From the IMG/VR virus record IMGVR_UViG_3300042319_002356, positions 1 through 64,000 of that record: DNA of 64,000 nt; one strand, given 5' to 3'. Each line of letters begins with the position of its first letter. Position 1 is the stretch's first letter. A program made the position numbers and the translations under genes. This document shows, in pieces, positions 1 through 64,000 of the stretch. The stretch is from a virus. The notes beneath the pieces are model-generated. The model saw only the letters and a program-made list of their open reading frames with translations. It was not told where the DNA came from and did no database searches.

Positions 1-3000
1 AATCGCTCTCACGTATATTCTGTTGCAAGTTCATATACAATCACAATCAGTGGTGATGTAACAGGGTTTAGATTTAATAATACAGGGTCAAGATTAGAAA
101 TACGGGAAATACTAAAATGGGGACCATTACGTGGACTTAACAACTCAAATGCCACAATGTTTTTTGGTTGTAGTAACTTAGTATTAACTGGAGTTACGGA
201 TACTCCTGATTTGGTAGGTATAACTGCAACCACAAGTATGTTCAGAAGTTGTGGTATCACAACTATAAGTGGTGTCAGTGGTTGGGATACTAGTAGTGTG
301 ACTAATATGTCTTTCATGTTTAATGGTGCGACGACATTTAATGACAATATTGGTTCTTGGAATGTTTCAGGTGTTACAGATATGGCATACATGTTTGGTA
401 GTACCTCCCAATTTAATAACGGAGGTAGCCCCTCCATTAGTGGATGGAATGTTAGTAACGTAACTAACATGGAGTCAATGTTCCAATATGGTAACTTTAA
501 CCAAGATATTGGAGCGTGGGATGTTGGTAATGTCACAAACATGCAACAGATGTTCCGACACCAAAGTAATATAGCTGGAACTGGATTTAACAATGGAGGT
601 AGTCCTTCTATTAGTGGATGGAATGTTAGTAATGTTACTAACATGATTGAGATGTTTAGGGGTTCTAAAATTTTCAATCAACCTATTGGAAATTGGAACG
701 TGTCAAACGTAACAAACATGTTTGGCATGTTCTCTACCCAAGGAACTGCTCAACAACCATTTAATCAAAATATTGGTGCTTGGAATGTTTCTGCTGTGAC
801 GGATATGAGACAAATGTTTAGTTCTGCATTATCTTTCAACAACGGAGGAAGTCCATCAATTAGTGGATGGAATGTTAGTAATGTTACACTTATATCCCTA
901 ATGTTCAATAGCGCTAGGGCGTTTAACCAACCGATTGGAAGTTGGGATATGAGAAACAAGTCGGATTTAACAAGAATGTTAGACGATGCTAGATTATTCA
1001 ATCAAGACGTTGGTTCTTGGAATGTTTCAGGTGTCACTAACATGAGTGGATTATTCCGAGACACACATGCTTTTAACAACGCTAGTAGCCCGTCCATAAG
1101 TGGGTGGAACGTTAGTAATGTTACCAATATGAGTAGTATGTTTGGAAATACTGATGGTATAGCCCAACCATTTAATCAACCAATTGGAAGCTGGAATGTA
1201 TCAAGTGTTCAAAACATGTCTGAAATGTTTAATAGATGTACCTCATTCAACCAAGATTTAAGTTCTTGGAATGTTTCGAGTGTCACAAACATGTTTGCCA
1301 TGTTTTATGTTGCGAGCTCATTTAACCAAAACATCTCAAGCTGGAATACGAGTGGTGTTACAAATATGTCTCTTATGTTTGGGTTTGCCAGTTCATTTAA
1401 CCAAAATATTGGTTCTTGGAATACTGGTAACGTAACCTTGATGAATAGTATGTTCCAATCCGCAACCGCATTTAATCAAGATATATCAAATTGGAATACT
1501 GCAAAGGTTACAAACATGGGTAACATGTTTAGTAATGCGGTTGCGTTTAATGGGTATGTCGGGACAAATGGTGATAAGTGGAATGTCTCAGGTGTTACGG
1601 ATATGAGAGGAATGTTCTCAGGAGCTTCAGCCTTCAACAATAGTGGTACTGCGGGTACAAGTACATTTCCTTTAACAGGTTGGAACGTATCAAACGTCAC
1701 AGGTTTAGGAATGGTTTCGATGTTCCAAAATGCGTCTTCATTTAACCAAGACGTATCGAATTGGGATACTAGAAAGATAACAAGTTTAGCTAACATGTTT
1801 AATGGTGCAACATTGTTTAATCAATCAGTTGCAACAAATGGTAATATTTGGAATGTCTCAGGCGTTACCGACATGATAGGTACATTTAGTGGTGCGACTG
1901 GGTATACCAACTTAGGACAACCATTAAGTGGTTGGAGTACAAGTAATGTTACCGACATGTCATTTATGTTCGGTAATTCTGCCTTTAACAAATATATTGG
2001 TAATTGGAATACGTCAAATGTAACAACAATGAGGTCAATGTTTTGGTCTGCAACAACATTTAATAATGAAAGTTTACCATTAAGCGGTTGGAACACGACA
2101 AAAGTGACCACCATGAGGTCAATGTTCAATACCGCACAACAATTTAATCAGTATGTTGGTACGAATGGAACAAATTGGGTAACATCGGCAGTTACTGATA
2201 TGCAATTTATGTTTGCAAGTGCGACTAACTTTAATAATGGTGAGGCCGCAGGTCTAAGTAATTTACCACTTACAGGTTGGAATACAAGTAATGTTACTTT
2301 GATGAACAATATGTTTATTGTTGCCCAATCATTTAACCAAAACATCTCAACTTGGGATACTGCTAAAGTGACTAACATGGCCTCCATGTTTAATAATGCA
2401 TTTTTGTTTAACCAAAACGTTGGTAATTGGAACGTATCGGGCGTAACAAATATGCAAGTGATGTTTAATTTTGCAAACTCATTTAATAACGCAGGTAGTC
2501 CTTCCATTAGTGGGTGGAACACTAGTAATGTTACAACCATGTTCCAAATGTTTGCGGCAACACCCTTCAATCAACCACTTACTAATTGGGACACATTAAA
2601 GTTAACTGGTGCAAGTGCGGTCAATCAGATGTTCTATTCTGCAACATCATTCAACCAAAATTTGACAACTACTGGGAATTTTTGGAATATGTCGGGAGCG
2701 ACAAGTCTTAATAGTATGTTTGGTTTGGCCACCTCGTTTAACGGGGATGTTTCTGGGTGGGACACTAGAAAAGTAACCGATTTTATTTCCACGTTTTTTA
2801 GTGCTACGTCATTTAACCAAAATTTAAGTTCATGGGTAATTACAGGAGGTACAAATGGTAGTTTAAATCAATTTTTAAGTTATTCAAATCTATCTCAGAC
2901 AAATTATGATAATACGTTAATTGGATGGTCTGGACAAAACCCTACTAGTAAAACTATAGGTGTTATTGGATTAGTATATTCACCATCACCTTGTCCTGGA

Positions 3001-6000
3001 GGTGATGCAAGAACTTATCTAGACGTACCTAGAGGTTGGACATTTGTCGGTGACATTGCTGGTTGTTGTGGAACATGTACTCCGACACCAACTCCTACAA
3101 TAACTATTACTCCGAGTATTACTCCAACAATTACAGTTACCCCGAGTATTACTCCTACAGTTACCCCAACAATTACAGTTACCCCAACAATTACAGTTAC
3201 CCCGAGTATTACACCTACCATTACACTGACAATTACCCCTTCGGTTACCGTATCACCATCTTCACCAGTCACTGAATGCCGATGTATAACATTTGTTAAT
3301 AATTCTGCGGGACCTGGTTTTACCCCATATACTTATTATGATTGTAGTGGTAATTTAATTGGTGCGGCAGCAACCCCTGGAGAAATATTTAGTGTGTGTG
3401 GTAGTAATCCTGTAGTTAGTTCAGTTGAATTATTATACTCAATAGGACAACCATGTTTTGGAGGAGAATGTGTTCCGGGTGATGGATGTCTTTGTACTAC
3501 AATCATAATATCTGAGGTTGATTTAAATAACTCAGATACTGATGCGGTTTATGTGTCGTATTTTAACTGTCACGATGGATTAGTTGAATCTTCAGCAATT
3601 ACTGTTGCTGGTGAATATTATATATGTAACAATGCAGTATCAACATTTAATTTATATGGTATTGGTTTACTACTTGATTACACTAATGAAGGAATACCTT
3701 ATAATAATAAAGAAAATCCTAATTTCTTCTATTCTGAATATAGTATTAGTGTTAGTTCTTGTTTACTTGATGAAGACTGTGACCCTTGTTTTAATGAGTT
3801 GTCAATTGATTTTGAATATGTTTGTCAAGAATTATTTCCCACACCAACTCCTTCACCTTCGGCTTCTCCAATAATTGAGGCAAATTGTACCGTATTTTTT
3901 AATGAGGGTACTGATGTTTACACCTATGATTTATTAACAAATACCTCAACATTGTTAACAGTACCTGGTGCTGGTCCATCATACATAGGGGATATTGCAA
4001 ATACCACTACAAAATTGTGGTTAATGAATAGTAATAGTGTTATGGAATGGGATATTACTTTATCTCCATTTAGTGCGACATATAATAGAACTATTACATT
4101 CCCTAATTTTTATGGACCAGGATTATTTGCTATTAACAATACTACTTTATTGGCCGTTGATTCAACCACAACCCCAAATACAGTTGTTACTTTAGATATT
4201 ACCACTACTACCGCAGTACAAACCGCACTATTTACTATGTTACCTGGCAGGAGTGTTGCTGGAGACATCTTAAAAACAAATAATAATAAGATATTAATTA
4301 CTAATTATGGTGTCGGCTCAAATGCTTACATCACCCAATATGATATATCAGGCAGTGTTGAATTTGATAAAAATATAACATCTAGCTCACAGTCCCCTTA
4401 TGGTATGTTTGTGAAGAATGGGCAGATTTATATAATGGATTTTTTTGGTGGTGTATTTCTTATTCAGACATCTTCCCCATATAATTTAACATTAGTTGCG
4501 TCATCAGGACATTACCCTTATGGTGCGTCACAAGACCCTGGATGTGCAAATATTAGTTTTCAGCCGAATGTAACCCCAACACCTACACCCACACCTTCCA
4601 TTACTCCAACTAATACATTACCACCTAATTTAGCGGTTAGTTCTTACTTCTATTGTGATTTAATTACACCTACTCCTACTGTTACTATTAGTCAAACACC
4701 ATTCCAAACCCAAACCCCAACTTTAACACCTGGGTTAAGTCCAAGTGTCACACCTACAAATACTTTAACTCCATTCTTTACTCAGACACCTTCCGTCACT
4801 CCTGACTGTATCAATATTAGTTTTGAATATGTTTGTGAGTTCTTAACACCAACACCTACCCCAACTGTTACCATTACTCCGTTCTTAACTCCTTCAGTTA
4901 CTCCGACAAATACTGTACCCCCAAACATTAATGGTAGTTTCTATTTTTATTGTGATTTAATTACACCTACCCCTACTGTTAGTGTGACTCAAACTCCACT
5001 CCAAACACAGACATCTACCCCCACACCAGGATTGAGTCCATCTGTTACACCAACTAATACTTTAACTCCTTTTTTTACACAGACCCCGAGTCAAACTCCA
5101 AATTGTATTACAATTAGTTTTGAATATGTTTGTGAAAATTTAACGCCTACACCTACCCCGACTGTAACATTAACTCCATTTATTACTCAATCAGTTACTC
5201 CTACGAATACCTTACCACCAAACTTGGGAGTGTCAAGTTATTTCTATTGTAATTTGGCAACCCCAACAGTGACTCCATCACTATCAATTTCAGTTACCCC
5301 AACAATAACACCATCTGTAACTGCGAATGCTTGTTTCTGTTATGATGTAATTGTTACACAACACGATATTGATAGCGCAAGTGGTAACACAAATCCTGTT
5401 GCAAATGGGAGAGTTACGGTTATCTATTATGATTGTGATGAAATTCCAAGACCATTTTCAGTAACTTCTGCTGGTATATACACAATTTGTAATAAAGCAT
5501 CAGAAACATTTGACAACTTAGGTATTGAAGTATTCATTACCTACACACAAAATAATGAGGGTTATAATAATTTAGATGACCCACAATTATTTACTAGCCA
5601 GTACATTACGGAGTATTCATCTTGTACTCAAGATGGTGATTGTGTCCCAATTACCCAAACTCCGACACCTACAGCAACTCTGACACCAGGTTTAAGTTTG
5701 ACCCCAACGGTAACCCCAACCCTAACCCCGTTTTTTACCCCAAGTCCATCACCTGATTGTTCCGGAGTTGCTATATCATTTGAGTATGTTTGTGAGTTCT
5801 TAACCCCGACTCCAACCCCCACTCAGACATTAACCCCGTTCTTAACTCCTTCGGTTACTCCGACACAAAGTATTCCTGTTAATTTAGGTGTTAGCTCTTA
5901 TTTCTATTGTGATTTAGTAAGTCCAACTCCTACGGTTAGTGTGACTGAAACTCCATTCCAAACACAAACTCCAACCCTAACACCTGGTTTAAGTCCAAGT

Positions 6001-8931
6001 GTCACACCTACGAACACATTAACACCATTCTTTACCCAAACACCAAGCCAGACCTCTGATTGTATTAATATTAGTTTTGAGTATGTTTGTGAGTTTTTAA
6101 CTCCAACCCCCACTCCAACTCAGACATTAACCCCGTTCTTAACTCCTTCGGTTACTCCGACACAAAGTTTACCTGTAAATTTAGGTGTTAGCTCTTATTT
6201 CTATTGTGATTTAGTTACATTGACCCCAACAGTCAGTGTGACTGAAACACCTTTTCAAACTCCAACACCAACTCTTACACCAGGATTAAGTCCGAGTGTT
6301 ACTCCGACAAATACTTTAACACCTTTCTTCACACAGACCCCAAGCCAGACCCCTGATTGTATTAACATTAGTTTTGAATATGTTTGTGAGTTCTTAACAC
6401 CAACACCTACGACAACTGTAACATTAACTCCATTCCTGACACCATCGGTAACTCCCACAAATACATTACCACCAAACTTGGCGGTTAGTGTTTATATGTA
6501 TTGTGAGTTAGTTACCCCAACTCAAACTCCGACTCAAACTGTTACACCATCTATTACCCCATCAATTACCCCAACCATTAGTGTTACACCAACAATTCCT
6601 GATGATTGTATTGTTATTGATTTTGAGTTTATTTGTGAGTTTTTAACTCCAACACCTACCCCTACACAGACACTAACTCCGTTCTTAACGCCATCTATTA
6701 CTCCGACAAATACATTACCGCCTAATTTGGCGGTTAGTTCTTACTTCTATTGTGATTTGGTAAGTCCTACACCTACTGTTAGTGTAACTGAAACGCCTTT
6801 CCAAACTCCGACACCAACTCTTACACCTGGTTTAAGTCCAAGTGTTACTCCGACAAATACTTTAACTCCATTCTTTACCCAAACACCAAGCCAGACCCCT
6901 GATTGTATTAATATTAGTTTTGAATATGTTTGTAGTGATTTGACCCCAACCCCAACTGCAACTGTAACGGTAACTCCGTTCTTGACCCCATCTCCAACCC
7001 CTACCGTTACAGTTGCTCCTTTCTTAGCGGTTAGTTCTTATTTTTATTGTGTTAACGTAACACTAACCCCAACAGTAACACCATTCTTAACACAGACACC
7101 GACATTAACACCATTTGCGACTCCTTCAGTTACTCCTAACTGTATTGTTATTAATTTTGAATACGTTTGTAGTAATTTAACTCCTACTCCGACTCCAACT
7201 CAGACCTTAACTCCGTTCTTAACACCATCTATTACTCCGACAAATACCTTACCACCAAACTTGGGAGTGTCAAGTTATTTCTATTGTATTAATGTTACAT
7301 TAACCCCAACATTGACACCATTCTTAACTCCAACTCCAACATTAACACCATTTGCAACACCATCAGTTACACCTGATTGTATTAACATTGTCTTTGAGTA
7401 TGTTTGTGATAATTTAACTCCAACTCCAACACCAACTCAAACTTTAACACCGTTCTTAACACAAACCCCCACACCTACAACGACATTGGCTCCTAATTTA
7501 GGTGTTAGTTCTTACTTCTATTGTGATTTGGTTACTCCTACGGTAACCCCTACACCAACTCAAACTTTACCTGACATTTATTGGTTTAGTGGATGTTGTG
7601 AAATTAATAACATTACGTTTGGTTTATATAACTTACCAGTATCTGTAATTGTTGGTGAAGTTTACTACGTTGAAATTGAGGGAGTATTCTCGGGATGCTC
7701 AACAGTAATTACAACAGGAACCGGAGGAATTTATGGAAATTCAATATTGGTAAATTATACTAATTGTGTTGAATGTATTACTAACAATCCTTGTATCCCT
7801 ATTCCAAGTGTAACACCAACCCCAACGGTGACTCAAACTCCAAATTGTATTACAATTAGTTTTGAATATGTTTGTGAAAATTTAACACCTACGCCTACCC
7901 CTACTCAGACATTAACTCCATTCTTAACTCAGACTCCTACACCTACAACAACATTGGCTCCTAATTTAGGAGTTAGTTCTTATTTCTATTGTGATTTAGT
8001 TACTCCGACTCCAACTTTAACACCATTCTTTACATTAACTCCAACACCAACTCCGACAGTTACACTGACTTCATTCTTAACTCCAACACCAACTCTGACA
8101 CAGTTCTTTACCCCTACACCAACAATAACACCATCAGTTACACCTGATTGTATTACAATAAACTTTGAGTATGTTTGTAGTAATTTAACACCAACTCCAA
8201 CACCAACTCAAACATTAACACCATTTTTAACACCATCAATAACACCAACGGAGACACTACCGCCATATTTGAACGTATCTGTTTATTTATATTGTGAGTT
8301 AGTTACCCCAACACCAACACCTAATATTATGACACCAACACCAACACAAACGGCTACGGTGACCCCAACGTTGACTCCTGGACTAACAGGATGTGGGGTT
8401 CACCAGTATTGTGTCCATTTAGGTAATCCTGATTACGACGGAACATATGTAAACTCGGGATACTATAACGGACATTCTTATTATCTAAACTCAGGAACAA
8501 ATAGTGTAATTTATTACAATAACACTACTTGGTGTGTATCGGATACACTTGGAGGAACTTGTATCCTCTATGGTTCAGTTCCGCCGACATCACCTTGTCC
8601 AAGTTTCTCAAACACTGTATTCAGTGTAGGAGCTTGTCCAACACCTACGCCGACCCCAACTCCATCGGTGACACCTACGTTAACCCCGACTGTGTCACCT
8701 ACTGCGACGTTGACCCCAACTCCGGCAGTTACGACATCTCCAACTACTACTCCGACAGTTACCCCAACAGGGACTAATGCTTGTATTGGTGTTCAAGCAT
8801 ATTCAATTGTTGAAGATGTTCCAAATCCGTCTCCGACTCCTACGGTTACTCCAACGTCAACGGTTGGTAAAGTCTCCTTTAATGGTGAAGGTGTTTTTGT
8901 GGTGTTAAACGATACTTTTGTATGTAATTAA
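1..8931 (+). CDS. Giant surface/virion protein (5'-truncated): BspA/DUF285 repeat region followed by Thr-Pro-rich and Cys-containing repeats
   Basis: Frame 1 is open from base 1 ([18 protein letters not shown]...), so the ATG at 157 is probably internal. Dozens of 'FNQxIxxWxVSxVTNMxxMF' DUF285-type repeats run to ~2990, followed by TPTP tracts and Cys modules. Confidence 0.85.
157..2990 (+). repeat. BspA/DUF285 leucine-rich-like coding repeat array
   Basis: Recurrent WNVSxVTNM / FNQ motifs, with periodic longer variants [12 protein letters not shown]. Confidence 0.85.
3787..8300 (+). repeat. Alternating CxxIxFEYVC / NLxVSSYFYC modules separated by Thr-Pro linkers
   Basis: 12 copies of each module counted by eye in the translation, strictly alternating. 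Confidence 0.85.
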
Positions 8932-8975
8932 AATGGGATATACTTATATTAATAAATGACTATTTTTTTAAATAA

Positions 8976-9188
8976 ATGAAACAAATAACGGTTACAAATT
9001 TCATAGGTACATCTCCATTTGAGGTATATCTATGCGACCCAGGTTTTAATAGTTGTATTTGGATAACCCAAAGCACTTTTGTTCCTGTGGTATTTACCGT
9101 TCCACCTCCATATGATTTAAATACATCATTTGGAGTTAGAATTATAGATAGTAATAATTGCACAGTTGACCAAGTATTAACATTATGA
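8976..9188 (+). CDS. Small putative virion beta-rich protein
   Basis: 70-aa ORF with ATGA coupling to the next gene; ends ...IIDSNNC, resembling an SprB/Ig-like strand. Confidence 0.6.
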   Translation: MKQITVTNFIGTSPFEVYLCDPGFNSCIWITQSTFVPVVFTVPPPYDLNTSFGVRIIDSNNCTVDQVLTL

Positions 9189-10648
9189 GTTGTATAACGA
9201 TACAGTTAGGATTTTCAAGTACACAGATAAACGCTTGTAAAGGATATTATCAGTCAGTATCCACATATTATGCTGATTTTTTAAATTTTTCGCAAGCGAC
9301 TAAAATATATTCAGATTCTTCATGTACAACATTTGCGACGCAAGGGTACTATTCTAATGGGGTGGTAGTTAGATTTTGGAACCCTACTTTAAAACAGTTA
9401 TTAAAGTCAAATTCATGTCAGTTACCAATGGTATTCACACCATGTTGTGACGGGATTCCAAATCAAACATTTTTGGTTAGTAATGCTAATTTTGTTGACC
9501 CAACATTAGGTGCACCATATTCGGTTAGTTTTAGTGGGAATTGTTACCAATATACAAATACTTTAAGTAGTGATAGTCCTATTGCAACATTTACAAATTT
9601 CCAATATAGAGATTGTCAAACTTGTTTAGAAACATATCCATGTAACATAACGCCAACACCGACCCCAAGTCCAACACCAACTCCATCGGCGGTGCCATCA
9701 TCAATCTATTTGAAATCATGTTGTGATGATACCTATTATTATTCGTTAGGTAATATTTCTAGACCTGTTGGTGATACTATTACGATTAAACCTTACAATT
9801 ATTGTTATACTGTTGTTTTTGATAGTGGAAATTTTCCGGCAAATCTCCCATCAATAAATGACTATCAATGGGAAAAAGTTACGGGGTGTTTAGATGTTAA
9901 ATGTCAATCTTGCATGCCTGTACCAACCGCAAGTGCGGCTTATGTTCCGCCTGGTAAAACAGACCCTTGTTTTTATTCAACAATCTTACCGTTAGGTGTT
10001 GTATGTAATGTTACACAACCTTTGGTAGGACAACCGTTTACAGGAATATTGGATTTGGAGATTACAGGGGGAACTCCCCCATATTACGTTGTGTGGGTAC
10101 CGGGAGGAGTCGGAAAAACCATATACTACCAAGGACCTGGAGTTTATACTGCGACTGTAACCGACGTATGGAAAGATTTTACTGCAACGACGACATGTGT
10201 ATTAGAAGAAGAATTAAATTGTGGATTTGTTCCAAATGCGACCGAATATTTTATCCCAACCCCAACACCGACTCCTACACCTACTATGACAACAACTCCT
10301 ACACCTACACCGTCAATAACTCCAACAATGACAATAACACCAAGTAATACTCCAGCGGTTTCACCTAGTCCAACGGCTAGTGTAACACCAAGTATTACAC
10401 CTTCAGTTACTCCGTCAATTACTCCAAGTAGTTCGTCAAGTAATTGTGGTTGTTATACGATAACAAATACCAATAGTTATAATACATTAGGAATTAAGTA
10501 TTACAACTGTAGTGGTGTGATAATAAATTTAGCCATCCCTCCAAACTCTTTCGGTAAGTTCTGTGGAAATGGAGTGACAACTGCGGGACAAGGAACATTT
10601 ATTGGACCTTGTGATGGAACTTGTACTGGAACATACCCAAATACTTAA
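9185..10648 (+). CDS. Cys-rich, Thr-Pro-rich putative virion protein with an SprB-like motif
   Basis: ITGGTPPY...GVYTATVTD SprB-type motif, CC/CxxC pairs, TPTP linkers. Confidence 0.65.
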   Translation: MSCITIQLGFSSTQINACKGYYQSVSTYYADFLNFSQATKIYSDSSCTTFATQGYYSNGVVVRFWNPTLKQLLKSNSCQLPMVFTPCCDGIPNQTFLVSNANFVDPTLGAPYSVSFSGNCYQYTNTLSSDSPIATFTNFQYRDCQTCLETYPCNITPTPTPSPTPTPSAVPSSIYLKSCCDDTYYYSLGNISRPVGDTITIKPYNYCYTVVFDSGNFPANLPSINDYQWEKVTGCLDVKCQSCMPVPTASAAYVPPGKTDPCFYSTILPLGVVCNVTQPLVGQPFTGILDLEITGGTPPYYVVWVPGGVGKTIYYQGPGVYTATVTDVWKDFTATTTCVLEEELNCGFVPNATEYFIPTPTPTPTPTMTTTPTPTPSITPTMTITPSNTPAVSPSPTASVTPSITPSVTPSITPSSSSSNCGCYTITNTNSYNTLGIKYYNCSGVIINLAIPPNSFGKFCGNGVTTAGQGTFIGPCDGTCTGTYPNT

Positions 10649-10652
10649 AAAA

Positions 10653-12032
10653 ATGAGATATTTTATAGTTACATTAGATAGTTTTAATTCTGAAGGTCCG
10701 TATACCGTTTATTACAATACAATTAATGGTGGGACAATAGCAGGAATTTTGGATTCAAGTAATTTGGCGGAAAATTTGAATCCATTTGATTTGGTTGCTG
10801 GTATAACTGTTTCGGTTCCTGATGACGTTACGAAATTAATAGTTTACGACACTAGTATCTGCCAAGAATATAAAGAAATACAAATAACCGCAATTGAACC
10901 CACCTATGAAGATTTTTGTGTTACAATTATTGGAACACCATTTACTCAAGGGATGCTACCTGAAATAACCCAGATACTATTTTCGTACGATGGGACGATT
11001 GAAAATGAAAAACCAGTATATGCTGATTCGGGAGATACGTATACAGTTTATTGGTCAGGTAATAGTTGGCATTTGTTAGGATTTGAAGTTGGTGGTGGTT
11101 CTATAACATCAACCAATTCAACAGATACTCCTATAAATGGATGGACAATCAATGGGCCTTTAAGTGGGTTCTATACTATTTCCGCTAATTTGGGAGAATG
11201 TTTATTATCTAATAGAGCTACTTTGAGAGTTACATCCTTTCCCCCAACTTGTTCTTCATTAAGTGACGGACAAATAACTTTATCATTATTGGGAGGGACT
11301 CCACCATATTCATATTCGTTAGACAATATCATATATGTTACAGATGGACCTACCCACACGTTTTTCAACTTAGCTCAGAGTGATTATAATGTGTATGCTC
11401 AAGATACTAATGGGACATATGTTGACTTTACAAGTTTAATTGCCCAATCCCAACAAACTACTTATACTGCAATATTTCAAAACATGAATCCACAACAAGG
11501 ATTGAATTTTGTTTCTTGTAATGGGGATTTAGCATTGTATAACACAAATGGAACAATATCCTTTAGTCCAAATATTCCAAGTAGTATCTTATCGTTAAAC
11601 TCAACATTAAAAGTTGATATTGATTTTTCCTATGAACAACCAAATAACGCCACGTTAGGACCATTTAGTATAACTGCGTCAAATGGTAATAATACTTATA
11701 CATTATCTCAATATGTTACCACACCAATGAGTGCTGGAGGGATAGTTTGTGGTAATCCGTTATACCGTAGCTATAGTGGAATGACGGGATTCTCAACGAC
11801 AATTCCATTTATCCAAAGTAATGGACAAATAACTTTCGGTGTTAATTTTTATTTAGACATGTCAAATTGTCAGGTTGATAGTAAATTTAATTGTCAGACA
11901 ATTGCTAAAATAAGAGTTAGGGCTTATTTGGATAATATTGGTAATTCAAATTCAAGAGCTTGTACTCAATATACGAGTAGGACATATGATAGTGGTGTGA
12001 TAACAATTAATTGCTCAAATAAAAGATGTTAA
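10653..12032 (+). CDS. Putative virion protein with SprB-like repeat
   Basis: PTC...DGQITL...GGTPPYSYSLD...YNVYAQD motif; start placed at ATG 10653, just after the upstream stop. Confidence 0.6.
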   Translation: MRYFIVTLDSFNSEGPYTVYYNTINGGTIAGILDSSNLAENLNPFDLVAGITVSVPDDVTKLIVYDTSICQEYKEIQITAIEPTYEDFCVTIIGTPFTQGMLPEITQILFSYDGTIENEKPVYADSGDTYTVYWSGNSWHLLGFEVGGGSITSTNSTDTPINGWTINGPLSGFYTISANLGECLLSNRATLRVTSFPPTCSSLSDGQITLSLLGGTPPYSYSLDNIIYVTDGPTHTFFNLAQSDYNVYAQDTNGTYVDFTSLIAQSQQTTYTAIFQNMNPQQGLNFVSCNGDLALYNTNGTISFSPNIPSSILSLNSTLKVDIDFSYEQPNNATLGPFSITASNGNNTYTLSQYVTTPMSAGGIVCGNPLYRSYSGMTGFSTTIPFIQSNGQITFGVNFYLDMSNCQVDSKFNCQTIAKIRVRAYLDNIGNSNSRACTQYTSRTYDSGVITINCSNKRC

Positions 12033-12036
12033 AATA

Positions 12037-12043
12037 TATTTAT
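12037..12043 (+). promoter_or_regulatory. TATTTAT motif (putative phage late promoter) before the tail-collar-like gene
   Basis: TATTTAT 4 nt before ATG 12048; same spacing at several other genes. Confidence 0.5.
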
Positions 12044-12047
12044 AGTT

Positions 12048-14444
12048 ATGGCTTACATAAATAAAACTAGTTCGGGACTTTTAAATACAAAATTAACTGA
12101 TGTTGGTAGAAGAAAACTGGCTCAGGGAAGATTCAATATACAATATTTTCAGATAGGTGATTCAGAGGTTACTTATAGTGCGATTACTAATTGGGATAGT
12201 ACTAATAATAATGTTTTAGAACCATCATTTAATGCTCAGAATGACACAGGGTCTCCACAATCAAACAAACAACATGTTAAATATCCTTTTTATGTTTTAG
12301 GTAATAAAGGTAATACATTTGGATTACCAATATTGGAGCCAGCCATTTACCCTGTATACAACCTAACAGACCCGAGAGGTTTTTTCAATGGGACTGACGG
12401 TAATTGGTTTGCTAAGACTGATTCTCCTTGTGATTATACACAACCAGAACCACCAAAATGTCCAGATTATTATGTTAAAACAAGTGACTATGTTGTGGAT
12501 ACTTGTTTATTATGTGGTAATAATTACATTGATTTGATTTACTCTCCTTGTAATCCTGTAACAACGACTACGACTTCTCCAATTATAACTACAACGACAA
12601 CTACTACAAACATTGGATGTACGACTATATGTCAAAATAGTGGTTTAACTTGTGATATTCAAGTTGGAGATATTTTGATGATATATTTTGACCAAGAGGA
12701 CACGTGCGGTGGAATTTCAAGACAGTTCCCAATTTTAACATACAAAGTCCAAGGGATTGACGGATTAAAAATACAATTAGATAGACCAACACCTTATTAT
12801 GCTGGTTCGTCATGTGCTCCTATAACAACTACAACGACGATGTTAATGGGGGAGACAATGACAACAACAACTACAACTCAATATGGTAATTGTTGTACAT
12901 ATGCTAGAGTGTTGGTATATCCATCGGGAATGACCCCTTACTATGATTCAATTACGCCTTTACAGTATCTCACACCACAAAATGTTGGGTTTGGTAATTA
13001 TAACGTTCCTGGTGTTATCACACCCCCAATATGGAATATGAATATTCCTTGGTCTGAAAATCCTGCAGGGTTAATATCAGTTATTAGTGAGTCTTATGAA
13101 TATTTTGGTTCACAGAGTTATATTGGTTCTAAAGAATATTTTGGATATCAGACAAATTCAGGTCAAACATTTAATGTTGATTCTGATAATATGAATCAAA
13201 TTAGTGATACATATTTTTATAACTCTTTAGGTGATAAAGTTTACGTAGAACCAAGTTCACAAAAATGTATATCAATTGTGCATTATACAAATAATGCGTT
13301 GGATAACATCTACGGTGAAAAATTTGCGATGGAACCATTCAACAGTAATTTTTTAGACAACACTGGAGCTGCCAAAAATTTCAAAGTAACCATTCCTTGG
13401 TTGATGTGGCATAAAAACCCAAATCCTGTTATGGGGGAATCTTTTTATGTTGACCCTGACGGATATGAGTTATTATCGGTAAAATATATGCAGTCTTCGG
13501 TGAGTTCAGAAATGAATAACCCTGGGTTAAGATATTTCCATTTGTATGACACCCACCAAACCCAAAGTGGGTTACCAAGTAGAGTTGGTAAGGTATTTCC
13601 TGATTTAAAACAAATCATATTTGATGATGAAGAAATAGTTGCAGCAATGTCTTACAAATCAAATCGTAACTGGACATTACCTGCACCAAGATTAAATCTA
13701 TTAACACCAAATACTTGTAGCAATGATGGTAATAGTAATGGTATATTAAGTGCATCTACCGAATATATGTATATTACATATAGATTTGATAATATAACAA
13801 TGACAAACGCTCTTCATTGTAATTATTATACAAAAATACAAGGACCAACAATTTGTACACCATCTAGTTCTCAAAATGTGATTGTCCAATTTGGCAATGA
13901 GTTTGCCTTTTTACAATCTTGTTGTTTGAACGGAGCCCAATTAAAAGAGTTTAAGATTTTAGCTCAAAAAGTTACAGGTGATACAAGACCTGACCCTACA
14001 AAATGGAAAGTTATTAATTTTACCGACCAATTAATTGCGTCAATGGATTTTAACGGCAATATAACTGCGAGTGGAATGACGGCTCAAACATTCATAGTTA
14101 ATTATGATTTATACCAATCTGCACCTTTTTATAATTTAGCTGATTATATTGATTTACCAACTATCACCGAACCTGACGAATTAAACTTTGGTGATGAGTT
14201 TTTCTTTTATGGTAATGTTGAAACGGATATAATGGCGACAATATATGAATTTAAGGCAATTTGTAATTTACCTAAGAATTCTTTCAGTAATACCAAAAAT
14301 CCTACATGGAATGATTCGTTTACACCATATATTAGTGAAATTGGGCTTTACGATGAAGATAAAGACCTTATTATTATATCTAAACTACAATCACCACAAG
14401 TAAGACAAGGGGTGCAACAATACGTAGTTCAATTAGATTTTTAA
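12048..14444 (+). CDS. Tail-collar/baseplate fibre-like structural protein (DUF3751-like termini)
   Basis: N-terminal KLTDVGRRKLA...YFQIGD and C-terminal YISEIGLYDEDKDLIIISKL resemble phage tail-collar fibre motifs; large Cys/Thr-rich interior. Confidence 0.6.
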   Translation: MAYINKTSSGLLNTKLTDVGRRKLAQGRFNIQYFQIGDSEVTYSAITNWDSTNNNVLEPSFNAQNDTGSPQSNKQHVKYPFYVLGNKGNTFGLPILEPAIYPVYNLTDPRGFFNGTDGNWFAKTDSPCDYTQPEPPKCPDYYVKTSDYVVDTCLLCGNNYIDLIYSPCNPVTTTTTSPIITTTTTTTNIGCTTICQNSGLTCDIQVGDILMIYFDQEDTCGGISRQFPILTYKVQGIDGLKIQLDRPTPYYAGSSCAPITTTTTMLMGETMTTTTTTQYGNCCTYARVLVYPSGMTPYYDSITPLQYLTPQNVGFGNYNVPGVITPPIWNMNIPWSENPAGLISVISESYEYFGSQSYIGSKEYFGYQTNSGQTFNVDSDNMNQISDTYFYNSLGDKVYVEPSSQKCISIVHYTNNALDNIYGEKFAMEPFNSNFLDNTGAAKNFKVTIPWLMWHKNPNPVMGESFYVDPDGYELLSVKYMQSSVSSEMNNPGLRYFHLYDTHQTQSGLPSRVGKVFPDLKQIIFDDEEIVAAMSYKSNRNWTLPAPRLNLLTPNTCSNDGNSNGILSASTEYMYITYRFDNITMTNALHCNYYTKIQGPTICTPSSSQNVIVQFGNEFAFLQSCCLNGAQLKEFKILAQKVTGDTRPDPTKWKVINFTDQLIASMDFNGNITASGMTAQTFIVNYDLYQSAPFYNLADYIDLPTITEPDELNFGDEFFFYGNVETDIMATIYEFKAICNLPKNSFSNTKNPTWNDSFTPYISEIGLYDEDKDLIIISKLQSPQVRQGVQQYVVQLDF

Positions 14445-14445
14445 T

Positions 14446-15048
14446 ATGGCAAGAAGAAAACTTGAAAACCGACCTAAAGTATTAGGATTGGACGTTAGTA
14501 CTAAAACCATCGGATGGGCATTGTTTGATATGCAAACAAAAGAATTGTTGGAGCTAACCCACGTATCACCTGTTCCCAAACCTAAAAAGGAAAATAAAAT
14601 TGAAGAGTTAATTGAAAAGGCTTTAATCTTCAGGGCTAAATTGGAAAGGTATAAAGATTTAGGTATAACCAAAGTAGTCATTGAAGAACCTCTGCTTAAT
14701 TCAAACAACATCAATACTGTTGGGACTTTGATGAGGTATAACACACTTATAACAAAAGAAATTTATGATTGCTTTGGAATTGTTCCTGATTTTATTTCTA
14801 CTTATAATTCACGAAAATATGCATTTCCTGAATTGGTTAAACCAAACGATAAAGGTAAGCATGTCTTATTTGGTGGGTATCCTAAAGATTGTGACAAGAA
14901 AGAAATCATCTGGAAATTAGTTGCTAAAAAAGAGCCTCAAATTAATTGGCAATATACTCGTAACAATACTCTGAAAAAAGAAAATTTTGACCAAACAGAT
15001 GCTTATACTTGTGTCCTGGGAAAAATGAAACAAGATAATATTTGGTAA
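14446..15048 (+). CDS. RuvC-like Holliday junction resolvase
   Basis: LGLDVSTKTIGWA, VVIEEP and DQTDA RNase H-fold acidic motifs. Confidence 0.75.
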   Translation: MARRKLENRPKVLGLDVSTKTIGWALFDMQTKELLELTHVSPVPKPKKENKIEELIEKALIFRAKLERYKDLGITKVVIEEPLLNSNNINTVGTLMRYNTLITKEIYDCFGIVPDFISTYNSRKYAFPELVKPNDKGKHVLFGGYPKDCDKKEIIWKLVAKKEPQINWQYTRNNTLKKENFDQTDAYTCVLGKMKQDNIW

Positions 15049-15076
15049 TTTAAGATTTTATTCTTATTATTGCTGA

Positions 15077-15982
15077 GTGAATGAGAATATTGAATCAGAA
15101 GTAATAGTTGATATTATCAGGGATATCTTTGGTAAAGAAAAACATTATTATCAATCTAAAGGACAAATATCTGTTAATTGTCCTTATTGTGACGATGGTA
15201 AAAACAAAGGTAACCTTGAAATAAACATTTATGACCACGTATATAAGTGTTGGTCTTGTTCTGAAACGAGTGGAACACACGGAGTATTAGGTAAACTAAT
15301 TGATAACTTCGGAACTAAAGACCAAAAGAAAACTTATGAAATGTTCCGACCCGAAGAACACAAACAAAGGGAAAGAGAATATAATAAGATACGACTACCA
15401 AAAGAATTCACATTATTCAAAGACATTAACCCAAATTATCCCCCTCATAAACAGGCATTAAACTATGTTCGTTCAAGGGGGATTACTGATGACATTATTG
15501 AAAAATATAATATTGGATTCGCGTCAGATGGTGAATATGCGGGAAGGATAATTGTCCCATCCTATAATCTTGAAGATGAATTAAACTATTTTGTGTCAAG
15601 AGCATGGTTTAATACAAAGACAAAGTATAAAAACCCCGAAGCCGAGAAACAAAAAATTATATTCAACGAGAGGTTGATTGATTGGACACAACCCATTTAT
15701 ATTTGTGAAGGGGTTTTTGATGGAATGTTCACTCCAAATCCTGTTATACTTTTGGGTAAGATAATGTACGACTTGTTATTTGAGTCTATTTATACCAAGG
15801 CAGAATCTGACATTATCATTTGTTTGGATGAGGATGCTTGGGAAAATACAAAAAAACTATATAACACTCTTAATGGTGGTAAGTTAAGAGGGAGAGTTAA
15901 GGTAATTAAACCACCAAAAGGAAAAGATGTTGCCGACCTAAGAGGTAACATCAATGATTATTTTTATCAAATGAATTATTAA
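15077..15982 (+). CDS. DNA primase (Zn finger + Toprim)
   Basis: CPYC...CWSC zinc finger; YVRSRGI; RIIVP; ICEGVFD and LDED Toprim motifs; GTG start. Confidence 0.85.
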   Translation: MNENIESEVIVDIIRDIFGKEKHYYQSKGQISVNCPYCDDGKNKGNLEINIYDHVYKCWSCSETSGTHGVLGKLIDNFGTKDQKKTYEMFRPEEHKQREREYNKIRLPKEFTLFKDINPNYPPHKQALNYVRSRGITDDIIEKYNIGFASDGEYAGRIIVPSYNLEDELNYFVSRAWFNTKTKYKNPEAEKQKIIFNERLIDWTQPIYICEGVFDGMFTPNPVILLGKIMYDLLFESIYTKAESDIIICLDEDAWENTKKLYNTLNGGKLRGRVKVIKPPKGKDVADLRGNINDYFYQMNY

Positions 15983-15983
15983 A

Positions 15984-16838
15984 ATGGATTTAAATGAAGT
16001 TGCGTTAGAGATACGGGATATCATCAAGCAAAAACAAGAAGAGTTAAACTTAACCTTTATTGAAGATACTCACACGTATTTTATGAAGGATGTGGATGGT
16101 GAAGTCAAGAACAATTTTCCATCGGTATCAAAGGTTATTAAAAAGTTTTATGAGGAGTTTCCAGTTGAGGAAGCGTCGTATAAGAAAAGTGGTGGTGACC
16201 CTGATTTACAAGAACAATTAAAGAAAGAATGGGCGGCTGCCGGTGATTACTCCACAAATATGGGTAGTCGTGTTCACTATATGCTTGAAAAGAAAGTTAT
16301 TGAACAAAATGGTGGATATAAAGAAGTCCGACAACCAATCTTTGAATGTGATATTGAACAGATATTAAAAGGTGATAGTATGATTACCGCAGGCTCTAAA
16401 TTCTTAAAGTTAATGAAGGATAGAGGGGCTGTATTGCTTGATACTGAAATGGTTTTGGGACATCCTGTTTTAGGTTATACAGGACAACCTGATAAAGTAT
16501 GGTTGATTGTTAATAGAACAAAAGATAGCTTTGGATTGGTTATTACCGACTGGAAAACAAACAAACCAAAAAACTTTTTGACTAACAAGTTTACCAAATC
16601 AATGTATAAACCATTTGAAAGCCAACCAAACAATGCGCTTGGTCACTACTATGTTCAGTTACCTTTATATGGTAAATTATTGTTGAAAATGTTGGAAGGG
16701 TCAAAATATGAACATTTGAAATTATATGGATGTGTTGTCGTATTATTGCAAGATAATTCAGAATTTACTGAATACAAAGTTCCACAAGAAGTGTTGAACA
16801 CAATTATGGAAATGGATATTAAAAAATATTTGATTTGA
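15984..16838 (+). CDS. PD-(D/E)XK exonuclease (phage Cas4/RecB-like)
   Basis: PSVS, GSRVH, E...GQPD...DWKT and YYVQLPLY motifs. Confidence 0.75.
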   Translation: MDLNEVALEIRDIIKQKQEELNLTFIEDTHTYFMKDVDGEVKNNFPSVSKVIKKFYEEFPVEEASYKKSGGDPDLQEQLKKEWAAAGDYSTNMGSRVHYMLEKKVIEQNGGYKEVRQPIFECDIEQILKGDSMITAGSKFLKLMKDRGAVLLDTEMVLGHPVLGYTGQPDKVWLIVNRTKDSFGLVITDWKTNKPKNFLTNKFTKSMYKPFESQPNNALGHYYVQLPLYGKLLLKMLEGSKYEHLKLYGCVVVLLQDNSEFTEYKVPQEVLNTIMEMDIKKYLI

Positions 16839-16870
16839 CCATTATATAATTTATTAGTATATTTAAACAT

Positions 16871-17020
16871 ATGAAAAATAACCAAGAAAAATTATTATTG
16901 TCCTTATTAGGAGGAATTATTTTGGGGGTAACCCTTGTAGTATTAACAGGATGTGTGTCAAAACATCCAAAATGTGCGGCTTATGATAAATGTCAAATCC
17001 CACAAGAATGCGTAAAGTAA
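16871..17020 (+). CDS. Small Cys-rich lipoprotein (49 aa, not in ORF track)
   Basis: Manual translation MKNNQEKLLLSLLGGIILGVTLVVLTG-CVSKHPKCAAYDKCQIPQECVK; lipobox LTGC. Confidence 0.6.
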   Translation: MKNNQEKLLLSLLGGIILGVTLVVLTGCVSKHPKCAAYDKCQIPQECVK

Positions 17021-17361
17021 TATTAATATTAACTTTGTTACTTTCATTACAAAGTTATGGTCAAATGTCTTTAGACATTAAAGAACCTAAATTATATGTG
17101 GAACCTCAGACAATCCAATCTGTGAAAAATGTTTGGAAGTCTGACGCTTATGAGAATAGGAAAACAGGTATAACAATGGTTATTGGTGGATTGACAATGA
17201 TTGGATTGGACATATATGAAGGTAAAGAGGCTTGGAAAAGACCTACAAGTAATGGTTGGGTATATAGACCCTTCATAAGTCAATCAACGAGACCATTCAT
17301 GATGATAACAGGGGTGGGGTTAACTGGAACAGGGATAGGAATAATTTTATTAAATAAGTAA
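17008..17361 (+). CDS. Secreted/membrane hypothetical protein
   Basis: Signal peptide MRKVILILTLLLSLQSYGQ (Gln at +1, common in Bacteroidota); two Gly-rich hydrophobic segments. Confidence 0.6.
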   Translation: MRKVILILTLLLSLQSYGQMSLDIKEPKLYVEPQTIQSVKNVWKSDAYENRKTGITMVIGGLTMIGLDIYEGKEAWKRPTSNGWVYRPFISQSTRPFMMITGVGLTGTGIGIILLNK

Positions 17362-17362
17362 T

Positions 17363-17596
17363 ATGGAACTAGAAAAACCAAGAATTAATTTACGAGAAAT
17401 GGACTTTATTGTGTGCGAGTCCTGTGGGTTTGACCAATTTAAAGAGGTTACCTACTTAAAAAAAGTACCAAAACTTCTAACAGGTTCATCAGAAGATACC
17501 GTCGTGCCATTCCCAACTTATTCTTGTATTAAGTGTGGTCACATCAATGACGAGTTAAATCCATTCTTTGAAGAACCTAAAAAGTTAGACCTATGA
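17363..17596 (+). CDS. Zn-ribbon protein
   Basis: CESC...CIKC. Confidence 0.65.
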   Translation: MELEKPRINLREMDFIVCESCGFDQFKEVTYLKKVPKLLTGSSEDTVVPFPTYSCIKCGHINDELNPFFEEPKKLDL

Positions 17597-18372
17597 TTAA
17601 AAAATTAGTACATTTTTCAGATTTACACATCAGATTGTTTAAAGACCACGATTTGTATCGTCAGATACTAATACAGGCTTTTGAAGAATGGAAACAAATT
17701 GCTCCTGACCGAATTGTATTTACAGGTGATTTGGTTCATTCAAAAAATCAAATGACTCCTGAACTTGTTGAGTTTATTGCTTGGGTATTGACGGAATGTT
17801 CCAAGATTGCTAAAACAATCTTAATACCTGGTAACCACGACTTCCTTGAAAACAATATGGAACGATTGGATGCTTTGACTCCTGTTGTGGATTCACTTAA
17901 AAACGAGATGGTTGTCTATTATAAGAATAGAGGTGTGTATACTGACCAAAACATTGATTGGTGTGTGTATTCACTTATGGACCATAATATTCCACCTGAT
18001 ATTGAAAAATCTGACAGAGTTAAGATTGGTTTATTTCACGGACCAGTTCAAGGATTAACTACAAATCTTGGATTCAAGTTTGAGGATGGATTTGAGGCTT
18101 CAAAATTTGATGGATGTGATTTGGTTCTTTGTGGCGACATTCATAAAAGACAAATCTTTGATATTCCTGGTGGGAAGAAAGCCTATATGATAGGGTCAAC
18201 AATATGTCAAAACTATGGTGAAACAATTACAAAACACGGATATGGTATATATGATGTTGAGAAAGATGAATATTTTACCGTAGATTTGCATAACCCAAAA
18301 CCATTTGTAGCATTTAGGATAAACTCATACGAAGATATTGAAAATGGAACAGAAAGACTCGTTAATTATTAA
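17593..18372 (+). CDS. SbcD/Mre11-like metallophosphoesterase nuclease (gp47-like)
   Basis: SDLH, GDLVH, GNHD, FHG and GDIH motifs; near an SbcC-like gene. Confidence 0.85.
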   Translation: MIKKLVHFSDLHIRLFKDHDLYRQILIQAFEEWKQIAPDRIVFTGDLVHSKNQMTPELVEFIAWVLTECSKIAKTILIPGNHDFLENNMERLDALTPVVDSLKNEMVVYYKNRGVYTDQNIDWCVYSLMDHNIPPDIEKSDRVKIGLFHGPVQGLTTNLGFKFEDGFEASKFDGCDLVLCGDIHKRQIFDIPGGKKAYMIGSTICQNYGETITKHGYGIYDVEKDEYFTVDLHNPKPFVAFRINSYEDIENGTERLVNY

Positions 18373-18838
18373 TCTATCAAAACAAGATATTGAGGATTTC
18401 AAATCTTTCTGTAAGTTAAATGAGATTACTGACGAAGATGGATTTGTTAAACTGTGTTTTCGTAAAGGATATTATATTGAAAAATATGGTTTACTTAACC
18501 AAGGGACTTTACCTGATGTGATTGAAAGAGAATTTGAAAAGGAAGTTGTTAAAGAGGTTATAGTTGAGAAAGAAGTTATTGTTGAAAAGGCAATTGAAAA
18601 TACTGAAAAGATTGAAGAACTTCAAAATGAAATTTATATTCTCAAAGGTAAATTAGACGACAGAAAAGAAGCTGAATGTAGTAAATTACAGCAAACGCTT
18701 ATGGCTTTAAATGGTCAAATAGGTGATAAAAATGAAACAATAGAAAAATTAAACAAAAGGATTGCGGAACTTGAAAATCTAACAAAAAGTTCTTATGCTT
18801 TCTATATGAAAAATTCAAACTTAAAAGATTTATTATGA
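18344..18838 (+). CDS. Coiled-coil hypothetical protein
   Basis: EVIVEK repeats and a heptad-like C-terminus. Confidence 0.6.
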   Translation: MEQKDSLIINLSKQDIEDFKSFCKLNEITDEDGFVKLCFRKGYYIEKYGLLNQGTLPDVIEREFEKEVVKEVIVEKEVIVEKAIENTEKIEELQNEIYILKGKLDDRKEAECSKLQQTLMALNGQIGDKNETIEKLNKRIAELENLTKSSYAFYMKNSNLKDLL

Positions 18839-19191
18839 CAGTATTATTAGCATGGTTTATAATGACGTACGGATTTACGAACATTATGGTTTACGGAAGT
18901 ATTTTTGCAAATTTAAGAAACACTATTATTAAATGGGGAGAAAGTAAAATACCTGTGTTCTCACATTTATTTGATTTCATCTCAGGGATTATAACCTGTA
19001 TGATGTGTTGCTCAACTTGGGTAGGGTTCTTTACAGGGGTATTTGTATACTCACCAACACATGAATTATTTAATCTAACACCATACATTTCTTGGTTCTT
19101 TGATGGACTATTAGCCTCAGGTTTCGTGTGGGCATTTAATGGAATGGTAGAATGGTTTGAAGAAAACCGACCAACAAATACAAATCTTTAA
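18835..19191 (+). CDS. Membrane protein, DUF1360-like
   Basis: TM helices with ITCMMCCSTWVG (CxxC..W) motif. Confidence 0.55.
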   Translation: MTVLLAWFIMTYGFTNIMVYGSIFANLRNTIIKWGESKIPVFSHLFDFISGIITCMMCCSTWVGFFTGVFVYSPTHELFNLTPYISWFFDGLLASGFVWAFNGMVEWFEENRPTNTNL

Positions 19192-19203
19192 AAACAAATA
19201 AAT

Positions 19204-19494
19204 ATGCCAAAGTCAAAACAAAGAAAAAATCACAAGCAAAAGTCACAGGCTCGTACAAAAAGAGTTAAAGCTCAAGAAGTAAAATTCCAAAAGGAATATC
19301 AGGCCAAGATGATGGAACAAATTAACAAATTGAAAGAAGAGTATGAGAAGGCCAAAGAACAAGAGGTCTTGGATAGAACTTCAGAAGTTGTTGAATCAGA
19401 ACAAGTAAATGATGAAGTAGGTTCATTTGAAGGTACAAATGATACTGATAGCATTACAATTGATTACAAACCAAGTAGTAATTCTCCATTTTAA
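19204..19494 (+). CDS. Basic N-terminus hypothetical protein
   Basis: MPKSKQRKNHK...; TAATG coupling to the next gene. Confidence 0.6.
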   Translation: MPKSKQRKNHKQKSQARTKRVKAQEVKFQKEYQAKMMEQINKLKEEYEKAKEQEVLDRTSEVVESEQVNDEVGSFEGTNDTDSITIDYKPSSNSPF

Positions 19495-21863
19495 TGGACC
19501 TATTTGACAAACCGCTAAATTTAGAAAGAGTAAAAATGATTAAAGATTTGGATTTTAATAAGTTGGAGAACCCATACGTTCAAGTCGTATGGGAAGACGC
19601 TCCTGAAAACTTCACACAAGAAAAGTTAAAGAACGTAAAACATTACTTCCAAAAGAAGTACAACACAACTAGTGTTAATGTTATTACCAAACTTAAAAAG
19701 AGTGAAGAAGTTCAGGATAATGTTGACGTGTCATTCAATATTATGGATGAGAACTTTCAACACGAACTTATGAAATCCATTCTTGAATCTAAAGGACAAG
19801 TAAATCTTTACGAAGACATTCTAAAAATTGATTCGGCAGTTAATAATAAAATGATTGCAGAACAAGAAGAGGTGGGGACGTTCAAAAAGTGGTTTATTAA
19901 AAAGATTGAGTTCTCAAATTTCTTATCTTACGGTGATAATCAAACCCTTAACTTTGAAAAGTTAGGGGGTATCACTGTGATTGAATCCGACCCACCCAAC
20001 TTCGGAGGTAAGACCGTATTATCAGTTGACTTGTTGTTATTCTTATTCTTCAATACGACTACGAAGACAAACAAGGCTGAAGAGGTATTCAACCGATATT
20101 CAGGAAAGGACAAAGTATCTGTTCGTGGTGAGATTGTTATTGATGGTGAGGATTACATCATTGTTCGTGAACTTGAACGTAAGAAATCAAAGGCTGGTGA
20201 ATGGAATGTTAAAACTGAATTAGATTTCTTTAAGAAATACCCTGATGGTTCATTGGTTAAATTTACAGGTGAACAAAGACGTGAAACTGAGAACTTTATC
20301 AAAACATCTATTGGAAGTTATGATGATTTCTTGATGACTATTTTAACCACAGGGACTAATCTTGAAGATTTGTTGGAAGCGAAACCAACTGCTCGTGGTC
20401 AAGTTCTATCAAGATTCTTGGGACTTGATTTTCTTAAAAGAAAGGAAGAAACTGGTAAAGAAATCTATTCGGTATTTTCTAAATCAATGATTTCCAACAT
20501 CTACAATACAGAGTCATTGAAGACTCAAAATGAAGAGTTGGTTATGTTAAATGAATCAATCAAAACTACAATTAAAGAAGACCAAACAAAGATTGTAGAT
20601 GTTAATGGAAGGATTGAAAAGGGACAGGAATATCGTGATAACTTGTTAAAATCAAAAGTTGCTGTTGAGAAAGAACTTACATTAATGAACCCTGAGCAAA
20701 CACAAAGGGAGATTGATGATTTTAAACGACAAATTGATAATAACATTGGGTTACGTGACGCAATCAAAATAGTTGAACCATCAGAGTTTTACAACGAAGA
20801 GAATCACGATAAGATTAAAGAAGAATACCAAAAGGCATATAAAAGTAAGGTTGAGGTTGATACAAACATATTCTCAATTGAGAAGTTAAAGAGTTCGGTG
20901 AGTGGTGGGATTAAATGTGAACATTGCGGTATTGAATTAATGAATGCTGCAATTACACAATCAAAAATCGCTGAACTTGATGGACTTATCCTCCAAAGAA
21001 CCTCAATACAGGGGTTAATGCAGGAATTATCCGACAAAGAACAGGCATTTGTAAAACTTAAAAAAGACTTTGATGAATACGAAAAGAACAAATTAGTATT
21101 TGAAAAGTTTCAAGCCACAATTGAAACTCTCCAAACTAAACGAGAGTCTCTTGAAGCAAAACTCAACCGATACGGAGAGATGCAAGATGTTATTAAATCT
21201 AATGAGCAAATTGAGAGTCAGATAATTAAAGCTAATTTACGATTGGAAGAATTAAAAAGAGAGTTGGAACAAGTTCAAAGAGCAATTACAAATTCGGAGT
21301 TTCAAATTAAACAAAATGAAGAAAAGATTGAGTCTAACTTGAAAACTATTGAAAAGATTGCTGAGGAACAAGAGAAAGAAGTTAAGTATAAATTATACTT
21401 GGAATTGTTTGGTAAGAATGGAATTGCTAAAAGAATTATGAAGAGTATGATGCCACTTATCAATTCCGAATTACAACGACTATTACAGGACTCTTGTTAT
21501 TTCAGATTGGAAATCCGTATCAGTGAAAAGAATGAAGTTGAGTTTTGGATGATTGATAATAATACTCAAGTTGAAAAACTTATGACCACTGGTTCAGGAT
21601 ATGAGAAGACAATTGCGTCACTTGCTTTGAGAGCGGTCCTTGCCAAAGTATGTTCATTACCTAAACCAAACATCACAGTATTTGACGAGGTATTTGGTAA
21701 GATATCAAACGATAACCTTGAAATGGTATATGAGTTCTTTATTAAGATTAAAGAATACTTTGAAAACATTCTTGTTATTACCCACAACCCGATGATTTCA
21801 AATTGGGCGGACAATGTAATCAAAATCACAAAAACAGATAATATCTCCAAAGTTTCACAATAA
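19494..21863 (+). CDS. SbcC/Rad50-like SMC ATPase (gp46-like)
   Basis: FSNFLSYG, Walker A NFGGKT, coiled coils, zinc hook CEHC, signature variant GSGYE, Walker B VFDEVFG, VITH. Confidence 0.9.
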   Translation: MDLFDKPLNLERVKMIKDLDFNKLENPYVQVVWEDAPENFTQEKLKNVKHYFQKKYNTTSVNVITKLKKSEEVQDNVDVSFNIMDENFQHELMKSILESKGQVNLYEDILKIDSAVNNKMIAEQEEVGTFKKWFIKKIEFSNFLSYGDNQTLNFEKLGGITVIESDPPNFGGKTVLSVDLLLFLFFNTTTKTNKAEEVFNRYSGKDKVSVRGEIVIDGEDYIIVRELERKKSKAGEWNVKTELDFFKKYPDGSLVKFTGEQRRETENFIKTSIGSYDDFLMTILTTGTNLEDLLEAKPTARGQVLSRFLGLDFLKRKEETGKEIYSVFSKSMISNIYNTESLKTQNEELVMLNESIKTTIKEDQTKIVDVNGRIEKGQEYRDNLLKSKVAVEKELTLMNPEQTQREIDDFKRQIDNNIGLRDAIKIVEPSEFYNEENHDKIKEEYQKAYKSKVEVDTNIFSIEKLKSSVSGGIKCEHCGIELMNAAITQSKIAELDGLILQRTSIQGLMQELSDKEQAFVKLKKDFDEYEKNKLVFEKFQATIETLQTKRESLEAKLNRYGEMQDVIKSNEQIESQIIKANLRLEELKRELEQVQRAITNSEFQIKQNEEKIESNLKTIEKIAEEQEKEVKYKLYLELFGKNGIAKRIMKSMMPLINSELQRLLQDSCYFRLEIRISEKNEVEFWMIDNNTQVEKLMTTGSGYEKTIASLALRAVLAKVCSLPKPNITVFDEVFGKISNDNLEMVYEFFIKIKEYFENILVITHNPMISNWADNVIKITKTDNISKVSQ

Positions 21864-21866
21864 TTC

Positions 21867-21897
21867 TTTGGAGATACTATTTATTGCTATATCTTTG
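21867..21897 (+). promoter_or_regulatory. Bacteroidota sigma-A type promoter (TTTG-N19-TATCTTTG) upstream of the phage sigma gene
   Basis: TTTG at 21867-21870, TATCTTTG at 21890-21897. Confidence 0.7.
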
Positions 21898-21929
21898 TAT
21901 CACTAAATTCTACAACACACTGACAATTT

Positions 21930-22730
21930 ATGAAAGAAAAAAACCAGTCCATTCCGTTCAACCAAGAAGAAATCTACAACTATCTACGCGATTTGAGAAA
22001 GATAGATGTAATGACCCCCGATAGAGAAAGGGAATTATCTAAACAAATGCTTAATCCTGAAACTACGGATTTTGAAAAAAGAAAAATTGAACGAGAACTC
22101 GTTGAAGGTAATTTACGATTTGTAATTACTGTAGCAAAACAATACCAAAATCAAGGGTTAGATTTACCTGATTTGATTGCTGAAGGTAACATTGGATTAC
22201 TTAAAGCAATAAAGAATTTTGATTGGTCTAAAAACTTACGTTTCATATCATACGCTGTATGGTGGGTTAGACAATCAATTCTACAATCTTTGAATGAGAA
22301 CGCAAGAACTATCCGACTTCCAGTAAACGTAGTCCAAGAATTACAAAAGGAAAAAAGACGTGCGGATGAAGGATTGACAGAGATGAGTAGTAGATTCGTT
22401 AATCTTCCCTCAACAATCAGATTAGATAATACGATTAACGAGGAGGGAGATACTTTGGTGGACATTATCATTAATCATGATTCATTGATGCCTGACCATT
22501 CATTTAACAACAACGATGCAATGAAACAAAAGTTAGGTGATATCTTAGGTATTTTAGATGAAAGAGAAAAATGTATTATTGAAGATTATTTCGGACTTTC
22601 AGGTACACCAAGAACTTTAGAAGATATTGGTGAGGATTTTAATCTAACAAAAGAAAGAGTTAGACAAATTAAAGAGAAAGCTTTAAGAAAGTTAAGAAAT
22701 GAATCTGGAATCTTGTTTGATTATCTTTAA
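21930..22730 (+). CDS. RNA polymerase sigma-70 factor, RpoD-like, lacking region 1.1
   Basis: LVEGNLRFVITVAKQY, DLIAEGNIGL, RFISYAVWWVRQSI, TLEDIG...LTKERVRQIKEKALRKLR. Confidence 0.92.
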   Translation: MKEKNQSIPFNQEEIYNYLRDLRKIDVMTPDRERELSKQMLNPETTDFEKRKIERELVEGNLRFVITVAKQYQNQGLDLPDLIAEGNIGLLKAIKNFDWSKNLRFISYAVWWVRQSILQSLNENARTIRLPVNVVQELQKEKRRADEGLTEMSSRFVNLPSTIRLDNTINEEGDTLVDIIINHDSLMPDHSFNNNDAMKQKLGDILGILDEREKCIIEDYFGLSGTPRTLEDIGEDFNLTKERVRQIKEKALRKLRNESGILFDYL

Positions 22731-22768
22731 TTAATATTTATTAATATTATATTATAAAAAAATATATT

Positions 22769-23044
22769 ATGGAAAAAATTCAGAAATACCTACCAATTGC
22801 AACATTTGTTTTAGTCCTTTTCATTTTTTTGAAAGGTTGTGGAACAGGAACTCAAGTCAAATCAACTGAAAAAAAGGTTGAGTCATTAACGACAAAAGTT
22901 GATTCATTAACTAAAATTGTTGTAACACAAGATGAGATGATTGATGTTCTTCAAAACACAACATTTTGGCAAACTTTAGTGATTGAAGAACTTTCAGACA
23001 AAGAGCATATGCCGATAAATCATTACAGAAGTGAATCAAAATAA
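22769..23044 (+). CDS. Membrane-anchored/lipoprotein coiled-coil protein (possible spanin)
   Basis: Hydrophobic N-terminus ending FLKGC, short coiled coil; lies upstream of a TM protein and an amidase-like gene. Confidence 0.45.
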   Translation: MEKIQKYLPIATFVLVLFIFLKGCGTGTQVKSTEKKVESLTTKVDSLTKIVVTQDEMIDVLQNTTFWQTLVIEELSDKEHMPINHYRSESK

Positions 23045-23841
23045 TGAAAAATTGGTTTAATAATAATCTTAAAAACATAATAGTAACCGCCTTTGTAATT
23101 CCAATATTACTAGTCGCATTCGTATCTATCTCACACGTAACAACTTTTTATGAATTATCAAACCCAATTACATGGGCGGTTTATTTGTCAGTAGGAATTG
23201 AAATCGCGGCATTGTCAGCACTTGCCGCGGTTTCAGTTAAAATGGGTAGATTTGTATATCTCCCATTTTTTGTGGTTACATTAATACAGATGGTTGGGAA
23301 TATATTCTTTTCATTTAGTTATATTGATGAAACAGGACAAACATTTCAAGATTGGGTTGCAATGGTTGGGGGATTGTTTGAAAATATGGGAGTTGAGAGA
23401 ACAGACCTTAACACTCATAAAACAATAGTATCCTTTTTATCTGGAGGATTACTACCTATAATATCACTAACATTCGCTCACATGTTAGTTAAGTTCACAG
23501 AATCCTCAAAAGAGGAATCAACCACAGTTATTAGTGAAGAAGATATTATTGAGTTAAGTAAGAAAATTGGTAAAGAAGAGTATGATAACTTAAAAAGTGA
23601 AAAATACACACCAACGGAAGAAGAAATTGAAAAAATTAAAGACGCTTTAGATACATATACAGGTCCTTCTGAGGTTATTAATCCTGCAGAACCAATAAAA
23701 CCGACTGAAGAAGAATTAGTAAAAATTCAGGAAGTTTTAAATAACACAAAACCTTTAGATATTGTTGTTGAAGATGTTAATAATAATGAAGAGGAAAGTG
23801 GTATAAAAAGATTAAGATATACCAAACAAACCAATGTTTGA
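23044..23841 (+). CDS. Multi-pass membrane protein with acidic C-terminal tail
   Basis: About 4 hydrophobic helices in the first 150 aa. Confidence 0.65.
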   Translation: MKNWFNNNLKNIIVTAFVIPILLVAFVSISHVTTFYELSNPITWAVYLSVGIEIAALSALAAVSVKMGRFVYLPFFVVTLIQMVGNIFFSFSYIDETGQTFQDWVAMVGGLFENMGVERTDLNTHKTIVSFLSGGLLPIISLTFAHMLVKFTESSKEESTTVISEEDIIELSKKIGKEEYDNLKSEKYTPTEEEIEKIKDALDTYTGPSEVINPAEPIKPTEEELVKIQEVLNNTKPLDIVVEDVNNNEEESGIKRLRYTKQTNV

Positions 23842-24439
23842 TAAATTATCAATCAATAAGTTTACAACAAAATCTGTTTCTAAAAATAAGAAACAAATAA
23901 TTCTTTGTAATTCTTTCAGAAATTATTCTGATTATATTAATGGTCTAAAATTTAGATTTAATGGTAAGTACTCTAAATTACCACATTACATCGTAACAAA
24001 AGATGGTAAGGTTCTAAATTTTATGGATGACAAAAAATATTCAGATTTTTTTGAAAGTTTATCTATAAATCGCAATTCAATAATAGTAGTATTGGAAAAC
24101 TTAGGGTGGTTAGAAAAAATACCTTTAACTAATCATTATCTTAACTGGATTGGAGATATTTATAAAGAAGAAGTTTACGAAAGAAAGTGGAGGGATTATT
24201 TTTTTTGGGAACCATATCCTGAAGAACAAATAAAAAAAACCGCAGAATTATGTAAATTTCTTTTAGATAAACATAAAATTACAAACAGGTGTATTGGACA
24301 CAATACAAAAATTAACGGTATTGAAAATTTTAGTGGGATACTCTCTAAGAGTAATATTCATGAAGATTATACCGATTTGAGTCCAGCATTTGATTTTGAA
24401 CTATTTGAAAAATTTTTAGAAAATGAGTCAATACGATGA
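23834..24439 (+). CDS. N-acetylmuramoyl-L-alanine amidase-like (Amidase_2/PGRP fold), catalytic residues degenerate
   Basis: PHYIVTKDGKV, NSIIVVLEN, EEQIK, IGHN, DLSPAFD; first Zn-His and terminal Cys are not evident. Confidence 0.6.
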   Translation: MFDKLSINKFTTKSVSKNKKQIILCNSFRNYSDYINGLKFRFNGKYSKLPHYIVTKDGKVLNFMDDKKYSDFFESLSINRNSIIVVLENLGWLEKIPLTNHYLNWIGDIYKEEVYERKWRDYFFWEPYPEEQIKKTAELCKFLLDKHKITNRCIGHNTKINGIENFSGILSKSNIHEDYTDLSPAFDFELFEKFLENESIR

Positions 24440-25013
24440 GATTAAAAATCTATTAAAAAAGTCATCAGCTCTTTTTGGTGACCAAAAATTCCTAAAAGAA
24501 GAAAAACAATCTATTAAATCTAAACATGGTTTAATACTTGAGGCCGACGAGGAAAACGTAATTACTAAGACAAACGTTGCTCAAAGTGTTGAAACTGAAA
24601 TAGAGAATACTGAAAACCCTAAGGAGGATAAACAACAATCTTATAGAATATCAGGTGGAATTATAACCTTACACGGTAAAGATAAAACTGACTTAGATTT
24701 AACCACGGATGAAAAAGTTGCATTTCAGGAAACTATGGATGAGTTTGTGGAAGAGGTCTCTGATTTAGTGGATTTTGATAGATTGAATGTTTACGAGTCC
24801 AATGTTGATTGGTCAGGAAAAATAATTGATTTTGATTTAAATTTTTATTTTACAATAGGTGAAAATAATGGAGTTTATCTAAATGGGGAAATGATAAAAG
24901 TTGATGAAAACTTTACCCAACTTGTATCCAAAGTTCAAGTGTATTATGAAAAGTTCAAATCAAGATGGGCTAAAATTTTAGCTTCAAGAAAGAAAACTAA
25001 TCCTAACGACTAA
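24423..25013 (+). CDS. Hypothetical protein (putative head-associated)
   Basis: Acidic ORF in a coupled operon. Confidence 0.6.
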   Translation: MSQYDEIKNLLKKSSALFGDQKFLKEEKQSIKSKHGLILEADEENVITKTNVAQSVETEIENTENPKEDKQQSYRISGGIITLHGKDKTDLDLTTDEKVAFQETMDEFVEEVSDLVDFDRLNVYESNVDWSGKIIDFDLNFYFTIGENNGVYLNGEMIKVDENFTQLVSKVQVYYEKFKSRWAKILASRKKTNPND

Positions 25014-25023
25014 TTCTAAAAAA

Positions 25024-26103
25024 ATGGCAAATTCATTCAAAGAAAATTTAAGAAACTCAATGTTTAAAAACATTTCATTATACAGTGCAAAAGACCCAGA
25101 TGCGTCAAGTTATCAGGGAAGTTCATTTAGTGATGCGTTGAAGATATCAAGTGAAATTGGGGAGAATAAAAAATTAAATGCTAAAAGACAATTTTCAAAA
25201 GACTTACAAGACGACCCTGATTTTGCAGATTTCAAAGAGAGAGCGAAATACGGACCAACATCAAGTGAAACTTACGGTACCCCAAATGCAACATCTGACG
25301 ACCCATTCATTCAGAAAAGAAAATATAAGAGAGTTGGTAAGGAAGAGGAGTTAGATGAAAAATGGTCTAAAAAATACAAAGATAGTATTGATTGTAGTAA
25401 TCCAAAAGGATTTAGTCAAAGGGCTCATTGTCAGGGGAAAAAGAAAAAACAGATGTCTGAGGAAGTTTTGAAAGGAGGTAAGGCTGATAATAAAACTTTT
25501 GACGAATTAGTTAACAAATATAAAACCAAGGGTAAAGACATTAAAATAGTTGAGAAAGAACTTAAAAATCAACTTAACAAAGGTATTAATGTTGAAATGG
25601 AACATACCGATAACCGTAAAAAGGCTAAAGAAATTGCTATGGACCATTTATTTGAAGACCCAAAATATTATGATAAGTTAGAGAAAATAGAATCAAATGA
25701 GGCGTCTTCCACAGGGGGTTCTACAGGGGCATTTTCAGGACCAATAGCATTTGCTGATAGTCAGTTTGTAAGAAACTCTCTAAAAGAAAAACCTAAAAAG
25801 GTTGAAACAAAAGAGGCTACAGGTTCCGCATCTGTTGGAGCATATTCTCAACCATCAATTTGGGCGAAGTCTATGTCTAAAAAAGATTTTAGAGGTTATG
25901 ACAAACCAATACTTCCAGGAGGTAAATTTGTTACAGTTAAGAAAAAGTGTAAAACTTTTCCGTATTGTAACCAGGGTGATATTAAAGCGTTAAAGATTTT
26001 TGAAAATGATACTGTAAAGAATGTTATAAGTAATTTGGCTAAAAAACATAATTTGAGTGAAGAGTATGTTAAGTTCTTAATTCAAAATCAAATAGTAAAA
26101 TAA
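25024..26103 (+). CDS. Mosaic Lys/Glu-rich protein containing a DUF5661-like module
   Basis: KGINVEMEHT...AKEIAMDHLFEDPKYYDKL module and WSKKYKDSIDCSNPKGFSQRAHC module, both familiar from large phage genomes. Confidence 0.65.
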   Translation: MANSFKENLRNSMFKNISLYSAKDPDASSYQGSSFSDALKISSEIGENKKLNAKRQFSKDLQDDPDFADFKERAKYGPTSSETYGTPNATSDDPFIQKRKYKRVGKEEELDEKWSKKYKDSIDCSNPKGFSQRAHCQGKKKKQMSEEVLKGGKADNKTFDELVNKYKTKGKDIKIVEKELKNQLNKGINVEMEHTDNRKKAKEIAMDHLFEDPKYYDKLEKIESNEASSTGGSTGAFSGPIAFADSQFVRNSLKEKPKKVETKEATGSASVGAYSQPSIWAKSMSKKDFRGYDKPILPGGKFVTVKKKCKTFPYCNQGDIKALKIFENDTVKNVISNLAKKHNLSEEYVKFLIQNQIVK

Positions 26104-26138
26104 GTAAAATTCATTATATTTATATAAAAAACTGAGAA

Positions 26139-27644
26139 ATGAAAAAACCCAATTCAAATAGATTAAATCAAATTGAAAACGAATTGATTAATCGTATTAT
26201 TAAAGAATCTAAAAAAACAAAAACTAATGAATGGGACCAACAGGTCACATTAAGCCCAATGCCTGATGATATTTCTGAAGAAGACGTTGATGAGGGAAAT
26301 GAATTTTCAGGGGAACTTGAGAAAGCAAGAAAGGCTGGAAAAGATTCATTTACAGTTAACGGTAAGAAATATCCAGTTAAAGGTAAGAAGAAAATGGATG
26401 AAGGTTTATACGATGTTGAAGATATCAATCCTAATAATAGATTTGACTATACTGAGGAAGATGAGGGGTTTGTTGATGTTGATGAACTTTTAAATAGTTT
26501 AGACAGAGAGTTGGGAGAGGCCGAACTTTCTATGAAACAGAAGTTTATTGCTAAACAGGCTAAACCAAAAAACAAAATCGGGGCAAATGACTTTAAAGCT
26601 CTAAGAGATATGAAAAGAAAGGAGAACATGAATGAAGGCAATGCATTCGGAATGGCTCTTAAAAACGCTAGAGAAAATGGACAAACTTCTTTTGAACTTA
26701 ATGGTAAGACATATGAAGTTAGAGAAGGTAAATCTGACAAAAAGAAAAAAGATAACAAATGGATTCAAGATGCGATTAACAAACCAGGTGATTTAAGAAA
26801 GAAAATGGACGTTGAAAAGGATGAAACAATTCCAGCAAGTGAATTGAAGGCGAAATCTAAAGAATTGAAGAAAAAGGCTGAAGGAGATAAAAAATTATCT
26901 AAATCAGATTTAAAAACTTCAAAACAAGTTAATTTGGCACTTAATCTTAAAAAGATGAATGAATCTAAAATTTATTTAAGTGAAGATGAAGTAGTTAACT
27001 TAATTGAAAAATTAGTTGCTGAAGAAAGAGTTAAAGGTTTGGACGTAACAAATAAGAATTTAAAAGCGTCTAAGAAAGAAAACGACGATTATTTAAAGAG
27101 TGTCACTAAAAAAATGAAAGATTACCTTAAAGACGGTTCAAAAGGAGAGTATGAAGAGAATCCTAAAAACTTCCCAATGGGTAATGGTCAAATAGAAAAA
27201 ATGAAGAAGAAGGCGTATACTCCAAGTGAAGAGGTTGAAGAGTATATTGAAGACTTTGCATATCCTGGTCAAACTAATTTAGTTTTTGATGAGATTAAAC
27301 CTGACGATGAAAGAATTGAAAAACATTTGAAGGGTAATAAGACAACAGGAAACGCTGAGGTTGATGAAGAAGGGAAAGCTTATGGTAATGTGGTCCCAAG
27401 TAAGACAGGAGATAAGTTTATGAAGAACTATCAGAAAAATGCTTATGGTCAAGAACAAATGAATGCGTCATACAAGAGATATCCCCAAGAAACTATTGAA
27501 GTTTCAGGAGAAAATACAAAATCAAAAAGAAAACAAAGTGCATTATCTAAATTAAGTGAATCTGAAATTGAAACAAATAATTTAATTAAGGAAGAGTTTA
27601 ACAAAATTCAACATTTAATGGGTTATAATAAAAAAACTCAATAA
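26139..27644 (+). CDS. Lys/Glu-rich putative internal head/scaffold-like protein
   Basis: Highly charged; duplicated EGNxFxxxLxxARxxGxxSFxxNGKxYxV module; C-terminal LIKEEFNKIQHLMGY. Confidence 0.6.
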   Translation: MKKPNSNRLNQIENELINRIIKESKKTKTNEWDQQVTLSPMPDDISEEDVDEGNEFSGELEKARKAGKDSFTVNGKKYPVKGKKKMDEGLYDVEDINPNNRFDYTEEDEGFVDVDELLNSLDRELGEAELSMKQKFIAKQAKPKNKIGANDFKALRDMKRKENMNEGNAFGMALKNARENGQTSFELNGKTYEVREGKSDKKKKDNKWIQDAINKPGDLRKKMDVEKDETIPASELKAKSKELKKKAEGDKKLSKSDLKTSKQVNLALNLKKMNESKIYLSEDEVVNLIEKLVAEERVKGLDVTNKNLKASKKENDDYLKSVTKKMKDYLKDGSKGEYEENPKNFPMGNGQIEKMKKKAYTPSEEVEEYIEDFAYPGQTNLVFDEIKPDDERIEKHLKGNKTTGNAEVDEEGKAYGNVVPSKTGDKFMKNYQKNAYGQEQMNASYKRYPQETIEVSGENTKSKRKQSALSKLSESEIETNNLIKEEFNKIQHLMGYNKKTQ

Positions 27645-27671
27645 TATATATTTTTTTAAATTTCAAATTAT

Positions 27672-27701
27672 AATTCCCTAAGAGATTAGGGAATTTTTTT
27701 T
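27672..27701 (+). terminator. Rho-independent terminator
   Basis: aattccctaa-gaga-ttagggaatt followed by a T run. Confidence 0.75.
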
Positions 27702-28166
27702 ATGGATTTTATAAATTGGATATCAAAACCTGTGGACGACGAAGAACTAAAGATATGGTTCGGAGTTAATAATATTAATTATGAACGCTCTGAATTATAT
27801 AAAGATTTTTGTGTATCTCTTGTTACATTAATTGATGAAACGTATTTTGGAGATGTTGAAGAAAAGTTTGAAAGTAACATCAGTATGACTGACGATGATA
27901 ATCTAAAACATTTTGATTGGTGTTGGGAAAAAATCATATCTAATTTCAAAAGAGAGAATATTACATTTTCGCAGGAAGGAAGTCATAAAGTATACTTTAA
28001 ATCTTTTTTAGGGGACGTTTATTACAATCAAACAAATCAAACTGTGAGAAAGTCAGTTTCTAATTTTTTGAACGATATATTCTCAAGAAACAATGGTTTT
28101 ACAAAATCTGATTTGGATTTATTCACTGAGATATATAAGTTATTAGATAGTAATCTTGAAAAGTAA
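27702..28166 (+). CDS. Hypothetical protein
   Basis: 154-aa ORF with typical codon usage. Confidence 0.6.
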   Translation: MDFINWISKPVDDEELKIWFGVNNINYERSELYKDFCVSLVTLIDETYFGDVEEKFESNISMTDDDNLKHFDWCWEKIISNFKRENITFSQEGSHKVYFKSFLGDVYYNQTNQTVRKSVSNFLNDIFSRNNGFTKSDLDLFTEIYKLLDSNLEK

Positions 28167-28215
28167 CATTTACATTGGGTGTTAACTTATTATTTTTATT
28201 TAAAATAAATTATAT

Positions 28216-28404
28216 ATGGAACCACAAAGTACAATTGATTTAATCAAAACGTTGACAGAAGAAATGTCTGTTGAAGTTGCTAAGTTTCACAAGGGCAACA
28301 AAAGTGCTGGAACAAGAGCAAGAAAACACGCTCAGGATTTAAAGGCACTACTACAAACTTTAAGAAATGAAATTTTAGAAGGTAGAAAAAAAGAAAATGA
28401 ATAA
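28216..28404 (+). CDS. Histone H1-like (Hc1 family) nucleoid protein
   Basis: KGNKSAGTRARK...LK..L..LR matches the Hc1-like family motif seen in Bacteroidota and Chlamydia. Confidence 0.75.
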   Translation: MEPQSTIDLIKTLTEEMSVEVAKFHKGNKSAGTRARKHAQDLKALLQTLRNEILEGRKKENE

Positions 28405-28576
28405 TCTGTTCTTTTACTTTTTTATTTTTTCAATCTTAATTAATCTTAGGTATGTGTGGAGATTTATTATATCAGTAATCTCCACACCTCCTAAACCATT
28501 ACAAATTAATGAATTTGATTTTTACAAAATTGTGATTACATTTTCATACATAATAACATATATTTTTAAACTTTAA
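28397..28576 (+). CDS. Small 2-TM membrane protein (59 aa, not in track)
   Basis: Manual translation MNNLFFYFFIFSILINLRYVWRFIISV...IVITFSYIITYIFKL; fills the gap exactly. Confidence 0.55.
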   Translation: MNNLFFYFFIFSILINLRYVWRFIISVISTPPKPLQINEFDFYKIVITFSYIITYIFKL

Positions 28577-28577
28577 A

Positions 28578-29012
28578 ATGTATAAAGAACTATCAGACAT
28601 ATTCCCATATCTAATCTCAATTAGAAAACTTGAGAATTATTTATCATTAGATATTGAGTTTCCATCTACTTGGAAATTACCTAAAAAATACGTAAATCCT
28701 GAAACTACAGTAGAACAACCAGTAACTAAAAATGATGTCAGATGTTTTTCATTTGCAGTACAGTTTGACGAAACTCAAATTGTTCAGATTTTCCAAAATG
28801 TGAAAAATATTATTTCTTGGAATAGAGAAAGAGAATTAAAAGATAAACTTTTACAAGATAAAGTTAATGAATTGAAGACATTTTTTGAAAAAAATTCATT
28901 AGATTCATTACAACATCTACAATTTAACATCCAAAATAATGTTTCAAAATTAGAACTTGAAGATGAAGGAAAAGATATTGAACTGGTATCAGACGGAGAT
29001 ACAGAAGGATAA
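28578..29012 (+). CDS. Hypothetical protein
   Basis: ORF in a coupled run of genes. Confidence 0.6.
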   Translation: MYKELSDIFPYLISIRKLENYLSLDIEFPSTWKLPKKYVNPETTVEQPVTKNDVRCFSFAVQFDETQIVQIFQNVKNIISWNRERELKDKLLQDKVNELKTFFEKNSLDSLQHLQFNIQNNVSKLELEDEGKDIELVSDGDTEG

Positions 29013-29145
29013 CCAAGATTTGAAAAGAGAAAAAGATGAGTTTATCAAAAAAATTAAAAAGATTAAAAAGGATGAACTCATTAACCAAACACCAAAGAAG
29101 TTAACATTATGGGAGAGAATCAAAAAAGTTTTAACCAACACTTAG
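28963..29145 (+). CDS. Small basic hypothetical protein
   Basis: Ends KLTLWERIKKVL (amphipathic helix); overlaps both neighbours. Confidence 0.5.
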   Translation: MKEKILNWYQTEIQKDNQDLKREKDEFIKKIKKIKKDELINQTPKKLTLWERIKKVLTNT

Positions 29146-29354
29146 GAGAATTAGCTGAAGTTGCGGACAAAGTACAGAATTTATATAAAGGTAAATCAAC
29201 GATAGTATTTGAGTTGAGCCCTTTTGAATTTGCGACTTTCAAGGGTTTGTTAGACCCTAATAATCTTAATAAGGAACAATTTAAAATTGATATTTCAGGA
29301 ACTGAATTTATTTATCTTTTGGATGAGTCGTTGACCGACGATATAACATCTTAA
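29109..29354 (+). CDS. Hypothetical protein
   Basis: 81-aa ORF. Confidence 0.5.
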   Translation: MGENQKSFNQHLGELAEVADKVQNLYKGKSTIVFELSPFEFATFKGLLDPNNLNKEQFKIDISGTEFIYLLDESLTDDITS

Positions 29355-29949
29355 TATCAAAACCTTTATTTGTTAAAATACGATATAGTTCTTTTTTATG
29401 GGCAATATCTTCAGAATAACTGATTAAATAATCAGTTTTTTTGTTTTCTAAACAATATCTTTGTAGTTCATTTAAAAACCTCTTACTCTCAAAGTCGGTT
29501 TTACATGAGTAAACTTTGATTATTTCATCAGATTGGAATACGACTTTATTATTTATTTTAAAGACAGATTTCAAATCTTTATTTTTTGAAAATTCATTAA
29601 TTACCTCTAAGAAAGTTAGTTTCTTTTTATTTTTAATATCGTAAACTCTTTCTTCATATTTGAAATTTTGAAGTTTGATTATCATATAGTCAGTACCCTC
29701 AACCTTATGGTCAATGTTCCTACCGAACTCATCACGATATATTGTTGACGATAATTTACCACCTAATTCTAAAACTGCTATCTCAAATTTACACTCTTTA
29801 CCATTCTCAAATTCAACAGGAAAATATATGTTTTGATTTGAAATAAAATTGTTGTAGAATTTAAAGCAGTTGTCTTTACCAATAAATTTCTTTATTATTT
29901 TTTGTCTTAATTTATTTTTAAATAAAACTACTAAAAAATTTGTAAGCAT
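29308..29949 (-). CDS. Hypothetical protein
   Basis: 213-aa minus-strand ORF with no competing + ORF. Confidence 0.65.
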   Translation of the reverse strand: MLTNFLVVLFKNKLRQKIIKKFIGKDNCFKFYNNFISNQNIYFPVEFENGKECKFEIAVLELGGKLSSTIYRDEFGRNIDHKVEGTDYMIIKLQNFKYEERVYDIKNKKKLTFLEVINEFSKNKDLKSVFKINNKVVFQSDEIIKVYSCKTDFESKRFLNELQRYCLENKKTDYLISYSEDIAHKKELYRILTNKGFDIKMLYRRSTTHPKDK

Positions 29950-30892
29950 GAAAGATTATTATTCAATATTAGGCTTAAATGATAAGGCAACTGAAGAAGA
30001 AATAAAGAAAACATATCGTCAGTTGGCGAAAGAATATCATCCAGATAAAAATCCTGACGGTGCTGAAAGATTTAAAGAAATTTCTGAAGCTTATGAAACT
30101 CTTTCAGACCCTCAGAAAAAATCGGATTATGATAACCGTAAGAACAATCCATTTGATAATATGGGGGGTGGTGGTAATCCATTTGACATATTTAGCCAAA
30201 TGTTTGGTGGAAGAGGTCAAAAATCTAAAAGACGAGGAACCGATAAGGTAGTTAATATTGCAATCACAATTGCTGAGTCATACTTGGCAGTAGAGAAAGT
30301 TATTGATTATGTTAGAAACGTTAAATGTGACCCTTGTAATGGGTCTGGTGGGGAGAAACAACAGTGTAGTAGATGTGGGGGTAGGGGACAAATAATATTC
30401 AAAACAGGAACAGGATTTTTTGGTCAAGTTATGGCTCAAACATGTGACCAATGTCAAGGTAGAGGAGTGGTATTTAAAAATGTGTGTCAAACTTGCAAAG
30501 GAGGTGCCGCAGTTCCAAAATCTGAAAAAATACAAATTAATGTCCCACATGGTATTGATAACGGTGAATTATTAAGAGTGCAAAATATGGGAGATTTTCA
30601 GGATGGAGGATATGGAGATTTGATTGTTAGAGTTTCACTTGCTCAAGGAGAATCAATGTACAAAGAAGGTGATAACCTATTCTTTGATATAATATTAACA
30701 TTAGATGAATTAAAGAAAGGTGAGTTTGACGTGGCTCATCCAGAAGGTAAATTAACCATCAAATTGCCAAATACCCTAACAACCCAAACTCCGTTAAGAG
30801 TTAAGGGTAAAGGGTTTAAACGTAATAGTCTTGGAGATTTTTACTTGAATATAGATTTAAGTATTGATAGAACTCAATTAAACAATAATTGA
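29948..30892 (+). CDS. dnaJ: DnaJ chaperone
   Basis: MKDYYSILG, HPD motif, G/F region, four CxxCxGx repeats; start at ATG 29948. Confidence 0.93.
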   Translation: MKDYYSILGLNDKATEEEIKKTYRQLAKEYHPDKNPDGAERFKEISEAYETLSDPQKKSDYDNRKNNPFDNMGGGGNPFDIFSQMFGGRGQKSKRRGTDKVVNIAITIAESYLAVEKVIDYVRNVKCDPCNGSGGEKQQCSRCGGRGQIIFKTGTGFFGQVMAQTCDQCQGRGVVFKNVCQTCKGGAAVPKSEKIQINVPHGIDNGELLRVQNMGDFQDGGYGDLIVRVSLAQGESMYKEGDNLFFDIILTLDELKKGEFDVAHPEGKLTIKLPNTLTTQTPLRVKGKGFKRNSLGDFYLNIDLSIDRTQLNNN

Positions 30893-31023
30893 ATTAGTTT
30901 GATTGTTCCGTAAATACTCGTACCTAAAAAGTAAATTGAAAAAATAATTGGCCAAAACAGACTGTTCTTTAATTTTTCACAAGCCTTACATTTTTCTTCT
31001 TTCAAATTGATTTTGTTTTCCAT
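30874..31023 (-). CDS. Small membrane protein with CxxC (49 aa, not in track)
   Basis: MENKINLKEEKCKACEKLKNSLFWPIIFSIYFLGTSIYGTIKLIQLLFN; TATTTAT motif upstream on the minus strand. Confidence 0.55.
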   Translation of the reverse strand: MENKINLKEEKCKACEKLKNSLFWPIIFSIYFLGTSIYGTIKLIQLLFN

Positions 31024-31083
31024 ATTTGAAGTTTATTTATAAATAACCCATTTGTCAATTGATATTTTCATTATCTTTGTAAA

Positions 31084-31215
31084 ATGGAAAATGAAAAGTT
31101 ACAATTGAATGTACGGCACGTGGCACAGATTGTTAGACGTAATATGATAACCCGTGTAAAACCATCGGGTAAAGTGTATAAGCGTAATAAAAAGGTTGAT
31201 ATGATTAACGATTAA
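31084..31215 (+). CDS. Small basic protein (43 aa, not in track)
   Basis: MENEKLQLNVRHVAQIVRRNMITRVKPSGKVYKRNKK...; ATG 4 nt after TATCTTTG. Confidence 0.5.
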   Translation: MENEKLQLNVRHVAQIVRRNMITRVKPSGKVYKRNKKVDMIND

Positions 31216-31238
31216 CCTTATATTTTATAAAAAAAATT

Positions 31239-32078
31239 ATGCTGTCATACATCGGTGGAAAAAGTAAAATTGGTAAATGGATTGTTCCATTCTACCCAAA
31301 AGATATGGAGACATATGTTGAAACATTTGGTGGAATGTTTTGGTGTTTCTATAATATGAATTTAAAAGATTACCCAAATCTAAAAAGAGTTGTTTATAAC
31401 GACTTCAATCCATTAAACTACAACTTGTTTATGTGTTTACAAAACCCTAGTGTTTTGTTGTCCGCAATCAATTCAATTCCCTGCCAACAGATGGGTGAGG
31501 AAGTTACTCCATCAATTTATAAAGAACAATTTCAATCATTCCAGAAGGAGATATTTGGGGAGGGATTTACAATTAACTATCCTGATTATGATGTTGCTGC
31601 AAAATATGCGTATGTCCTAACTCAAGTATTCAGTGGTTCCAAACCTGAGACATCTTCATTTATTGATTTAAAAGGGAAGTACAAATCAAAATATCTTACA
31701 TTCAGAGATAAGTTGTCTAAACCAGAATGGGTTGAACACTTTAATAAGATTAGTCATTTCAGATTGGGTGACTTTGAAGATGTTATTAAAGAGTTTGATA
31801 GTCCAACAACTTATTTTTATGTTGACCCACCCTATTGGAAGACTGAGAATTACTACTCAAATCACGACTTTGATAGAGAGGACCATGAAAGATTAGCTAA
31901 TTGTTTAAAAAATATTCAAGGTAAGTTTTCATTATCATATTACGATTTCGTACTTTTGCACGAATGGTTTCCCGAAGACCAATATAAGTGGGAGAAGAAA
32001 CAATTTGCAAAGGCGGCCGCCGCAAAGAAAGGAACTACTCAAAATATGGGGGAAGAACTGTTAATTATGAACTATTGA
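31239..32078 (+). CDS. DNA adenine methyltransferase (Dam/D12 family)
   Basis: YIGGKSK, YVETFGG, VYNDFN and YVDPPY motifs. Confidence 0.9.
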   Translation: MLSYIGGKSKIGKWIVPFYPKDMETYVETFGGMFWCFYNMNLKDYPNLKRVVYNDFNPLNYNLFMCLQNPSVLLSAINSIPCQQMGEEVTPSIYKEQFQSFQKEIFGEGFTINYPDYDVAAKYAYVLTQVFSGSKPETSSFIDLKGKYKSKYLTFRDKLSKPEWVEHFNKISHFRLGDFEDVIKEFDSPTTYFYVDPPYWKTENYYSNHDFDREDHERLANCLKNIQGKFSLSYYDFVLLHEWFPEDQYKWEKKQFAKAAAAKKGTTQNMGEELLIMNY

Positions 32079-32101
32079 TATATTTATATAAAAAAAATAA
32101 T

Positions 32102-33946
32102 ATGAAATTACTTGATACTCTCAAAAAAAACATTATTCTAGAAGTTTCTGAAAAAGTTAAGAAACAACTTATTGATAGATACAAGAATGTTGAGAATGTA
32201 ACTGATGATGAAGATACAATCGTGTCATATTTAAATGACTTTGAAAAATATAAAAACGGATTACCATCTGATAAAAGAGATTTGACAAGGAGAGATTTCA
32301 CTTATGCCGAATTAAAATCTTTAATTGATGGTAAGAGACAAACAAAAACGACTGGTGACTTATTTACCGACTTTAAAGAGAAGGCGAAAGAAAGAGGAGA
32401 GAAAGTAAGTGACTCGGAACTTAGAATGTTGTTGAAGAAATTCAATGAGGTTAAGTCAAAATTACCTGAGAAGTATCAAAACCCTTTGAAATTCAAATAT
32501 TTGGATTTAGTAAAGTTGATTGGTGAAACTTATCAAAAATTAATTACACCTATCTTGTTGGAAAAATTCAAGAAAGAGAATAGTAATTTGACTGATGACC
32601 AAATATTATTTTATATTACCCAATATTTAGAAATTTATCCTGAAATTCCATTTAAAACCAAACCGGCAAATCAAATGTCATTTACCGAGTTTGAGCATTT
32701 GATTGATGGAATTATGGCTAAAAAATCTCCAAAAGAAAGAGAATCTAATTCTGATATTGAAGCTATCCCAACTGTGTATAAGGATAATAACCTAACGATT
32801 TTTGCACCGAAGAAGAAAAACGAATGTATTACACTACAACACGGAAGAAGTTGGTGTACAAGTAGAATGGGTGGAGGTAATTTGTATTACAACTATCGTT
32901 TAGGTAATGAGAGAACATTGTATTATGTTGTTGATGAAGATTTACCATATGATGATTTGAATTTTGCGTCAGTAATTCTTGTTGACCCTTATGGTGGTAT
33001 GGCACTCGCTGATGGCTCAAACTCTGGAAAATATAGTGGACACCAAAATGTTCCGTGGAGTGATATCATTTCAAAAATACCTAAGTTAAAAGGATTACAG
33101 GATTTGTTAAAACCTGAACCATTAACTGCCGAAGAAAAAGAGTTAATTAGAAAATACCAAAGTGTTAGAGTTCCTGATGATAGAGAATTAAGTACTCTTG
33201 GAGACGACAAAGATATTGAATTGTGGATGGAGGTTAATAGCCCAAGAATTTCAAGTTTTCAATATTCAAATCTTTCTTCGGAATTACAGAAAAAATATAT
33301 CGCACTTGGATTTGATTTAAATTCTGAACAAATCCAATCATCAAAACCTGAAGTTTTAAAATACTACATTAGTAAAAAAGTTGAAAGTATTAAAACTAAA
33401 GGATTAGGTTCATTAACTGAACAAGATATTGCATTATTGAATACTCCGGTATTAGCAAAATTAAAAGAGGAATTAAAACCAAAATTGGGTCAATCATTAA
33501 CTGCTGGTAAAGGTGAATTATTGGAAGTTGAATTCCCAAGAAGTGATAACTCTAAATTTGTTGCACTATATGGGTTTAATGAACTATTTGAAATGGCTGA
33601 CCCAAATGTTGATTCAATCATGATTACTAATAAGAGTGATGTGAAAATGGCATTTGACATTCCACCATCAATTGGAAGATTTACAAAGGCTGACTCTATC
33701 TTCTTTAGTAATATTATTAAAAGTTTACCTGAAGAAATTGCCCAATGTACACAGTTGAATTTCTTATCGTTACCTGATAACAAATCTTTGGAGACGTTAC
33801 CTTGGAATGCGATTAATTCAATTGAATCATTAGGTTTCTTGAATTTAGATGGTAATTCTAATTTGGAACTTCCTGAAGAATTCCATAGAAATTGGAAGAG
33901 TGGTGACTTTTCAAACGAAGGATTCTATATTAGAAACGAAGATTAA
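32102..33946 (+). CDS. Large phage protein with WC..Y module and C-terminal leucine-rich repeats
   Basis: GRSWCTS...YYNY...LYYVVD; C-terminal IPPSIGRF..SLPEEIAQCTQLNFLSL..N..LETLP LRRs; start at ATG 32102. Confidence 0.65.
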   Translation: MKLLDTLKKNIILEVSEKVKKQLIDRYKNVENVTDDEDTIVSYLNDFEKYKNGLPSDKRDLTRRDFTYAELKSLIDGKRQTKTTGDLFTDFKEKAKERGEKVSDSELRMLLKKFNEVKSKLPEKYQNPLKFKYLDLVKLIGETYQKLITPILLEKFKKENSNLTDDQILFYITQYLEIYPEIPFKTKPANQMSFTEFEHLIDGIMAKKSPKERESNSDIEAIPTVYKDNNLTIFAPKKKNECITLQHGRSWCTSRMGGGNLYYNYRLGNERTLYYVVDEDLPYDDLNFASVILVDPYGGMALADGSNSGKYSGHQNVPWSDIISKIPKLKGLQDLLKPEPLTAEEKELIRKYQSVRVPDDRELSTLGDDKDIELWMEVNSPRISSFQYSNLSSELQKKYIALGFDLNSEQIQSSKPEVLKYYISKKVESIKTKGLGSLTEQDIALLNTPVLAKLKEELKPKLGQSLTAGKGELLEVEFPRSDNSKFVALYGFNELFEMADPNVDSIMITNKSDVKMAFDIPPSIGRFTKADSIFFSNIIKSLPEEIAQCTQLNFLSLPDNKSLETLPWNAINSIESLGFLNLDGNSNLELPEEFHRNWKSGDFSNEGFYIRNED

Positions 33947-33991
33947 TAATTATTTGGTTAATTGACTAAACTTTTTTATTTTTGTAAAAAA

Positions 33992-34279
33992 ATGGCAAGA
34001 ATGAAAAACATAGATGTTGAAATTTACTTTAGTCAGTTGCATAGTTTCTTTGAAAATAATCCTAACGATTTAATATCCCTTATCGGAAAATCCGATAGGG
34101 ATATTTTTTATGAAAAACTTAAAGACCTTGCATATACCAATTACGAGAATGGTGATGATATTACTTTAACTAACCAACAGTTAATGGGTGTTGTATTGGA
34201 AGTGTTAGATATTAATAGGGAGAAACCTGTTGACAAAACTTTTTTTGAAACAAAATTAGGAAAAGTTTGTATGAATTGA
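33992..34279 (+). CDS. Hypothetical protein
   Basis: ORF preceded by TTTG-N20-TATTTTTG. Confidence 0.6.
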   Translation: MARMKNIDVEIYFSQLHSFFENNPNDLISLIGKSDRDIFYEKLKDLAYTNYENGDDITLTNQQLMGVVLEVLDINREKPVDKTFFETKLGKVCMN

Positions 34280-34296
34280 TTTTTTGCTTATCTTTG
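34266..34296 (+). promoter_or_regulatory. Bacteroidota-type promoter
   Basis: TTTG 34266-69, N19, TATCTTTG 34289-96. Confidence 0.7.
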
Positions 34297-34333
34297 TACT
34301 CACAAAACAAGTAAATAATCTAAAATAAACAAT

Positions 34334-35092
34334 ATGAACACACCAATTTCTTTTGACAACTTAAAGACAATCTGTCCAGCAGCATTCGCAACAAAACCTT
34401 CTGACAAGGTTTCAGACAAGTATTCATTCGTTCCAACAGTTGAAGTAATTGAGAACTTCCAAAAAGAAGGGTGGAATGTGTTTTCAGCACAACAAAGAGG
34501 TAGTGGTTCATATGGAAGACATATGATTCGTCTTCGTAACGGTGACCTCCCACAAGTTGGAGACTCTTTGATTGAAGCAATCATTACGAACTCACACGAC
34601 GGAACTGCTAAGTTGAATATTAGTTCAGGTTTGTATCGTTTGGTTTGTTCTAACGGTTTGGTAATCCCACAAGGTGTATTTGAATCAATTCAAGTTTTAC
34701 ACAAGAACATTGAGTTCCAAGACGTTAAAGAAATCAGTAATCAAATCTCTGAAACTTTACCACTCATTCAAGGTTCAATGAAGACAATGCAAGAGCGTAT
34801 CTTGACTTTTGATGAGAAGCGTGATTTCGCAAAAGAAGCGATTGAGTTACGTTGGGAAAACAACAAGAATGTTAAAAACATTTCTTTGAACGATATGATT
34901 ATCCCAAAACGTCAAGATGACATGGGTGATGATATGTGGAGAGTATTTAACGTGGTTCAAGAGAAATTGGTTCGTGGAGGTTTGATTTACAAAACCGACT
35001 CAGGTAGAAATGTCCGCACTCGTCAGTTGACAGATGTGGTAGGTAACACCAAGTTTAACCGTGAATTGTGGGAGTTGGCATCATCTTATTGA
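34334..35092 (+). CDS. DUF932/DUF945 family protein
   Basis: SDKYSFVPT, HMIRLR, NSHDG, GLYRLVCSNGLV, W..FNVVQE, N..LW motifs. Confidence 0.85.
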   Translation: MNTPISFDNLKTICPAAFATKPSDKVSDKYSFVPTVEVIENFQKEGWNVFSAQQRGSGSYGRHMIRLRNGDLPQVGDSLIEAIITNSHDGTAKLNISSGLYRLVCSNGLVIPQGVFESIQVLHKNIEFQDVKEISNQISETLPLIQGSMKTMQERILTFDEKRDFAKEAIELRWENNKNVKNISLNDMIIPKRQDDMGDDMWRVFNVVQEKLVRGGLIYKTDSGRNVRTRQLTDVVGNTKFNRELWELASSY

Positions 35093-35121
35093 TGCCACCC
35101 CTTCACTAAAAAATTAAAATT

Positions 35122-35361
35122 ATGAAAGCAAAGTTAGAATTTGATTTGGATGATGTTGATGATAGAATGGCACACTTACGTTGTGTCAAATCAACAGATA
35201 TGGCGTTGGTTTTGTGGGAAATGTCATTGAATATGCGTAAAAGAGTTACATCGGGTTATGATGAAAAGGATGACTTTTACAGAGGTGTGGATGCGGTATT
35301 TGAAAGATACAATGAGTTAATGCAAGAACATAATTTAGACCCTGAAGAATTAATAAGATGA
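35122..35361 (+). CDS. Hypothetical protein
   Basis: MKAKLEFDL start, a common type of small phage protein. Confidence 0.6.
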   Translation: MKAKLEFDLDDVDDRMAHLRCVKSTDMALVLWEMSLNMRKRVTSGYDEKDDFYRGVDAVFERYNELMQEHNLDPEELIR

Positions 35362-35966
35362 ACATAAAATTCAAGGATACTTTTTTTGAAAGTTTCAAAA
35401 GAATGATTAATCGGGAAAGATGGTATTGGAAAACTTGGGACTTGTTCAGATATGACATCCCAAGATTTTTCCGTAACCTGTGGTTATTCCGTAAAAACTT
35501 ATGGAATCACACCTGGTATAATGGTGACAGTTCGGTTTTGCCTTGGGTTAAAACTGCTGTTGATGATATGGCTTGGAGAATTGAAAAATATGGGCACGAG
35601 GTTGATGAAAGTCGTTTGAAGAAAGTTGCGAAGATGAGACGATTATCTTATTTGATTGATGTTTGTGTCAATGACACTTTCATTGAGGAGGCGGAAAAAG
35701 AGTTGGGATTTGAGTATGTTTATTACCCATTTGAGTTTGAAGAAATTTCAGGTAGTGAAGATTTATACCAATTAAAACAAAATGAAAACCCAACGGACAA
35801 AGAGAATAATTCAAAAATTCTTAAACGGTCTCATCAGATTCAAAAAGAATATTGGGAGGAACTATGTGCAATTATCAAAGGACCTGACTACGATGAATTA
35901 AGAAACTCTGAGGAAGGTTGGGATGAAAAATACGATGGAAGTGACCTAAGAGCTTGGTGGGACTAA
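35358..35966 (+). CDS. Hypothetical phage protein ending WWD
   Basis: ATGA coupling; Trp-rich. Confidence 0.65.
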   Translation: MNIKFKDTFFESFKRMINRERWYWKTWDLFRYDIPRFFRNLWLFRKNLWNHTWYNGDSSVLPWVKTAVDDMAWRIEKYGHEVDESRLKKVAKMRRLSYLIDVCVNDTFIEEAEKELGFEYVYYPFEFEEISGSEDLYQLKQNENPTDKENNSKILKRSHQIQKEYWEELCAIIKGPDYDELRNSEEGWDEKYDGSDLRAWWD

Positions 35967-35981
35967 TCAAAACTAAATAAT

Positions 35982-36167
35982 ATGAGTGGACACAGTATGA
36001 GAATGTTGGAGGATTTTCTTCAACAGAAGAAAAAAACCGCAGAAGGATTAATGAGTAAAACTAGCCAAAAGGACTATTTTAGAGGTCAAGTTGAAATGAT
36101 TGATGAAATTTTATCGGATATTAAGAAAAAACCCACACCTTTTAATCCATGGCTGATGCCGTTCTAA
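35982..36167 (+). CDS. Hypothetical protein
   Basis: 61-aa ORF. Confidence 0.5.
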   Translation: MSGHSMRMLEDFLQQKKKTAEGLMSKTSQKDYFRGQVEMIDEILSDIKKKPTPFNPWLMPF

Positions 36168-36189
36168 AATTTTGCCTTATCTTTGTGGT

Positions 36190-36672
36190 ATGGATAACGA
36201 ACTAAAATACATACCAACAAAGGAAGCGATTATTGGATACGGTGATTCATTAATTGCGAAAGGGGAAAGTAATGATTGTGTTGTTAGAGCTATATCATCA
36301 GCATTTCAAATGCATTATGACAGAGCTCACGAATTTGTTAAAGAAAAGTTTGGTCGTGAAAACCGAAAAGGAACAAGATTCTTTGTTGGTGGGATGCGAC
36401 GTATGGAAGATGATGGACAGGATATTAATTTAAAGTCATTTGAAAGTATGGGTGACCAACGAGGACATATGGGTTATGATGTTATTGTAAAAGGTCAAAC
36501 CGTTAAACGTAAAATGACAACTGGTACATTCATTAAGAAATATTCTGTTGGGAAGTATCTTGTAGTTGTTCGTGGTCACGCTTTCTCCATTATTGACGGT
36601 AATGTTGTTGGTAACCAAGAGGACGCTAAAATGAAAAAAAGAGTTATTAATCACGCATTTAAGGTATTATAA
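36190..36672 (+). CDS. Putative papain-like Cys-His protein
   Basis: NDCVVRAI ... GHAFSIIDG; ATG 4 nt after TATCTTTG. Confidence 0.5.
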   Translation: MDNELKYIPTKEAIIGYGDSLIAKGESNDCVVRAISSAFQMHYDRAHEFVKEKFGRENRKGTRFFVGGMRRMEDDGQDINLKSFESMGDQRGHMGYDVIVKGQTVKRKMTTGTFIKKYSVGKYLVVVRGHAFSIIDGNVVGNQEDAKMKKRVINHAFKVL

Positions 36673-36673
36673 T

Positions 36674-37276
36674 ATGATTGACAATTTAGAACAAATAAAA
36701 CAATTGTTGAATTTTGAAAACGATGGGGACTTTTATATGCTCTATGTCCTCAAAAGGAAGAAAGACCAACCTGAAGGTGAGAGAGATAATCATCAGTCAG
36801 TAAGAACTATCAAAACTTATTGTGTTGATAGTATTGAGTATTTGGAAAAACGATATGATGAGATTAAACAACTTTGTGAGATGTTTAAAGCTCGGGCGTA
36901 TATCCATGTTCAAAAACAAAACCATAAGGATGTTTCATTAGAAATGATGATGTCCTTAGCTGAAAGAATTAAAAACGGACAACACATTCAGAAAGGATTG
37001 TTTGATTCGGTTGTTGGACAAATTAAGACTCACGAAAAAAGGTGGATTGTTGATATTGATACTAAAGACAATAAAGAAATTTTAAATATTAAGTTAAAGA
37101 TTGATAGTTGCCAACCTTTTGGAAAGGATAAAATAATTTCTGAAATCCCAACCAAAAACGGATATCATCTAATTACTGATAGATTTGACATCGTGGAATT
37201 TATGAAAGTATTTCCTGATGTTGATGTCCAAAAGAAAAACCCAACTTTGTTATTTTTACCTGAAAGTTTGAGTTAA
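36674..37276 (+). CDS. Hypothetical protein with AEP (prim-pol)-like motifs
   Basis: WIVDID (DxD) and PTKNGYHLI (GxH). Confidence 0.5.
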   Translation: MIDNLEQIKQLLNFENDGDFYMLYVLKRKKDQPEGERDNHQSVRTIKTYCVDSIEYLEKRYDEIKQLCEMFKARAYIHVQKQNHKDVSLEMMMSLAERIKNGQHIQKGLFDSVVGQIKTHEKRWIVDIDTKDNKEILNIKLKIDSCQPFGKDKIISEIPTKNGYHLITDRFDIVEFMKVFPDVDVQKKNPTLLFLPESLS

Positions 37277-37294
37277 ATTTATTATCTTTGTCAA

Positions 37295-38356
37295 ATGAAT
37301 GAAGTATTGAACAAATATTTTGAGGAAGGGTTGGTGTATAAACAAATACATCCGACTCTTCCTTTGACTATATGGAATTATTCTGAAAAAGTTCAGTATG
37401 ACGGACTTTTTGATGATGTAACCCTACAAACTCGTGGATTAGTTACTGATGCAAATGGGTCAGTCGTTGCCCGACCATTTCGTAAGTTCTTCAATATGGA
37501 AGAAGGGAAACATACCGCAACTCCTGACTTTGATGTTTATGATAAGATGGATGGGTCTTTGGGTATATTATTCAATTACGAAGGTGAATGGATAATGGCG
37601 ACTCGTGGGTCTTTCACTTCTGACCAAGCGGTTAGGGGATTTGAAATGTTGAAGAACTATGACTACGAGAAACTTCACAAAGGTTACACTTACTTATTTG
37701 AGATAATATATAATGAGAACCGTATAGTGGTAAAATATCCATTTGAAGATTTGGTATTACTTGGAATGATAGAGACCAAAACCGGATACGAAGTTGATTT
37801 GTATGGTGAAGGAAATGATGTTAGATTGAAGAACTTAATATCTAATCTTGGTTTCAAAGTCGTCAAAAAATATGATGGAATACTGGATTATACCGAATTG
37901 AAAGGTATGATAGGTAATGACGAAGAAGGATTTGTTGTTCGTTTCTCTAATGGAGACAGAATGAAGATAAAGGGTGAGGAGTATCTTCGTCTTCATAAGA
38001 TAATGACCAATGTATCTACCACTGCGATATGGGAAATGTTGAGTGAGGGTAAGGATGTATTGGAATTATTGAAAGATGTTCCTGATGAATTTTATCAAAA
38101 GATAAAGATGTATGTTTCTGATTTAAGATATAATCACTATCGTTATTGGGACTATGCTGGGAAGATACATCAGTATTTCAGATATGGTAAGTATAATGAT
38201 AGAGACCCTGAGCCAACCAAGAAAGAATTTGCCTTACATTTGCAAGAATGTGGAACTCACCCAAAGATAAAAGCATTATGTTTTTTGATGTGGGATGGTA
38301 AAAATGTTGATAAAGTAATATGGAATTATTTAAAACCTGAATATAAAAAATTATGA
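37295..38356 (+). CDS. RNA ligase, T4 Rnl1-like
   Basis: RGLV, ARPFRKFFN, motif I KMDGSLG, LFEII, EEGFVV, MKIKGEEY. Confidence 0.88.
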   Translation: MNEVLNKYFEEGLVYKQIHPTLPLTIWNYSEKVQYDGLFDDVTLQTRGLVTDANGSVVARPFRKFFNMEEGKHTATPDFDVYDKMDGSLGILFNYEGEWIMATRGSFTSDQAVRGFEMLKNYDYEKLHKGYTYLFEIIYNENRIVVKYPFEDLVLLGMIETKTGYEVDLYGEGNDVRLKNLISNLGFKVVKKYDGILDYTELKGMIGNDEEGFVVRFSNGDRMKIKGEEYLRLHKIMTNVSTTAIWEMLSEGKDVLELLKDVPDEFYQKIKMYVSDLRYNHYRYWDYAGKIHQYFRYGKYNDRDPEPTKKEFALHLQECGTHPKIKALCFLMWDGKNVDKVIWNYLKPEYKKL

Positions 38357-38643
38357 AAAAAGATGTGAATTTTGGAACACCTATAGTTGTGTTTATGTTA
38401 ATATTGTTTTTGTTTGTTTTTGTCGGTTTATTCTTAAAAGAAAATAGTCGGACAAAGGTAACACACGTCACCAGGGAAAAACATTTGGTAACAAATGTTA
38501 AAAGGCATATTCCTCGTAGTGTTCAGGATGAAATGAATCTGTATTATGATGTAACAATTGACGATACCAACACTTTCAAAACATTGCATCACTATCAGGT
38601 TGGTGATACAATTTATTTTGAAATTTATAAGATTAATAAGTAA
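38353..38643 (+). CDS. Membrane-anchored hypothetical protein
   Basis: N-terminal TM helix. Confidence 0.6.
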   Translation: MKKDVNFGTPIVVFMLILFLFVFVGLFLKENSRTKVTHVTREKHLVTNVKRHIPRSVQDEMNLYYDVTIDDTNTFKTLHHYQVGDTIYFEIYKINK

Positions 38644-38646
38644 GAT

Positions 38647-38907
38647 ATGAAAGTAAGTATGAACGGACTGAGAAATCAGTTATTGAGAAATTACAACTCT
38701 TTGGTTTATAAGTTAAACAAAAGAATTGATGGTGAGGATATCAATGACTTAGAAGTTTATGACATCCAACGAGAGTTAGAAGGACTCAGAAGTTGTATTG
38801 TTACACTTGCTTTTACATCTATGGAAGGTGATGACGGATGGGATTCTATGGATGAAAATACATATTTTGAACAATTTAATCCTGAAGAAGATTTGGTTGA
38901 AGAATAA
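38647..38907 (+). CDS. Hypothetical protein
   Basis: 86-aa ORF. Confidence 0.55.
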   Translation: MKVSMNGLRNQLLRNYNSLVYKLNKRIDGEDINDLEVYDIQRELEGLRSCIVTLAFTSMEGDDGWDSMDENTYFEQFNPEEDLVEE

Positions 38908-38923
38908 TTTTGTTGTATCTTTG
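38892..38923 (+). promoter_or_regulatory. Bacteroidota-type promoter, near-leaderless
   Basis: TTTG-N20-TATCTTTG; ATG 4 nt later. Confidence 0.7.
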
Positions 38924-38927
38924 CACT

Positions 38928-39626
38928 ATGATATTAAAAATTGAAAAAGATAGTAACGGAATATTCCCAAACATTTGGATATGTTCTGACCCGCATTATA
39001 ATCACAAGAACATTTGTCGTGGAACTACTAACTGGAGGACACTTGATAACGAGGTTCCTGTTGAACAAACTCGTGACTTTGATACACTTGAAAGAATGAA
39101 CCAATCAATCCTTGATGGAATAAATTGGAATGTTGGACAGGATGATGTGTTGATTTGTCTTGGTGACTGGTCATTTGGTGGATTTGAGTTTATCAAACAA
39201 TTCCGTGATAGAATTGTGTGTAAGAATGTTCACTTGGTTTTAGGTAATCACGACCAGCATATTGAGAGAAACAAGGAGAATAGTCGGTCATTGTTTAGTT
39301 CCGTATCTGAGTATCTACGAATTGTTGTGATGGAACCAATCAAAAAAGGTCAAACCAAACGACAAGAGTTCGTATGTATGCACTACCCAATCCAAAGTTG
39401 GGATGGGATGAATAAAGGTATTCCTCACTTACACGGACACGTTCACTTACCAAATGAAAGAAAGTTCGGTAATGGAAAAAAAATGGATGTTGGTTTTGAT
39501 GGACATCCTGAATTTCGTCCTTATAATTTGTTGAGGGAAATTGTCCCGTTAATGAAAAATCGTGAGCAGTTGTCAGATATGCCAAATGACCACCACCTTG
39601 AAAGATTGTTAAACTCTGATAAATAA
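38928..39626 (+). CDS. Calcineurin-like metallophosphoesterase
   Basis: SDPHYNH, LGDW, GNHD, HYP, LHGHVH; start 4 nt after TATCTTTG. Confidence 0.85.
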   Translation: MILKIEKDSNGIFPNIWICSDPHYNHKNICRGTTNWRTLDNEVPVEQTRDFDTLERMNQSILDGINWNVGQDDVLICLGDWSFGGFEFIKQFRDRIVCKNVHLVLGNHDQHIERNKENSRSLFSSVSEYLRIVVMEPIKKGQTKRQEFVCMHYPIQSWDGMNKGIPHLHGHVHLPNERKFGNGKKMDVGFDGHPEFRPYNLLREIVPLMKNREQLSDMPNDHHLERLLNSDK

Positions 39627-39629
39627 GTT

Positions 39630-39782
39630 ATGACTGAACAAGAAATGGTAAGTGAAATCATTAGGATTGAAACGATATGTACTAGAGCCGTCCTTCAAGG
39701 GCATAAAGCATCTAACGATGACGTATATCAACCATTAAGAGAAAAAGCTAAACATTATAGAGAAAAATTAGGAATAAAATGA
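39630..39782 (+). CDS. Small hypothetical protein (50 aa, not in track)
   Basis: Manual translation MTEQEMVSEIIRIETIC...; ATGA coupling to the next ORF. Confidence 0.5.
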   Translation: MTEQEMVSEIIRIETICTRAVLQGHKASNDDVYQPLREKAKHYREKLGIK

Positions 39783-39940
39783 AAATAATACCATTCTTTG
39801 AAACAACCTGGGACGAGGACTTTAAACAAGTTGTTCTTATACCAACAATATTCCTAACCAAAAGTTACGGAACTAGATATAACATTGGAATTAATTTTTT
39901 ATGTTTTGACTTTGGACTATGGATACTCATAAGAAAATAA
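39779..39940 (+). CDS. Small hypothetical protein (53 aa, not in track)
   Basis: Manual translation MKIIPFFETTWDEDFKQVVLIPTIF... Confidence 0.5.
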   Translation: MKIIPFFETTWDEDFKQVVLIPTIFLTKSYGTRYNIGINFLCFDFGLWILIRK

Positions 39941-40320
39941 ATGAGATTAAGGACTTAAAGGGTAATTATGAATATTACCTTACCATTGGTAAACTTAGGA
40001 AGTTTTTACAGGAACATCCTGAATTACCCGACGATGCTCTTGTCCTTTCCCAAAGAGTTGAAGATGTTTATTATGAACAACACGGATGGGGCGTGGTGTT
40101 GAAAGAAGGTGACCATTATGATATGGTTAAAACCCACAACATTAGAATGGAAGAGGAAATCCGTAGGAGAAAGAACGGAGAACACCCAAAGTATGATATG
40201 GAAGACCCTTCACAATACATTCAGGAATTGACCGATGATTTAAAAGACCAATACCATCCTGTATTTTCTTGTACGAAATATAAAGATGATGATAATCTTT
40301 ATTTGTATTTACACTATTAA
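39919..40320 (+). CDS. Hypothetical protein
   Basis: 133-aa ORF. Confidence 0.6.
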   Translation: MDTHKKINEIKDLKGNYEYYLTIGKLRKFLQEHPELPDDALVLSQRVEDVYYEQHGWGVVLKEGDHYDMVKTHNIRMEEEIRRRKNGEHPKYDMEDPSQYIQELTDDLKDQYHPVFSCTKYKDDDNLYLYLHY

Positions 40321-40332
40321 TTTATATATTTG
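40302..40332 (+). promoter_or_regulatory. Bacteroidota-type promoter, near-leaderless
   Basis: TTTG-N19-TATATTTG; ATG 4 nt later. Confidence 0.7.
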
Positions 40333-40336
40333 CAAT

Positions 40337-40723
40337 ATGAAAACACTTTATTTAGTTAGAGGATTACCAGGAAGTGGTAAAAGTACATTTGCACAATCAT
40401 TAGATTGTCCTGTATTTGAAGCGGATATGTTTTTTGTAAACTCACAAGGGGTCTATAACTTTGACTTCACTAAGATTAAAGATGCTCACGCTTGGTGTCA
40501 GGAAATGGTTGAGGACCATATGTTTAACCAACACGAGAAGATTGCGGTATCAAACACTTTCACACAAGAATGGGAAATGAAAGCGTATTATGATATGGCA
40601 AAAACTTATGGTTATACCGTATTTTCAATCATTGTTGAAAACAGACACGGAGGTGAGAATGTTCACGGAGTTCCTGCAGATAAGTTAGAAGTAATGAAAA
40701 ACAGATTTGAAGTTCAGTTATAA
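40337..40723 (+). CDS. P-loop kinase (AAA_33 / polynucleotide kinase-like)
   Basis: LVRGLPGSGKST, EADMFF, VSNTF, NVHGVP; start 4 nt after TATATTTG. Confidence 0.85.
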   Translation: MKTLYLVRGLPGSGKSTFAQSLDCPVFEADMFFVNSQGVYNFDFTKIKDAHAWCQEMVEDHMFNQHEKIAVSNTFTQEWEMKAYYDMAKTYGYTVFSIIVENRHGGENVHGVPADKLEVMKNRFEVQL

Positions 40724-41049
40724 TGAAAAAGGAATACATTACCTGTTCTGCGATATGGTATAAAGATTTACCAACACAGACATTTCTACCAAAGAATATT
40801 GATAAAGGTGTTGTTGTTTGTGGTCATCGTCACGGACATTGTATTGACATAATGAAAACACTTGGACAATTACGAAGTGTGGTTAATGGTCCTGATTCGG
40901 TTGGTGAATATGAGCAAGGTTTCTTATCAAACCTTAATAAATTCTACGACAGGTTTGAAGCGATGAGGATTGCAATTGATGCTGGTCAGGTGGAATACGA
41001 TAAACTATATAACCCATTAATAGGATTATTCTCTGAAGATTTATATTAA
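40723..41049 (+). CDS. Conserved phage hypothetical protein
   Basis: CSAIW, CGHRHGHC, EQGF, LFSEDLY. Confidence 0.6.
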   Translation: MKKEYITCSAIWYKDLPTQTFLPKNIDKGVVVCGHRHGHCIDIMKTLGQLRSVVNGPDSVGEYEQGFLSNLNKFYDRFEAMRIAIDAGQVEYDKLYNPLIGLFSEDLY

Positions 41050-41052
41050 GTT

Positions 41053-41080
41053 AAACCCCTCACTTTTGAGGGGTTTTTTG
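41053..41080 (+). terminator. Rho-independent terminator upstream of the signalling cassette
   Basis: aaacccctca-cttt-tgaggggttt followed by ttt. Confidence 0.85.
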
Positions 41081-41091
41081 TTTATTTCAAG

Positions 41092-41098
41092 TATTTAT
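41092..41098 (+). promoter_or_regulatory. TATTTAT motif (putative phage late promoter) before the signalling cassette
   Basis: Directly after a terminator, 5 nt before ATG 41104. Confidence 0.5.
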
Positions 41099-41103
41099 CA
41101 AAT

Positions 41104-42201
41104 ATGAAAATAAACACCAAAATCTCTTTACTTTTCAAAACCATATCAAATTTAGTTTTTGGTGAAACAAAAAAAGAAATGTCTGAAACTGATAAGTTTA
41201 TTGACAGAGCGACAATTGTTTCTATGACTGATGAGAAAGGTAGAATTACCTATGTTAATGAAAAGTTTGAAAAGATATCAGGTTATAAATTAGATGAGGT
41301 TAAAGGTAAAGACCACTCAATAGTTAATTCGGGATTACAACCCGATGGGTATTGGAGAAATATGTATAAGACGGTATTGAAGGGTGAGATATGGAATGAT
41401 ATTGTTTGTAATAAAGCAAAAGATGGTAGTCATTACTGGGTTGATACATACATTAGAGCTCGTTTTGATGAGGACGGGAAGTTAGAAGGGTTCTCATCAA
41501 TTAGACAAGATGTTACCAAAATTATGGAACAATCTGTTGAACTAGATAGGAAGAACACCTATTTAGAACACGCTGCCAAGATATTAAGACACGATATGCA
41601 CTCTGGTATTAACACTTATATGCCAAGAGGTCTTAGTTCGTTGGAGAGAAGAATAACTAACGAAGACATTACCAATCTTAAAATTGAAGCCCCACTTAAA
41701 ATGATTAAAGAGGGACTCAAACATTCTCAGAAAGTTTATAGAGGAGTTTATGAGTTTACCAATCTAGTGAAAAAGGATGTGGTTCTTAATAAAGAACAAT
41801 GTAACATCAAGGACATTCTCAAGGACTATTTGTCTTCGACGGCCTACGTCAGTCAGGTAATATTAGATGATAATTTACCATCTGTGGAAGTAAACGAACC
41901 ATTATTTTGTACTGCGGTTGATAACCTTATCCGTAATGGATTAAAGTATAATGACTCAGACACCAAGTTTGTTAAAATATATTCTGATGAAAACTCAATT
42001 TACATTCAGGATAATGGTAGAGGTATCACTCAGGAAGATTTTGAACACCTATCTAAACCATATGTAAGAAAAGAGGGACAGAAAGAAAGTGGAAGTGGAT
42101 TAGGATTGAACATTTGTGTTGCAATTCTTAAAGAACACGGGTTTGAAATTACCTGTGAGAAAAATGAAACTGGAACTAAAATGAAAATTAAATACAAATG
42201 A
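41104..42201 (+). CDS. Cytoplasmic PAS-domain sensor histidine kinase
   Basis: PAS/PAC (TDEKGRITYVNEKF...HSIVNSG...NKAKDGSHYWVD), H-box RHDMHSG, N-box NLIRNGLKY, G1 QDNGRGI, G2 GSGLGL. Confidence 0.9.
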   Translation: MKINTKISLLFKTISNLVFGETKKEMSETDKFIDRATIVSMTDEKGRITYVNEKFEKISGYKLDEVKGKDHSIVNSGLQPDGYWRNMYKTVLKGEIWNDIVCNKAKDGSHYWVDTYIRARFDEDGKLEGFSSIRQDVTKIMEQSVELDRKNTYLEHAAKILRHDMHSGINTYMPRGLSSLERRITNEDITNLKIEAPLKMIKEGLKHSQKVYRGVYEFTNLVKKDVVLNKEQCNIKDILKDYLSSTAYVSQVILDDNLPSVEVNEPLFCTAVDNLIRNGLKYNDSDTKFVKIYSDENSIYIQDNGRGITQEDFEHLSKPYVRKEGQKESGSGLGLNICVAILKEHGFEITCEKNETGTKMKIKYK

Positions 42202-42809
42202 AAAAGTTATTATTAATCTGTTTTATGTTAATGTCTTTTGTTGGATATACACAATACCCAATAAAGACAATCTTTAAGGGTGATTCAGTTATTATCTTAA
42301 CCATTGAGCAATCTGAAAAGATTAATGAAATGTTAGATAAAACATCAAAATCTATTAAAGATAGCAATAAAAAAACTAAAGAATATGAATCGGAAATTCA
42401 AAAGTTAAATACCGTATTGAATAACCAAAATGCGTATATTGATAGTTTATCTAATCTTTTATTACAAAGATGGACTTGTAATGAAGACATTTACGATAGC
42501 ATATGGACATGGGCTCTAGGACCTTCAATCATCTACACCATGTATCCTGATGATAGTACGGTTTATGTAATGGACTTATCACATTATTATATGACAACTA
42601 ATGATTTTGGTATAGTAATGGCAAGAATGACAGACAAAGAATATCTTAAATACAAAGCATTTATTTCAAAGTATGGACTTAGTGAGGAAGCGTTTTGGAG
42701 ATTTAGAAATGAGATGAAAGTAAAAAGACTTAATGATGATAAGATGAAAGATAAGAAAGAATGGAAAAGTAAAATGGTTCTTGAAAAGAAAGAGGAGGAA
42801 GAGAAATGA
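42198..42809 (+). CDS. Secreted/periplasmic coiled-coil protein of the signalling cassette
   Basis: Signal peptide MKKLLLICFMLMSFVGYTQ; ATGA coupling on both sides. Confidence 0.7.
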   Translation: MKKLLLICFMLMSFVGYTQYPIKTIFKGDSVIILTIEQSEKINEMLDKTSKSIKDSNKKTKEYESEIQKLNTVLNNQNAYIDSLSNLLLQRWTCNEDIYDSIWTWALGPSIIYTMYPDDSTVYVMDLSHYYMTTNDFGIVMARMTDKEYLKYKAFISKYGLSEEAFWRFRNEMKVKRLNDDKMKDKKEWKSKMVLEKKEEEEK

Positions 42810-44152
42810 GAAATTATTTAATATCTACACTATTTTTAGTTAGTCTTCAATCTTACTCACAAGATACCACAGACTTCTCAATTAAACCTAATTGGGTTAG
42901 TCCAGAAAAAAATCTAGAAGTAATTCAAAAGGATAGTGTATTAAAATCTAATATCATTACTGATGTGATTGATAGAATAATACCTAATTGGGCACCACCC
43001 GAAAAAGTATTTGAACAACCAAAAGAAGAACTTTCACCTGAGGATGTGAAACAATTAGAAGAAGACGTGAAATTCATGTCAGATTTACCACAATCATACA
43101 AACAAGTGTCCAAAGAGGATTTAAAAAATGTTTTGGTTTTGATTGATAATAAAATAGTTCAATTAAAGGCCGAATTGGATGCGTTGTTAAAAGCAAGAAA
43201 TGCTAACCAGGAAGTTATCAAATCAAAACAAAGTACTTTAACGGTATTAGAAAAAGAAAAGAGTATTATCAATTTAACTTTAACTGAAGGTGAATTAAAA
43301 GATGAAAACGGAAATTTAATTGGTCAAAACGATGAGTTAAAGATAGAACAAGATAAACTTAAAAAGTATCTTTATTTTGCTCTCGGTGGAATCGCCTTAC
43401 TTGGATTAATTGTTGCGGTAGTATTACAAAGAAAGAAGATACAAGTTCAGGATGTTGAGATTCAAAATCAACTTGATGAAATTAATAAGAAGAATAGTTA
43501 CTTGGAACACGCTGCGAGAATTATCCGACATGATATGCACTCAGGTATTAACACATATATGCCAAGAGGTATTAGTTCATTAGAGAAAAGATTGACCACT
43601 GAGGACATTCAAAAGTTAAAAATTGAAGGAGCTTTGAAGATGGTTAAAGAAGGTCTTAACCACACCCAACGAGTATATAAAAGTGTATACGAATTTACCA
43701 ATCTTGTTAAACAAAATGTAGTATTAAATAAAACTATGGTTGATGTTAAGGACTTGGTATGGAAATACATTTCACCCAATTCATATAGTTCTCAGGTTGA
43801 GATATCTGATTTAGGTCAATTAGAAGTTAATGAGATTTTATTTTGTAATGCGGTTGAGAACTTAATTAAAAACGGACTAACATATAATGATAGTCAGGAT
43901 AAGAAAGTTAAAATTTATTTGGACGAGGATTATATAATCGTAGAGGATAATGGTAAAGGTTTTTCTCAGAAACAATTTGAGAAACATCTTAAAAAATATG
44001 CGACAAAGAAAGAGTTTAGTGAAGATGAGAAAGGGTTGGGGTTAAACATTTGTGTTGCAATATTAGAAGAACATGGTTATAAACTCTCCTGTGAAAAAAT
44101 TGAGACAGGAACTAAAATGAAAATAAAAATAAAAAAAGAAAAAAATGATTGA
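42806..44152 (+). CDS. Membrane-bound sensor histidine kinase (signal peptide, periplasmic coiled coil, 1 TM)
   Basis: Signal peptide, coiled coil, TM YLYFALGGIALLGLIVAVVL, H-box RHDMHSG, NLIKNGLTY, EDNGKG, GLGL. Confidence 0.88.
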   Translation: MRNYLISTLFLVSLQSYSQDTTDFSIKPNWVSPEKNLEVIQKDSVLKSNIITDVIDRIIPNWAPPEKVFEQPKEELSPEDVKQLEEDVKFMSDLPQSYKQVSKEDLKNVLVLIDNKIVQLKAELDALLKARNANQEVIKSKQSTLTVLEKEKSIINLTLTEGELKDENGNLIGQNDELKIEQDKLKKYLYFALGGIALLGLIVAVVLQRKKIQVQDVEIQNQLDEINKKNSYLEHAARIIRHDMHSGINTYMPRGISSLEKRLTTEDIQKLKIEGALKMVKEGLNHTQRVYKSVYEFTNLVKQNVVLNKTMVDVKDLVWKYISPNSYSSQVEISDLGQLEVNEILFCNAVENLIKNGLTYNDSQDKKVKIYLDEDYIIVEDNGKGFSQKQFEKHLKKYATKKEFSEDEKGLGLNICVAILEEHGYKLSCEKIETGTKMKIKIKKEKND

Positions 44153-44576
44153 TTCAATTTTGTTGGTGGATGATGAAGATTTGTTTCACCTGGTATTTGA
44201 AGATAGTTGTTCGTTGTTGGACATCACTCTATCTTTAAAATCACTGAACTCTGCGGATGAGGCAGCTAAACTATTTGCGGAATGGCAGAAAAATCCAAAC
44301 GGAAGACCTGAATGTGTGTTTGTGGATTTAAATATCATCGGGTCATCTTTTGATGGTATTGAACTTATTAGAAAGATTAACTTTGAGTATGGTAATCACG
44401 TTGTTATTGGTATCATATCCTCAAGTAACGAACCTGAAGAACAGGCAAAGGCAGTTCAAGCAGGTGCTCAATTTTGGATTATTAAGTCAGATGAGATTGA
44501 ACCAAGATTGGAAGAGTTCAAAAAAGATTATGACGGATTTAAAAACAGAACACAATCGTTTAAAGTATATAAGTAA
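44145..44576 (+). CDS. Stand-alone response regulator receiver (CheY-like)
   Basis: ILLVDDED, phosphoacceptor VFVDLN, IISSS, WIIK; no output domain. Confidence 0.88.
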   Translation: MIDSILLVDDEDLFHLVFEDSCSLLDITLSLKSLNSADEAAKLFAEWQKNPNGRPECVFVDLNIIGSSFDGIELIRKINFEYGNHVVIGIISSSNEPEEQAKAVQAGAQFWIIKSDEIEPRLEEFKKDYDGFKNRTQSFKVYK

Positions 44577-45259
44577 TGGTAATTGATAAGAATACAAAGA
44601 AAGAATTGATTGAAATCTTCCAAACTAAAAACATTGGTTTGGAAGGTAATATCATTAAGCTCATTGACCCTGAAGGTGATGAGGAGTTTTCTGAGTATTT
44701 AAAACAATGTGTTGATAAGGACGGAGCAACAAGACGCAAACGACTTGAAATGACTAAGAAAGTCCAAGTTCAAAATGCTGAACTTACCAAATTGAATGAT
44801 GAGAATCAAAGAATGATGGAAGAACTTCAAAATACTTTAACAAGTATTGAAGAACAAAAAAGTCAAATTGAAGCTCAAAATCATGAGTTAATTGAGTGGA
44901 AAAAAGAAAACGAAAAAATAGGCGCCGAACTTGTTGAAGCAATGAAGCAATCGGAACAAGCGAGAGTTATTGCTGAAAACGCAAAGAACGAAGCCGAGAA
45001 CAACTTGGATTTAATTCAAAAGAAAACTCAATTTGAGTTGATAAATAATATTGTTAAGGTTGCCTTATATGTCATCATTGGTGTTGGAGGGATAACTACT
45101 GGAATTTATGTTTATTCTATGTCAATAGGAATGGATACGGACATTATCGGCTCCACTTGGAGTAATATGTTTGGTATTCTATTAACAAATAGTTTCAGTA
45201 TTGTCGGAACAATACTTGGTGTAAAATATGGGACAAGTCCTAACAAAGATGATAAATAA
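44576..45259 (+). CDS. Coiled-coil protein with two C-terminal TM helices
   Basis: Long Q/E/K heptads followed by two hydrophobic helices; TAATG coupling. Confidence 0.75.
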   Translation: MVIDKNTKKELIEIFQTKNIGLEGNIIKLIDPEGDEEFSEYLKQCVDKDGATRRKRLEMTKKVQVQNAELTKLNDENQRMMEELQNTLTSIEEQKSQIEAQNHELIEWKKENEKIGAELVEAMKQSEQARVIAENAKNEAENNLDLIQKKTQFELINNIVKVALYVIIGVGGITTGIYVYSMSIGMDTDIIGSTWSNMFGILLTNSFSIVGTILGVKYGTSPNKDDK

Positions 45260-45277
45260 ACCTAAAAAATAAAAAAA

Positions 45278-45787
45278 ATGAGTAGATTAAAAAAAATGTT
45301 ATTTGGAGAAACACCTTATGTGAAGGTGGAAGATAAAAATCGTTTCTATTATATGTTGCAACAAATGCAAGCTAATAGATGGAAGATTACAGGGATTGTA
45401 TTGTTCTTGTTCTTCTTCATAATTTTTGGTATCAATATGGCAGTAATGTTCAACATTGAAATTGCTGAAAACTGGAAGGAGATGTTATTAATCCTTTTGG
45501 GTGCTTTTGTTGGTAACCTTAATAAAGTTGTGGATTATTGGTTTAACTCTGAAGATAGAGATAAAATGTTAATCCAAAAGGTTGACGAGGAAGACGGAAG
45601 TAGTTTATCCAACGTAAGTGAATTCCCAACAGCTCCAAGACCTCCACAAGAACCAATTATTATTGTTAAAAAAGAAGAAGTTGTTTCTGAACCTGAACCA
45701 ATGGTTTATGAAGAACCACTTCCATATGAGGAACCTTTGGCCGATGATGGATATGAAACTCCACCTTCAGATGAAGAAAATATCTAA
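45278..45787 (+). CDS. 2-TM membrane protein (holin-like) with acidic Pro-rich tail
   Basis: TM1 ITGIVLFLFFFIIFGINMAVMF; TM2 MLLILLGAFVGNLNKVVDYWF. Confidence 0.65.
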   Translation: MSRLKKMLFGETPYVKVEDKNRFYYMLQQMQANRWKITGIVLFLFFFIIFGINMAVMFNIEIAENWKEMLLILLGAFVGNLNKVVDYWFNSEDRDKMLIQKVDEEDGSSLSNVSEFPTAPRPPQEPIIIVKKEEVVSEPEPMVYEEPLPYEEPLADDGYETPPSDEENI

Positions 45788-45795
45788 AAAAAAAG

Positions 45796-45824
45796 AAACC
45801 CGGTTTGATAAATCGGGTTTTTTG
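45796..45824 (+). terminator. Rho-independent terminator closing the signalling cassette
   Basis: aaacccggttt-gat-aaatcgggttt followed by ttt. Confidence 0.8.
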
Positions 45825-45835
45825 TTTTACATTTG
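45804..45835 (+). promoter_or_regulatory. Bacteroidota-type promoter overlapping the terminator
   Basis: TTTG-N20-TACATTTG; ATG at 45840. Confidence 0.65.
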
Positions 45836-45839
45836 TGGT

Positions 45840-46229
45840 ATGAAAAACTTTGACCTCAATAAATTTATGTTTGGATTCTTTATAACGGCATTAATTGTAT
45901 TTGGAATCCTTTTAACTTATATCTCCTTTAATCTGTATGAGAGACCAACTCCTCCAAAGAATGAATTGAAGATTCAAAAGAACGTTGATGAACCAGTTGT
46001 TAATGACACAACAATTGTTGAACAAAAAGGGGATAACCTTTGGCCAATTAAAGTTGTGAGTGTTGAAAAATCGTATGAAAAAGATACTCCTAAATGGCAA
46101 GTAGTTACTGAGAATGGTGTGATGTTCTACACCAATAAGAAACCAAAGGTTGGTGATATTGCGTTTTACATAAACGATAATGATGATATAACTAATAAGA
46201 ATGGTAGAGTGGAAATTACAAGACAATGA
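45840..46229 (+). CDS. Membrane-anchored hypothetical protein
   Basis: N-terminal TM; ATG 4 nt after TACATTTG. Confidence 0.6.
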   Translation: MKNFDLNKFMFGFFITALIVFGILLTYISFNLYERPTPPKNELKIQKNVDEPVVNDTTIVEQKGDNLWPIKVVSVEKSYEKDTPKWQVVTENGVMFYTNKKPKVGDIAFYINDNDDITNKNGRVEITRQ

Positions 46230-46413
46230 TAACTACATTGGTCTATACAAGAATTACATTCTTCGTGTAGAACAGATGGGTCCGCAGAAATGGTGGTGGG
46301 CTGTGTATAAGGACAACGAAGATTTATGTTACGATAACCCTTTTACAAGAAACTCTGAATATGGAAAAAAACTTGCAGAACAATGTGTCAGAGATGACGA
46401 AAGTGAAAGTTAG
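46201..46413 (+). CDS. Hypothetical protein
   Basis: LRVEQM..WWWAVY small phage protein. Confidence 0.55.
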   Translation: MVEWKLQDNDNYIGLYKNYILRVEQMGPQKWWWAVYKDNEDLCYDNPFTRNSEYGKKLAEQCVRDDESES

Positions 46414-46555
46414 ATTCCCAAATGAATCTTTTTTTCAGGAAATACCAATTGATTTAAGTATATTTGTACCACATAAAGAATTTGATGATGAAACATTCGG
46501 ATATTACAAAGGAAACTACATCTCAGTCAGAAAAAACAACGGAAGTTATTTTTAA
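46394..46555 (+). CDS. Small hypothetical protein
   Basis: Overlaps the 5' end of the next ORF; uncertain. Confidence 0.35.
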   Translation: MTKVKVRFPNESFFQEIPIDLSIFVPHKEFDDETFGYYKGNYISVRKNNGSYF

Positions 46556-48212
46556 AGTTGTTTTACCTCAATACTTTACTCAATTTTTTGATAAAGTTGA
46601 TGATAAAGATTTACCTGATGAGAATGATATTTTTGGTGCGAAATCATATATGGTTCGTTACGAAAAAGATGGAGAATATTATACATTAGGTAAATCAGAT
46701 AGAACCGAAGAAACCCTAATCAAAAACTATGGTAACACTAGTTGTGAAAGTTACATTCGTAGGGTAACTATTGTGGTTGAAAAATATGACGATAAGGTAT
46801 CAATTAAATTATTTGACTTTACTAAACGAAGAGGATTTGGTAAGAAATACTTTAAGAAATCACCTAATTGTATTTATCTTACATACAATAAAAAAACAAA
46901 TGACTTATTCTACGGGACAACTACCAAAGTAAGACACAAAAGGTCGTCAACCATAAAGAGAAACAGGTTTGAGGCGGCCAAAAGGTTTTACGCTGCATTA
47001 CACACTACTTGTGAAAATCTTAAAGCTAATTACTATGCCCAAGTTGACCCAATATGTTCTGATGAAATAATCGTTAGTGCTATATCGGCAAAAACATTAT
47101 CGTGGAATAAGTTTATTTCTGAGATTGACCCAGAGTTCTTCAACGAAAATTGTTATTTGGGTGAGGGGGAGAAGTTTTTCAAATATTATCTAACTAAACG
47201 TAATATCAAGTATCCTGATAATTTTGAACATTATATGTCTCTTAACAGAGTTGATTCGCGATTACTTAAAAAATCAGGTAGAAATCTAGTCGACGGAATT
47301 ATGTTAAAATATGGTCTAACTGGTAAAAAAATAAAACGTGTATTACATAGTATTGATTCTCAAATACACACCCATGCAATAAAAGCATTTAGTGAAACTT
47401 TCGGTGAAGATATTCTTAAAAAAATTACTGATAACCAATTAAAAAAGTTATTAGAAATGTCTTATTATGGTCTTACATTAGATTCTTACGGACTTAAATA
47501 CTTTATAAATAATTGTTCTAAAAAAGAATATAACAATTTTTTTAAAATAGTTTTAATAGAACATATTGAAAACTCATCTGTTGATATTGCAACTTTGTTA
47601 GACCATTTAAGATTTTATAAATTTTTGAAAGAAGAAATGGAAACGGATGTTGAGTGGAAATCATATGACCTTAAATCATTCAGAGAAGAACACGTTGACT
47701 ACTCAACAGAGTACTCCAAGTTGAAAAATGTTCTATCTGTTAACAGGAAATACGGTGAAAAATTCAAAGAGAGTGTTAATGAGGTTTTTGAATATAACGG
47801 ACAACAATATTACCCAGTGTTACTTGAAGAAAATAAGGATTACATACTAGAATCAGTTGTTCAATCAAATTGTGTGAGAACTTATGTTGAAAGTCCAAGT
47901 ATGATTATTTCATTTAGAATCGGAGAACCTGATTCAGATGATAGAGCTAGTTTGGAATATAAGTTGACAAAAAGAAATAATAGATTAAGATTAAATAGAG
48001 TTCAGAGTAGAATAAGATTTAACCAATCACTACCTGATGAGTTAGAAAACGTTTGTCAAATGTTTGATTCATATTTGAATAGTTTGATGGATGATTTTGA
48101 AACTCCAAAATTAATAAAAGAAAGATTTTATGGTAACGAAGAGTTATCATTAGTGGAAGAAAAAGGTATTTTTAAATGGAACGACAAGACAACAAACAAT
48201 TTACTCTTTTAG
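46485..48212 (+). CDS. PcfJ-like domain protein (start uncertain)
   Basis: C-terminal DH...H...ESVVQSNCVRTY...Q.R..FN resembles the PcfJ E..M.HCV..Y motif. Confidence 0.6.
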   Translation: MMKHSDITKETTSQSEKTTEVIFKVVLPQYFTQFFDKVDDKDLPDENDIFGAKSYMVRYEKDGEYYTLGKSDRTEETLIKNYGNTSCESYIRRVTIVVEKYDDKVSIKLFDFTKRRGFGKKYFKKSPNCIYLTYNKKTNDLFYGTTTKVRHKRSSTIKRNRFEAAKRFYAALHTTCENLKANYYAQVDPICSDEIIVSAISAKTLSWNKFISEIDPEFFNENCYLGEGEKFFKYYLTKRNIKYPDNFEHYMSLNRVDSRLLKKSGRNLVDGIMLKYGLTGKKIKRVLHSIDSQIHTHAIKAFSETFGEDILKKITDNQLKKLLEMSYYGLTLDSYGLKYFINNCSKKEYNNFFKIVLIEHIENSSVDIATLLDHLRFYKFLKEEMETDVEWKSYDLKSFREEHVDYSTEYSKLKNVLSVNRKYGEKFKESVNEVFEYNGQQYYPVLLEENKDYILESVVQSNCVRTYVESPSMIISFRIGEPDSDDRASLEYKLTKRNNRLRLNRVQSRIRFNQSLPDELENVCQMFDSYLNSLMDDFETPKLIKERFYGNEELSLVEEKGIFKWNDKTTNNLLF

Positions 48213-48493
48213 ATAAAATAGACACAAGTATTTTATCTGAAATGACTTATGTTGATTTAGTGAGTCCTGAAATAATCCAAAAATTGAAGGAAAAGTATCC
48301 TATTTTTATTGCTAATACAAAATATCAAGATGGTCAAGTTTATTACTATGATATGGTTTTTCAAGTGAAAACATACTATTTATATTTTACACGAAATGAA
48401 AATGAGGTATACTCAAGTCTTAAAATATATTATCCTGAGTCAAAACTTGAAGAGCTCAAGATTTTCATAAATTCTATATTTAAACAAAAATGA
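48176..48493 (+). CDS. Hypothetical protein
   Basis: 105-aa ORF with ATGA coupling. Confidence 0.55.
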   Translation: MERQDNKQFTLLDKIDTSILSEMTYVDLVSPEIIQKLKEKYPIFIANTKYQDGQVYYYDMVFQVKTYYLYFTRNENEVYSSLKIYYPESKLEELKIFINSIFKQK

Positions 48494-48807
48494 AAAAAGT
48501 AATCAAAGAAGAAGTGGTTAGAAATTTAGAAAGTAATGGAACTTTCGTAGTTAAATTTGAAGCTGATTGGTGCGGACCATGTAGAATGTTAACCGAAGTA
48601 TTCAACGGAGTTGACAAAGAATTAAACGAACAATACCCATCTATTCAGACCTTTAGATTTGACATTGATTCTGATGTGGAGTATGCTAAAAGTTTCAATA
48701 TCAGAGGGGTACCAGTATTAATTGCATTCAAAGAAGGTAAAGAAGTTGGAAGAAAAGTAGGACTTATTAGCGATAAACAAATCCTTGATTTTTATTCTAC
48801 ACTATGA
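48490..48807 (+). CDS. trxA: Thioredoxin
   Basis: ADWCGPC, IRGVP. Confidence 0.9.
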   Translation: MKKVIKEEVVRNLESNGTFVVKFEADWCGPCRMLTEVFNGVDKELNEQYPSIQTFRFDIDSDVEYAKSFNIRGVPVLIAFKEGKEVGRKVGLISDKQILDFYSTL

Positions 48808-49082
48808 AAGAGTTAGTTGTTTTTTCAATGAAGAGTTGTCCATTCTGTCAGATTATGAAGGACAAATTAAATGAGGAAAACATTCCTTTCATAAACATGG
48901 ACATTGAAGAACATGAAGAAGAGTATAAAATGTTTATGGAATTAGTTGAAGGTAATGAATTTGTCCCGGCATTAATGGTTATTGATGAGGATAATCCCGA
49001 ACAAAGGATTACACCAATGGCTCCTGATAGGGATTATAAAACAATTGAAGAGGGTATTGAAAAAGTCAAAAATTTGCTGTAA
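48804..49082 (+). CDS. Glutaredoxin/NrdH-like
   Basis: CPFC, FVP. Confidence 0.8.
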   Translation: MKELVVFSMKSCPFCQIMKDKLNEENIPFINMDIEEHEEEYKMFMELVEGNEFVPALMVIDEDNPEQRITPMAPDRDYKTIEEGIEKVKNLL

Positions 49083-49091
49083 ATTAGCAAA

Positions 49092-49619
49092 ATGAAAGAA
49101 TTGACATTTAAAAAGAAAGGGGTGGTTTACACCCCTTTGACATACTGGCAAGTTGATAAAAAAAATACAATTGCTATCTATCAGGGAGGTAGAGGTGCTC
49201 GTCCCGATTTAGATTTTATTGTGAAACATAAGGAAGAAGGTAAACGGTTACGAACTCCGTCACATACTCATTGGATTGTTGATTTGATTACCAAAGCTCA
49301 ATACGATAAAGGTAGAGTAAAATTATATGTTGAAGATATGATTAAACTTTATGATGAATGCGAACCCTTCAAAACCGAAGAGGAAAGAAACTCATATAAG
49401 TTACAGTGTCCCACAAAAATGTGGTTTGACCATATTATGTTAGAGGATAGAGGATATTATCCATTACAGGTTTTAACCACATTTATTGAGTTATTCTCCA
49501 AATGTGAAAAACAAACACCAGATGCGTTTATGTTCAGAAACCTATTGGTATTGGTTAAAGAATACTGTGAGGGTAAGAAAGATTTTTACCAAATTGTAGG
49601 ATATTCTAAAAGGGTATAA
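49092..49619 (+). CDS. Hypothetical protein
   Basis: 175-aa ORF; RLRTPSHTHW motif. Confidence 0.6.
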   Translation: MKELTFKKKGVVYTPLTYWQVDKKNTIAIYQGGRGARPDLDFIVKHKEEGKRLRTPSHTHWIVDLITKAQYDKGRVKLYVEDMIKLYDECEPFKTEEERNSYKLQCPTKMWFDHIMLEDRGYYPLQVLTTFIELFSKCEKQTPDAFMFRNLLVLVKEYCEGKKDFYQIVGYSKRV

Positions 49620-49630
49620 TATTTATTTGT

Positions 49631-50206
49631 ATGAAAAGAATTATTTTATCAGAATCTGAAAAACAAAACATTTTATCTAATTATAATTTATTAATTGAGG
49701 GTATTTCTGAAGACCAGCAATCAATGATGAAATTTAAAAATGATTTTATGTCTAAGAGTTATGGCGAAATTGCTGATGGTTTAGAAAAAATGAAATCGGC
49801 ACCTGGATTAACATCTGATGACATTTCACAAATTGACCAAGCGGTTCTTTATTTAAGAAAAAATAATGCATTATCTGGAACTGCAAAACAAATGGTTAAT
49901 AAAAAATTTGATGAATACATAAACGATAGACCTGAGGTTGCTAAGAATATGTTATGTTATTTAATTAACAAAAATCCTGAATATTCTAATCCTGAAATGA
50001 AATCTTTTTGTGACGGAGGTTCAAAATCTAAAGAGATTACCAAGAATATTGAAGATACTATTAAAAAATCTATAGATAATAATAAAATTGAAGAACCAAA
50101 AAAAGTAGAGATAAAAAAATCAAATAATTCAGGTTCATTTATGAATCCTTATTCTAGTGGTTCAAATACATCACCTGGCTCGTTTATGAACCCTTACGGA
50201 AGTTAA
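49631..50206 (+). CDS. Hypothetical protein (putative head-packaged)
   Basis: N-terminal MKRIILSESEK..IL; TATTTAT 4 nt upstream; duplicated GSFMNPY at the C-terminus. Confidence 0.6.
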   Translation: MKRIILSESEKQNILSNYNLLIEGISEDQQSMMKFKNDFMSKSYGEIADGLEKMKSAPGLTSDDISQIDQAVLYLRKNNALSGTAKQMVNKKFDEYINDRPEVAKNMLCYLINKNPEYSNPEMKSFCDGGSKSKEITKNIEDTIKKSIDNNKIEEPKKVEIKKSNNSGSFMNPYSSGSNTSPGSFMNPYGS

Positions 50207-50964
50207 AACATTACAATTTCCGATTTTACATCTCTAACCAACCAAGATTTTGGACCCAATGGGTCCATTATTTCTTTTATGTAGCTGTTATATTCAAATC
50301 TTGAGAAATCAAAATCAAAGTAATCCTTAATCATTGATTTGAATATTTCGGATTTAACGTAACTATTCCCTGAAAATATGAAGTCAATTTCAAGACCTGT
50401 TAAATCATACTCAATACCAACCACATCTAAGTTTTTAATCCCACCAATGTTATACATAATGTACTCACTATAACATAGTAAATTTCTACCCATAGAATAA
50501 GAATATCCGTATGGGAATGAAGAACTGATTGATAAAGTATTATCTATTGAATCTTTCTTTGATACATATAAATCAAAGTTTTGTTCACAGTATAAGAAGT
50601 CAGTATTGTTCCTGTAGTGGTTAATTTGTTCTTGTGAATATGAAGGTCTTTCAGAATAATATAACTTATCAATATACAGATGGGACGGTTTATTTAATTC
50701 AACATCGTATTCAATTAGGTCAATGAAATTAATGTTTTTTGACCAATCTGATATATCCTTAAAGTTATTAATTAGTGTTTGTCTAATTACATCTAAATCA
50801 AGAATATCTTTTGATTCAGTTTTACCATTGATAACATAAAAATTACCACAGTCAGTTACTTGAACTACTGTATTATAATTTTTTGTTTTATTAAGTTCTG
50901 TGAGTATTAAATCGGAAATCAGATTAACGATACCGTATCTTGAATTCAAGTGGAATAATTTCAT
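50203..50964 (-). CDS. Hypothetical protein, weak resemblance to the MetK N-terminal region
   Basis: LISDLIL...VVQV...YVINGKT is reminiscent of MetK QISDAILD..VACE..V.VAGE. Confidence 0.55.
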   Translation of the reverse strand: MKLFHLNSRYGIVNLISDLILTELNKTKNYNTVVQVTDCGNFYVINGKTESKDILDLDVIRQTLINNFKDISDWSKNINFIDLIEYDVELNKPSHLYIDKLYYSERPSYSQEQINHYRNNTDFLYCEQNFDLYVSKKDSIDNTLSISSSFPYGYSYSMGRNLLCYSEYIMYNIGGIKNLDVVGIEYDLTGLEIDFIFSGNSYVKSEIFKSMIKDYFDFDFSRFEYNSYIKEIMDPLGPKSWLVRDVKSEIVMF

Positions 50965-51005
50965 ATTAAAAAATATGAAATATAAAATTATGGTTAAATA
51001 GTTAA

Positions 51006-52328
51006 TTAGAAATAGTCACCAATATTTTCATTAACACACTTTGACACTTTGCTAGAATCGGGCCAGTCATCCAAACGAGGAGTACTTACATGACTTCTAT
51101 CACCATCATTAATCAATGCTTTAAGAATACCCATATAATTTCCCCACCAAGTAAATGTATTGTCGGAGTATGTTTTTTCTTTATTTACGGTTAAAAACTC
51201 AACAGCTACGTCACGAAGACAATTAGTAACTTTATATTTACGAACATCATAGGTTTTTGTAACCCTTTTACCTTCCTTATCCCAAGTTTCTCTTTGATAA
51301 GTTCCCCAAGTTGGAGTTTTATCGTCAATTGCATACCCAACAAGTTCATTCCATAAATCATTATACCATTCATCAACTAAAGTATCCCTATAACAACCTT
51401 CGTAAATCATATACAAATCACTTTTAATATCGTCTACTTTGTTACTTATTATATACTCAATACTTTCTTCATCTTCTAATAAATCAGTTATTACTTCATC
51501 CGTTATTATTATCTCACTTTCAGTTCCTTGTTTTTCAGCAATTTCATCAAATAATGATGGAGTATGGTGAGTAACCTCAAATGTTTCATCTTTTATTTCT
51601 TCACGAATTCTATTATTTACTAATTCTTTTTTTTCAGGTGTTAATTCCTGATAGACATCCCTAAATTCATCATCGGTCACATTGCTCCAGTAGTTCATTT
51701 CATATTCTCCTGACAAAATTTCGGCAATTGCTCCCTGACTAATTTCTCCCCTATGGTAGTTAAATAACTCTGATAAATCCTCAAAATCTGTAACATCTAA
51801 ATAATAATCATTATCTATTTTTGTTACATCAGATAAGTAGTTATCAATAATTTTCCATATAAATGAATTATCTTGTTCATAAAATGCGTAAAAAATTTCA
51901 TTTTGATATTCATCAAGATTATTTGAAAATGGGTCAAAGTATTCTAATAAACCCATTTTAGACATTGTAGATATGAAGTTACCTAAATTTTTGAAGTGGA
52001 GTATAATTTTTGAAATTATTTTTTCATCACCATCATTAATACTCTCAATAGTTGAAATCCATTTTTCTTTTACTGTCATACTACTGTCTGACTCATTAAT
52101 TTTTTTGACGGATTTGGGTATAGTTTTGTATTTGACACATGATTCATATAAAGGAACCAAATCTAATTTTGGGTGGGAAATATAAAAGTCACCATCAGAT
52201 TCCATTACTACTTTTGATTTAGTATTTAAAATATCTTTATACCAAGTGTTACACCAAAAATTATTAGATTGTTCTCTTTGGTTTGTAATCTCATTAATAA
52301 TAATATTATTTCCTACTTTATGTTTCAT
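51006..52328 (-). CDS. Acidic hypothetical protein
   Basis: 440-aa ORF; TATTTAT 4 nt before the ATG on the minus strand. Confidence 0.7.
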   Translation of the reverse strand: MKHKVGNNIIINEITNQREQSNNFWCNTWYKDILNTKSKVVMESDGDFYISHPKLDLVPLYESCVKYKTIPKSVKKINESDSSMTVKEKWISTIESINDGDEKIISKIILHFKNLGNFISTMSKMGLLEYFDPFSNNLDEYQNEIFYAFYEQDNSFIWKIIDNYLSDVTKIDNDYYLDVTDFEDLSELFNYHRGEISQGAIAEILSGEYEMNYWSNVTDDEFRDVYQELTPEKKELVNNRIREEIKDETFEVTHHTPSLFDEIAEKQGTESEIIITDEVITDLLEDEESIEYIISNKVDDIKSDLYMIYEGCYRDTLVDEWYNDLWNELVGYAIDDKTPTWGTYQRETWDKEGKRVTKTYDVRKYKVTNCLRDVAVEFLTVNKEKTYSDNTFTWWGNYMGILKALINDGDRSHVSTPRLDDWPDSSKVSKCVNENIGDYF

Positions 52329-52341
52329 AAATATAAATACT

Positions 52342-52367
52342 AAAAAAGGGGAAAAACTCCCCCTTTA
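52342..52367 (-). terminator. Terminator hairpin
   Basis: aaagggga-aaaac-tcccccttt flanked by an A run (T run on the minus strand). Confidence 0.6.
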
Positions 52368-52390
52368 AAAAATCCTTACCCCAACTAAGA

Positions 52391-52543
52391 TTATTTTTTT
52401 GAAACAGTGTAATACTTGTTCAAAGTGCTTTTAATAGCTTCTTGAACTGCATTTGCAGAATTAGGGTTATTTTTTTCTTGAACAGGTGCCGCTTGTGGTG
52501 CTTCCGCCTGTGGTACTTGTTTGTTTTTGCAACCGCATCCCAT
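52391..52543 (-). CDS. Small MGCGCK protein (50 aa, not in track)
   Basis: MGCGCKNKQVPQAEAPQAAPVQEKNNPNSANAVQEAIKSTLNKYYTVSKK; TATTTAT upstream and terminator downstream. Confidence 0.65.
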   Translation of the reverse strand: MGCGCKNKQVPQAEAPQAAPVQEKNNPNSANAVQEAIKSTLNKYYTVSKK

Positions 52544-52640
52544 AATAGTAATTTTTTTTAAGTTTATACGTATAAATATCTAAATTTTTTTCTTTTTTGT
52601 AAATAAATAATATCTTTGTTCTTTGAAGTATTTATTAAAT

Positions 52641-53936
52641 ATGAACAAGACAATTATCATAACAGAACACCAAAGTCTGAGTTTAATTAACGAAGAAGAC
52701 AATGTTGAATATATTGAATTGACTCCTGATGAGTATAAAAGATACTTAAAGATGGTATCTTACGATGGTAGATTATTGTATAACATACCTAAATTTAGAG
52801 GAAAAAAAATAATTATTAATAAACAATTAGATTTATCAGGACTACCTGTGAAAGATTTGGGTCCGATTGTTATTAATGGAGGGTTAGATATATCAAGAAC
52901 CAAAATTTCTTCCTTAGATAATGTTGATATTAGAAGTCGTGGGTGGATTGCAGATTGGGACACTCCAATGAGAAAGATGAGAGAAAGACGAGAATTTTTG
53001 GCAAAAGTTGCTGAACAACAATCAAAGAGAGAAGATGGTGAATGGGATGAAAATTCTGAATTGGATATGGTTGGGTTATGTGCAAATGCTTTATTTAAGT
53101 ATTTGGTGCGGTATGAACAATTTGAACCTAAAGAACCTGGTGATGATGAAAAATTAGAACAATATAGAAATAGAATTGAGGAGATTGAAAGTATTGAGGG
53201 ATATGATGAAAATGATGAATTGGTTTCTGAAGTTGAAACTTTAACGGAAGAAATTGAAGAGATTGAAAAAAGAATTGATGTTTATAATCTAAATTATATT
53301 GGTAAACATTATAAATTATTAGAATTTTCTGTATTACACCAAGATAATGAGAGTCATGAGAGATATGCGGTTGGAGATTATGATGACACTAATGCGACCG
53401 CATTATCCAGAGCTGAAGATTACATTGATGAGGTTGGAATTGAGAATATGGACAAAAATTTTGTCGGTGATTATATTGATGAGGAAGAGTTTAGAGATTA
53501 CTTCAGAGAGGGTGAAGAGGAGTATGTTAGAGACAATATAGAATATATTTTTGATGAAGATGATTTTGAATATAGTGAAGAAGTGCAAGAGAGAATAGAT
53601 GTAATTGAAGCGAGATTAGAAGATTCTGAAATAGATTCAGATGAAGAAGATGAATTAAGAGAAGAACTTGATGAATTAAAAGATAGTGAAAAGACAGTTT
53701 CTGAAGATTTAATTGAAAGTAAAGTTGAAGAAATGTTAAATGATAAGGCTGATGATATGATGGCGACATTGATAGATTACGGGATTGAATTTGACCAATT
53801 TGTGAATAAAGCTGATTTGGCACAAGGTATGGTTGATGCTGACGGATTCGGTCATACAATATCATCTTACGATGGAAATGAACATGAGGTTGAATTCCAA
53901 GGAGAAACTTACTATATTTTCCAAACAGAAGGATAA
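52641..53936 (+). CDS. Very acidic hypothetical protein
   Basis: MNKTIIITEHQ..LINEE; short LDLS/LDIS repeats; D/E-rich; TATTTAT upstream. Confidence 0.7.
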   Translation: MNKTIIITEHQSLSLINEEDNVEYIELTPDEYKRYLKMVSYDGRLLYNIPKFRGKKIIINKQLDLSGLPVKDLGPIVINGGLDISRTKISSLDNVDIRSRGWIADWDTPMRKMRERREFLAKVAEQQSKREDGEWDENSELDMVGLCANALFKYLVRYEQFEPKEPGDDEKLEQYRNRIEEIESIEGYDENDELVSEVETLTEEIEEIEKRIDVYNLNYIGKHYKLLEFSVLHQDNESHERYAVGDYDDTNATALSRAEDYIDEVGIENMDKNFVGDYIDEEEFRDYFREGEEEYVRDNIEYIFDEDDFEYSEEVQERIDVIEARLEDSEIDSDEEDELREELDELKDSEKTVSEDLIESKVEEMLNDKADDMMATLIDYGIEFDQFVNKADLAQGMVDADGFGHTISSYDGNEHEVEFQGETYYIFQTEG

Positions 53937-53937
53937 T

Positions 53938-54687
53938 ATGGAGAATATAAATTTTATACTACCGACAGATTGGATGTTTAACCAACCGATAGATGCTGAA
54001 CACAAAAAGTATCTATTGATGTCGTATTTTCAAAAAATTGACGATTTAATTATTGAAAACAAACTATATCCTCATTTTATTGAGTTGTCATTACACATGG
54101 CGAATCTTCATACCTTAATCAAAGAGAGTACCATATTATATACAAACAAGATATTTAAATGTCCTGATGATGAATTATTGTTAAAAGAGTTAATGGCGAA
54201 ACCAGTGCCAAGTCTAACTGATGAAGAAACTGAAGAGATGAAAGAAATTTTGAAATTCTCATCTGTTAAATTTTTTGAGTATTTTCAAATTGTTAAATCA
54301 TACTGGTCAATGTTTTATGAAACAATATCAATATCAATCAAAAAGAATAAAAACAATTCAAACAGTACCAACGGGTATTTTTATTTTCTTAATAAGAATA
54401 ACCAAATATATGTTTGGGAATATGAAATTGATACAACAAACCCTGAACATATTACCAATACTAAATTAATATATGAGGGTAAGAAGGGTGACCTAACTTT
54501 ACCTAAAGTAGTTGAAAATTTTTCAGGTAGAAAATTTAGTGAGGCGAAAAAATTACCTGTATTTGAAATGTCCTGTGGAGAAGATTATCCGGTTGAGGAA
54601 ACATTACTTCCATTGTTTAAAAGAAAACTTCTTTCATATATTTTCCAAAAATATTCTATAGATAACTTGAAAAAAATTGAGATTTAA
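53938..54687 (+). CDS. Hypothetical protein
   Basis: W...PIDAEHKKYLLMSY; ETLLPLFKRK. Confidence 0.65.
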   Translation: MENINFILPTDWMFNQPIDAEHKKYLLMSYFQKIDDLIIENKLYPHFIELSLHMANLHTLIKESTILYTNKIFKCPDDELLLKELMAKPVPSLTDEETEEMKEILKFSSVKFFEYFQIVKSYWSMFYETISISIKKNKNNSNSTNGYFYFLNKNNQIYVWEYEIDTTNPEHITNTKLIYEGKKGDLTLPKVVENFSGRKFSEAKKLPVFEMSCGEDYPVEETLLPLFKRKLLSYIFQKYSIDNLKKIEI

Positions 54688-54710
54688 TTTTTTTCATATT
54701 ATATTTGTGT

Positions 54711-54911
54711 ATGGGATTTAACAAACGATTTCTTTCTGAACAAAAAATTAAAGATTTTGCGAAAACACATAATTTCACTGAGTTTGAAAAGATGATGTCC
54801 AATTCTGATTTTTATACGTATTTAGATGATTATTCCGCTCAGGTTGGGACGGAATTTTTTATTTCAGACAAAGAAACAAGAACTAACATATATAACAACT
54901 TATTAGTATGA
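54711..54911 (+). CDS. Small hypothetical protein
   Basis: MGFNKRF; ATG 3 nt after TATATTTG. Confidence 0.55.
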   Translation: MGFNKRFLSEQKIKDFAKTHNFTEFEKMMSNSDFYTYLDDYSAQVGTEFFISDKETRTNIYNNLLV

Positions 54912-56113
54912 TTTTTAAATTAGAGTATGTTTGGTTAGATGGGTACACACCGGAACCAAATCTTAGAAGTAAAGTTAAAGTAGTTAACCTTGACGAAGGT
55001 GAAAACTATAATTTCCCAATGTGGGGGTTTGACGGAAGTTCAACAAAACAGGCGGAAGGTTATCTATCCGATTGTTTTTTAAGACCTGTTAGATATTACC
55101 AACACTCAATTATTAAGGAGACTATCCCAACAATTTATGTATTTTGTGATGTCTTAGATAAAGATGGTAATCCGCACCCATCAAACGACAGAGATAAGTT
55201 ACAGAATACTGGTACTGATTTATGGGTAGGGTTTGAACAAGAATATTTTATTCGTTCAAAACACAAAGGGTCAATCATTGGAATGGAAAGAGGTGAAATT
55301 GAAGTCCAAGGTAGATATTATTGTGGCGTTGGAGGACAAATTCACGGAAGAGATATATCTGAGAAACATTTAGAATATTGTTTATCATTGGGAATCAATG
55401 TTGAGGGTACCAATGCGGAAGTTGCAATTGGACAATGGGAATATCAAATCTTTGCGAAAAATACCCTACAAGCTTCTGATGACTTATGGATTAGTAGATA
55501 TATTCTTCATAAAATTGCTGAAAAAGAAGGAATGTCAATTGAGTTACACCCAAAACCATTAATATTCGGTGAGTGGAACGGTTCAGGATTACATACTAAC
55601 TTTTCAAACAAAAGAATGAGAGAGATTGGAGGGGAACAATACTTTAACTGTATTTTCAACTCATTTGAATCATCAACTAAGAAACACATTGAAAATTATG
55701 GCTCAGATAATCATTTAAGATTAACTGGTAAATACGAGACTCAAAGTATTGATAAGTTTAGTTGGGGTATAAGTGATAGAGGAGCGTCAATAAGAATTCC
55801 AAAATCAACCGCAGAAGAATGGAAAGGATATTTGGAGGATAGAAGGCCATCATCAAATGCGAATCCATATAAAGTATTACAAGTTATTATGGAAAGTTTG
55901 AAGGCTGCGGAAGCTATTGATAAAATAAAAACAAAAATGTCAATTAATGTTGATGTTTATGCAACGGCTGAAAAGTTTAAAATGTTGACACCTGACGAAT
56001 TATTAAATGAATATAAATCTGAAGAAGATGGTTATGATAAAATGAAGTGGACGAAAGGTGATGGGAATAATATGGAAACTGAAGAAATTAAATTTGATAT
56101 AAATTCAAAATGA
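54908..56113 (+). CDS. glnII: Glutamine synthetase type II
   Basis: KLEYVWLDG..LRSK, WGFDGSSTKQAEG, GFEQEY, YYCGVG, NAEVA.GQWEYQ, WNGSGLHTNFS, RLTGKYET, RGASIRIP, YLEDRRPSSN. Confidence 0.9.
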   Translation: MIFKLEYVWLDGYTPEPNLRSKVKVVNLDEGENYNFPMWGFDGSSTKQAEGYLSDCFLRPVRYYQHSIIKETIPTIYVFCDVLDKDGNPHPSNDRDKLQNTGTDLWVGFEQEYFIRSKHKGSIIGMERGEIEVQGRYYCGVGGQIHGRDISEKHLEYCLSLGINVEGTNAEVAIGQWEYQIFAKNTLQASDDLWISRYILHKIAEKEGMSIELHPKPLIFGEWNGSGLHTNFSNKRMREIGGEQYFNCIFNSFESSTKKHIENYGSDNHLRLTGKYETQSIDKFSWGISDRGASIRIPKSTAEEWKGYLEDRRPSSNANPYKVLQVIMESLKAAEAIDKIKTKMSINVDVYATAEKFKMLTPDELLNEYKSEEDGYDKMKWTKGDGNNMETEEIKFDINSK

Positions 56114-56367
56114 TGGAAAAAGAATTATTAGAACATTTGCGAAATAAAATAGAAATGGTTAATCACCCATCTCACTATGGTGGGGAGGACAATCTTTATG
56201 AAGCAATTAAAGTAATTGACGCTTGGGACTTAGGGTTTTGTTTGGGTAATACTGTAAAGTATATCTCAAGGGCTGGTAAGAAAGATAAAGAAAAAGAATT
56301 GGAAGATTTAAAGAAAGCTCTTTGGTATCTACAACATCACATAGAAACTTTAGAAAAAAATACATAA
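56110..56367 (+). CDS. DUF3310 family protein
   Basis: VNHPSHY, GFCLGNTVKYISRAGKK, EDLKKALWYL. Confidence 0.85.
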   Translation: MMEKELLEHLRNKIEMVNHPSHYGGEDNLYEAIKVIDAWDLGFCLGNTVKYISRAGKKDKEKELEDLKKALWYLQHHIETLEKNT

Positions 56368-56409
56368 TCGCATTTTACAAAACCAAACATTTTTATTATT
56401 TTTTAAATT

Positions 56410-56706
56410 ATGAAAATGTTTGGATTCAATTTGGGTAAAAAAATCAAGATTTCTTTTAATTTTGAGTGGGTTTGGGATACCGAAATCTCTAATTACGGTG
56501 ATAGATACTTAGGTCTATTTACGTCAAGAACAATAATCCATAATTGGGTAACTAAAAAAGACGCTTCAAAATTTTATGAGGTTCTTTATCGGTTTGGAAT
56601 CAATTTAGTTTGGTTCAAATTATGGTTATCCATATCAAATTCAAAAGAATATCAGTATTCAATCAAAACAAAAAAAACGAAAACAGAAATTTATTGGGAT
56701 ATATAA
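56410..56706 (+). CDS. Hypothetical protein
   Basis: 98-aa ORF with TAATG coupling. Confidence 0.5.
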   Translation: MKMFGFNLGKKIKISFNFEWVWDTEISNYGDRYLGLFTSRTIIHNWVTKKDASKFYEVLYRFGINLVWFKLWLSISNSKEYQYSIKTKKTKTEIYWDI

Positions 56707-57170
56707 TGGAATTAATAACAACATACATTTGTAAAAAAGGAGATATCGGAATCCATGATAATATGTTTGGAGGTACAATATTGGGGTTAATTGACGACGC
56801 GGCTGCTTCATACGTCTCTCAAATTTGTGATACCCAAAGAGTTGTAACATTAAAAATTGATGAGTTAGTATTCAAGAAACCGGTAAAGGTTGGTAGTATC
56901 CTGAAAATTTATGGAGGGGTTGTTGAATTTGGTAATACATCAGTAACAATTTCAATTGATGTTAGAAAACACAACGTATATACAGGTTCTCAGGAAACTG
57001 TGACTCACACTAAAATGGTATTCGTCAGAATTGATGACGATGGGAAACCTAGACCATTCCATTCTCATATTAAAACAAGATATTGGGACAGATTTGCCAA
57101 ATTTGGCAAAGGTCTTTTAGACCAAAAAGAAAGAATGTCAGAAGAAACTGACAAAATGTCAGACAATTAA
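56706..57170 (+). CDS. Hotdog-fold acyl-CoA thioesterase (YciA-like)
   Basis: D.G.HDNMFGG..L..ID.AA, VVT..ID...FKKPVKVG, GNTSV, MVFVRID..GKP. Confidence 0.85.
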   Translation: MELITTYICKKGDIGIHDNMFGGTILGLIDDAAASYVSQICDTQRVVTLKIDELVFKKPVKVGSILKIYGGVVEFGNTSVTISIDVRKHNVYTGSQETVTHTKMVFVRIDDDGKPRPFHSHIKTRYWDRFAKFGKGLLDQKERMSEETDKMSDN

Positions 57171-57225
57171 TTTTGGCATATTTTTGGCATTATCATCTGA
57201 AAATAAACTTAAAAAATATATTATT

Positions 57226-57615
57226 ATGCCTAATTCATTTAGACGAATTGATGAGATTTTAAGAAGGATGTTTGAAAATCCTGATAATTTTGATTTTGAA
57301 CAATTAGAAAAAATGTTCACAAAAAGAATGTTGAGTAAACCATATGGTGATAACATTAAATTAAATTTTGTTTATGTTAGTGATAGTACATTGGATGATG
57401 TAACAGAAAATGACTTGGAACAAGAACTAAAACAAGCTGTTGAATCTGAAAATTTTGAAAGAGCAATTGAAATTAGAGACGAACTAAAAAAATTGGAATT
57501 GAATAAAGAGAAAATTCAGAATCTTGAAATTGAACTAAAAGAAGCAATTCAAAAACAAGATTTTGAAAAATGTATTATTATTCGTGACGAATTAAATAAA
57601 TTAAAAACAAAATAA
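57226..57615 (+). CDS. Protein with two UVR (UvrB/UvrC) motifs
   Basis: [20 protein letters not shown] and [20 protein letters not shown]. Confidence 0.8.
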
Positions 57616-57622
57616 AAAATAT

Positions 57623-59491
57623 ATGGGAAAAATAATTGGTATTGATTTGGGAACAACGAATTCGTGTGTTGCCGTAATGGAAGGTTCAGAACCTGTCGTA
57701 ATTACAAACAGTGAAGGTAAAAGAACGACTCCTTCAATCATTGGATTTGCCAGTGATGGTGATAGAAAGATTGGTGACCCTGCAAAACGTCAGGCGGTTA
57801 CTAATCCTGAAAAAACAATTCACTCAATTAAAAGATTTATGGGAACTAGTTACACTGAAAGTAAAGGTGAAGTAAAACGTGTTCCTTATAAAGTTGTTAA
57901 GGGTACTGGTGATACTCCTCGTGTTCAGATTGATGACCGTAAGTTTTCACCACAAGAAATTTCAGCAATGGTTCTTCAGAAGATGAAACAAACTGCTGAG
58001 GATTATTTGGGTACTGAAGTTACTGAAGCGGTCATCACAGTACCAGCATACTTCAACGACGCTCAACGTCAGGCTACAAAAGAAGCTGGTGAGATTGCAG
58101 GTCTTACAGTTAAACGTATTATTAACGAACCAACTGCGGCCGCATTAGCTTACGGACTTGATAAGAAAGGTTCGGATATGAAAGTTGTTGTATTTGACTG
58201 TGGTGGTGGAACTCACGACGTATCAATCTTGGAACTTGGAGATGGTGTGTTTGAAGTATTAGCGACTGATGGTGACACACATTTGGGTGGTGATGACTTT
58301 GATAATGCAATCATTGACTGGTTGGTTAAAGAATTCCAAGATGAGAATGGATTGGATTTGTCAAAAGACCCAATGGCGTTACAACGTCTTCGTGAAGGGG
58401 CTGAAAAGGCTAAGATTGAATTGTCCTCAACTTCTTCAACTGAAATCAACCTACCATACATTATGCCGGTTGATGGTGTTCCAAAACACTTGGTGAGAAC
58501 TTTATCTAAAGCAAAATTTGAACAACTTGTTGATAAATTGGTCCAAAGAACAATTGAACCATGTAAGAAGGCTATGGAGAACGCAAACCTTACAGTTGGT
58601 GAAATTGATGAAATTATTTTGGTTGGAGGTTCAACTCGTATTCCGGCAATCCAAGAAGCGGTTAAGAAATTCTTTGGTAAGGAACCATCAAAGGGTGTTA
58701 ATCCTGATGAAGTAGTTGCTCTTGGTGCGGCAATTCAAGGTGGAGTATTGGCCGGTGATGTGAAAGATGTATTGTTGTTGGACGTAACTCCACTTTCATT
58801 AGGTATTGAAACAATGGGAGGAGTATTTACAAAGTTGATTGAAGCTAACACGACAATCCCAACCAAGAAATCACAGATATTCTCAACCGCAGTTGATAAC
58901 CAACCATCAGTTGAAATCCACGTATTACAAGGTGAAAGAGCGATGGCTAAAGATAACAGAACCATTGGACGTTTCCACTTGGATGGATTACCACCGGCAA
59001 TGAGAGGAGTTCCACAAATTGAAGTTGTTTTTGACATTGATGCTAACGGTATTATTAATGTGTCAGCAATTGACAAAGGAACTGACAAACAACAAAATAT
59101 TCGTATTGAAGCGTCATCAGGACTTTCAAAAGAAGAAATTGAAAGAATGAAACAAGAAGCTGAAATGAATGCTGAGGCGGACAAGAAAGTTAAAGAAGAT
59201 GCTGAAACAATTAATCAAGCTGACTCAATGATTTTCCAAATTGAAAAATCTTTGAAGGATATTGAAGATAAATTGACGGACGAACAAAAATCAGAAATTA
59301 ATTCTTCATTACAAGAGTTGAAAGATGCTCATTCTACAAAGGATGTTGATAAGATTAAAACCTCAATGGATAAAGTTAACACAACGTTCCAAAGTATCTC
59401 CTCTGACCTATACTCCCAAGGTTCAGGAGAAACAAATGAACAAACAGACCGAGAGGTTAATGATGTTGACTTTGAAGAAGTTAAAGGTTAA
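57623..59491 (+). CDS. dnaK: DnaK (Hsp70)
   Basis: [41 protein letters not shown]. Confidence 0.97.
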
Positions 59492-59526
59492 AAAAGAAAC
59501 CCCTCCAAGTGAGGGGTTTCTTTTTT
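59491..59526 (+). terminator. Rho-independent terminator (possibly bidirectional)
   Basis: agaaacccctc-caagt-gaggggtttct followed by a T run. Confidence 0.85.
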
Positions 59527-59543
59527 AATTAATATTTATTGGT

Positions 59544-59924
59544 ATGGAAAAAAAAATAAAAAAAATTAATGAAATTTTTAAAAATAAAACTCTTACAATT
59601 AAAAATACCGGGGTATCAATATTTGAAGATGCTAAATTTAAGTTTAGAGTGACTAAAATATCCCAATTAATAAGTATGGGTGAATGGAAAGATTATATAT
59701 TTGTTGATGTAGTAATTACTTCTCTTGATAGTAAAGAAAAAAATAAATCATTTGGTTCAATATTAAATGGAGTTAGTTTCGTTGATAGAACTACTGTATA
59801 TAATCATGCATATACAACTGCAAACGCTGCTGCTAACGCTATCCAAGTTTATTTAAAACATTTTAATATTGATAATGAGGTTGTGGTTGAAAAAATTAAA
59901 TATAATTTTGAAGATGACGAATAA
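59544..59924 (+). CDS. Hypothetical protein
   Basis: TATTTAT 4 nt upstream. Confidence 0.6.
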   Translation: MEKKIKKINEIFKNKTLTIKNTGVSIFEDAKFKFRVTKISQLISMGEWKDYIFVDVVITSLDSKEKNKSFGSILNGVSFVDRTTVYNHAYTTANAAANAIQVYLKHFNIDNEVVVEKIKYNFEDDE

Positions 59925-59937
59925 TTTCGTATCTTTG
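59907..59937 (+). promoter_or_regulatory. Bacteroidota-type promoter
   Basis: TTTG-N19-TATCTTTG. Confidence 0.65.
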
Positions 59938-59945
59938 TTCCCGTT

Positions 59946-60116
59946 ATGAGTAAAAAGGAACAATACCAACAAGTTTATGAAAACGATGAAGCGGTTACAA
60001 TCTGGACTTATGATTTAACCAAATTCAAAAACGGGCCAATCTCAGTTGAGATTAAATACAAACACCCACCCGAAAAGAAGCAAACAAACCGAGAGAAATT
60101 CTCAAAAAAGAAGTAA
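59946..60116 (+). CDS. Small hypothetical protein (56 aa, not in track)
   Basis: MSKKEQYQQVYENDEAVTIWTYDLTKFKNGPISVEIKYK...; follows TTTG-N19-TATCTTTG. Confidence 0.55.
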   Translation: MSKKEQYQQVYENDEAVTIWTYDLTKFKNGPISVEIKYKHPPEKKQTNREKFSKKK

Positions 60117-60153
60117 AAGTAATTTTTTTTGACCTACACATATATTTATATAT

Positions 60154-60897
60154 ATGGAGACAAAAATATGTAAAACTAAACGAGTCAATTTTACAGCGTG
60201 TGGAATTGAAAAAACGGTTAATGAATTTTATAAGGGTAGTTCATTATGTAAGACGTGTTCAAAAAAACTTAATGATTTAAGAGGTAAAGATTACTTCAGG
60301 AAAAAATCAAAAGAAAATTGGGAAAAGAATAAAGAATATTACCGACAAAAATCAAAAGAGTATAGGGAAAAAAATAAAGAGTATTTTCAAAAATATAGAG
60401 ATGATAATAAAGAATACATTAGGGATAGATATAAAGAATATTACTCTGAAAATAATGAAAAAGTTGGTGAAAAAAATAAAAAATGGAGGGAAGAAAATAT
60501 TGAAAAACACAAAGAATATAATAGAAAATCTGCTCAGAAAAGTAGAAAGGAAAATCCTGAAAAACACCGATGGAGATATCTATTAAAGGAAACTTTGAAA
60601 AAAATAAAAAAAGATAAAGATGATAAAACAATAGTTTTATTAGGATATTCCCCCGAAGAACTTAAAAAATACTTAGAAACTTTATCTTCGGATTGGGTTA
60701 AGTATGAAATTGACCATAAAATACCAATAACGTGGTTTAAAGAAGATACACCAGCATCTGTGGTTAATGATTTTAGAAATTTACAGTTATTAACTAAAAG
60801 TGAAAATAATAAAAAAAGAAATTTTTGGATGAGTGATGTTGATGATGTATATTTGAATGAAATTAAAAACTATATTAAAGAAAAACATATAATATAA
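60154..60897 (+). CDS. HNH-type homing endonuclease-like protein
   Basis: N-terminal Cys cluster, YRE.NKE charged repeats, C-terminal EIDHKIP...NLQLLTKSENNKK. Confidence 0.7.
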   Translation: METKICKTKRVNFTACGIEKTVNEFYKGSSLCKTCSKKLNDLRGKDYFRKKSKENWEKNKEYYRQKSKEYREKNKEYFQKYRDDNKEYIRDRYKEYYSENNEKVGEKNKKWREENIEKHKEYNRKSAQKSRKENPEKHRWRYLLKETLKKIKKDKDDKTIVLLGYSPEELKKYLETLSSDWVKYEIDHKIPITWFKEDTPASVVNDFRNLQLLTKSENNKKRNFWMSDVDDVYLNEIKNYIKEKHII

Positions 60898-61469
60898 TGC
60901 GCATTATACTACTTGACCACGATGGAGTTATCTGTTTATCAGGTAATTGGGGGTCACGATTTAAGAAACAACAAAAGGAGAGAAAGAAGTTGAGTCAGGA
61001 CGTTATGTCAATGCCAGTTGATGCTCGTTTTGATAACTTTGACAAGAAGGCAATCAAGGTACTGAACAAAATCTTGGAACAGACCGGAGCTGAAATTGTT
61101 GTTTCATCTGATTGGAAAAATTGGTGTACAGTTGAAGAAATGGGTGATTACTACGAAAGACAGGGTATCATCAAACGACCAATTGATTTCACAGGAAACA
61201 ACATTGATGGTGAGAAAGTTACCTGGCACCGAAATTGGGATTTGGAAGGAACAAGAAGTATTCAGATTCAAGATTGGTTAAAGGAACATCCTGAAGTTAC
61301 ACATTGGGTTGCTATTGATGACTTGAATATGGCAAAGACTGGACTTCACTACTCAATGGAATTTGAACACGAATGGGCGTTAGATAACTTTGTACATACG
61401 CCAATGAATAATGAGGGTATCAAGCAAGTTGGAGTTAAAGAAAAAGTGTTAAAATTTTTGGTAGGTTAA
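60897..61469 (+). CDS. HAD phosphatase (Swiss-Army-knife RNA-repair-like HAD family)
   Basis: LDHDGV, IVVSSDW, R...I..WL, WVAIDD. Confidence 0.8.
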   Translation: MRIILLDHDGVICLSGNWGSRFKKQQKERKKLSQDVMSMPVDARFDNFDKKAIKVLNKILEQTGAEIVVSSDWKNWCTVEEMGDYYERQGIIKRPIDFTGNNIDGEKVTWHRNWDLEGTRSIQIQDWLKEHPEVTHWVAIDDLNMAKTGLHYSMEFEHEWALDNFVHTPMNNEGIKQVGVKEKVLKFLVG

Positions 61470-61487
61470 AAAAAAGTATTACATTTG
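61457..61487 (+). promoter_or_regulatory. Bacteroidota-type promoter
   Basis: TTTG-N19-TACATTTG. Confidence 0.65.
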
Positions 61488-61503
61488 TAAAAAAATAAAC
61501 GAT

Positions 61504-61701
61504 ATGATACCAGTTATTGAAAAAGGAATTATTTCTGAACCTGAATTGATGGATTTCATTATGGGATATAAGAAATTAGTTAAAGCTAACATTATGAGTG
61601 AAACAAATTTCCAAATTGTTATGGAAGGTTTGGGTATTCAGATTGGATATAAAGGTGAAATTATTTTGGATGAAAATAATGTCTACATATTGTCGGAATA
61701 A
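61504..61701 (+). CDS. Hypothetical protein
   Basis: 65-aa ORF after a TACATTTG promoter. Confidence 0.5.
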   Translation: MIPVIEKGIISEPELMDFIMGYKKLVKANIMSETNFQIVMEGLGIQIGYKGEIILDENNVYILSE

Positions 61702-61728
61702 AAAATTCGTTGTATATTTGTAAAAGAA

Positions 61729-62124
61729 ATGAAAACACAAAAAATGAGTATTATGAGTAAAAAAGGTAAAAACAAAAATCAAAACGCTGAGTTGATTGAG
61801 CGTCTTAATGAAATCCAATCACAATTGAATGAAGTAAAAGTTGACGCAGGAGTTGAAGAAACTGAATTCACATTCACAAAAGAACAACTTGAAAACTTCT
61901 TAGTTGAGTACACAAACAAAATTAATGATTATATCTTTGATGAAATGTTTCGGTCACTTGATTCTGATGAAATTGTGTCTATTGATGTTGATGGTCGTGA
62001 GATTAACACTTACGTTGATGAAGACAAATTGAGAGATGCGTTTGTCACGGCAACTGAATCTGTTGAAACTGATACTATAATGGAATATGCTGACGAAGCA
62101 ATGTCCGAAGTCGGAGTAGACTAA
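61729..62124 (+). CDS. Acidic hypothetical protein
   Basis: 131-aa ORF after TATATTTG. Confidence 0.6.
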   Translation: MKTQKMSIMSKKGKNKNQNAELIERLNEIQSQLNEVKVDAGVEETEFTFTKEQLENFLVEYTNKINDYIFDEMFRSLDSDEIVSIDVDGREINTYVDEDKLRDAFVTATESVETDTIMEYADEAMSEVGVD

Positions 62125-62686
62125 TTTGTAAAGAAGACCCCACAATACCGTTTATCTGCGGTTGGACAGTGTGAACCTGGCTTGAAGGCTCCAAGGCTAT
62201 GGGGGAGGCTACACAGAACGTGAAATACATATAGCACTACTTAATCGGTGTTAATTGGTTTGGGGAAGTTCAACCAAGTATGATAGGGAACAATGAATTA
62301 GATACCCTCGTTATGGATTAAAAGGGTTAGGGGCTTTAAGTAGTCGTGTCGTAATCCACAAGTCGTAAGAACACTAGACAATCTTACGATATACACTCTT
62401 CTTCCGAGTGAGGTTAACCAAGTAACTATGGTGACAGGGCGAAGATGTCTTGAGGGTAACACTGAGCGCCTTGACCGAGAAGCTTATGACTAATTTGATT
62501 AAGTGAGTAGGGACAGGACGGAGTGTGAGAGTATAGGTCCTCGGTGGACGGTTACTATGGTCCCACTCTCTTGGGGCATATCCGAGGAAATACTACTGAT
62601 GGTAAAATACTACTAACCAAAGGTCGTCTCGTGAATTACCCACGGACAGGGAAGACGACCTTTAACTTTTTAAAAAGAATAAAACA
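62125..62686 (+). ncRNA. Putative large structured non-coding RNA (family unassigned; strand inferred from flanking genes)
   Basis: Only long ORF-free gap in the window; ~45% GC by hand count over 62161-62640; many complementary stems. Confidence 0.6.
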
Positions 62687-62911
62687 ATGGCGGCAAAATC
62701 AAAACATTATTTGGACGTATTGAGTTGGGTTAAATCGGTTATCAAATCAATTGACCATCCGTTACAAGACGCAACTGCAAAAAGACTCATCGGAAATTAT
62801 TTTGAAATGTATGGAGATAAGTTTACACTCAAGGAGAAAATTCAGATTGGGATGGATTTGAGGATGGAACTTGACGCTGTGGTATATAAAAAAACAAAAC
62901 AATCAATATGA
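62687..62911 (+). CDS. Hypothetical protein
   Basis: 74 aa, ATGA-coupled to clpP. Confidence 0.6.
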   Translation: MAAKSKHYLDVLSWVKSVIKSIDHPLQDATAKRLIGNYFEMYGDKFTLKEKIQIGMDLRMELDAVVYKKTKQSI

Positions 62912-63630
62912 ATTACGGAAAAGAATTTAGAAAATTCGCAATGAGTGAGGGAATTTCCTCATTAAGTCTTGACAGCTTTGAAAACTCCTTAACACCTTAT
63001 GTGTTGGAAGAAAGGGAGATGAGAGCAACACAGATTGACATCTTCTCAAGATTAATGAGAGAAAGAATTTTATGGGTATCAGGACCCGTTAACCAAAGAA
63101 TGTCAGACATTGTCCAAGCACAATTGTTATTCTTGGATTCAGTGGAGAAACGAGACATTACATTATATATTAACTCACCTGGTGGTTCAGTTCTATGTGG
63201 ACTCGGAATCGTGGATTTGATGAATTACATTAAGTCAGATGTTGCAACAACCAATATTGGAATGTGTGCATCAATGGGTTCAGTATTATTGTCATCAGGA
63301 ACAAAAGGAAAGCGTTCATCCCTTGTTTATTCAAAGGTGATGACCCACCAGGTGAGTCATGGAACACATGGAAATGTTCAAGACACACGTATTAACCAAT
63401 TGGAAGCTGAAAAATACAATTACATTTTGTTTAAGATGTTGGCTGAAAATTGTGGAAAGTCATTTGATGAAGTATTAGAATTCTCAAGACGAGACAGATG
63501 GTATACATCAGATGAAGCAAAAGAATTTGGATTGATTGATGAAGTAATCAAAACTGAAGGAACCAAATCAATCACGGAAATGTTGGAAGGGTTTGACGAC
63601 TACTACAACAAGGAAGTGATGTCTAAATAA
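62908..63630 (+). CDS. clpP: ATP-dependent Clp protease proteolytic subunit
   Basis: DIFSRLMRERI, AQLLFL, YINSPGGSV, catalytic Ser CASMGS, His MTHQ, RDRW...EAKEFGLIDEV. Confidence 0.95.
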   Translation: MNYGKEFRKFAMSEGISSLSLDSFENSLTPYVLEEREMRATQIDIFSRLMRERILWVSGPVNQRMSDIVQAQLLFLDSVEKRDITLYINSPGGSVLCGLGIVDLMNYIKSDVATTNIGMCASMGSVLLSSGTKGKRSSLVYSKVMTHQVSHGTHGNVQDTRINQLEAEKYNYILFKMLAENCGKSFDEVLEFSRRDRWYTSDEAKEFGLIDEVIKTEGTKSITEMLEGFDDYYNKEVMSK

Positions 63631-63660
63631 AAAAGAGGGTGGAAACACCCTTTTTTTATT
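63628..63660 (+). terminator. Rho-independent terminator
   Basis: agggtg-gaaa-caccct followed by a T run. Confidence 0.85.
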
Positions 63661-63708
63661 TTATAGTGTAACTTTTTGATATTTATGTAGTACACTGATG
63701 AACCTCAC

Positions 63709-64000
63709 ATGGAAAAGACTTTACTCTCATACGAAGGAAATATTACAACTGAATATATTGACAGTGTGGTTGAGTATGTTAATACATTGGATGAAAAACC
63801 GGCATTAATTAGAAAGATTTGTTTTTTAATTGTTGAAGTTTTACAAAATGTATTCCACCATTCAGATAAGAATGAACATGGAAATACTTTCGCATATTTC
63901 CAATTAATTAAGGATGATACTTATATAATAAAAACCGGAAATTTAATCTCAAAAGAAAAAACCGAAGGGTTAGAAAAAAGATTAGAATGTGTCGTGAGTT
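63709..64000 (+). CDS. SiaB/DUF6272-like GHKL protein kinase (3'-truncated, not in track)
   Basis: Manual translation MEKTLLSYEGNIT...RKICFLIVEVLQNVFHHS...YIIKTGNLI...LEKRLE matches the SiaB-family Y.G / E..QN..HH / TGN pattern. Confidence 0.65.
   Translation, partial: MEKTLLSYEGNITTEYIDSVVEYVNTLDEKPALIRKICFLIVEVLQNVFHHSDKNEHGNTFAYFQLIKDDTYIIKTGNLISKEKTEGLEKRLECVVS

Follow-up and report, generated by a model that had tools for sequence, protein, structure and literature searches.

The window analysed here, 64,000 nucleotides long, belongs to the IMG/VR jumbo-phage record IMGVR_UViG_3300042319_002356 (90.8 kb, estimated to be ~31% complete) and comes from a lake phage with a probable Bacteroidota host: the stretch is near-identical in at least 15 lake-water DNA sequencing runs, and the T9SS sorting domain proteins encoded by the phage are signs of such a host. 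Phage-type genes in the window include a T4-like RNA ligase, an SbcC-like nuclease, a head maturation protease and a sigma factor, and a ClpP-like protease is also encoded by the phage. The locus of interest consists of six genes (g1 to g6), all on the plus strand, lying between two terminator-like hairpins on the same strand, an upstream one (41053–41076; 10-bp stem with five GC pairs, T tail) that ends the preceding unit and a downstream one (45793–45823; 14-pair stem and T tail) that ends the transcription unit; no hairpin of similar strength was found between these two. The junctions g1/g2, g2/g3, g3/g4 and g4/g5 overlap by 4, 4, 8 and 1 nt, respectively, and an 18-nt gap separates g5 from g6. 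This layout had been described in an earlier note on this DNA, and the six genes, the overlapping junctions of the first five and both flanking terminators were all confirmed at their positions. The TATTTAT motif which the same note had placed ahead of the cassette is present (41092–41098, plus strand), 12 nt 5' of the g1 ATG; it is a candidate phage-specific promoter element, and its placement would imply a near-leaderless g1 transcript. TATTTAT stands 11–12 nt 5' of the ATG in 10 of the 112 genes of the record, g1 among these, and five loci of relatives (L026, L012, L035, L029 and L023) keep it there ahead of their first kinase gene, while window-wide the motif occurs without enrichment (31 observed, 40 expected). 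As a side observation, contigs of 90–95% identical relatives spanning g1–g5 occurred in a run that carries the label RNA-Seq but could be DNA; the runs listed as containing the stretch itself include no RNA.

The first gene, g1 (41104–42201, 365 aa), encodes a soluble histidine kinase composed of a single FAD-type PAS, a DHp and a CA domain (Pfam PAS 2e-11, HATPase_c 2.7e-16). The best PDB matches of the PAS are FAD-PAS domains, namely those of MmoS (3ewk, 9e-31), Aer (8dik, 3.6e-20) and NifL (2gj3, 4e-10), and the NifL model TIGR02938 matches region 10–129 at 8e-19, falling short of the cut-off set for the entire protein, as a lone domain would; by sequence, the g1 PAS belongs to the flavin-PAS subgroup. 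The N, G1 and G2 boxes (NLIRNGLKY, DNGRGI and GSGLGL) align to the CA domain of the kinase HK853, and the predicted phospho-acceptor is H163 within RHDMHSGINTY, to which His260 of HK853 approximately maps by extrapolated alignment. In the kinases, an invariant ILRHDMHSGINTY is spaced as expected on the N-terminal side of the CA domain, and Pfam HisKA gave no match at E≤0.1. The earlier view of g1 as cytoplasmic holds for the protein encoded here, which has no transmembrane segment, but this reflects the loss of a transmembrane hairpin and a second PAS (PAS-B) that relatives retain.

The next two genes encode a secreted protein and a second kinase. The g2 product (42198–42809, 203 aa) has a signal peptide, a conserved YPIKTIFKGDS and then a coiled coil; it matched no family in Pfam or NCBIfam, and its AF2 model (pLDDT 51) was unusable. 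The g3 product (42806–44152, 448 aa) combines a signal-peptide-like N-terminus, a periplasmic coiled coil of ~165 aa, a single transmembrane segment at 189–207 according to hydropathy and a DHp-CA core (Pfam HATPase_c 6.5e-12). The kinase cores of g1 and g3 are paralogous (61% identity over 224 aa), and both proteins carry a GHKL ATP-binding domain. g2 was found solely alongside a g3-type kinase, and the two genes are restricted to one sub-lineage and missing from most of the related loci described below. Separately, a low-depth read contig joins position 42192 to 44172, so that g2 and g3 are absent there.

g4 (44145–44576, 143 aa) encodes a single-domain receiver (Pfam Response_reg 4e-9; 37 bits for a cut-off of 30.2). 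The receiver alignment A2 shows no variation at residues D9, D10, D61, S92 and K114, and D61 and K114 are invariant across the wider receiver family too. The receiver fold occupies residues 5–115, and the remainder is only a conserved C-terminal tail of ~28 aa ending in FKxYK, which is common to a wider family of stand-alone receivers; g4 is a CheY-like receiver without an output domain. This domain and residue content supports the proposal, already made in the note, of a phage-borne two-component system with an output-less receiver. Relatives of g4 are few: a search of 1.84 billion representatives yielded only 190 at E≤1e-3; more distant stand-alone receivers share 35–51% identity with it, and searching for such receivers in viral and metagenome contigs gave nothing useful.

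Immediately after the receiver, g5 (44576–45259, 227 aa) encodes a membrane protein in which a small helical domain at the N-terminus is joined to a long helix (36–184) and a C-terminal transmembrane hairpin (helices 159–177 and 198–216 by hydropathy; AF2 model pLDDT 79.7). The transmembrane helices are rich in Gly, Ser and Thr; the second, with many small and polar residues, hardly varies (alignment A1), and the C-terminus is short and charged. The protein is restricted to viruses, its ESM Atlas clusters being 96–100% viral and unnamed; none of its 4516 homologues has a Pfam domain. Foldseek comparison of the model with the PDB returned nothing at E≤0.001, and searches of Pfam, PHROGs and NCBIfam assigned it to no family, holins included. 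Class II holins and pinholins have two transmembrane segments in ~65–150 aa; g5 has the two segments but is 227 aa long, and in relatives its length ranges from 176 to 255 aa with a long cytoplasmic coiled coil. A complex prediction for the receiver with g5 residues 1–100 gave 0.60, close to the 0.56 of the control, and thus speaks neither for nor against their contact. We infer that g5 is the output partner of g4, mainly from the conservation of their neighbourhood.

Across 100 viral and MAG loci (~50 clusters), which are phylogenetically related and whose counts are hence not independent, the constant core is at least one histidine kinase, followed by the receiver g4 and then g5, with a receiver-to-g5 gap of ≤48 nt in nearly all loci. 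The same order of kinase, receiver and g5 homologue (33–64% identical) was found in 57 of 57 more distant viral loci, in which the receiver is 67–87% identical. The receiver and g5 are retained while sensor domains and kinase number vary, the receiver being better conserved (67–96%) than g5 (33–85%) or the kinases, and this kinase-receiver-g5 module occurs in many unrelated genomic contexts; no conserved soluble-partner gene was found beside it. Synteny in ~100 loci thus supports a close link between the receiver and the coiled-coil, two-transmembrane protein g5. In contrast, neither the conserved six-gene synteny expected in related phages nor the idea of six genes forming a conserved, self-contained circuit withstood this comparison, because only kinase, receiver and g5 are constant, g2 and g3 mark a sub-lineage, and g6 behaves independently in complete and near-complete genomes. 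Three of the six genes make up the conserved unit, which corrects the picture obtained from reading a single genome. The cassette, g3 and g4 had no match in deposited phage genomes (blastn, tblastn), a collection that may lack records close to the window, and we found no description of the kinase-receiver-g5 module in the literature.

The last gene, g6 (45278–45787, 169 aa), encodes a membrane protein with a conserved N-terminal part of ~115 aa and a variable acidic Pro/Glu tail. It had been taken for a second two-transmembrane protein; hydropathy supports one strong segment (40–58), but the other (69–87) is weak. g6 is present in 290 viral contigs, without the module in 49 of 84 fetched loci and without the receiver in four genomes that are 92–100% complete, and one complete genome has the module and lacks g6; g6 is an independent core gene of this phage clade. 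In Pfam, PHROGs and NCBIfam it matched no holin family, giving only a weak match to phrog_38564 (function not known), and in the ESM Atlas it fell only into unnamed viral clusters. Since it lies near lysin genes in many relatives (≤200 nt in 9 loci, ≤2.5 kb in 27 of 84), we consider g6 a holin candidate; it adjoins lysins also in phages without the module.

The module itself has a lysin, either a GH19 + PG_binding_1 endolysin or a phrog_3000/33083 endolysin-like gene, within 1.7 kb in 12 clusters and in at least five different arrangements. It abuts g6 in 7 further clusters, bringing those beside a lysin or g6 to ~19 of ~50, while ~30 of the ~50 clusters have no recognisable lysin within 4–5 kb. 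Neither the window nor the whole 90.8 kb record, itself an estimated 31% complete, yielded a homologue of the relatives' endolysin, second lysin or small membrane genes. Sites beside lysis genes often take accessory genes, so that a lysin next door could be a matter of co-expression and not of function. The link between module and lysis is thus circumstantial, adjacency to lysins being frequent and not universal, and control of lysis timing by the module is plausible.

Our preferred explanation, to which we give slightly less than an even chance, is that these genes form a phage many-to-one two-component module with g5 as its output, controlling membrane permeabilisation and thereby the timing or inhibition of lysis. 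Its inputs would be kinases with an invariant DHp H-box and differing sensor parts: g1 would respond to redox or energy state through its FAD-type PAS, assuming that this domain binds flavin, and g3 to the envelope through its periplasmic ectodomain and the secreted companion g2. Both kinases would phosphorylate Asp61 of the single receiver g4. g5 would be the fixed, translationally coupled output, with a cytoplasmic N-terminal domain and coiled coil and an inner-membrane anchor formed by the C-terminal hairpin; phosphorylated g4 would engage the cytoplasmic portion of g5 differently, which in turn would alter the assembly of the hairpin in the membrane. The most likely consequence would be control of permeabilisation, that is, of when lysis occurs or whether it is inhibited, and the module would be expressed from a phage-type promoter jointly with the holin candidate g6. 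Against this explanation speak the clusters with no recognisable lysin nearby, the endolysin not found in the record, the lack of any family or fold match for g5, and its size, 227 aa exceeding that of typical holins. A bolder version, which we regard as rather unlikely, is that a phosphorelay times lysis in widespread freshwater jumbo phages, with an FAD-PAS kinase reading the energy state, a second kinase reading the periplasm in some lineages, and the receiver switching g5 as a new holin or antiholin; if this were true, it would make the first case of a phage lysis clock gated by phosphorylation.

Part of the evidence would also fit a receiver that in truth acts on a soluble protein of host or phage, g5 being a mere membrane anchor, scaffold or co-transcribed gene, and we see in this an unlikely but serious contender. 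The receiver might then serve as a ClpXP adaptor like CpdR or RssB, in cross-talk with host two-component or T9SS/gliding systems, or as a phosphate sink. Such a target would agree with the lower conservation of g5 and the kinases, with the C-terminal tail common to the wider family of stand-alone receivers, with the ClpP-like protease and T9SS sorting domain proteins of the phage, and with the sole chromosomal relative, from Bacteroidetes, in which two kinases precede the receiver and g5 is absent. Since the receiver is far better conserved than its neighbours, it may indeed have an additional or different partner, for example a host protein. Yet g5 directly follows the receiver in all ~100 phage loci, in diverse contexts and usually with coupled junctions, a pattern that would be surprising if the two were functionally unrelated, and the module has no conserved neighbour that would be a candidate soluble partner. 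A membrane role of the module unrelated to lysis (superinfection exclusion, maintenance or dissipation of the proton-motive force, or membrane remodelling) seems to us distinctly unlikely; proximity to lysis genes would then only mean that the module had inserted at a permissive site and is co-expressed late, consistently with the majority of clusters without a nearby lysin, with the many unrelated contexts of the module and with an Aer/NifL/MmoS-like PAS that suits energy sensing generally. Against this, lysins adjoin the module in about a quarter of the clusters, several-fold above the ~3% due to chance (a rough estimate for a ~270 kb genome), and do so in several distinct arrangements.

Two further readings concern the limits of the locus. 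That all six genes form one circuit, with g2 co-sensing with the g3 ectodomain and both g5 and g6 acting as receiver outputs, would agree with the window and its closest relatives, where the six genes share a single terminator-bounded unit, and with the constant company of g2 and a g3-type kinase; we consider it very improbable, given the absence of g2 and g3 from most module-bearing loci and the near-complete and complete genomes in which g6 and the module occur one without the other. We virtually discount a bacterial origin, whether through a mis-binned contig or as an ordinary chromosomal operon. Seven close receiver matches do lie in MAGs, one of them, the chromosomal relative mentioned above, on a 967 kb Bacteroidetes contig, but MAG matches are spread over six phyla on short contigs, most of them with g5, and no g4-type receiver was found in 400 other Bacteroidota genomes at E≤1e-10, so that cellular genomes lack this receiver family almost entirely. 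Moreover, the sequence is a virus record with the phage-type genes listed above, and its relatives include genomes of 271–298 kb with direct terminal repeats. The earlier expectation that this is not a common chromosomal Bacteroidota locus was therefore upheld.

The module resembles bacterial many-to-one two-component systems (CheA-CheY; CckA/ChpT-CpdR) in its HATPase_c kinases with a DHp His and N/G1/G2 boxes, its D-D-D-S-K receiver without output domain, and its paralogous kinases with different sensors beside one receiver. It differs from these in being carried by a lytic-type jumbo phage, in its atypical H-box RHDMHSGINTY, missed by Pfam HisKA, and in its conserved neighbour, a virus-only coiled-coil/transmembrane-hairpin protein of no known family. 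Among solved structures, those closest in sequence to the g1 PAS are E. coli Aer, Azotobacter NifL PAS1 and Methylococcus MmoS PAS-A; unlike these, the phage PAS, a predicted flavin binder, is fused directly to the kinase core, and in relatives of g1 it sits after the transmembrane hairpin and before the second PAS. A further parallel is with two-transmembrane class II holins or pinholins, S21 for instance, and with lysis inhibition in T4, which involves holin T and the antiholins RI and RIII: here, too, a membrane protein governing when lysis occurs is the proposed target of a signal. g5 shares with S21-type holins the two Gly/Ser/Thr-rich helices and the short charged C-terminus, and endolysin genes are frequent neighbours of the module or of g6. 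In contrast to those systems, g5 has no sequence or fold relation to holin or antiholin families and possesses a cytoplasmic coiled coil of ~150 aa, and signalling by phosphorylation is not known from holin systems. The decision systems known in phages rely on receptors for peptides or quorum signals, or on periplasmic antiholins. Arbitrium AimR/AimP and VP882 VqmA-Phi, which are one-component transcription regulators, are likewise phage-encoded sensors able to inform an infection-cycle decision, whereas the present module consists of histidine kinases and a receiver, with no DNA-binding protein.

The module may allow the phage to monitor the energy or envelope state of its host and to respond at the cell membrane, possibly timing lysis. 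A phage-owned set of kinase, receiver and membrane protein would add a new viral way of reading host physiology. The module is conserved in ~100 viral loci, and thousands of g5 homologues exist in metagenomes. It is also a clean test case, as the one conserved neighbour of the receiver is a membrane protein that belongs to no known family, which points to a new type of output for single-domain response regulators. Moraphages are large freshwater phages with predicted Bacteroidota hosts that encode DnaK/DnaJ, and their description makes no mention of kinases, two-component systems or response regulators (PMC12619734). The present phage shares with them the freshwater habitat, the signs of a Bacteroidota host and a phage DnaK, located at 57623–59491 in the window. 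In the related locus L035, the gene ahead of the module is DnaK-like by eye.

The six genes at 41104-45787 (g1, a PAS kinase; g2, a secreted protein; g3, a second kinase; g4, a receiver; g5, a coiled-coil/TM-hairpin protein; and g6, a membrane protein) had been described in an earlier note as one self-contained phosphorelay cassette. All six open reading frames were present as claimed, as were the overlaps that join the first five and the terminator-like hairpin on either side of the cassette, and the two kinases were confirmed as paralogues, with cores 61% identical. Pfam searches assigned PAS and HATPase_c domains to g1, HATPase_c to g3 and a receiver domain to g4, and found no family for g2, g5 or g6. 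The feature is real but has to be reinterpreted, since synteny and whole-record searches contradicted a conserved six-gene circuit: the conserved unit is limited to the kinase or kinases, the receiver and g5 (hereafter, the module).

A search with g6 matched 290 viral contigs, and kinase-receiver genes lay upstream of g6 in only 35 of the 84 g6 loci fetched. Searching from a distant receiver added 57 viral loci, all of them with the order kinase, receiver (67-87% identical) and g5 homologue (33-64% identical); g6, g2 and g3 were absent from these loci, two close relatives excepted. Receiver and g5 occurred together in 100 loci (about 50 clusters), separated by no more than 48 nt in nearly all of them, with other genes intervening in three cases. 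Members of a multi-copy gene family starting MKITRKQLRQL (L095:5429-6196, L086:5429-6975, L093:6350-9100) interrupted the receiver-g5 pair in two lineages; in a further one they were arrayed in tandem next to the module. Whole-record searches detected no receiver in four g6-bearing genomes (92-100% complete), and no g6 in a module-bearing genome of 297.9 kb that is complete and has direct terminal repeats; since each occurs without the other, g6 and the module are independent. Thus, g6 belongs to the phage clade as a gene in its own right, and g2 and g3 are an addition of one sub-lineage.

The kinase CA domain could be aligned to the reference structure HK853, including the N, G1 and G2 boxes, and an invariant RHDMHSGINTY occupied the expected phospho-His site, with no match to Pfam HisKA. 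In relatives, the first kinase combined a TM hairpin, a FAD-type PAS-A and a second PAS-B; both hairpin and PAS-B have been lost from g1 of the window, which shares this shortened form with L003 (96% identity). Some lineages had a first kinase with hairpin and PAS-B only, some a 313-aa kinase with little beyond TM hairpin and core, and some a second, cytoplasmic, unrelated kinase. The best solved-structure matches of the g1 PAS domain were the FAD sensors MmoS (9e-31), Aer (3.6e-20) and NifL (4e-10), and the input to g1 is, by sequence, most likely redox or energy sensing. The other kinase, g3, began with a signal-peptide-like stretch and had one TM; about 165 of its residues, a coiled coil among them, were periplasmic. 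The secreted g2 was always found alongside g3. A low-depth contig of sequencing run X16 ran directly from the last part of g1 into the beginning of g4 (window 42192-44172), in agreement with the single-kinase form of loci L007 and L023.

In g4, alignment showed that D9, D10, D61, S92 and K114 are all kept, and the C-terminal tail was conserved. A search of 1.84 billion representatives at E<=1e-3 retrieved only 190 relatives, the best solved one being a Cytophaga regulator (9e-6); judged on its sequence, g4 is divergent from cellular receivers. The 4516 homologues of g5 were all unnamed and essentially all viral. In its model, a small helical domain at the N-terminus was accompanied by one long helix at 36-184 (pLDDT above 90 at 60-130) and a TM hairpin; the N-terminal motif LEGNI-x-KL and the second TM helix were nearly invariant, while coiled-coil length varied. 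On the strength of this conservation pattern and of the coupled junction, g5 is the leading candidate for a binding partner of the receiver. The module resembles branched two-component pathways that terminate at a single-domain regulator; its kinases carry the ATP-binding boxes and a putative phospho-His motif, and its receiver the expected conserved residues. Unlike such pathways, it is encoded by a phage, and the gene conserved next to it specifies a membrane protein found only in viruses. PHROGs includes families of phage kinases and receivers to which no function is assigned (phrog_857, phrog_731); a literature search returned no description of a kinase-receiver-g5 module.

A receiver-alignment scan of one genome per species (185,579 species) gave seven close matches, all in MAGs, of six phyla. 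They lay mostly on short contigs also carrying g5 and are therefore probably mis-binned phage. The exception, L145 (VGMW01000001.1), is a 967 kb contig of a Bacteroidetes MAG with two tandem PAS kinases, a receiver 65% identical to g4 and then a different 227-aa protein, g5 being absent; this chromosomal relative may have supplied the genes to the phages or received them from phages. No receiver was found at E<=1e-10 in 400 other Bacteroidota genomes. Together, these two counts argue against a common chromosomal Bacteroidota locus, the alternative that the earlier note had named.

Control of lysis timing had also been proposed. Relatives encode a GH19 + PG_binding_1 endolysin and a second endolysin-like protein (phrog_3000/33083). 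A lysin lay within 2.5 kb of g6 in 27 of 84 loci, with g6 immediately downstream of the second lysin in seven and immediately ahead of the endolysin in L027 and L029, an adjacency that supports g6 as a lysis-cassette membrane protein. Twelve clusters had a lysin no more than 1.7 kb from the module, and at least five gene orders were represented (module, g6, endolysin; module, small TM protein, endolysin, second lysin; endolysin, second lysin, module; module, endolysin; second lysin, TM proteins, module), and the module abutted g6 in seven further clusters. No lysin was near the module in about 30 of about 50 clusters, and the phage's own endolysin was not found in its 90,767 bp record, which is 31% complete (CheckV). 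The tie of the module to lysis is suggestive, not established, and we give a membrane or lysis mechanism slightly less than an even chance. In L012 (8151-9121), three small membrane proteins followed the GH19 endolysin, the last two genes overlapping by about 80 nt in a spanin-like manner (108 aa, N-terminal TM; 146 aa, signal peptide); their homologues were not found in the window's record.

TATTTAT was not generally over-represented (count against expectation). It stood 11-12 nt ahead of the ATG in 10 of the record's 112 genes, g1 included, where we estimate from the motif count that about 0.05 genes would be expected by chance at that spacing. Occurrences of (A)TATTTAT at this fixed distance include 12037, 41092, 49620, 59533 and 60143 of the window and 70487, 76331, 81328 and 87129 of the record, and five related loci kept the position ahead of their first kinase despite otherwise dissimilar upstream sequences. 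Such fixed spacing predicts a phage-specific promoter class with almost leaderless mRNAs. The earlier note had placed the motif before structural genes; among the genes that it precedes, one encodes an M23-peptidase protein and another is endonuclease VII-like, the rest being of unknown function. Other genes of the record bear a Bacteroidota-type TAnnTTTG element, among them the phage's own RNA polymerase sigma factor gene (21930-22730; phrog_351, 7e-52), which is preceded by host-type TATCTTTG and whose product may be the factor that recognises the TATTTAT promoters.

The window makes up the initial 64 kb of its IMG/VR virus record, and from the CheckV completeness the genome size would be near 290 kb. 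The window also encodes an SbcC-like nuclease, a T4-type RNA ligase, a ClpP-like head maturation protease and a DnaK (57623-59491) that is 64-68% identical to homologues from uncultured huge phages of 635-735 kb and is also matched by Prevotella phage records. Positions 1-8931 form a very large open frame (2976 aa) with an open 5' end. At least 15 metagenome runs from lake water contained near-identical DNA. Proteins of related phages bore a T9SS C-terminal sorting domain, an indication of a Bacteroidota host. One such protein (L047:3668-5590, 640 aa) combines a signal peptide, a cohesin domain and this sorting domain (Por_Secre_tail), has homologues in about 40 loci and adjoins g6 in phages without the module; its domain composition suggests that the phage may export proteins via the host type IX secretion system.

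Follow-up and report, generated by a model that had tools for sequence, protein, structure and literature searches.

Comparison of 19 related sequences from uncultured phages, together with searches of RNA family databases and of assembled RNA libraries, leads us to favor, with moderate confidence, the view that positions 62134 to 62670 (plus strand) of the stretch of viral DNA analyzed here (the window; 64,000 nucleotides) form a stand-alone structured noncoding RNA gene of an uncatalogued family, the product of which acts in trans. The alignment indicates that this large, knotted phage RNA represents a genuinely new family, which appears to be unlike any catalogued RNA family and has no detectable homology to GOLLD or ROOL. 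In the mechanism that we propose, the RNA would be transcribed with, or just behind, the gene for a 131-aa protein (p131), and its 3′ end would be set by a terminal hairpin (P13) and U-run in the genome studied here and by RNase P at an abutting tRNA-Phe in a probably older arrangement. The RNA would accumulate as a stable species and work in trans through its three-dimensional architecture, either in an RNA-only assembly or as a scaffold that binds proteins or tRNAs, as has been proposed for GOLLD and ROOL.

A gene-free element in a jumbo phage genome

The window is the first part of a 90.8-kb IMG/VR virus record (G000) whose completeness was put at 31% by CheckV; its source is therefore a jumbo phage with a genome of roughly 300 kb. 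The phage Hsp70 is nearest (76%) to the Hsp70 of a Crocinitomicaceae MAG, which makes a host in the Flavobacteriales probable, and the public DNA runs that contain the stretch carry the label lake water. Near ClpP and the tRNA island, the window also encodes a full-length Hsp70/DnaK (57623-59491), a glutamine-synthetase-like protein (54908-56113), and an RNA-repair HAD domain of the "Swiss Army Knife" type (60897-61469); positions 1-8931 are taken up by one ORF of at least 2976 codons that runs past the left window edge. Outside the window, the region at 90090-90767 of the record (L199, 8090-8767) carries three tandem strong TTGACA...TAAnTTTG promoter-like sites, 3′ of which sequence that is poor in ORFs and richer in GC continues for at least 400 nt, to the contig end. 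Rfam has no family for this region, which is not a paralogue of the 62134-62670 RNA and is a second candidate large RNA.

The interval 62125-62686 lies between the p131 ORF (61729-62124) and a 74-aa ORF (62687-62911), which is followed by clpP (62908-63630; ClpP matches PF00574 with an E value of 1e-54); the latter two genes are on the plus strand and lie outside the RNA. The initial annotation, made from the sequence alone, had described this interval as the only long ORF-free gap in 64 kb. Once ORFs of at least 60 aa were masked, no free stretch of the window was indeed longer than 62146-62686 (541 nt), and no other had a GC content above 35%. The GC content of ~45%, obtained from a hand count of 214 G+C in the 480 nt of 62161-62640, proved exact (44.6%, versus 32.8% for the window). 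All six frames of 62125-62686 are closed, with 8 to 16 stops per frame and TAA, TAG, and TGA mixed; an alternative genetic code was rejected for this interval, as each frame contains all three stop codons.

Seven viral contigs were reached through the upstream protein p131, and further viral and metagenome contigs were reached through exact words of the RNA; in addition, 80 ClpP loci were scanned for the RNA by nhmmer. The homologues, drawn from independent contigs, comprise 19 distinct sequences of 418 to 539 nt (about 535 nt in the window), all from uncultured phages. As far as searched, the family is narrow, phage-only, and confined to a single clade of freshwater jumbo phages. Among 34 related ClpP-bearing phage records, BLAST and a covariance model of the central domain (R1) recovered only three already-known members; a search with the diverged p131 of G035 returned only G035 and G036, no paralogue of the RNA was found within G000, and two metagenome 19-mer matches (L016 and L019) were dismissed as chance matches within coding DNA. 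The GenBank phage collection gave no match (blastn, distant mode), and one exact 22-mer of the core was absent from 185,579 GTDB species genomes. Model R1 found nothing credible in 151 Flavobacteriales genomes, where its one marginal match (E value of 0.005) was at about chance level. With no credible match in the GTDB and Flavobacteriales searches, a host origin of the RNA was rejected.

Rfam 15 gave no match at the gathering score over the window, and permissive scans of the element (1001 nt and 211 nt) returned only noise at E values up to 10. ARAGORN found no tRNA or tmRNA in the window and no tmRNA in the whole 90.8-kb record. These results agree with the initial annotation, which had recognized no tRNA, tmRNA, RNase P, or intron signature and had proposed a novel RNA, and literature searches found no description of it. 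Several identities were rejected individually: tmRNA, for which ARAGORN and Rfam were negative and whose pairing of the two ends is not seen, the 5′ end of our RNA pairing locally with 62200-04; RNase P RNA, for which the type A, type B, and archaeal models gave no match even at E values up to 10; and GOLLD or ROOL, whose covariance models gave no match at the gathering score in the window and none at E values up to 10 in the 1001- and 211-nt scans.

Predicted secondary structure and covariation

Conserved sequence begins abruptly at 62134 in every homologue, and we take the whole noncoding RNA to extend on the plus strand from this first conserved base (AAGACCCC) to the U-run behind the terminal hairpin, at 62670. 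Scanning the alignment for stacked, consistently complementary column pairs yielded a model of 104 pairs in 19 helices. The predicted fold of the RNA has about 20 helices, among them one pseudoknot supported by covariation and several candidate knots that are conserved. On alignment A4 (19 sequences), the model is 97.9% paired and both-sided (compensatory) changes are present in 31 of the 104 pairs; these figures are inflated because the model was partly derived from the same 19 sequences, which are related and mosaic, and the changes are not independent events. When the 3′ partners were shuffled, 13.4 ± 1.9 pairs were compensatory and none of 500 shuffles reached 31; when the partners were slid by 1 to 3 columns, just 1 to 3 compensatory pairs were obtained. 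The model contains 108 G·U cells versus 13 A·C cells, an excess which shows that the RNA is read from the plus strand. Covariation among homologues, which the initial annotation had named as a check, is thus borne out; the folding energy was no better than that of dinucleotide shuffles on either strand (z = 0.02 for the plus strand and −1.19 for the minus strand), an outcome that the initial annotation had counted against a structured RNA. The energy score says little, partly because pseudoknots are left out of the folding model, and the covariation evidence outweighs it.

All elements of the model are given on the plus strand. The 5′ domain (62138-62214) consists of P1 (62138-42/62200-04), P2 (62147-50/62159-62), P3 (62176-80/62191-96), and a candidate knot, PKa (62169-73/62210-14); three pairs of P2 and two of P3 covary, and P1 and PKa are invariant. 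Next to it lies an optional insert, V1 (62220-62293), with hairpins at 62232-37/62248-53 and 62255-60/62272-77. Ten of the 19 homologues lack this insert, L103 and L187 have a different version, and the both-sided change at four pairs of its second hairpin is mostly due to L187 alone. The central domain (62296-62462) contains P4 to P9 and the pseudoknot PKb. P4 (62305-08/62323-26; two compensatory pairs) is crossed by P5 (62314-19/62353-58), and the remaining helices are P6 (62332-35/62342-45; two), P7 (62362-69/62383-90; three), P8 (62394-98/62406-10; one), and P9 (62417-20/62429-32; two). PKb (62376-80/62446-50) joins the P7 loop to a distal strand, and one of its pairs switches between A-U (5 sequences) and G-C (14 sequences) with no exceptions and in at least three sequence backgrounds; as a predicted pseudoknot, PKb is well supported by covariation.

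A second optional insert, V2 (62463-62522), extends hairpin P10 (62459-62/62523-26). Nine of the 19 homologues have an 8-nt loop in its place, the long form exists in three distinct versions, and the P10 pair 62461/62524 occurs as four pair types. The most conserved block (62523-62600), nearly invariant in all 19 sequences, holds P11 (62538-44/62582-88; one compensatory pair), P12 (62560-65/62572-77; two), and a candidate knot, PKc (62527-31/62566-70). In a further candidate knot, PKd, the sequence GGUUAC (62550-55) would pair with the P9 loop GUAACU (62422-27); the two are invariant and complementary and constitute the only conserved 6-bp match with all bases free in the model. PKc is invariant as well, as are P1 and PKa. 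The terminal hairpin P13 (62619-62670) is built from an outer stem (62619-29/62653-63), an inner stem (62630-33/62641-44), and a conserved bulge of 8 nt, with the U-run (62666-70) behind them; its six compensatory pairs put it ahead of P2 and P7 (three each). Length variation is limited to the two hairpin-extension modules V1 and V2, with a minimal form of about 415 nt, and the covarying helices are separated by many single-stranded junctions that do not vary. Two other foldings were rejected: an RNAalifold prediction from four sequences matched the 5′ CCCC to 62330-33 and CCCU to the upstream AGGG, both of which are contradicted by the larger alignment, and a possible 12-bp pairing of 62445-56 with 62568-79 shows no compensatory change and is incompatible with PKb and P12.

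The alignment also allowed the helices read by eye in the initial annotation to be revisited; 10 of the 14 pairings fit it. Five of them (accg/cggt, cctgg/ccaagg, ttggtt/aaccaa, tcgtaaga/tcttacga, and aaaggtcgtct/agacgaccttt) covary, cactc/gagtg has changed once on both sides, the pairings tagcac/gtgtta and tggatta/taatcca show conservation or one-sided changes only, and cccca/tgggg and the gtgt/acac knot are invariant. About a quarter of the helices were wrong: in place of the proposed aggg/ccct pairing, CCCU pairs, with covariation, with the downstream AGGG at 62323-26, and agggcg/cgcctt, gagt-a-gggac/gtccc-actc, and aggac/gtcct are confined to the window-type optional insert. The idea of one element of ~560 nt holds in that there is a single RNA, although 62220-62293 and 62463-62522 within it are optional, and the GC-rich terminal hairpin is present, although a short form of it is also found in relatives without the RNA. 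The larger proposal, one large structured noncoding RNA in the ROOL/GOLLD size class, is backed by the covariation among the 19 homologues, by the lack of a match in Rfam 15, and by the phage tRNA island setting described below.

Genomic setting, expression, and allelic variation

The p131 gene (61729-62124, plus strand) encodes an acidic protein of 131 aa, and its stop codon lies about 10 nt 5′ of the RNA. The protein has no Pfam or PHROG family, and its AlphaFold model (pLDDT of 79) has no PDB fold match at an E value of ≤0.001, the best matches being prefoldin-like coiled coils (E value of about 0.4), and it therefore gives no hint at what the RNA does. Wherever a contig covers the upstream flank, the gene immediately 5′ of the RNA is a p131 homologue, with G037 as the sole exception, and the RNA starts about 10 to 45 nt past the p131 stop codon; the p131 gene is also found without the RNA. 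Upstream of p131, at 61712-61719, there is a TATATTTG box, which we take to be a Bacteroidetes-type promoter. This type of box is conserved upstream of p131, and cotranscription of p131 and the RNA is therefore likely in most genomes. A conserved promoter directly upstream of the RNA is absent in most of the genomes compared. In G037, the gene 5′ of the RNA is lipoprotein-like, there is no p131 or clpP flank, and the RNA is preceded, at a distance of 14 nt, by a perfect TATATTTG box.

The 3′ neighbor of the RNA differs from relative to relative: it is tRNA-Phe(GAA) in L103, L106, L184, and L189, with a 9-nt spacer behind P13; clpP itself in the L110 type; another ORF in L006, L007, and L205; an atypical tRNA in L005; and the 74-aa ORF in G000. 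Because the gene behind the RNA varies, and because the clpP loci of close relatives lack the RNA, a riboswitch or attenuator in a clpP leader was rejected, and the upstream-of-clpP setting assigned by the initial annotation does not characterize the RNA, which is not bound to clpP. The tRNA setting is broader; G000 has 17 tRNA genes, starting at 65.2 kb, and relatives have tRNAs on either side of the RNA. In the tRNA-Phe arrangement, the U-run behind P13 is missing, and RNase P cleavage at the abutting tRNA would release the 3′ end of the RNA; we infer that RNase P probably trims the RNA there.

Two further observations concern the tRNA genes themselves. The site of the normal tRNA-Phe(GAA) is occupied in some relatives by tRNA-Phe-like genes with irregular anticodon loops (L005, 3940-4015; L006, 4442-4517; L111, 3232-3307), which ARAGORN reports as "tRNA-???" with 2- or 4-base anticodons and of which the L005 and L111 copies score ~48 to 51 bits as tRNA in Rfam; they may be decayed tRNAs retained as processing signals. 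A tRNA at 286-371 in both L115 and L116 scores 48 bits with the selenocysteine tRNA model of Rfam (gathering score of 47) and is tRNA-Ser(TGA) according to ARAGORN; it is probably a long-arm Ser tRNA and not tRNA-Sec.

Assembled RNA-library contigs from four studies contain the RNA, which answers, with the proviso of possible DNA carry-over, the call of the initial annotation for metatranscriptome coverage. Six RNA-library runs contain 7 to 11% of the words sampled from a 2.2-kb stretch; in the four of those runs whose words were placed along the sequence, each from a different study, they fall on the RNA, and the contigs span 62092-62609 and leave 62610-62683 uncovered. Per-contig depth in run X20 was about 43 to 132 on the RNA versus 2 to 6.5 on the p65 and ClpP contigs, with a similar contrast in runs X21 and X23, although in such assembled contigs a core common to many strains pools reads relative to diverged flanks. 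Contigs of two library records (1 and 17) bridge p131 and the RNA. Taken together, the contigs are supportive of transcription of the RNA.

Some relatives lack the RNA at the corresponding place. L105, L107, L115, and L121 carry p131, a simple 9-bp hairpin akin to the outer portion of P13, and tRNA-Phe, with the body of the RNA missing. The upstream flank of L106, which has the RNA, is 94% identical to those of L107 and L121, which do not, and the boundaries are clean. As natural empty alleles exist in near-identical backgrounds, the RNA is not essential, and these sequence comparisons mark it as accessory and dispensable. There is also a truncated allele (L004, 3403-3560; also L102 and L183), in which exactly 62142-62534 are missing and the last 150 nt are kept, with AAGACCCC fused straight to GAGGUC...; its 3′ 150 nt (P11, P12, and P13) are well conserved, and either the remnant is still active or the deletion is recent. 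The distribution of single-hairpin alleles is mosaic, and the RNA has either been lost more than once or been exchanged between phages.

The RNA is more conserved than its flanks. The core (62136-62349 in G000) has 97 to 100% identity in places where the upstream gene DNA is ~80% identical, and its near-identity among some phages may reflect recent exchange or recombination alongside purifying selection. At greater distances, the RNA is 74 to 80% identical in G035-G037; in G035 and G036 it is 80% identical while the p131 protein is 31% identical.

Alternative readings and relation to known phage RNAs

The lack of a conserved promoter directly upstream speaks against a stand-alone RNA and for a 3′ UTR. 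The RNA could on that basis be a cis-acting element of the p131-tRNA/clpP unit, either an attenuator or antiterminator with P13 as its platform or a 3′ UTR that controls stability, processing, or read-through. Such an element would account for the constant orientation of the RNA between p131 and an immediately adjoining downstream gene, for the resemblance of P13 and its U-run to an intrinsic terminator and the simple terminator-like hairpin at the same place in empty alleles, and for RNA-library contigs that span p131 and the RNA. We nevertheless regard it as unlikely, since the downstream unit may be tRNA-Phe, the 74-aa ORF, clpP, or another ORF; the RNA of G037 has neither a p131 nor a clpP flank and has a promoter-like box of its own; the U-run is missing in the tRNA-Phe arrangement; the same operon is expressed in relatives without the RNA; and a size of 400 to 540 nt with several knots far exceeds known attenuators. 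It is quite unlikely that the RNA is, in whole or in part, a ribozyme, with the 5′ domain cleaving itself off the p131 mRNA or with catalysis directed at phage tRNAs. The many invariant single-stranded junctions between covarying helices and the abrupt start of conservation at 62134 would suit a ribozyme, as would the strand order of the 5′ domain (P1-X-P3-P3′-P1′-X′, where PKa supplies X), which fits the nested double pseudoknot P1-P2-P3-P3′-P1′-P2′ of minimal HDV-like ribozymes. Against this, there is no match to the self-cleaving families of Rfam, P1 opens with C-G and not with a G·U wobble, P1 and PKa are invariant, and the position of the would-be catalytic C, just 5′ of the second PKa strand, holds a C in 16 sequences but a U in two (L110 and L187) and an A in one (L103). 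Because a C-to-U change of the catalytic cytosine (first position of J4/2) inactivates HDV-like ribozymes (Kienbeck et al. 2024, PMC10879173) and this base is not conserved here, an HDV-like ribozyme in the 5′ domain was rejected.

The allelic variation raises the question of selfish or neutral DNA, an insertion spread by recombination among related phages whose conservation stems from that recent spread. Presence and absence of the RNA despite 94% identical upstream flanks and clean boundaries, the truncated allele (L004 and L183), the mosaic pattern of single-hairpin alleles, and a core that is 97 to 100% identical in phages with ~80% identical flanks all fit this description. However, compensatory changes keep the helices, and the G·U bias points to selection on the plus-strand RNA; the RNA is 74 to 80% identical in G035-G037, where the neighboring protein is 31% identical or replaced; and terminal repeats, a transposase, a homing gene, and a second copy in G000 are all absent, with the insertion site always the same. 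We therefore consider a selfish insertion very unlikely. That the RNA derives from or imitates the platform of 16S rRNA (690 and 790 loops), serving as a decoy for a ribosome-binding factor, is highly improbable. The idea was suggested by 62283-62310, which agree with the 790-loop region of Flavobacterium 16S rRNA at 23 of 26 aligned bases (local alignment z of 2.7 to 4.4, with 1 to 8 of 300 to 400 shuffles reaching the score), a resemblance spotted after the fact. The small-subunit model RF00177 finds nothing in G000, yet matches all 14 control genomes, and the 211-nt scan also gave nothing; the motif lies on the border of V1, differs in L106, L197, and L187, and is missing from L103; and CCCU pairs with the downstream AGGG, unlike helix 24. 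With a weakly significant alignment only, a silent SSU model, and a motif that is not conserved, the mimic was rejected.

A stand-alone RNA acting in trans thus remains our preferred reading, and it can be extended, tentatively, to a founding member of a new class with its own activity, either RNA-only quaternary assembly, by analogy with the GOLLD and ROOL cages, or catalysis or binding on the tRNAs of the phage or on host translation or quality control. In that case, the functional heart of the RNA would be the 62523-62600 block together with the GUAACU/GGUUAC loop pairing. Very few known natural RNAs exceed 400 nt and have intricate, pseudoknotted folds; GOLLD and ROOL were recently shown to make RNA-only nanocages, and their biology awaits explanation. 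A third family beside phage tRNA islands, unrelated to these two, offers an independent handle on the role of such RNAs. The family is tractable, with presence/absence alleles in near-identical backgrounds, a 415-nt minimal form, and two dispensable inserts, and it is suited to structure determination and to population-level fitness comparisons in lake time series. The analysis contributes a helix map with coordinates, two optional modules, alleles that are empty or truncated, the linkage to p131 and tRNA-Phe, the RNA-library evidence, and the rejection of the rRNA-mimic and HDV-like readings.

Among known RNAs, tmRNA is about 400 nt long and has several pseudoknots, and ClpP degrades tmRNA-tagged proteins. 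The RNA described here is similar to tmRNA in size, in its several pseudoknots, in its adjacent tRNA genes, and here also in the adjacent clpP; unlike tmRNA, its ends form no acceptor stem and it has no T arm. Phage T4 encodes rnaC and rnaD (species 1 and 2), stable non-tRNA RNAs of the phage tRNA cluster that are about 120 to 140 nt long, simple, dispensable, and matured from tRNA transcripts by host tRNA-processing enzymes. Likened to them by description only, our RNA is also a dispensable non-tRNA RNA in a phage tRNA region, but it is knotted and three to four times their size, and none of the T4-like records among the GenBank phages matched it. Minimal HDV-like (theta) ribozymes sit next to phage tRNAs, on their 3′ side (PMC10879173); the 5′ 77 nt of our RNA share their nested-double-pseudoknot strand order and the phage tRNA context, whereas the RNA as a whole has no conserved catalytic cytosine and no Rfam match, is seven times larger, and lies 5′ of the tRNA.

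The closest analogues of the RNA, as judged by size, complexity, and genomic niche, appear to be GOLLD and ROOL, which are phage or prophage RNAs often found near tRNA islands, with reported examples of 659 nt for ROOL and often >800 nt for GOLLD (Kretsch et al. 2025, PMC12286853). Our RNA differs from both in that it has no sequence or covariance model similarity to them, is smaller (415 to 540 nt), and is limited to a narrow clade of lake jumbo phages, with no occurrence in the bacterial genomes searched. It resembles them in its length of several hundred nucleotides, in its many helices with pseudoknots, in being encoded by phages beside or within tRNA islands and sometimes directly beside a tRNA, in having no known protein partner, and in being nonessential. 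The 17 tRNAs of G000, the abutting tRNA-Phe of relatives, compensatory change at 31 of 104 pairs, and PKb are what would be expected of a GOLLD/ROOL-like large phage RNA encoded next to tRNAs.
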